The notes under the pieces are model-generated. The model did no database searches, was not told the DNA's origin, and saw nothing but the letters and a program-made list of their open reading frames with translations. From assembly GCF_020641055.1 (NCBI RefSeq), contig NZ_CP067345.1: DNA of 24,000 bases; one strand, given 5' to 3'. The translations under genes and the position numbers were made by a program. This DNA is from Clostridioides sp. ES-S-0010-02 (GTDB lineage Bacteria; Bacillota; Clostridia; Peptostreptococcales; Peptostreptococcaceae). Shown here piece after piece: positions 1 through 24,000 of this stretch (position 1 is its first letter; each line of letters opens with the position of its first letter).

Positions 1-1
1 A

Positions 2-424
2 GCAATTCCTAGAACAGTATTTCTAAATGTTATAAAGGGGAATGTAGGTAAGGTTATAGCAGAAGAGTTTATAAGTTTTATTGAATCAGATTCTAGTCCA
101 TTGATATCTTATGAAGATGTTTTTTTAGGTGATACTATTGATGAACATCTTGTAGAAAGAGTAAAAAATGAAAGTCATACAAGACTTTATTTATCAGCGA
201 TAAATATTCTAAAAAACTTAGAATTAAATATGAAAAATGATGAGTATGAATCAAAATATTATATTGATAGATTTATTGAGTTCTTAAAAATATATCCTAT
301 AGATTTAATGATAGGAATTATGAAGGATATTAGAAATAGCTATATTGAAGTGTATAAAAAAGCTATAGAAAATGAAGAGTTTGTAAAATCTTACTTTGAG
401 TCATATCGTTTAATAAGGGGATAA
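2..424 (+). CDS. 3' end of a CDS entering from upstream of the window. Probably the AAA+ (MoxR/AAA_5-like) ATPase partner of the downstream VWA protein; the family is assigned from context only.
   Basis: Frame 2 is open from base 2 (AIPRTVFLNVIKGNVGKVIAEEF...) and continuous with the listed 101..424 ORF. The stop TAA at 422-424 lies 3 nt before the next ATG, and the SD of that gene (AAGGGGA, 415-421) lies inside this CDS, which indicates translational coupling. No ATPase motif is visible in the part present. Confidence 0.6.
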   Translation, partial: AIPRTVFLNVIKGNVGKVIAEEFISFIESDSSPLISYEDVFLGDTIDEHLVERVKNESHTRLYLSAINILKNLELNMKNDEYESKYYIDRFIEFLKIYPIDLMIGIMKDIRNSYIEVYKKAIENEEFVKSYFESYRLIRG

Positions 425-427
425 TAT

Positions 428-1837
428 ATGGAAAATTATTTTGATAAGCAGGCAAAAGAACTCTATATTAAAGCTAGTGAAATTATAAATACTCATTCTA
501 TGTTAAAGGCAAATCGTGCTAATGAGAAATTTGAGGTAGATATACCAAAAGATTTTAAAGATGAATTTTTTAGTCTTGTAGATAAAGTTAGCTTAAGCCT
601 TATGGAAGAAAAAGATAATTTTTATGGCTATTTTTTGTTTCAGATGTCAAGAGAGATAAGATTTGATATAAGTAGTCCTACAGGTGTGAATTTTAAAGGA
701 GCTAAATACGTCATATACTTTAATCCAATAATTTTTTTAACTCTCAGTATAGAACAGATGGAAAGTACAATAAAGCATGAAATTTATCATATAGTATCTA
801 TGCATTTGGTAAGAGCAAAAGAATTAAAAGGAAAGTATAGTACATTAGCCATTAATATGGCAATGGATATAGTAGTAAATAAATATTTGAATAATTTACC
901 ACCATATGCTACTACTTTAGAATGGGTAAATCTAAAATACTCTCTAAAGCTAGAGCCATATGAACCTTTTGAGTATTATGTAGAAAAGATTCAAACTGAA
1001 TTAGATTTGTTAGAAGAGGATGAAGATGGTGAAGAAGATGATAGCGACAAGTATGGAACTATAGAAACTGATTATAGACCAGAAAAAACTCATGATATAT
1101 GGGAAGAATCCGATGATATAGATGAAAGAACTCTTAGAGAATTTACAGAGAAATTTATTGATAGTTCTCAAAAAGGTAAAATTCCAACACACTTAGAAAA
1201 CATGATAGCAGCCCTTAAAAATAGTAAAGGCGAATTACCATGGAATTTATATCTTAGTAGGTTAATGGGAACTGTTGAAAACAATAAAAAGAAGACTATA
1301 ACAAGGAGAAATAGAAGACAGCCTAATCGATTAGACTTAAGAGGAGAACTTAGAAGTCATAAAGCAGAAATAGCCGTTGCTATTGATATAAGTGGAAGTA
1401 TTAGTGATGAAGAATTTAAACAAGCAATTAAAGAAGTTCTTAATATAGTTAAAAATTATAATCATGAAATTACTATTATAGAGTGTGACAGTGAAATTAG
1501 ACGTGTATATAAAGCAAAAACTATAAAAGATATAAAAGATAGAGTTAAAATAGGTGGAGGCACAAAATTTACTCCAGTTTTCGAATATGCTAATAATAAA
1601 AAGATTAACTTATTAGTTTACTTTACTGATGGTAAGGGTGAAAATAAGCTACAAGTAATACCTAGAGGTTATAAAGTTTTATGGGTTATCTCTGGAAATG
1701 GAGATAAACTTTCACTGAGAGAGCATTATGGAGCAGTTAAAAAACTTAGTAAAGTTGAAACAAAAGATGATATATTAGAGATAAACGATATTAGAAATGA
1801 TGGATACTCAATGAATAGTCAAGCACCAATTTTATAA
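428..1837 (+). CDS. Putative metallopeptidase-like plus VWA-domain protein (DUF2201-type architecture).
   Basis: 469 aa ORF. It has an HExxH motif (TIKHEIYHIVSMH), an acidic linker (EEDEDGEEDDSD) and a C-terminal VWA fold with the MIDAS motif DxSxS (AIDISGSISDEE). It is coupled to the upstream CDS. Confidence 0.8.
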   Translation: MENYFDKQAKELYIKASEIINTHSMLKANRANEKFEVDIPKDFKDEFFSLVDKVSLSLMEEKDNFYGYFLFQMSREIRFDISSPTGVNFKGAKYVIYFNPIIFLTLSIEQMESTIKHEIYHIVSMHLVRAKELKGKYSTLAINMAMDIVVNKYLNNLPPYATTLEWVNLKYSLKLEPYEPFEYYVEKIQTELDLLEEDEDGEEDDSDKYGTIETDYRPEKTHDIWEESDDIDERTLREFTEKFIDSSQKGKIPTHLENMIAALKNSKGELPWNLYLSRLMGTVENNKKKTITRRNRRQPNRLDLRGELRSHKAEIAVAIDISGSISDEEFKQAIKEVLNIVKNYNHEITIIECDSEIRRVYKAKTIKDIKDRVKIGGGTKFTPVFEYANNKKINLLVYFTDGKGENKLQVIPRGYKVLWVISGNGDKLSLREHYGAVKKLSKVETKDDILEINDIRNDGYSMNSQAPIL

Positions 1838-1905
1838 ATATTATAATGGGTATGATTGTTATGATTTGTTCGATTGTTATGGTTTACTTACTATCCAAAT
1901 TAATG

Positions 1906-1945
1906 AAAAATACATTGATTAATAGTCAATGTATTTTTTATTATT
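1906..1945 (+). terminator. Rho-independent terminator after the VWA gene.
   Basis: AAAAATACATTGA (1906-1918) pairs with TCAATGTATTTTT (1926-1938) around a 7-nt loop and is followed by a T-rich tail. Confidence 0.7.
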
Positions 1946-1964
1946 TAAACAATAAAAGTTTTAC

Positions 1965-1994
1965 TTAGCTTAAACTCTCAAAATATGGTACAAT
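1965..1994 (+). promoter_or_regulatory. Candidate sigma-A promoter for the CarD-like gene.
   Basis: TTAGCT (1965-1970), an 18-nt spacer, then TACAAT (1989-1994) preceded by a TG (extended -10, TATGGTACAAT). Confidence 0.35.
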
Positions 1995-2069
1995 TAGTAT
2001 ATAGTAGATAGTTTTGATGATGTAAATTCAGTTGTCAAAACTATTTTTTGTTAAGGATGGTGAGGTTTT

Positions 2070-2567
2070 GTGTTTAAGATTGATGATTATATAATGTACG
2101 GAATGACAGGTGTTTGTAAAGTTTTGGACATAACAAACGAAAAAATTACAAATGGTGTACAAAAAGAATATTATGTATTAAGTCCCCTTTATTCTAATAA
2201 TACAATAATAAAAATACCTGTTGATAATAAGAAAGTTCCAATGAGAAAGATACTTTCTGAAGTTACTGTGGCTTCGCTAATAAATGATATACCTAATATG
2301 GATACATCATGGATAGATAATGAAAAAATGAGAAGTGAGCAATTTAAAGTGATGCTTAGAAGTGGTAAGTGTGAAGAGTTACTTAAATTAATAAGAAGTA
2401 TATACTGTAATAAAGAACATATAAAATCTCTTGGTAAAAAATCACATCAAGCAGACGATAATATGATGAAAGAAGCAGAAAGATTATTAAACGAAGAGTT
2501 TGCAACTGTTTTGAATATTTCTCCTGATGAAGTTACTTCATATATATCAAGTCATATACCGCAATAA
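2070..2567 (+). CDS. CarD/CdnL/TRCF-family transcriptional regulator.
   Basis: 165 aa with a GTG start after the SD GGTGAGG. The N-terminal motif FKIDDYIMYGMTGVCKVLDI...EYYVL is typical of the CarD_CdnL_TRCF RNAP-interaction domain. Confidence 0.8.
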   Translation: MFKIDDYIMYGMTGVCKVLDITNEKITNGVQKEYYVLSPLYSNNTIIKIPVDNKKVPMRKILSEVTVASLINDIPNMDTSWIDNEKMRSEQFKVMLRSGKCEELLKLIRSIYCNKEHIKSLGKKSHQADDNMMKEAERLLNEEFATVLNISPDEVTSYISSHIPQ

Positions 2568-2949
2568 AGTATTTTTTATATTATCTCCTACTTAAAAAGT
2601 ATAGCATAGTTAAAACTATAAAGAAAAAGAAAATAATATTTAAATATAATTTTACAATAAGTATTTATGAATATTTTATTGCTATTTTTAATTATTTCAG
2701 AATATTATTTATTCGCATTGTTTTACTAAAAATTGAATATATAATATTATAGGAATTGTTAAAATGATGTTTATAATATACAATTCTTAAAAAATTAAAT
2801 TATTATTGAAAATACTTTTTAATCAAGGGGATGATTGAATGGTAAGTTTAATAAGCATGTTGAAAATCTGAAGTAAAATTAATAATATTATAAGAGTATT
2901 ATCATTTAAAATATATGACAATATAAAATATATTCTAGTGTTAATTGAT

Positions 2950-2992
2950 AAGGTGACTACTATATTAAATAGAAGTCACCTTATTTAATTTT
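2950..2992 (+). terminator. Orphan rho-independent terminator-like hairpin inside the long spacer.
   Basis: AAGGTGACT (2950-2958) pairs with AGTCACCTT (2974-2982) around a 15-nt loop, followed by ATTTAATTTT. Confidence 0.5.
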
Positions 2993-4972
2993 ACCTACAT
3001 CGTAAAAACTTATATTTTATTAAAGTAAAATAGGCTCATTTAAGTTACACATAGTTTTAATTTCTATGTAAAAAATTTTATTTTCAGCTTCATATAAACA
3101 AACTTTTAACTTAAATTTATCCAGATTATTATTTTTATATTATTGCTAGAATTAAGTATATTACGAAGATGTTTTTAAATATTAACATTAAATTATTTGG
3201 AATTATACTAATATAAACATAAGCTATATTTATTATAAATACTACAATTTAGCTATTTATTTAAGAAATAATTATTTTTTATAAATGAAAACATAGATTA
3301 GATAAATGCTTCTAGCTTAGAAGAGTACATTATAAATATAATCGACAAAATAAGACTAAATATATCTTTATAATTTGAATTGATATATTTGCTGTATATT
3401 TATAGTGTAACTTGAAAAATTATAGATATACAAAATTTAGAGTATTTCTAAAATAGTAATATATAATAATTACTATAGTTTGTTTTTAATCAAACTTTTT
3501 TATTTTAATTAAGTAAATATTAAGTTAACAGATAAAAAATGATGGATTTTAAGGAATTTAAATTTATTAAAAAAGTATTTACTACTTTTGTTGTATTTAT
3601 TTAACAATTTTATTGATTGTGTATTTAGAATAATTATGATTAGGTGTAAATTTAGAATTTATAAGTTTAAGAAATAAAGTTATATCTTAAAGGTGAAGTA
3701 TCTCTACTATTCTAAAAATTAATGAAATTTATTAAATTAATCAAAAAAATAACAATCATTTAAAAGTTAAAAATAGTTAATTAAAATTGATTAGAATATC
3801 CTTTTTTTTTATTTTATCATTGATAATATTTCTTAAATAATAAATGTTATTTGGTGGAGTATAGTCTAAATAATATAAGTTGCATATCAAAAACCTATCC
3901 AATAAATAATATGAATACATAGAACAACAAAATTTCATATCTAAAAAACTATTTTGAGACTTAGTTTAACTTATATTTCCAGACAAAAAAATTATATAAT
4001 ATACTTGACAAGTATAATTTGATTTATTCTAATTATTTACTGTCGATTATTCGATTTTTTTCTTATTTTTTTGTTGCATATAAGTATGTGTTTATGGTAC
4101 GATTTACATGGTGAAATAAATAAAGGGAGGTGAAAAATAAATATTCGTGAAAAAGTTTTCAAATTGAGGTATTTTATGGTTAATAAATTATAATAGTATC
4201 ACCTCAATTAATAATGTCAAAGCGAATATCTAGGTAATCACTTTAAAACAACAGTTTTTATATTTAGGTTCACAGAATTCATGTGTATGTTTAACAAGAA
4301 ATAAATTTAATCTGTGAAGAGATAGTAGTTTATTTATTTAAGTTGACAAGTAATTGAATGAAGTATTTAGAAATTTTTCAAAAAAATAAAGACAGTATTT
4401 ATTTGTATAAATACATGTTGCTTTATTCAAAACTCCTTTAAAAAGGCAATAGTAAGGTGATTACACCGTTTGCCATAAAAGGAGGAATTTAGTTTGTAAA
4501 ATACTATCAAGTAAAAAAATAAGAATTGCATATAGTAAAGAGTTTCACATTTAATTAGTAGTAGTTAAATTAGAAAAAATTACTAGAGTGATGAATTTAG
4601 AAGTTAGATATAAAATTATCCATTGTGTTATGGCAATATTGTATTTAAGCTAAATAATAATTAATGAACTAATAATTTATAGTTTGGTTTTTTGTGGTGT
4701 CAATTTATAAAGATAACAGGTTATAAATATACCTGAAAATAATGAATTTATATAATTTAAATTTATAGCTATATTATTTTGAATTTATTGACAATAAAGA
4801 TGTTAATCTTTATTCCATGAAAACATCTAGATTCTACAAATAAAAACGCAATTATCTTAATAATTATTACGAATTGTTTTACAAAACAATATCACCATAT
4901 CTTTCATTGAAAGAAAGAGTCTGGATAAAACGTAGAAAATATAAAAATACAATTAAGAAAGGATTTAAACTT

Positions 4973-6328
4973 ATGAGCACAACAGTAAATAAAAAGGGTA
5001 AATTCCCTATAGGATTTTATATCTGTGCAACAACTTTCTCGTTTGAAAGAGCAGCATATTATTCTGCAAAGTTTTTAATTTATATATTCCTTACAACAGC
5101 AATTGTTAAAGGTGGTCTTGGAATAGATAAAGGACAAGCAGCTATAATGCAAGCTAACCTTGTTGCATTCACATATCTTGCGCCAATAATTGGAGGATAT
5201 ATATCAGATAGATGGATAGGAGCTAGGTATACTATACCTATAGGTATGCTTATCATGGGGATAGGATACTATCTTGGTTCTATTGCAACTACAGCTTCTA
5301 TGGTAAATGCAATGATAATTCTAGTTTCAATTGGTACTGCATTCTTTAAAGGAAATGTATCAGCAGTAAATGGACAACTTTTTGATAATCAAGAAGAACT
5401 TGATACAGCATTCTCAGTACAATATTCTTTTGTTAATATAGGTTCTTTCATCGGAACAACAGCAGTAGGTATACTTTATGCCAATACATTCATGAAAAAT
5501 GGAGTATATGGTTTCTCTCAATGTTTCTTCATAGCAGCTGTTCTTTGTGTAATTGGTGCAATATGGTTCACATATGGATGGAGATTCCTTGGAAATGCAG
5601 GAAAAAGACCTTTTAAAGAAGGTGTGGTAGCTGAGAAAGTTGAAGAAAAAGATAATGCTCCTCTTACAAGTATGGATAAGAAGAGAATTTGGGCTATTAT
5701 ACTTATTTCATTCTTCTCTGTAATTTTCTGGTTATTCTGGTATCTAACTTATCTTGCAGTTTATGATTATGGTGCAGCGTTTGTAAACATGACTATTGGA
5801 GGATTTGACATTCCTTTAGCTTGGTTTGACTCATTAAATGCACTTGTATGTATTGTACTAGGTCCAGTTCTTGGAGCGTTATGGTTTAAACTTGCCAGTA
5901 GACCACAAGGTGATATAAGTTTATTTAAAAAGACAGGTCTTGGATTAATATTCTTAGGTCTTGCATTCTTAATGCTTGTTGGAGCAGAGCTTACAAGAGG
6001 TGTTGGAGCTCCTGAAACTGTTAAAGCTAGTATAATATGGATAATTATGTTTGGTATACTTCTAAGTTTTGGAGAAATGTTATTCTCACCACTTGGGAAC
6101 TCTTTCGTAAGTAAGTATGCTCCTAAAAAACTTCTAGGTGTTCTTATGGGAGTTTGGACATTTGCTACTTTTATAGCTGGTCAAGGATATGGATATATAT
6201 ATGCATTTACTCTTAAATTTGATATGATTAAAGTATATACTATAATTCCAGTGATACTATTTGTTGCAGCTATATTATTATTCTTATTTGACAAGACATT
6301 AAGTAAACTTGTTGAGGAAGATAACTAA
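4973..6328 (+). CDS. dtpT: POT/PTR2-family proton-dependent di/tripeptide permease.
   Basis: The start is moved from the listed TTG at 4874 to the ATG at 4973 (SD AAAGGA, 9 nt upstream). The product has multiple TM helices and the PTR2 signature GGYISDRWIGARYTI. An ExxER-like region (FSFERAAYY) lies near the N-terminus. Confidence 0.85.
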   Translation: MSTTVNKKGKFPIGFYICATTFSFERAAYYSAKFLIYIFLTTAIVKGGLGIDKGQAAIMQANLVAFTYLAPIIGGYISDRWIGARYTIPIGMLIMGIGYYLGSIATTASMVNAMIILVSIGTAFFKGNVSAVNGQLFDNQEELDTAFSVQYSFVNIGSFIGTTAVGILYANTFMKNGVYGFSQCFFIAAVLCVIGAIWFTYGWRFLGNAGKRPFKEGVVAEKVEEKDNAPLTSMDKKRIWAIILISFFSVIFWLFWYLTYLAVYDYGAAFVNMTIGGFDIPLAWFDSLNALVCIVLGPVLGALWFKLASRPQGDISLFKKTGLGLIFLGLAFLMLVGAELTRGVGAPETVKASIIWIIMFGILLSFGEMLFSPLGNSFVSKYAPKKLLGVLMGVWTFATFIAGQGYGYIYAFTLKFDMIKVYTIIPVILFVAAILLFLFDKTLSKLVEEDN

Positions 6329-6475
6329 TCAATAAATAACTATTATACTAATGAGATTAATTTAGTATGGTTATATTGTATTAGATTGATATAAAGCTAA
6401 TTGTTAATAATCATAAAGTGTTACTTTTTAACACGATATATGGTGAAATAAGTTTGTTAAATAAAATATATAAAT

Positions 6476-6507
6476 AAAAATACTAGTCAATTAAGACTAG
6501 TATTTTT
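6476..6507. terminator. Bidirectional terminator between the convergent permease and PhzF-like genes.
   Basis: TACTAGTC (6481-6488) pairs with GACTAGTA (6495-6502) around a 6-nt loop. It is flanked by A5 on the left and T5 on the right. Confidence 0.75.
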
Positions 6508-6532
6508 ATTTATTGTTAAATCAGATAAAGAA

Positions 6533-7414
6533 TTAATACACAATTTCTCCACTTAAAATAGTATAGGCGCTTCCTCCAATTTTTACAGAAGTGATATCAT
6601 TGTTTTCTTTACATATATTTACATATACCTTTCCAGGTCTATTTATGAAGTTTCCTTCTTCACCAATAAAGTCAGTTTTATCTAAAATATTGTGTTGTAC
6701 TATATAAGATGATACACAAGCATTGCCAGTTCCACATACAGGGTCTTCTGTGACTCCAACATATGGAGCTATAGATCTTAAATGATAGTCACAATTTTTA
6801 TCTATAGTTTCTATACAAAATGGAGTTATTCCAATTAGATTATTATCAGCACTAAATTCTTTTATTTTATTTAAGTCTGGAGAAATATTTTCTAAATCAT
6901 CTAGAGACTTTAATCCAAAAACAAGCCACCAAATTCCTGTATTTACTTTCATAATTGGATATTCAAGAAGTCTATCTTCTTTTACACCTATCATTTGTGC
7001 AATCTCTTTTTTATAGCTATTTAGATTTTCGAATTTAGGAGGATTTTGTTCCATCATAAATATGTTTTCATTATCTATTTCCTTAAGTTCTACAGATAGT
7101 ACACCAGCTTTTGTCTCTTGATAAAAGATATTCTTATTAGTATTAAGTTTTCCTTCTTCTAAAAGAGCATGGAATGTTCCTATTGTAGCATGACCACACA
7201 AGTCAACTTCTAAGCCAGGTGTGAAAAATTGAACCTTGAAATCTGCTACATCAGATTCTGAAACAAATGCAGTCTCTGATAAATTCATTTCCTTTGCTAT
7301 ATTCTGTTTGATTTCGTCAGAAATATTGGATGCATCAGTGACTACACCAGCAGGATTTCCTCCAAAAGGTATTGTTGTAAATGCATCAACTTGTTTGATT
7401 TTAACTTTATTCAT
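6533..7414 (-). CDS. PhzF-family (phenazine biosynthesis-like) isomerase/epimerase-fold protein.
   Basis: 293 aa. The N-terminus VDAFTTIPFGGNPAGVV and the motif NLSETAFV are typical of PhzF/YddE-family proteins. Confidence 0.8.
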   Translation of the reverse strand: MNKVKIKQVDAFTTIPFGGNPAGVVTDASNISDEIKQNIAKEMNLSETAFVSESDVADFKVQFFTPGLEVDLCGHATIGTFHALLEEGKLNTNKNIFYQETKAGVLSVELKEIDNENIFMMEQNPPKFENLNSYKKEIAQMIGVKEDRLLEYPIMKVNTGIWWLVFGLKSLDDLENISPDLNKIKEFSADNNLIGITPFCIETIDKNCDYHLRSIAPYVGVTEDPVCGTGNACVSSYIVQHNILDKTDFIGEEGNFINRPGKVYVNICKENNDITSVKIGGSAYTILSGEIVY

Positions 7415-8153
7415 CTTTAAGACCCCCTTTTATTTTTTGTGAAATATAAATTTCATGTTGTATGTATTGATTTCCAATATATAAAATATTAGAATTTTTT
7501 GTCCAAATTGAAATAGCTTCATTACCTTCAGATAAATTTCCTGTTAATATTTCAGACTCATCTACAATTAAAAGAATACCTTTATAAAGTTTTTTGTTTT
7601 TAAGTGTAGTTTCATTACCTCCATGGATATGAATATTGCTTAGACCTTCTATCTTTTTATCTTCCAAAAGTAGTATTTCAACATTAACATTTTTTTTAGA
7701 AGCAGTTAAAAGCTCATCTTTTAGGTCTAGAATTTCTTCATGAGAACAAGAAATTATAATTTCTTGTTTGGCGTTATTTATCATTTCGATTGCTTTTTTT
7801 AATATATTTTTAGAGCTTTTTATGTTTAAAACATATTCTATACTTTTTCCTTTATTTAATATCTGTAAGTTGTTTTCTAGTTTGTCCATAGAATTATTGA
7901 ATTCTTCTTTTTTACTTTTTAGTAATTCATTAGGGTTTATAGGTACATATTTTATAGGGTCAGTTTCAATATTGATAATTATATTATTGTTAAGTAATTT
8001 TGTTATATTTTCGTAGACTTTTGATTGTGGTACACCTGATAATTTACTTATTTCATAACCAGTTAGAGGGTTTTCCTTTAGTAATGATATGTAGATTTGT
8101 GATTCATATTTGGTAAATCCTATGTTTTGTAGTTCGTTAACTATAGTATCCAT
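7407..8153 (-). CDS. TrmB-family transcriptional regulator.
   Basis: 248 aa. The N-terminal wHTH (LQNIGFTKYESQIYISLLKENPLTGYEISKLSGVPQSKVYENI) matches the TrmB pattern. Its 3' end overlaps the PhzF-like start by 8 nt. Confidence 0.8.
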   Translation of the reverse strand: MDTIVNELQNIGFTKYESQIYISLLKENPLTGYEISKLSGVPQSKVYENITKLLNNNIIINIETDPIKYVPINPNELLKSKKEEFNNSMDKLENNLQILNKGKSIEYVLNIKSSKNILKKAIEMINNAKQEIIISCSHEEILDLKDELLTASKKNVNVEILLLEDKKIEGLSNIHIHGGNETTLKNKKLYKGILLIVDESEILTGNLSEGNEAISIWTKNSNILYIGNQYIQHEIYISQKIKGGLKDE

Positions 8154-8206
8154 ATATAAACTCCTTTAACAAAAGTATAATAACTACCTTAGTAGGTACT
8201 AATATT

Positions 8207-8235
8207 ATTTTATAATGTATATATATAATTGTCAA
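8207..8235 (-). promoter_or_regulatory. Candidate sigma-A promoter for the TrmB/PhzF operon.
   Basis: Read on the minus strand: TTGACA (8235-8230), a 17-nt spacer, then TAAAAT (8212-8207). Confidence 0.4.
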
Positions 8236-8452
8236 TCATACAAAGCAAAAAATTAAGTTATAAATTAGAAAAGTTTTTTAGTATATTTTTGAAATGAAGC
8301 TCAAATTTAGTTAACATATATATAAAATTTACAGATTTCTATAATTACTACATAAGTAACTATTGAATTTTCATAAATAAGTTTAATTAATGTTTGATTA
8401 TGATGATAATCTTAAGAGTGTTAAAAATAGATGGTTACAAAAAAGTGACTAA

Positions 8453-8481
8453 TTGAACTAGTACATAAGTCGTAGTATATT
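8453..8481 (+). promoter_or_regulatory. Candidate sigma-A promoter for trxA.
   Basis: TTGAAC (8453-8458), a 17-nt spacer, then TATATT (8476-8481), about 40 nt upstream of the trxA ATG. Confidence 0.4.
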
Positions 8482-8522
8482 AATATCAAGAAAACAATAA
8501 AATAATAAAGGAGATATATATT

Positions 8523-8840
8523 ATGGCAAAAATAATAAATAACAATGAATTTATAAATGAAGTAAATAACAAAGATGGATTAGTAGTGGTGGATTTCTTT
8601 GCTACATGGTGTGGACCTTGTAAAATGTTATCACCAGTATACGAGGCTTTAGGAAACGAAATGTCTGAAAAAGCAAATTTCTTAAAAGTAGATATAGACC
8701 AAAGTATGGAATTAGCCCAAAAGTTTGAAATTTCTACAGTACCAACTGTAATAATATTTAAAGATGGTAAACCTATAGATAGATTAATAGGGTTTATACC
8801 TAAAGATAATTTGAAAAATAAAATTGAATCATATATATAA
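8523..8840 (+). CDS. trxA: Thioredoxin.
   Basis: 105 aa with the canonical WCGPC active site (FFATWCGPCKMLSP) and an SD AAAGGAG upstream. Confidence 0.95.
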   Translation: MAKIINNNEFINEVNNKDGLVVVDFFATWCGPCKMLSPVYEALGNEMSEKANFLKVDIDQSMELAQKFEISTVPTVIIFKDGKPIDRLIGFIPKDNLKNKIESYI

Positions 8841-8864
8841 CTAATTTCAATTATATATATAAAT

Positions 8865-8895
8865 AAAAAACTCATCATAAAATGAGTTTTTTTAT
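8865..8895 (+). terminator. Rho-independent terminator of trxA.
   Basis: AAAAAACTCAT pairs with ATGAGTTTTTT, followed by a T-tract. Confidence 0.75.
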
Positions 8896-9010
8896 TTATA
8901 AGATTTATTTATGTAGTTACAAATAAGTGCCTAATTGTCAGTGATATTGGCTATTGATATTATATTTATATAAAAGAAAAAAGAAAGGTTACTAGAAAAT
9001 AGGTGAGATT

Positions 9011-9136
9011 ATGAGATACGACATTGCAATAATAGGAAGCGGACCAGCAGGGCAAGGTCAAACTGCTGTATCTAGTGCAATTTCACATTTAGATAAACAG
9101 AAAATAAAAAAATCTGTACTTGTTGATACTTATTAA
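9011..9136 (+). pseudogene. trxB: Remnant of thioredoxin-disulfide reductase. Only the N-terminal FAD-binding motif is retained, fused to a short tail.
   Basis: A 41-codon ORF, MRYDIAIIGSGPAGQGQTAVSSAISHLDKQKIKKSVLVDTY*. MRYDIAIIGSGPAG is the GxGxxG dinucleotide-binding start of TrxB-type flavoproteins, and the gene sits where trxB normally follows trxA. About 260-270 codons of a full-length enzyme are missing. The SD AGGTGA and a TTGTCA-17-TATTAT promoter (8935-8963) are retained. Confidence 0.6.
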
Positions 9137-9360
9137 GTAAAAGTAAATAGTAGTACTAGTGGTTATAACTATAAGTTTATATTTATAATATAGTTAATAA
9201 ATTTTTACATATATTTGAAATTATTATAAGTATTTATTGTTGTTTTATACAATATTAAAAGAAGTATTTAAAGTTAATAAAATAGAAATTACAGGTATTA
9301 TTTATTTAATACACTCCCAACACCAAAAGAAGTTATTTCAAAATAAAGATTTGACTACAG

Positions 9361-9396
9361 AAAAAAGTGGACTTTATCAGATGAGTCCACTTTTTT
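9361..9396. terminator. Orphan bidirectional terminator-like hairpin.
   Basis: A6, then GTGGACT (9367-9373), a 10-nt loop, AGTCCAC (9384-9390), then T6. Confidence 0.5.
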
Positions 9397-9906
9397 GTAA
9401 AGTGTTGAATAGTCTATATGTAAATAAAAAGGGTATCTCATTTATAATTTAAGAATATTGTAAGACATACCCTTTTTAAGTGTGCAATAAAATTGTCTTT
9501 TTAGCTATTACTTATCTATTACTAAAAAGGAATAAAAAAATTTTATTTAAAAGCCAAATTTTTAATAGCATATAAATAATTCTCTTTCGTATTTTTAAAT
9601 TTAATAAACTCAAGTTTTAGTTATGAGCTTGTTTAATATAGGTTATGTTCTTGTAAAGAATTTTGTTAATTAATTCTTATTAATCTATATTTTGGAATTA
9701 TTAAATATGATGAACAAGTTAATAGTTATATTGGTAGAGATATTAAATAGAATAGTAATTAAGCATAAATTTGACAAGTATGAATATTTGAATAATAATA
9801 AGGTTAGATTTTATATAAGAATTAAATAATTATAATATAATTAACATTCAATAAACATTAATTATATATAATGATTAAGTTGATATTTTATTTAGGAGAT
9901 GATTAT

Positions 9907-10578
9907 ATGAGAGTATTAATAATAGAAGATAATAAAGAGCTTTCTTATAATATGAAGATAGGGCTGGAAAATGAAGGATTAGTAGTAGATATAGCAAATT
10001 GCGGATTAGATGGAGAAGAGAAAGCATTTATAAATGACTATGATGCTATATTATTAGATTTAAATTTACCAGATAGAGATGGAATAGAGATATTAGAATT
10101 TTTTAGAAGTAATAATCTAAATACTCCTATAATAATTGTAACAGCAAGAGATGGAGTAAATGAATTGGCAAAAGGTCTTGATTTGGGAGCTGATGATTAT
10201 ATAGTAAAGCCATTTCAAATTATAGAATTGAGAGCTAGGATACAAGCAGTTATAAGAAGATTTTATGGTAGGACAAATTCAAATATAGAGGCAGGTCCTC
10301 TTACAATAAGTCCATCATCTAGAAAAGTGTATGTGTATAACAAAGAAGTAAACTTAGGAACTAAAGAATTTGATATAGCAGAATATATTGCAAGTAGATA
10401 TCCAGATATTGTATCAAGTATAGATATATCAGAACATGTTTATGATGAATACTTTGACCCATTATCATCTGTATTAAGGGTGCATATAGCTAGATTAAAA
10501 AAGAAATTAAGAGAAGTTGCAGGAAAAGAGATAATAATAACTACTAGAGGGATAGGATATTCTATATGCAAGGATTAA
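9907..10578 (+). CDS. OmpR/PhoB-family response regulator.
   Basis: The start is moved to the ATG at 9907 (SD AGGAGA). The receiver has acidic residues IIEDN and the phospho-acceptor context LLDLNLPDRDG, plus VTARD and KPF. The C-terminal winged helix carries RVHIARLKKKL. Confidence 0.9.
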   Translation: MRVLIIEDNKELSYNMKIGLENEGLVVDIANCGLDGEEKAFINDYDAILLDLNLPDRDGIEILEFFRSNNLNTPIIIVTARDGVNELAKGLDLGADDYIVKPFQIIELRARIQAVIRRFYGRTNSNIEAGPLTISPSSRKVYVYNKEVNLGTKEFDIAEYIASRYPDIVSSIDISEHVYDEYFDPLSSVLRVHIARLKKKLREVAGKEIIITTRGIGYSICKD

Positions 10579-11630
10579 AAGATAAAAAAACTATAGTTTT
10601 AATTTTATATTCTGTTATAGTCTTTATAATTTTTACAGTAGGTTTGAAATATATTATAAATATATCTAATACAAGTAAAGAATTAATAGCTAATGATTCA
10701 AATTCATATTATGGAACGAATATAGATAATACTTATAACACTATGGAAGATAAGACTTTAGATAAAAGATTAAGTTTTGATTATAATATTGTACTTAATA
10801 GTAACTTTAATATAATTATAATGTTATTTTTTGCCTTTACAGTAACCTCTAACTTTATCCTTTTATCAATATTGAATAGACTAGAGTTTAAAGAAAGAAT
10901 GGAGATATTAAATAATATAAATAATATAGAAGATGAAGACGAAGTGTTGAGTATAGACCCTATTATGTCTAAAGTATATAAAGATTTAAAAGATAAATTT
11001 GATTCTCATATTGAAGATTATAAAAGATTAAATTCATATTTATCTCATGAACAAAAAAATGCCATAGCAATACTTAGAACAAGCTTAGAATTAAGCGGAA
11101 ATGAAGAACTATTGAATACTCTCAATAAAGTTGCAAATAATGTAGAAGATGTACTTGCAATAAGTGATACAAAAAATAATGAAGATATGTATGAAGTTGA
11201 CATAGCTTTAATATGTGCACAAGTATGTGACCACTATTCTAAAGTATATGCTAATTTAAGTTTTGATTTTGATGAAGATGAAAATATGAGTATCTATGGG
11301 AAAGAAAAGTGGATTTATAGAGGTGTATCCAATCTTTTAGACAATGCAATAAAATATGGTGAAGGTAAAGATATATGTGTAAATGTGAAAAATCAAAAAG
11401 GTAGTGTTATTGTATCAGTAAGAGATAATGGCATTGGAATGAGCAAACAGAGTATGAAAAAAATATTTTACGATAGATATAGAATAAATGAATTAAATAA
11501 AGATGGATATGGTATAGGTCTTAGTTTAGTAAAACATGTATGTAACTTATGTAATGGATTTATATGGGTAGAAAGTGAAGAAGGTAAAGGGTCAATTTTT
11601 TATTTAGTATTTAAAGAATATAAAGAATAA
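10566..11630 (+). CDS. Membrane sensor histidine kinase.
   Basis: Two predicted TM helices flank a loop of about 50 aa. It has an H-box (LSHEQKNAIAIL), an N-box (LLDNAIKYG), G1 (RDNGIGM) and G2 (GYGIGLSLV). It overlaps the RR gene by 13 nt. Confidence 0.9.
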   Translation: MQGLKDKKTIVLILYSVIVFIIFTVGLKYIINISNTSKELIANDSNSYYGTNIDNTYNTMEDKTLDKRLSFDYNIVLNSNFNIIIMLFFAFTVTSNFILLSILNRLEFKERMEILNNINNIEDEDEVLSIDPIMSKVYKDLKDKFDSHIEDYKRLNSYLSHEQKNAIAILRTSLELSGNEELLNTLNKVANNVEDVLAISDTKNNEDMYEVDIALICAQVCDHYSKVYANLSFDFDEDENMSIYGKEKWIYRGVSNLLDNAIKYGEGKDICVNVKNQKGSVIVSVRDNGIGMSKQSMKKIFYDRYRINELNKDGYGIGLSLVKHVCNLCNGFIWVESEEGKGSIFYLVFKEYKE

Positions 11631-11687
11631 ATTAAGATAGATATAATAACTCTAAGACACTATTGAATTGGTAAGAGGAGATGTGAA

Positions 11688-13058
11688 GTGTATATTTTAA
11701 ATAATGCAATCAAAAACTTACTTAGAAATAAATTGCGTAATTCATTTAGTACAGTTGTTATATTATTGATGGTCTTAGCAATATTAATTTCCTCAATAAT
11801 AAATTCAAACGTTAATGTGATAAAGGCGAATTATGAGAAAAAATTTGAATCAGAAGTTCAAATTAAGCTTGATGCTAAAAAGATTGTTCAAAGTGATTCA
11901 GGAGAATCTCTAATAAAATATAGTAACTTGAGTGTAAATGATTATTTAAATTTTGCAAAGTCAAAATATGTAAAAAAAGTATCTTTTATTGGAAATATCA
12001 CAGCACACTTTGATAATAAAAAATATAATTCTAATGATGACAGACAAATCTTATATGATGATATGAGGGCTGAAAATTGCGGGATTATGGGATATACAGA
12101 AAAGAATGAAAGTCTTAAGCACTATAATCTGGAAAAGGTAAAAGGGCGATTATTTCAAAAAGATAATGAATGTATGGTAAGCGAAGAATTTATTGATATT
12201 AATAAGTTGAAAATTGGAGACACGATATCTCTATTAAGTGATTATAGTACTAATACAAAACTGAATTTAAAAATAGTAGGAACATATAAGAAAAAAGATA
12301 ATAAGAATGTTAACGATATAGAAATAGCTCAAGATGAAAGTATATATGATAATATATTAACTACGTATAATACTTTAGTAGAATTTGAAAAGAAGATTGA
12401 ATCAGAAAATTCAATAATTTATACAAATGCTAGGTTTTTATTGATAGACTCTAATAGTAGAAAAGATTTTGAGAAAGAGGTAAGAGATAAAGGTCTAAGT
12501 GACATTTATAAAGTTACTATAGATGAGTTTGCGTACAGTAAATTAATAACTCCAATGCAACATTTGTCTAATATAGCTTTTACAGTTACGCTTGGAATAT
12601 TAATATTAGGTTCGATATTATTGATGATAAATTCTATAATATCAATAAAAAAAATAAAGTATTACATTAGTGTGTTAATATTAACTGGAATGCCTAAATT
12701 TAAGATAGTTCAGAGTTTCATATGTGAAAGTATTATGATAACTTTAGTATGCCTTATACTTGGAGGAGGAATTGTAAGTATATCAGCTTCAAAACTATCA
12801 AATTATGTTTTTGAATATCAAAATCAATATAATGTAATACATAATGTTGATTTACTGAATAATAGAGAATATAAAAATATAGATATAAATAGTGATGATA
12901 TCAAACAAGAAATAAAAAGTTTAAGAGATAAATTGATTCCAAATCTGATATTTAAGATAATTATTGTAGCGATAATATTGATATTATTAACTAGCATAGT
13001 GGCCATATATAGTACAATTGTATATAAACCAATACAGATAATTTATGATAGAAATTAG
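11688..13058 (+). CDS. FtsX/MacB-type ABC transporter permease, with an N-terminal TM helix, a large extracytoplasmic domain and a C-terminal 3-TM FtsX domain.
   Basis: 456 aa with a GTG start after the SD AAGAGGAG. The N-terminus NLLRNKLRNSFSTVVILLMVLAILI is typical of this family, followed by a soluble domain of about 260 aa and then three hydrophobic helices. Confidence 0.8.
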   Translation: MYILNNAIKNLLRNKLRNSFSTVVILLMVLAILISSIINSNVNVIKANYEKKFESEVQIKLDAKKIVQSDSGESLIKYSNLSVNDYLNFAKSKYVKKVSFIGNITAHFDNKKYNSNDDRQILYDDMRAENCGIMGYTEKNESLKHYNLEKVKGRLFQKDNECMVSEEFIDINKLKIGDTISLLSDYSTNTKLNLKIVGTYKKKDNKNVNDIEIAQDESIYDNILTTYNTLVEFEKKIESENSIIYTNARFLLIDSNSRKDFEKEVRDKGLSDIYKVTIDEFAYSKLITPMQHLSNIAFTVTLGILILGSILLMINSIISIKKIKYYISVLILTGMPKFKIVQSFICESIMITLVCLILGGGIVSISASKLSNYVFEYQNQYNVIHNVDLLNNREYKNIDINSDDIKQEIKSLRDKLIPNLIFKIIIVAIILILLTSIVAIYSTIVYKPIQIIYDRN

Positions 13059-13068
13059 GTGATGTAGA

Positions 13069-13755
13069 TTGGTAATACTAGAACTGATAGATGTTAATTA
13101 CAAGTATGAGGGAAGTAATAAATATGTATTAAAAGATGTAAGTGCCAAATTTGAAACTGGAAAAATGTATGTTGTTATAGGAAAGCATCAGGCAGGAAAG
13201 AGTACTTTGTTATCTATAATATCAGGTCTTGATGATTACACTGATGGAAGTATTATTTATAAGGGTAAGGATTTAAGAAATATAAATAAGGATATGTATA
13301 GAAATAAAGATATAGGAGCAATATTTAAAGATTATAACTTATTAAATAATGAAACTATTTTGGAGAATATGTTTTTACCAATGAGAATTAGTGAAAATAA
13401 GAAAAAGAATAAGAGGGAAATAGCATGTAAAATTCTACAAAAGGTAGGAATTGATAGAGAAAAAGTACTGGATAGAGTAGAAAACTTATCTTATTATGAC
13501 AAACAAAAAGTGTGTATTGCTAAGTCATTATCTAATAATCCTGACCTAATAATATGTGATGATATTATAGAGAGTACAGATGATAAACGTGAAGAAAATC
13601 TAATAAATGTGCTTTACAATTTGGCACATAAAGATAATAAATGTGTGATAATAACAACAAGTTCAGAGGAAGTTGCTTTATTTGCTGATGAGATATGGGG
13701 AATAAATAATGGAAAATTAATGTTTATAAAAAGTAAAGAAAAGAATATGGATTAA
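13069..13755 (+). CDS. ABC-type nucleotide-binding protein with degenerate catalytic motifs (a possible pseudo-ATPase).
   Basis: 228 aa with a TTG start after the SD AGGTGA. Walker A is retained (GKHQAGKST). The Q-loop Gln is replaced (IFKDYNL), the signature reads LSYYDKQ instead of LSGGQ, Walker B reads LIICDD (the catalytic Glu is Asp), and the H-loop reads ITTSS with no His. Confidence 0.8.
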   Translation: MVILELIDVNYKYEGSNKYVLKDVSAKFETGKMYVVIGKHQAGKSTLLSIISGLDDYTDGSIIYKGKDLRNINKDMYRNKDIGAIFKDYNLLNNETILENMFLPMRISENKKKNKREIACKILQKVGIDREKVLDRVENLSYYDKQKVCIAKSLSNNPDLIICDDIIESTDDKREENLINVLYNLAHKDNKCVIITTSSEEVALFADEIWGINNGKLMFIKSKEKNMD

Positions 13756-13817
13756 ACTTTAAAGAAGTTGTTTCAGTTTAAATTGAAATTATATGAAAAA
13801 TATTTAAATTACACGAA

Positions 13818-13858
13818 AATGAGCTACAGTTGGGGGGAACTGTAGCTCATTCTATTTT
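13818..13858 (+). terminator. Strong rho-independent terminator of the TCS/ABC operon.
   Basis: A perfect 14-bp stem: AATGAGCTACAGTT (13818-13831) pairs with AACTGTAGCTCATT (13838-13851) around a GGGGGG loop, followed by CTATTTT. Confidence 0.85.
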
Positions 13859-14478
13859 GGGGGAGATAGGTTGAACTTATTGGTTATCCGTATCATATTT
13901 TTAGTATAGTCACTTATTTTAGATTATATACATTTTTTTATAAATTTTACATAAAATGTTAAATGTTATAATTGCTTAGATATTATTAGAAGTGATAAAG
14001 TTATAATTAGAGAAAATTAATGAAAAAATGTATTATAAATAATTGGAAAATATTATATAAGGTATTAAAATATTAATGTATTTACAGCAATTTAGGAAAA
14101 AATACGAAATCTATTCATAAATACAAAATAAAAATATAATTTAAAAAATATTTGATAAAAATTTCATATAAAGAATATTTTATATTAATCTCATTTTAGG
14201 TATATCTATTAAAAAAAAACTTATAATACAATATAATTTAAATTTCAATAAATACTTAATAAATGCGCATTTAGATACTTGAAAATACTGGAAAATATAT
14301 GGTGTAATAAAAAATCTTGAATAACTTTAAAGAATTGAATATATATAATAAATATTTAAATATATTTGAATAAAAAAATACAAAAAACGACAATTATATA
14401 GTGCACAATTAAAATATTTTGCAATTGTAGTATTATAGGGGAAAATGCAAAATATATGCGAAAGTGAAATTTTAAATA

Positions 14479-14507
14479 TTGACATTAAATTAAATATAAT
14501 ATACTAT
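14479..14507 (+). promoter_or_regulatory. Candidate sigma-A promoter of the antiterminator gene.
   Basis: TTGACA (14479-14484), a 17-nt spacer, then TACTAT (14502-14507), about 40 nt upstream of the GTG start. Confidence 0.45.
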
Positions 14508-14546
14508 GTAAGTGTGATGAAACATTTTTTTCAGAGGGGATTTATA

Positions 14547-15383
14547 GTGAATATAAAAAAAGTATTTAATAACAATGTAGTAGTAAGCTCCCTAGAAGAT
14601 GGCACAGAAATAATTGTAACTGGTGCTGGAGTTGGATTCAAGAAAAAAGTAGGAGATTTGATAGATGAAAGTTTGATTTCTAAGAAATATTTTGTTCAAG
14701 ATAATCAAAAAGACAAATACAATCAAATACTTAATAAAACCTCAATTGAATATTTTAAAATTTCAGAAGAAATTATAGAAAAAGCTAATGAAGTTTTAAA
14801 TACTCAAGTAAATGATTCAATAATATTGGCTTTAACTAGTCACATAGAATTCGCTGTCCAAAGAGAAAAACAGGGTATAAAATTACCAAACCTGATACTT
14901 AATGAAACAAAACAACTTTATAGAGAAGAATTTGAATTTGGATTATGGGCAATTGATGAAATTGAAAAAAAGATAGGTATAAAGTTGCCTGAAGATGAAG
15001 CAGGCTATATTGCTATTCATATAATCAATGGATTAGAAAATTCTCAAAAAGATGAAGGTATTAATATACTAGAGTTTTCAAAACAAGTTGTTCAGATAAT
15101 AGAAGAAGTACATGGATTTAAATTAGATGTAAACTCACTGAATTACTCTAGGCTTATAACTCACTTAAAGTTTTTCGTTCAAAGAATTTTAAGAAAAGAA
15201 ACTTACAAAGATAGTGATGTTGAAGATATGTATAAACTAGTAAATAAAAACTATAATAAACCTAAAGTATGTACTGAAGAAATTGCAGCATTGGTATTAG
15301 ACAGATTTGAATATAAAATTAGTAAAGAAGAAGAATTATATCTAATGATTCATATAAATAAAATAACAAACAGTGGTTGTTAG
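14547..15383 (+). CDS. BglG/LicT/SacY-family PRD-containing transcription antiterminator.
   Basis: The start is moved to the GTG at 14547 (SD AGAGGGGA, 14533-14540). The N-terminal CAT domain reads VNIKKVFNNNVVVSSLEDGTEIIVTGAGVGFKKKVGD, and two PRD-like regions carry conserved His contexts (LTSHIEFA, IAIHIIN, LITHLKFF, LMIHINK). Confidence 0.9.
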   Translation: MNIKKVFNNNVVVSSLEDGTEIIVTGAGVGFKKKVGDLIDESLISKKYFVQDNQKDKYNQILNKTSIEYFKISEEIIEKANEVLNTQVNDSIILALTSHIEFAVQREKQGIKLPNLILNETKQLYREEFEFGLWAIDEIEKKIGIKLPEDEAGYIAIHIINGLENSQKDEGINILEFSKQVVQIIEEVHGFKLDVNSLNYSRLITHLKFFVQRILRKETYKDSDVEDMYKLVNKNYNKPKVCTEEIAALVLDRFEYKISKEEELYLMIHINKITNSGC

Positions 15384-15460
15384 GATTGTAACTGATAAAG
15401 CAGGCAAAACCTAAGTCATTGAACTTAATTTTAGTTAAGTTTTTTGATTTAGGCTTTTTT
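15383..15460 (+). promoter_or_regulatory. RAT/terminator switch, unit 1.
   Basis: The RAT is GGATTGTAACTGATAAAGCAGGCAAAACCTAAG. The terminator arms are CCTAAGTCA (15410-15418) and TGATTTAGG (15445-15453), followed by CTTTTTT. The RAT overlaps the antiterminator TAG stop by 1 nt (G15383). Confidence 0.85.
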
Positions 15461-15484
15461 ATTGAATACAGACAGTGACTTTTA

Positions 15485-15564
15485 GGATTGTAACTGGTTA
15501 AGCAGGCAAAACCTAAATCATTGAACTTAATTATTAGATTAAGTTTTTTGATTTAGGTTTTTTT
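15485..15564 (+). promoter_or_regulatory. RAT/terminator switch, unit 2.
   Basis: The RAT is GGATTGTAACTGGTTAAGCAGGCAAAACCTAAA. The terminator arms are CCTAAATCA (15512-15520) and TGATTTAGG (15549-15557), followed by T7. Confidence 0.85.
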
Positions 15565-15588
15565 ATTAAATAAACACAATGGCTTTTA

Positions 15589-15668
15589 GGATTGTAACTG
15601 ATTGAGCAGGCAAAACCTAAATCATTGAACTTAGTTATTAGATTAAGTTTTTTGATTTAGGCTTTTTT
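15589..15668 (+). promoter_or_regulatory. RAT/terminator switch, unit 3.
   Basis: The RAT is GGATTGTAACTGATTGAGCAGGCAAAACCTAAA. The terminator arms are CCTAAATCA (15616-15624) and TGATTTAGG (15653-15661), followed by CTTTTTT. Confidence 0.85.
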
Positions 15669-15692
15669 ATTAAATACAAACAGTGACTTTTA

Positions 15693-15770
15693 GGGTTGTA
15701 ACTGGTTGAGCAGGCAAAACCTAAATCATTGAACTTAGTTATTGGATTAAGTTTTTTGATTTAGGTTTTT
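15693..15770 (+). promoter_or_regulatory. RAT/terminator switch, unit 4.
   Basis: The RAT is GGGTTGTAACTGGTTGAGCAGGCAAAACCTAAA, with an A-to-G change at position 3. The terminator arms are CCTAAATCA (15720-15728) and TGATTTAGG (15757-15765), followed by T5. Confidence 0.8.
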
Positions 15771-15817
15771 CTATAAATTAGATTATGTTTTTTATATAAA
15801 AATAGGAGGGTGAAAAT

Positions 15818-17395
15818 ATGAAAAAAAATAAGTTAGGTCTATGGAATTTCTTCCAAATGTTAGGAAAAACGTTTATGTTCCCAATAGCATTACTTAGTGT
15901 TTCTGGTATGATGCTAGGTCTTGGGGCTGGTTTTACAGATCCTAAGATGATTGCAATGGTTCCATTTCTAGGAAATGAATATGTTAATATGATTTTAAAT
16001 TTCATGTTAACAATAGGATTATTTGCATTTAATAACTTGGGAGCATTATTTGCAATGGCAATTCCATTAGGATTATTAAAAAAAGAAAAAGAGTTTGGTG
16101 CATTTTCAGGTTTAGTAGGATTTATAGCAATGCATATAGGTACAAATTTTTATTTAACAAGAGCTGATTTATTAGTAGCAGCAGACCAAATGTCAACTAA
16201 TGGTCAAGCCATGATTATGGGTATACAAACATATAACACAAGTGTTTTAGGTGGTATTATAGCAGGTTTAATTGTTTATGCAATGTATGATAAAGTTAGT
16301 AATTTGAAAATACCAGAATCACTAGGATTCTATAGTGGACCAAGATTAGTTCCAATTGTTAGTTTAATAGTTATGAGTATTGTGGGATTATTAATACCTA
16401 TTGTTTGGCCACCATTTTTCAATGCGTTCCAAAGTTTAGGAAGATGGATTTCTTCAGCAGGGCCATTAGGATATTTCTCATATGCAGTAGCTGAAAGGGT
16501 TACAATACCATTTGGATTAAACCACCTTGTAACATCTGTATTCCGTTTTACACCAATAGGTGGAACTGCTGTTATTGATGGAGAAACATACTTTGGAACA
16601 TTGAATATGTTTATGGCATATGTGGAGAATAATCAGATTATACCTCTTGATTTAGCTGGTAAAATGGAGCAAGGTAAATTAATGATTCAATATGGTTTGG
16701 CTGGAGCTGCATTAGCTATATATCGTACAGCAAAACCAGAAAATAGAAAAGCACTTAAAGGACTTTTAATATCAGGAGTGTTGACAGTTATTATAGGTGG
16801 AATAAGTGAACCAATAGAGTTTTTATTCTTATTTATCTCACCAGCATTATTTGCTTTCCATACATTTATGAATGGTTTAGCAAACATGGTACTTCCATAC
16901 TTAGGTGTATTAATGGGATTCACAGGAGATTTAATAGCATTTATAAGTTTTGGAGTCTTGAGAGGAACAGCTACAGGATGGCCAATAGCAGTATTAGTAG
17001 CAGCTTTATACTTTGCAATATATTACTTTGTATTTAAATGGGCAATTCTTAAATTTAATATAAAAACTCCAGGACGTGAAGATAAAGAAATAAAAGTTTC
17101 TGAAGGAAATGGTTCAGATTTTAAAAATCTATCTACATACAAAGGTCAGCAAATGATAGCAGCACTAGGAGGGAAATCTAACATACTATCATTAGACAAT
17201 TGTGTAACTAGATTACGTTTAAAATTACAAGATGTATCACTAATAAATGAAGATGCAATTAAAGAAGCTGGTGGTATAGCAGTTGTTAAATTAGATGAAC
17301 ACACAATTCAAGTAATTATAGGTACTCAAGTGTATTCTTTAAGAAAGCAAATGGATAAGGCGATGGAAGGTCATTTGGAGGAATGTAATGATTAA
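15818..17395 (+). CDS. PTS EIICB component of the glucose/maltose (Glc) family, MalX/PtsG-like.
   Basis: 525 aa with the SD AGGAGGG at 15804-15810. The N-terminus LWNFFQMLGKTFMFPIALLSVSGMMLGLG resembles MalX/PtsG EIIC. The C-terminal EIIB domain carries the phospho-cysteine motif LDNCVTRLRL. Confidence 0.9.
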   Translation: MKKNKLGLWNFFQMLGKTFMFPIALLSVSGMMLGLGAGFTDPKMIAMVPFLGNEYVNMILNFMLTIGLFAFNNLGALFAMAIPLGLLKKEKEFGAFSGLVGFIAMHIGTNFYLTRADLLVAADQMSTNGQAMIMGIQTYNTSVLGGIIAGLIVYAMYDKVSNLKIPESLGFYSGPRLVPIVSLIVMSIVGLLIPIVWPPFFNAFQSLGRWISSAGPLGYFSYAVAERVTIPFGLNHLVTSVFRFTPIGGTAVIDGETYFGTLNMFMAYVENNQIIPLDLAGKMEQGKLMIQYGLAGAALAIYRTAKPENRKALKGLLISGVLTVIIGGISEPIEFLFLFISPALFAFHTFMNGLANMVLPYLGVLMGFTGDLIAFISFGVLRGTATGWPIAVLVAALYFAIYYFVFKWAILKFNIKTPGREDKEIKVSEGNGSDFKNLSTYKGQQMIAALGGKSNILSLDNCVTRLRLKLQDVSLINEDAIKEAGGIAVVKLDEHTIQVIIGTQVYSLRKQMDKAMEGHLEECND

Positions 17396-18569
17396 CTTTG
17401 ATAAAAAAGTAAACCGATTGGGTACATATTGTACCCAATGGGATTATGTAGAAGATAGATTTGGAAAAAAAGGATTACTTCCTTTTACAATATCAGATAT
17501 GGATTTGGAATTTCCAAATGAGATAACAGAAGTATTGAAAGAAAGATTAAATCATAGAGTATTAGGATATAGCAGATGGAAGCATGATGATTTTAAAGAT
17601 TCTATCAGAAATTGGTACTCTAAGAGATTTAATTGCAGTATTGATAGCAATTGGATATATTACAGTCCAAGTGTAATGTATTCAATTAGTAAACTCATTG
17701 AAATTTTTAGTGATGAAGGAGATGGAGTATTACTAAACACTCCTGCATACAATGCTTTTTATGAAGTAATAGGAAATAACAATCGCAATATTATAAAATC
17801 TCCTCTTACAAATAAGAATGGATTTTACTCTATTGATTTTGATGATTTTGAGAAAAAATGTAAAGATTCTAAGATATTTATTTTATGCAATCCTCATAAC
17901 CCAACAGGTAGGGTGTGGAGTGAATTAGAGCTTATTAAGATGGTAAGGATTTGTAAGGAAAATAATGTAAAAATAATATCAGATGATATACATATGGATA
18001 TTGTATATGATAGTAAAATGACACCTGTTTTAAATGTGGCAGACAATTATTTGGAGTCTATATTTATTTGTACATCAGCATCTAAGTCTTTTAATATACC
18101 AGCATTGACTGGGTCATATGTAATTATACCTAATGAAGAGATAAGAACTAAGTTTGAAAATATAACTAGATATCGTGATTTTGTAAATTCACCAGCTATA
18201 CTAGCTATTTTGGGAACAATGACTTGTTATAATGACTGTGAATATTGGCTAGATGAGTTACTGAAATACATTAAAGAGAATCTTCAATATACAATTAACT
18301 ATATAGAAGATAATTTAAAGCCATTAAAATTGGTTATGCCAGAAGGGTGTTACTTTGCTTGGATTGATTTCTCGGAACTTAAAATAAGTAGTGAAAAATT
18401 CCAAAATCTATTAATAGATATTGGTGAAGTTGCTATTATGGGAGGCAAGGTATATGGAGAAGAAAGTGAGTTTTATTTGAGGTTAAATGTGGCATGTTCA
18501 AGAGAAAAACTTGAAGATGGTTTAAATAGAATTAAAAAAACTATAGATTATATTGCAAAAAATATTTAA
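17388..18569 (+). CDS. MalY/PatB-like PLP-dependent C-S lyase (aminotransferase class I/II fold).
   Basis: 393 aa. The N-terminus DKKVNRLGTYCTQWDY, the motif CNPHNPTGRVW and the PLP-lysine context TSASKSFNIPAL are typical of MalY/PatB cystathionine-beta-lyase-like enzymes. It overlaps the EIICB stop by 8 nt. Confidence 0.85.
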   Translation: MINFDKKVNRLGTYCTQWDYVEDRFGKKGLLPFTISDMDLEFPNEITEVLKERLNHRVLGYSRWKHDDFKDSIRNWYSKRFNCSIDSNWIYYSPSVMYSISKLIEIFSDEGDGVLLNTPAYNAFYEVIGNNNRNIIKSPLTNKNGFYSIDFDDFEKKCKDSKIFILCNPHNPTGRVWSELELIKMVRICKENNVKIISDDIHMDIVYDSKMTPVLNVADNYLESIFICTSASKSFNIPALTGSYVIIPNEEIRTKFENITRYRDFVNSPAILAILGTMTCYNDCEYWLDELLKYIKENLQYTINYIEDNLKPLKLVMPEGCYFAWIDFSELKISSEKFQNLLIDIGEVAIMGGKVYGEESEFYLRLNVACSREKLEDGLNRIKKTIDYIAKNI

Positions 18570-18588
18570 TATAGAAGGGGAGATGATT

Positions 18589-19188
18589 ATGAACTATTTA
18601 AAAACAATGGTTGATGTTATGACTACTGAAATGAATGCTATAAAGTGTTTAATAGATGAAGCAGGTATTGAATATGAAAATATAGTTAATGAAATTGCAA
18701 ATTGTAAAGGTAAAGTGATTTTTATGGGTGTAGGTAAATCTGCACATATAGGTAAAAAATTGGCAGCTACATTTGCAAGTACTGGTACACCAAGTTTTTT
18801 TGTACATGCAACAGAGGCAGTACATGGAGATTTAGGAATGATTGAAAGTCGAGATATTACAATTTTAATCTCAAATAGTGGTAATTCTATGGAAGTTGTA
18901 AATTGTATAAAATATGTTAAGGCAATAGGTTCTAAAACAATTGCTTTTACCTCAAATAGAAATTCAGTATTGGCAAAGGAGTGCGATTATGCTTTAATAT
19001 ATCCTGCAAAGGGTGAAGCTGACCACTTAAATTTAGCACCAACAACATCATCTACGATTACTTTGGTTTTAGGAGATTCTATTGCATGTGCATTATCTAA
19101 AAACAGTAATTTTGACTCAGCTGATTTTTATAAATATCATCCAGGAGGAAGTTTAGGTGAAAAACTAAAGGCAGCTAATAATGGTTAA
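18589..19188 (+). CDS. Single-SIS-domain sugar-phosphate isomerase, KdsD/GutQ (arabinose-5-phosphate isomerase)-like, with no CBS pair.
   Basis: The start is moved to the ATG at 18589 (SD AAGGGGAG). GVGKSAHIGKKLAATFASTGTPSFFVHATEAVHGDLGMI, LAPTTSSTITLVLGD and HPGGSLGEKL closely parallel the SIS domain of E. coli KdsD as I recall it. The protein ends right after the SIS domain. Confidence 0.8.
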   Translation: MNYLKTMVDVMTTEMNAIKCLIDEAGIEYENIVNEIANCKGKVIFMGVGKSAHIGKKLAATFASTGTPSFFVHATEAVHGDLGMIESRDITILISNSGNSMEVVNCIKYVKAIGSKTIAFTSNRNSVLAKECDYALIYPAKGEADHLNLAPTTSSTITLVLGDSIACALSKNSNFDSADFYKYHPGGSLGEKLKAANNG

Positions 19189-19211
19189 AAGTAAAAAGGA
19201 GAGTATATTTT

Positions 19212-19682
19212 ATGTTTAAAATGTTTAAGAAAAAATCAATAAAATCACCAATATCAGGAAAGGTAATAGAGTTATCTAAAATACCAGATGCTGTATTTTC
19301 TCAAAAACTTATGGGCGAAGGTGTAGCTATAGATTCTACAGGTGATATTGTTTATGCTCCATATAATGGTAAGGTGGCAGTTTTAGCAGAAACTAAACAT
19401 GCACTTGTTATAGAATTAGAAAATGGAATGGAACTTCTTATTCATGTTGGTTTAGATACTGTAAACTTAAAAGGTGAAGGATTTGAAGCATTAGTAAGTG
19501 TAGGAGACCAAGTAAAAGAGGGGACACCAATGTTAAAAATTGACCGTTCATTAATTGAATCAAATGGTATCTCACTTATTACTCCAGTTACAATAACTAA
19601 TCATTCGGAGTACAATATGAATACATATAATGTAGGTAATAATGTAGAGGGTGGAAAAGATACTGTAATTGAGTTTAAATAA
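19212..19682 (+). CDS. PTS EIIA component of the glucose family (Crr-like).
   Basis: 156 aa. DAVFSQKLMGEGVAI, TKHAL and IHVGLDTVNLKGEGF are the canonical EIIA-Glc motifs, including both active-site His residues. Confidence 0.9.
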   Translation: MFKMFKKKSIKSPISGKVIELSKIPDAVFSQKLMGEGVAIDSTGDIVYAPYNGKVAVLAETKHALVIELENGMELLIHVGLDTVNLKGEGFEALVSVGDQVKEGTPMLKIDRSLIESNGISLITPVTITNHSEYNMNTYNVGNNVEGGKDTVIEFK

Positions 19683-19756
19683 AAAGTATAAAATAAAAGA
19701 TTACTGTCTATAAACTTATGTTGTACAATGTAAATTTAATATAAATATGTTAGATA

Positions 19757-19803
19757 AAAAGGGACTTACTTGCTTTTAAATTGAGTAGTTCCTTTTATTT
19801 TTT
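19757..19803 (+). terminator. Rho-independent terminator of the PTS operon.
   Basis: AAAAGGGACTTACTT pairs imperfectly (one bulge, with G.U pairs) with GAGTAGTTCCTTTT, followed by ATTTTTTG. Confidence 0.6.
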
Positions 19804-19952
19804 GTAATTAGTTTTATACTCTTCTCTTTATATAAGAATAGCTAATTATAAATAATAATTGTTCAAATAGAGATTTAAATATATTGTTTTGAGATACATT
19901 ATAATTTAAACGTTGTATAATATATGAACTTCATAAACTTAAAATAGAAATG

Positions 19953-19981
19953 TTGACAATAATAATAAACTTTAGTAATAT
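19953..19981 (+). promoter_or_regulatory. Candidate sigma-A promoter of the DUF2087 regulator gene.
   Basis: TTGACA (19953-19958), a 17-nt spacer, then TAATAT (19976-19981). Confidence 0.45.
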
Positions 19982-20023
19982 ATGTTTATTGAAATAATAA
20001 ACCATATACTGGAGGTGAATAAT

Positions 20024-20770
20024 ATGAAGATTGAAAATCTTTCTATTAAAGATATCAAAAAAGGTTATGTATTCAATGCAGATTTAAATTGTTATAGTTG
20101 CATTATTTGTGGAAAAACGTATGAAGTAGGAGAAATATACAGAGTTGGTGATAGATTTTTTGAAGCATCAAGAGCTATTGAATTGCATACAGAATTAAAA
20201 CATGGTAACTATTTGGAACAATTGGTCAATAATGATTCAAAGTACAATACATTAACAGATAATCAAAAACAATTATTTAAATTATTTATTAGTGATTTAT
20301 CAGATAAAGAAATTGCAAAAGAGCTTGGTGTATCTACTTCTACAATACGTCATCAAAAATTTATGTTTAGAGAAAAAGCAAAACAAGCTAAGCTATACTT
20401 GGCTTTATATGAATCTGTATTTGAAGATAAATCTAATAGAGATAGTATTATAATACCAATCCACGAACATGCCAAAATGGTAGATGAGAGATACGTAGTA
20501 ACTGAAGAAGAAAGAAAACACATTTTAGAAACATCATTTGAAAGTATGAATCCTCTAAAATTAAAAGCTTTTTCATCAAAAGAAAAGAAAAAAGTTGTTA
20601 TTTTGTCTAAAATTTTAGAACAATTTGACCAAGGAAAGCAATATTCAGAAAAAGAAGTTAATCAAATTTTAGAGTCTATATATTATGATTTTGCAACGAT
20701 TAGAAGATATTTAATTGAATATGGTTTTATGAGTAGAAATAAAGAATGTACAAAGTATTGGTTAACATAA
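20024..20770 (+). CDS. DUF2087-type transcriptional regulator with an N-terminal Cys2-His2 zinc-ribbon-like motif and a LuxR/sigma-region-4-like HTH.
   Basis: The start is moved to the ATG at 20024 (SD GGAGGTG). The motifs are CYSCIICGK...HTELKH, the HTH LTDNQKQLFKLFISDLSDKEIAKELGVSTSTIRHQKF, and a C-terminal DUF2087-like segment YSEKEVNQILESIYYDFATIRRYLIEYGFM. Confidence 0.7.
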   Translation: MKIENLSIKDIKKGYVFNADLNCYSCIICGKTYEVGEIYRVGDRFFEASRAIELHTELKHGNYLEQLVNNDSKYNTLTDNQKQLFKLFISDLSDKEIAKELGVSTSTIRHQKFMFREKAKQAKLYLALYESVFEDKSNRDSIIIPIHEHAKMVDERYVVTEEERKHILETSFESMNPLKLKAFSSKEKKKVVILSKILEQFDQGKQYSEKEVNQILESIYYDFATIRRYLIEYGFMSRNKECTKYWLT

Positions 20771-20837
20771 TAAAAAGCCAGAACCTATCAGTATATAAAG
20801 CTATTTCTTGCTTGATTAGCTGTGAAAGGAGTTAAAA

Positions 20838-21515
20838 ATGAATGATGAGTTGAAATCTATTTTGTACAATGAAGGTGTAGACATTATTCGTTTTGTTGAT
20901 ATATCTGAATTTCCAATAAATCAAACACTAGGCTTTTCTAAGGCGATTTTATTTTGTATAGGATTATCAAAGAAGTTTATTAAAGATATATATAATAATT
21001 TACCTACAGACAGAGATGAGTTTTTGGAAAAAGAGGAAAAGGTGGAAAAACTAGCTGATTGGATTTCTGAATATCTTCAAAAAAAAGGTTATAGTGCTTA
21101 TGCTCAATCAGAAAAAAATAATATAGAACACAGATACATTGAAAGAGGATATATTGACCCTAAGATGCAATCAGGTATTAGCCCTTTACCACATAAGACA
21201 ATAGCGAATATTAGTGGTATTGGATTCATGGGAAAAAATAATTTATTTATCACTGAGGAATTTGGATGTGCTTTTAGCATGTGTACAGTACTTACAGATG
21301 CACCAATTTCTGTTGAAAAGCATCCTTTGATTGCTTCAAAATGTGGTGATTGCAGTGTTTGTGTAGAAAAATGCCCTGCAAAAGCTATACATGGAAATGC
21401 TTGGACTTTTCAAGGGGGAAGAGAGTCTATAATCGATATTTCTAAATGTTTTTGTGTTTTAAAATGTATGGTAAATTGCCAATGGTCATTGAAATATGCA
21501 AATCAAAAACTATAA
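20838..21515 (+). CDS. Small 4Fe-4S protein related to epoxyqueuosine reductase (QueG) and reductive-dehalogenase ferredoxin domains.
   Basis: 225 aa with the SD AAAGGAG. It has one complete ferredoxin motif (CGDCSVCVEKCP) and a second Cys cluster (CFCVLKCMVNC). At 225 aa it appears shorter than full-length QueG as I recall it (no comparison run). Confidence 0.65.
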   Translation: MNDELKSILYNEGVDIIRFVDISEFPINQTLGFSKAILFCIGLSKKFIKDIYNNLPTDRDEFLEKEEKVEKLADWISEYLQKKGYSAYAQSEKNNIEHRYIERGYIDPKMQSGISPLPHKTIANISGIGFMGKNNLFITEEFGCAFSMCTVLTDAPISVEKHPLIASKCGDCSVCVEKCPAKAIHGNAWTFQGGRESIIDISKCFCVLKCMVNCQWSLKYANQKL

Positions 21516-21574
21516 TCTAGATATGAGATAGATATTTTTATTGTATTTTAGCTTTCTTAAAAAAATAAGCTTAT

Positions 21575-21603
21575 AGGGTGCTTGATAATTGCACCCTTTT
21601 TAA
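21575..21603 (+). terminator. Rho-independent terminator.
   Basis: AGGGTGC (21575-21581) pairs with GCACCCT (21591-21597) around a 9-nt loop, followed by TTTTTAAT. Confidence 0.75.
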
Positions 21604-21931
21604 TATTATTAAATATAATAATTTAGACTGATGTTAATGATAGTCTGAATTAGGATTAATATTATCATGTTTTTTATCAAAGTCAAGAATAAAGTAAAAA
21701 TAAAATAATATGTCCTTCTTTATTTTTCTAAAAATGTATTGTATTATTGATTCAGTGGTAAATACGATGAAATTAAGTTGGATAACAATAATCATTCAGT
21801 ATTTACATTACATTATAAGTTGGTTATGTGTATCAAACATAGAAGAAAAGTAACATATGATTTTGTGTGAAATGAACTAAAAAATATATTTATTCATATT
21901 ACACCGAATTATGGAGTGGAGGAGAAAGATT

Positions 21932-23506
21932 ATGAAAAAAGATACATCTCATGTAATTAAGCGGGCCGAGCGATTTCAGGTCATTTTGATTGGAGAAGGG
22001 CTTCTTGTAGGCGCTATAGCTGGTTTGATTGTACTTTTATATAGGATACTTTTGGGGCAGGCTGGTATCTGGCTTAACCAAATATTAAATTTTGCAAAAG
22101 GTTCAACTGTGAAAACAGCAGTTTGGTTTGCAGTGCTTGCACTGCTTGCGTGGATTGTATCAAGGCTAGTAAATTGGGAGCCAATGATTTCAGGTAGTGG
22201 TATTCCTCAGCTAGAAGGAGAGATGACAGGGAAAATCAAGCAAGTATGGTGGCGTGTGTTGCCAGCCAAATTTGTTGGAGGATTCTTATCGCTTATGGGT
22301 GGTCTTGCCTTGGGAAGAGAAGGACCTTCTATACAGCTTGGTGCTATGGCAGGAAAGGGTATTTCCAGAGCTCTTGATAGAGGAAAGACAGAGGAAAAGT
22401 TCTTGCTTACTTGTGGGGCAAGTGCAGGATTATCAGCAGCCTTTCATGCACCACTGGCAGGTGTCATGTTTTCACTGGAAGAAATACATAAAAACTTTTC
22501 AGTGTCTGTTTTGATTTCTGTGATGACAGCATCTCTAACAGCGGACTATATATCAGCTAATTTTCTAGGAATGGAATCAGTGTTCCAGTTTGATATTGGA
22601 AATGTGTTACCACAGAGTTATTATTGGTTGATACTGATTTTAGGTGTTGTGCTTGGCGTTATGGGGGCATTTTATAATTGGTTTACCTTATTTGTTCAGT
22701 CTTTATATAAAAAGATTCCCAAAATAGGTACATTTGGAAAAATATTGATTCCATTTTTTATGGCTGGTATTTTGGGTCTTTTGATGCCTGAGGTGCTTGG
22801 AAGTGGGCATAATCTGGTGGAAGCACTAACAAGCCATGAATATTTGTTGGGAATGGTAGTTTTGATTTTTGTCATCCGTTTTGTATTTTCGGCTGTTAGT
22901 TTTGGGTCTGGTGCGCCAGGAGGAATCTTCTTCCCGCTACTTGTTTTAGGAGCCTTTATTGGGGGAATGTTCGGAATGGTAGGTGTACAGTTTTTTGGAA
23001 TGAACTTAGACTATGTCAATAATTTTATACTTCTGGCTATGGCAGGATATTTTACTGCCATTGTACGTGCGCCTTTGACTGGAATTATATTGATTTTTGA
23101 AATGACAGGTTCTGTCAGCCAGATGCTTTCCCTATCCGTTATTTCAATTGTGGCGTATATTGTGGCTACACTTCTGAAATCTAAGCCGATTTATGAAAGT
23201 CTTCTGGAGAGATTACTTGAGAAAAATGGAGAACCTGTTCATAGAGAGAGGGGAGAGAAAATACTAGATCAGTTTTCCATTATGTTTGGTTCTCCTGTTG
23301 CTAACAAAGCAATTCAGGATATTCAATGGCCAGAAAATTGTCTTTTGGTAGCCATTCAAAGAGGAGGAGAAGAAATTATTCCAAAAGGAAAAACAATTCT
23401 TAAGGCAAGTGATATAATTGTTACCATGACAGATGAGAGAGACAGTAGTGTTGTGTATGATAAAATGGAAAAACTTTGCAAAGAAAATACATCATATATT
23501 GTATAG
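21932..23506 (+). CDS. ClC-family Cl-/H+ exchanger with a C-terminal TrkA-C/RCK_C-like domain.
   Basis: The start is moved to the ATG at 21932 (SD GGAGGAG). The canonical selectivity-filter motifs GSGIPQ, GREGPSIQ and GGIFFP are present. The soluble C-terminal domain (ILDQFSIMFGSPVANKAIQDIQWPENCLLVAIQRGGEEIIPKG) resembles TrkA-C. Confidence 0.9.
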   Translation: MKKDTSHVIKRAERFQVILIGEGLLVGAIAGLIVLLYRILLGQAGIWLNQILNFAKGSTVKTAVWFAVLALLAWIVSRLVNWEPMISGSGIPQLEGEMTGKIKQVWWRVLPAKFVGGFLSLMGGLALGREGPSIQLGAMAGKGISRALDRGKTEEKFLLTCGASAGLSAAFHAPLAGVMFSLEEIHKNFSVSVLISVMTASLTADYISANFLGMESVFQFDIGNVLPQSYYWLILILGVVLGVMGAFYNWFTLFVQSLYKKIPKIGTFGKILIPFFMAGILGLLMPEVLGSGHNLVEALTSHEYLLGMVVLIFVIRFVFSAVSFGSGAPGGIFFPLLVLGAFIGGMFGMVGVQFFGMNLDYVNNFILLAMAGYFTAIVRAPLTGIILIFEMTGSVSQMLSLSVISIVAYIVATLLKSKPIYESLLERLLEKNGEPVHRERGEKILDQFSIMFGSPVANKAIQDIQWPENCLLVAIQRGGEEIIPKGKTILKASDIIVTMTDERDSSVVYDKMEKLCKENTSYIV

Positions 23507-23631
23507 GGATAATAAGCTATAAAAAAGATGTTTTCTGTGTGAATGAAAACTAGTAAATAATGTGTGTGTAGAATGTGGTCTGGACAATTCTAAGAGTGAT
23601 ATCAGCTATACTTTTAGATGGAGGTTAAATT

Positions 23632-24000
23632 ATGATAGTAAGTGTAAGTAGAAGAACTGATATACCTGCTTTTTATAGTAAGTGGTTTTTTAACAGACTT
23701 AAAGAGGGTTTTGTGTATGTTGTTAATCCGATGAATCCAAAACAAGTCAGTAAGATAGAGTTAAATCCACATACTGTTGATTGCTTTATATTTTGGACAA
23801 AAGATGCAACTCCAATGATATGTGATTTGAACAAATTAAAAGACTACAAATATTATTTTCACTATACTATAACTCCATATGGTAAAGATGTAGAAACACG
23901 AATTTTAGATAAAAAGAAGATAATAGAGTCATTTAAAGAATTGTCTAAAAGCATAGGAAAAGAAAGAGTAATTTTGAGATATGACCCAATTTTTCTAAAT
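23632..24000 (+). CDS. 5' part of a DUF1848-family protein gene that runs off the window.
   Basis: The SD GGAGGT (23620-23625) precedes the ATG at 23632. The frame is open for 123 codons to the window end. MIVSVSRRTDIPAFYSKWFFNRLKEGFVYVVNPMNPKQVS...FIFWTKD matches the DUF1848 N-terminal pattern as I recall it. Confidence 0.75.
   Translation, partial: MIVSVSRRTDIPAFYSKWFFNRLKEGFVYVVNPMNPKQVSKIELNPHTVDCFIFWTKDATPMICDLNKLKDYKYYFHYTITPYGKDVETRILDKKKIIESFKELSKSIGKERVILRYDPIFLN

Follow-up and report, generated by a model that had tools for sequence, protein, structure and literature searches.

We show that, in the 24,000-nt window analysed here (the whole stretch of DNA from Clostridioides sp. ES-S-0010-02), four tandem repeat units, each with its own RAT, hairpin and T-run, separate a gene for a BglG/SacY-family antiterminator from a PTS operon (Table 1). 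Each unit comprises a sensor and an expression platform and, judged from its sequence, could act alone. The single RAT/antiterminator switch is textbook knowledge; Clostridioides carries a conserved chain of three to four complete switches. These units probably work in series, each attenuating on its own under control of the antiterminator encoded next to them, an arrangement that would have replaced the upstream attenuator of bgl-type systems in Clostridioides.

Table 1. Features of the array locus, with window coordinates and the evidence for each assignment
Feature	Coordinates	Strand	Evidence
Candidate sigma-A promoter, TTGACA-17-TACTAT	14479..14507	+	Promoter scan 10/12; no RAT before gene
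BglG/SacY-family antiterminator gene, 278 aa, GTG start, CAT + PRD1 + PRD2	14547..15383	+	Pfam, NCBIfam, LicT alignment
Last 22 nt of antiterminator gene, homologous to the spacer before RATs 2-4	15361..15382	+	Tandem Repeats Finder array start, alignment, repeat family
RAT 1, loop AUAAAG	15383..15411	+	Exact motif; two-internal-loop hairpin fold; paired positions invariant
Terminator 1: hairpin 15410-15453, then C + U6 (15455-15460)	15410..15460	+	MFE -21.7 kcal/mol, z -3.3
RAT 2, loop GUUAAG	15485..15513	+	Exact motif; folding; invariant pairs
Terminator 2: hairpin 15508-15561 with A4/U4 extension; U7 15558-15564	15508..15564	+	MFE -26.9 kcal/mol, z -5.7
RAT 3, loop AUUGAG	15589..15617	+	Exact motif; folding; invariant pairs
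Terminator 3: hairpin 15616-15661, then C + U6 (15663-15668)	15616..15668	+	MFE -23.0 kcal/mol, z -4.3
RAT 4, A3G, loop GUUGAG	15693..15721	+	One motif mismatch; folds alone at -8.0 kcal/mol
Terminator 4: hairpin 15716-15769; U5 15766-15770	15716..15770	+	MFE -27.0 kcal/mol, z -5.3
Shine-Dalgarno AGGAGGG of EIICB gene	15804..15810	+	Sequence; 34 nt past the last T-run; array ends 40 nt before it
MalX-like PTS EIICB gene	15818..17395	+	Pfam PTS_EIIC, PTS_EIIB; TIGR02004 malX 568 bits, below the 632 cut-off
PatB/MalY-type C-S lyase gene, 8-nt overlap with EIICB gene	17388..18569	+	TIGR04350 345 bits vs cut-off 340
SIS-domain sugar-phosphate isomerase-like gene, 199 aa in the gene calls for related genomes	18589..19188	+	Pfam SIS; KpsF/GutQ 202.6 vs 203.7 bits; L001 gene call
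PTS EIIA(Glc) gene, last of the operon	19212..19682	+	Pfam PTS_EIIA_1 1.3e-48; TIGR00830 138 bits, above 97.5

The four-fold repeat had been proposed in a sequence-only reading of the window, and its layout held up in independent searches. A repeat search gave four copies spaced 102, 104 and 104 nt apart, and Tandem Repeats Finder returned a single array (15361-15778; period 104, 4.0 copies, 89% matches, score 645). The count of 8 differences in 104 positions between copies 2 and 3 was reproduced from the unit sequences. The start of the unit needed revision: G15383, the last base of the TAG stop codon of the antiterminator gene (15381-15383), is indeed base 1 of RAT 1, but the repeat array and the alignment place the left end of the duplicated unit at 15361, 22 nt within the gene. 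The spacers retain ...TTT TAG, as found at the end of the Terrisporobacter antiterminator gene. Inside the array there is no open reading frame of at least 20 aa, except for a 21-aa antisense frame overlapping the gene end.

The motif GGATTGTAACTG-N6-CAGGCAAAACCTAA occurs at 15383, 15485, 15589 and 15693 with 0, 0, 0 and 1 mismatches, and neither elsewhere on both strands of the window nor in 100 shuffles was a further site found. The same RAT pattern, GGNUUGUNACUG-loop-CAGGCAARACC, retrieved known Bacillus-type leaders. With respect to the Bacillus-type RAT of locus L017 (GGATTGTTACTG...CAGGCAAAACCTAAA), the RATs show one difference outside the loop. These matches bear out the proposed likeness to the SacY/LicT-type consensus, and the apical loops (ATAAAG, GTTAAG, ATTGAG and GTTGAG) and the A-to-G change at position 3 of copy 4 (A3G) are present as first read. 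Folded in isolation, the RAT 30-mers form a hairpin interrupted by two internal loops, ((.((((..(((......)))))))..)), with energies between -3.8 and -4.7 kcal/mol; RAT 4, whose lower stem differs slightly, reaches -8.0 kcal/mol through pairing of G3. In the 13 distinct Clostridioides units, each of the 9 pairs is standard. By itself the RAT hairpin does not exceed shuffled sequence in stability, which is what one expects of a RAT that is stabilised by its protein.

Folding each unit yielded the predicted long hairpin as the MFE structure, an AU-rich terminator followed by a run of T5-T7 (z -3.3 to -5.7), and the inner-stem change (AAT/AGT) that the earlier reading described as pairable does remain paired as G.U. 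The 3' end of each RAT overlaps the 5' arm of a terminator with a U5-U7 run, by 2 nt for units 1 and 3 and by 6 nt for units 2 and 4. When formation of the RAT is imposed, the C-G pairs at the stem base beside the T-run are lost, which costs 4.8-7.8 kcal/mol; this follows the logic of licS of Bacillus subtilis, where the overlap is 8 nt (PMC5393181). It counts against the proposed switch that the overlap is limited to 2-6 nt and that a truncated hairpin, minus its two basal C-G pairs, can still form. A simple consensus terminator scan requires an uninterrupted stem with at least 3 G-C pairs and listed none of the four hairpins, whose stems are broken and low in GC; we judge this to be a limitation of the scanner and not a sign that terminators are absent. 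At gathering thresholds, Rfam gave no match in the window. A permissive search returned RF03530 (bglG-cis-reg, from C. difficile CD3117-5) at 28 bits (threshold 80, E = 0.019) and RF02430 (SpF19 sRNA) at 27 bits (threshold 60), along with chance miRNA matches on the hairpins. Both families include a RAT-like hairpin and a long terminator behind it, and the array units align with them end to end; the score falls short of the 80 bits needed for RF03530 membership, and the RAT and terminator core nonetheless aligns. Because these scores lie far under the gathering thresholds, automated annotation leaves the array unlabelled.

The placement of the units between a BglG/SacY-family gene and its PTS operon is supported by the proteins encoded on either side. 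The antiterminator, whose start at 14547 agrees with gene callers, contains a CAT_RBD domain (Pfam, 3.3e-19) and two PRD domains (5e-36), and aligns to the LicT structures 1TLV, 1H99 and 6TWR with conservation of the four PRD histidines (LicT H100, H159, H207 and H269). It combines the CAT-PRD1-PRD2 architecture, the four histidines and the PTS permease target of a cognate regulator. Its score against the LicT equivalog NF046042 (NCBIfam) is 285.4 bits, under the cut-off of 300, so the name LicT is unsuitable, and the MalX-type PTS context suggests that its sugar differs from that of LicT. Clostridioides also encodes several paralogues of the LicT-like/BglG family (P0088, P0091, P0113 and P0115). 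No RAT lies upstream of the antiterminator gene in the window, even with 3 mismatches allowed; the window and mainstream C. difficile share the block at 14479-14507 that holds the candidate promoter, whereas the DNA farther upstream is not conserved. The sole candidate promoter within the 3' part of the gene, at 15291-15319 (TTGGTA-17-TAAAAT), was rejected as a conserved start: its -10 element reads TAAGAT in mainstream C. difficile, and the site is absent in Terrisporobacter. Downstream of the array, Pfam and NCBIfam profiles substantiate the PTS operon of the first reading and identify its genes as EIICB, PatB/MalY-type lyase, SIS protein and EIIA, and the Shine-Dalgarno sequence ascribed to the EIICB gene stands ahead of an ATG at 15818. 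The operon apparently corresponds to the C. difficile CD3031-CD3027 locus.

A survey of related genomes found three to four units in Clostridioides and a single one after the antiterminator gene in Terrisporobacter, and it supported the idea that copy number can change. Four units are present in three Clostridioides lineages, including the complete chromosomes CP061361.1 and OX246690.1, and three in mainstream C. difficile and strain CD160, with cryptic lineages carrying 3 or 4; no Clostridioides genome sampled has fewer than three. The P0002 contigs stop inside unit 2 and were hence excluded from the copy numbers. Short-read assemblies break inside the array. P0014 (C. paraputrificum, 48% identity) was discarded, as its locus is not orthologous and has no RATs. 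Across lineages, units in corresponding positions are orthologues of one another, and four lineages share a middle unit with no difference over 82 nt. The array has diverged by 3.7-7.7%, compared with 10-17% for third codon positions in the genes on either side (P 3e-4 to 3e-9), so that it evolves at about half the synonymous rate. The stem and internal-loop positions of the RAT are identical in all units and lineages with the exception of A3G, a change in the lower internal loop of unit 4 that is confined to the lineage of the window; the terminator is 97% paired across units, and its stem changes are mostly pair-preserving wobbles. Within Clostridioides, where variation is small, the 9 RAT pairs never vary in the 13 distinct units and covariation in the terminator is not above that of shuffles. 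Because this variation is too small for covariation, we relied on the pair-preserving wobbles and on the Terrisporobacter stems, which differ and yet are paired. Every unit retains its RAT, stem and T-run in all lineages. Orthologous positions, three to four units in all sampled lineages and a divergence of about half the synonymous level are the pattern expected if multiplicity is maintained by selection, and the sequence comparisons favour this reading over a strain-specific accident.

The orthologous locus of Terrisporobacter mayombei contains the same five genes, with antiterminators 69% identical, and offers a view of the likely ancestral layout. There, a promoter (TTGACA-17-TATAAT) is followed by a RAT/terminator, the antiterminator gene, a second RAT/terminator and then the same four genes. 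RAT 1 begins at the antiterminator stop codon in Clostridioides and Terrisporobacter alike. The two single terminators of Terrisporobacter (-32 and -38.9 kcal/mol) are much stronger than those of the array, each of which reaches only -22 to -27 kcal/mol. E. coli bglG-bglF, C. acetobutylicum bglGTH and Terrisporobacter share with Clostridioides the regulator family, the RAT logic and the order antiterminator-RAT/terminator-PTS; in all three, however, two RAT/terminators flank the gene, whereas Clostridioides has none upstream and three to four downstream. The AU-rich, long terminators of the array resemble those of the C. acetobutylicum bgl operon, where long, low-GC terminators behind RATs have been shown to be functional (PMC12628678). 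The LicT/licS-bglPH and SacY/sacB systems of B. subtilis have a near-identical RAT, of the L017 type, that likewise overlaps the terminator base (PMC5393181). These leaders differ from the array in having one unit with its own promoter directly upstream and, in licS, a longer overlap, and the LicT system serves a beta-glucoside PTS rather than one of the MalX type.

Serial RAT/terminators are not restricted to Clostridioides. Double or triple leaders with PTS EIIB or HPr genes downstream occur sporadically in other Bacillota, namely Anaerocolumna, Brevibacillus laterosporus, Domibacillus, Salinicoccus, B. glycinifermentans, Peribacillus kribbensis and the metagenome loci L034, L035 and L036. 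Locus L034 carries three RAT/terminators in series whose terminators are non-homologous, and a Neobacillus locus (L021) has three RATs with a 43-nt period followed by a single terminator. Most of these other tandem leaders consist of two units whose terminators have diverged and do not stem from recent duplication, and they lie behind their own promoter; of the leaders found, none has four units, and the Clostridioides array alone is a near-perfect tandem repeat extending into the end of the regulator gene. Tandem T-boxes and riboswitches are a close parallel in design, as they too place complete attenuators for the same signal in series in one leader and are thought to sharpen or deepen regulation. 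They sense tRNA or metabolites directly, whereas the sensor of the array is a PTS-controlled protein. B. subtilis thrZ has three repeated T-box domains, and tandem TPP and glycine riboswitches are known. One C. difficile gene is preceded by two T-boxes (PMC11477304). In the literature searched, we found no description of tandem RAT arrays in Clostridioides or elsewhere: a 2025 antiterminator review mentions neither "tandem" nor "difficile", and the locus is not mentioned in Soutourina 2013, a 2024 C. difficile riboswitch review or the text of Fuchs et al. 2021. The novelty claimed for a four-fold array stands as regards the literature searched, but it is qualified by the three units of C. difficile and the double and triple leaders of other species.

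We infer from the sequence comparisons how transcription start, termination, binding, the independence of the units and a physiological benefit could fit together. Transcription would start at the 14479-14507 promoter, cross the antiterminator gene and meet four intrinsic terminators in series. Each nascent RAT would have its 3' nucleotides, CC and for units 2 and 4 also an A-run, in common with the basal part of the terminator stem. On transport of the PTS substrate, the antiterminator would become an active dimer, bind the RAT and hold the shared nucleotides, allowing RNA polymerase to pass the T-run; when the substrate is absent, the terminator would fold and the transcript would end. Because four such decisions stand in series, read-through probabilities would multiply, and the PTS, lyase and isomerase genes could remain almost silent without inducer, despite expression of the regulator gene from the same transcript. 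The three to four copies thus probably hold the operon very tightly off until the sugar appears. An insulation of the PTS genes from the antiterminator's own promoter, as first suggested, gains support from the Terrisporobacter layout, compared with which Clostridioides lacks the upstream unit, has a promoter directly before the gene and has multiplied the downstream unit; the ancestral bgl-type layout, with an attenuator before and after the gene, would have been replaced by the array. The steep, thresholded induction put forward at the same time fares less well. In a minimal model, additional units lower the leak and widen the range multiplicatively but take the 10-90% Hill coefficient no further than from 1.0 to about 1.3, so "steep" was an overstatement. 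It is also worth considering that malY (CD3029) is reportedly an essential gene of C. difficile 630 (PMC6143707). This points to considerable read-through or a further promoter in laboratory culture and counts against a tightly closed state.

The same essentiality is an argument for placing a promoter in each spacer or past unit 4, in which case only the last unit or units would matter to the PTS operon, as growth of strain 630 in rich medium would require malY expression (PMC6143707). AT-rich look-alikes can be picked out by eye in the spacers (TTGATT-17-TACAAA) and past unit 4 (TTGATT-17-TAGATT), each scoring 8/12. However, a scan of the + strand between 15320 and 15980 found no site of at least 9/12, with a count for the region not above that of shuffled sequence, and the Shine-Dalgarno sequence follows the last T-run after only 34 nt. 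Moreover, since RAT 1 abuts the stop codon in both genera, the ancestral single-unit state would have had no room for a separate promoter, and we consider it very unlikely that such promoters drive the operon. The repeats could instead be a relic, that is, real RAT/terminators whose extra copies arose neutrally through slipped or unequal recombination and add nothing to the effect of a single unit. Near-identical tandem repeats are typical of replication slippage or unequal crossing-over, their number is 3 or 4 depending on lineage, and Terrisporobacter manages with one unit at this position. The age of the array speaks against redundancy, as its positional orthologues are common to lineages at 10-17% synonymous divergence, and so do the halved rate of change, the intact RATs, stems and T-runs and the presence of at least 3 units in every sampled genome; recent duplication also fails to explain the serial units with non-homologous terminators at L034. 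We therefore regard neutral redundancy as unlikely.

Two further readings assign the RATs themselves another role. RATs on short terminated RNAs and on the full mRNA might titrate the antiterminator, setting a threshold or damping other loci. Four high-affinity sites on the same RNA as the regulator, the paralogous LicT-like regulators of the genus and the Neobacillus locus, where RATs are multiplied and terminators are not, all fit such a sponge, but a pure sponge has no need of the intact terminator and T-run that each RAT keeps under purifying selection. As the main explanation titration is quite improbable, although it is compatible with serial attenuation and the two could coexist. Alternatively, different antiterminators might read different units, creating an AND gate like that of tandem riboswitches with different ligands. 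The loops do vary among units, A3G alters the lower internal loop of unit 4, and Clostridioides has several BglG-family paralogues to supply the readers. Stems and internal loops are nevertheless identical everywhere apart from A3G, itself a peculiarity of the window's lineage. In B. subtilis, the determinants of RAT specificity reportedly (Schilling 2006, Hübner 2011) lie in the internal loops and lower stem and not in the apical loop, the part that varies here. Signal integration of this kind strikes us as extremely unlikely.

Serial attenuation gated by the adjacent antiterminator carries implications beyond this locus. The conserved chain of three to four complete switches shows that attenuators depending on a protein, and not only T-boxes and riboswitches, can be multimerised. 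Terrisporobacter, C. difficile and cryptic Clostridioides provide a natural series of one, three and four units in which leak, range, threshold and noise could be compared, and stacked RAT/terminators suggest themselves as a low-leak part in synthetic biology. Given the missing Rfam label and the breaks in short-read assemblies, the array is probably under-reported, and differences in copy number between strains may be missed. It is tempting, though doubtful, to go further and hypothesize that Clostridioides dropped an autoregulatory attenuator and selected three to four weak RAT/terminators as a protein-gated, proofreading-like gate with multiple checkpoints, giving near-digital control of the malY operon that gain and loss of units would tune, and that serial RAT arrays are a recurrent, unrecognised design of PTS control in Bacillota. 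If so, the gap in Rfam and the assembly breaks would help explain why RAT arrays have been missed. If the operon is indeed CD3031-CD3027, the array would govern the malX PTS and malY, a gene reported as essential, in an operon that is among those most strongly induced in C. difficile biofilm (PMC6143707), and it would hence be relevant to the biology of C. difficile.

Four complete copies of a BglG/SacY-type attenuator lie in the window between an antiterminator gene and the PTS genes that are its target, with the regulator encoded in cis. Each unit comprises a RAT, the RNA hairpin bound by antiterminators of this family, an overlapping terminator and a T-run. Tandem Repeats Finder reported a single array, and a second, independent repeat search also recovered four copies, at spacings of 102, 104 and 104 nt. 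The RAT motif GGATTGTAACTG-N6-CAGGCAAAACCTAA begins every unit but was found nowhere else on either strand of the 24-kb window, nor in any of 100 shuffles. The left end of the repeat falls 22 nt inside the antiterminator gene. Copies 2 and 3 differ at 8 of 104 nt, and the AAT/AGT change in the inner stem preserves pairing. The last two details, like the stop codon, the four loops, the A3G change, the Shine-Dalgarno and the ATG, had been described correctly in the sequence-only reading, whose interpretation as four complete RAT/terminator units is upheld by motif, folding and repeat searches. Just past unit 4 lies ATTAGATTATGTTTTTT, a segment that may be what is left of a fifth, incomplete unit.

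Positions of features in the window and in related loci
Feature	Position	Description
AT-rich region (window)	2568-4873	2.3 kb, extremely AT-rich; flanked by a 165-aa ORF on one side and a transporter-like gene (484-aa ORF) on the other; no ORF >53 aa, no tRNA, no Rfam match
AT-rich intergenic region	13760-14546	~790 nt, upstream of antiterminator gene
20-nt repeat	13782-13819
Hairpin	13818-13851	perfect, 14-16 bp; T/A runs on flanks; terminator-like on both strands
27-nt tandem repeat	14128-14194	2.5 copies
Spurious N-terminal extension	14445-14546	from ATG 14445 (longest ORF, 312 aa)
Antiterminator gene	14547-15383	GTG start, 278 aa
Antiterminator stop codon	15381-15383	G15383 doubles as RAT base 1
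Repeat array	15361-15778	period 104, 4.0 copies, 89% matches
Unit 1 (RAT start)	15383	0 RAT mismatches; hairpin -21.7 kcal/mol; RAT/terminator overlap 2 nt
Unit 2 (RAT start)	15485	0 mismatches; -26.9 kcal/mol; overlap 6 nt
Unit 3 (RAT start)	15589	0 mismatches; -23.0 kcal/mol; overlap 2 nt
Unit 4 (RAT start)	15693	1 mismatch (A3G); -27.0 kcal/mol; overlap 6 nt
ATTAGATTATGTTTTTT	15777-15793	94% copy of terminator 3' inner arm, beginning 36 nt past unit 4's own copy
Shine-Dalgarno of EIICB gene	15804-15810
EIICB start (ATG)	15818
Terrisporobacter mayombei (L032), upstream RAT/terminator	5600-5850	behind perfect TTGACA-17-TATAAT promoter; ~30-bp hairpin, -38.9 kcal/mol
T. mayombei, downstream RAT/terminator	6837-6925	begins at regulator stop codon; -32 kcal/mol
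Metagenome Ga0307409 (L034), triple-array locus	1647-3060, reverse strand	RAT/terminators, three in series, 116 and 167 nt apart
Neobacillus sp. Marseille-Q6967 (L021)	4310-4480, reverse strand	three near-identical RATs, 43-nt period, then one terminator

Every unit folds into the long hairpin that had been predicted (z-scores -3.3 to -5.7), followed by a run of T5-T7. The RAT and terminator share fewer nucleotides than the 8 nt common to both in the licS leader (PMC5393181). Forcing the RAT costs 4.8-7.8 kcal/mol and leaves a truncated hairpin that has given up the two C-G pairs abutting the T-run. A generic terminator scanner did not list the four hairpins of the array, whose stems are interrupted and GC-poor.

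The regulator joins a CAT RNA-binding domain to two PRDs, and all four regulatory histidines align with those of the LicT crystal structures. Since its score (285 bits) is just below the NCBI LicT equivalog cut-off of 300, it is a BglG/SacY-family antiterminator, not demonstrably LicT. The longer ORF from ATG 14445 was ruled out, as the GTG is favoured by alignment to the family, by its Shine-Dalgarno AGAGGGGA and by gene calls in related genomes; the spurious extension holds a candidate promoter, TTGACA-17-TACTAT, which lies ~40 nt ahead of the GTG and is conserved in Clostridioides. Conservation of the intergenic region with mainstream C. difficile is limited to its last ~130 nt, promoter block included, and the hairpin near its far end probably terminates the upstream ABC-transporter genes, isolating them from the antiterminator locus. 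In Clostridioides, a motif search detected no RAT ahead of the antiterminator gene.

Terrisporobacter mayombei has an antiterminator 69% identical to this one and the same four downstream genes, with one RAT/terminator between regulator and EIICB and a second upstream of the regulator. This is the layout of E. coli bgl, with an attenuator on both sides of the regulator gene, and has also been described for C. acetobutylicum (PMC12628678). The inner stems of the Terrisporobacter terminators differ wholly in sequence from those of Clostridioides, yet pair perfectly. Comparison of the two genera shows a lineage-specific exchange: Clostridioides lost the attenuator ahead of the regulator gene and multiplied the one behind it. 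The Terrisporobacter terminators are much stabler than the array hairpins, and the weak, AU-rich terminators of the array fit tight control by number rather than strength. The spacers of units 2-4 keep '...TTT TAG', like the Terrisporobacter gene end, whereas the Clostridioides gene ends in 'TGT TAG'; an in situ duplication copied the gene end together with the RAT and terminator, before the TTT-to-TGT substitution.

Copy number does vary at the orthologous locus, as the sequence-only reading had envisaged, with three or four units across Clostridioides and one in Terrisporobacter. The window's EIICB occurs in seven NCBI genomes, all of which carry four units in a spacer of identical length (434 nt). 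C. difficile HC132 and the chromosome OX246690.1 also have four units; strain CD160 has three, in a draft assembly where repeat collapse is possible. Mainstream C. difficile has three units with periods of 115 and 114 nt, which stem from a 10-11-nt spacer insertion; two ~4-Mb contigs and three metagenome contigs are among the sequences with this arrangement. Several short-read contigs (Logan, ENA) start (L008-L010) or end (L044, L045) within one of the array's RATs, 104 nt ahead of the EIICB ATG or 141 nt past the antiterminator stop; such repeats fragment assemblies, and copy numbers from draft genomes are therefore unreliable.

Across lineages, the units are orthologous by position and did not arise by concerted evolution: they cluster first with first, middle with middle and last with last, and share signatures private to their position (CCTAAGTCA in first units, TTTTTCTAT in last units). 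For one middle unit, four lineages have the same sequence throughout 82 nt. Divergence between orthologous units is 3.7-7.7%, against 10-17% for third codon positions in the two genes that flank the array (P 3e-4 to 3e-9). All nine RAT base pairs are invariant among 13 distinct units, variation being confined to the apical loop and, once, position 3; the terminator is 97% paired, and eight of nine variable pairs remain standard, mostly as wobbles, in some or all variant units. Formal covariation statistics carry little information at this low level of variation among Clostridioides units. All units are under purifying selection, and a function for the array is likely on these comparative grounds.

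Serial RAT/terminators proved rare but recurrent, 'rare' being a qualitative term here, based on a strict search pattern. A scan of one genome per species (185,579 species) for the exact pattern of two RATs 50-80 nt apart gave 12 loci, comprising three Clostridioides representatives and nine other Bacillota. In the latter, two units, or three RATs in the case of Peribacillus and Neobacillus, precede genes for PTS EIIB or HPr. Another 11 loci came from a metagenome scan. Four units turned up in Clostridioides alone, and the suggested uniqueness of the array needs qualifying. The metagenome locus L034, ordered RAT/terminator, licT-like gene, promoter, triple array and PTS EIIB gene, is an independent, promoter-proximal triple array with unrelated terminator sequences. 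Two further metagenome loci (L035, L040) have a double array straight after the antiterminator stop codon. In these two and in Peribacillus kribbensis (L018), the last RAT has no obvious terminator and lies directly ahead of the PTS EIIB Shine-Dalgarno, where it may act on translation or mRNA stability instead of termination. The Neobacillus locus combines several RATs with a single terminator, a design different from the serial attenuators of Clostridioides. At curated thresholds Rfam leaves the array unannotated (RF03530, defined on another C. difficile bgl locus, matches at 28 bits against a threshold of 80), and, in line with the view that the array was undescribed, we found no paper on tandem RATs or on this intergenic region. 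Conceptually, the array comes closest to T-boxes and riboswitches arranged in tandem, such as the triple leader of thrZ and the tandem riboswitches for TPP and glycine. A double T-box occurs in C. difficile itself (PMC11477304).

Transcripts begun at the regulator's promoter would extend through the regulator gene and then meet four terminators within 390 nt. Overriding each would require active antiterminator, PTS-dephosphorylated and dimeric, on that unit's RAT, captured before the terminator 3' arm is synthesized. Because the decisions are sequential, read-through probabilities would multiply. In a minimal model with purely illustrative per-unit read-through of 10% uninduced and 90% induced, going from one unit to four lowers the leak from 1e-1 to 1e-4 and widens the fold range from 9 to ~6,500, while maximum output falls from 0.90 to 0.66 and log-log sensitivity rises from 0.5 to 2.0. 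The 10-90% Hill coefficient moves only from 1.0 to ~1.3, so the steep, thresholded induction proposed earlier was overstated; the chief predicted benefit lies in a wide range above a very low floor, and a Hill-type threshold would not be the main gain. Such a floor and range are predicted to insulate the PTS, lyase and isomerase genes from the always-needed promoter of their sensor.

Neutral redundancy of the extra units is an unlikely account, given the age of the array, its positional orthology and sub-synonymous divergence, and the existence of independent serial arrays with mutually non-homologous terminators. That the units serve as a sponge titrating the antiterminator is compatible with serial attenuation, yet would leave the conserved terminators unexplained, and we consider it improbable as the explanation. 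Slightly less probable again are promoters inside or behind the array: look-alikes reach 8/12 only, and nothing promoter-like was found within the array or behind unit 4, where a promoter had been flagged as counting against the reading. The sole candidate in the 3' end of the antiterminator gene is not conserved. It is highly improbable that separate units answer to separate regulators, since no position outside the apical loops differs, bar the lineage-private A3G.

The genes behind these serial attenuators encode a MalX-like EIICB, a PatB/MalY-type C-S lyase (8-nt overlap with the EIICB gene), a SIS-domain protein and EIIA(Glc). Proteins identical to the window's occur in only ~10 genomes (GCA_0206584xx and CP061361.1), the locus DNA is 92% identical to that of HC132 and the antiterminator 96% identical to the mainstream C. 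difficile protein, which places the window in a divergent Clostridioides lineage. From its gene set and the literature on those genes, the locus appears to be CD3031-CD3027 of strain 630. That operon has been described as a glucose/maltose-type PTS with malY, the latter reported essential and the most up-regulated biofilm gene (20-fold), with PTS genes up to 17-fold higher in biofilm (PMC6143707); CD3030 has been named MalX (PMC3445491), and CD3031 is listed among CcpA-controlled regulatory genes, with a cre site (PMC3510511). If malY is essential, some transcription has to get through or around the gate in laboratory media. The array represents a variation on a known mechanism, not a mechanism of a new kind, and it is directly testable in an important pathogen, where related genomes offer a natural series of one, three and four units.
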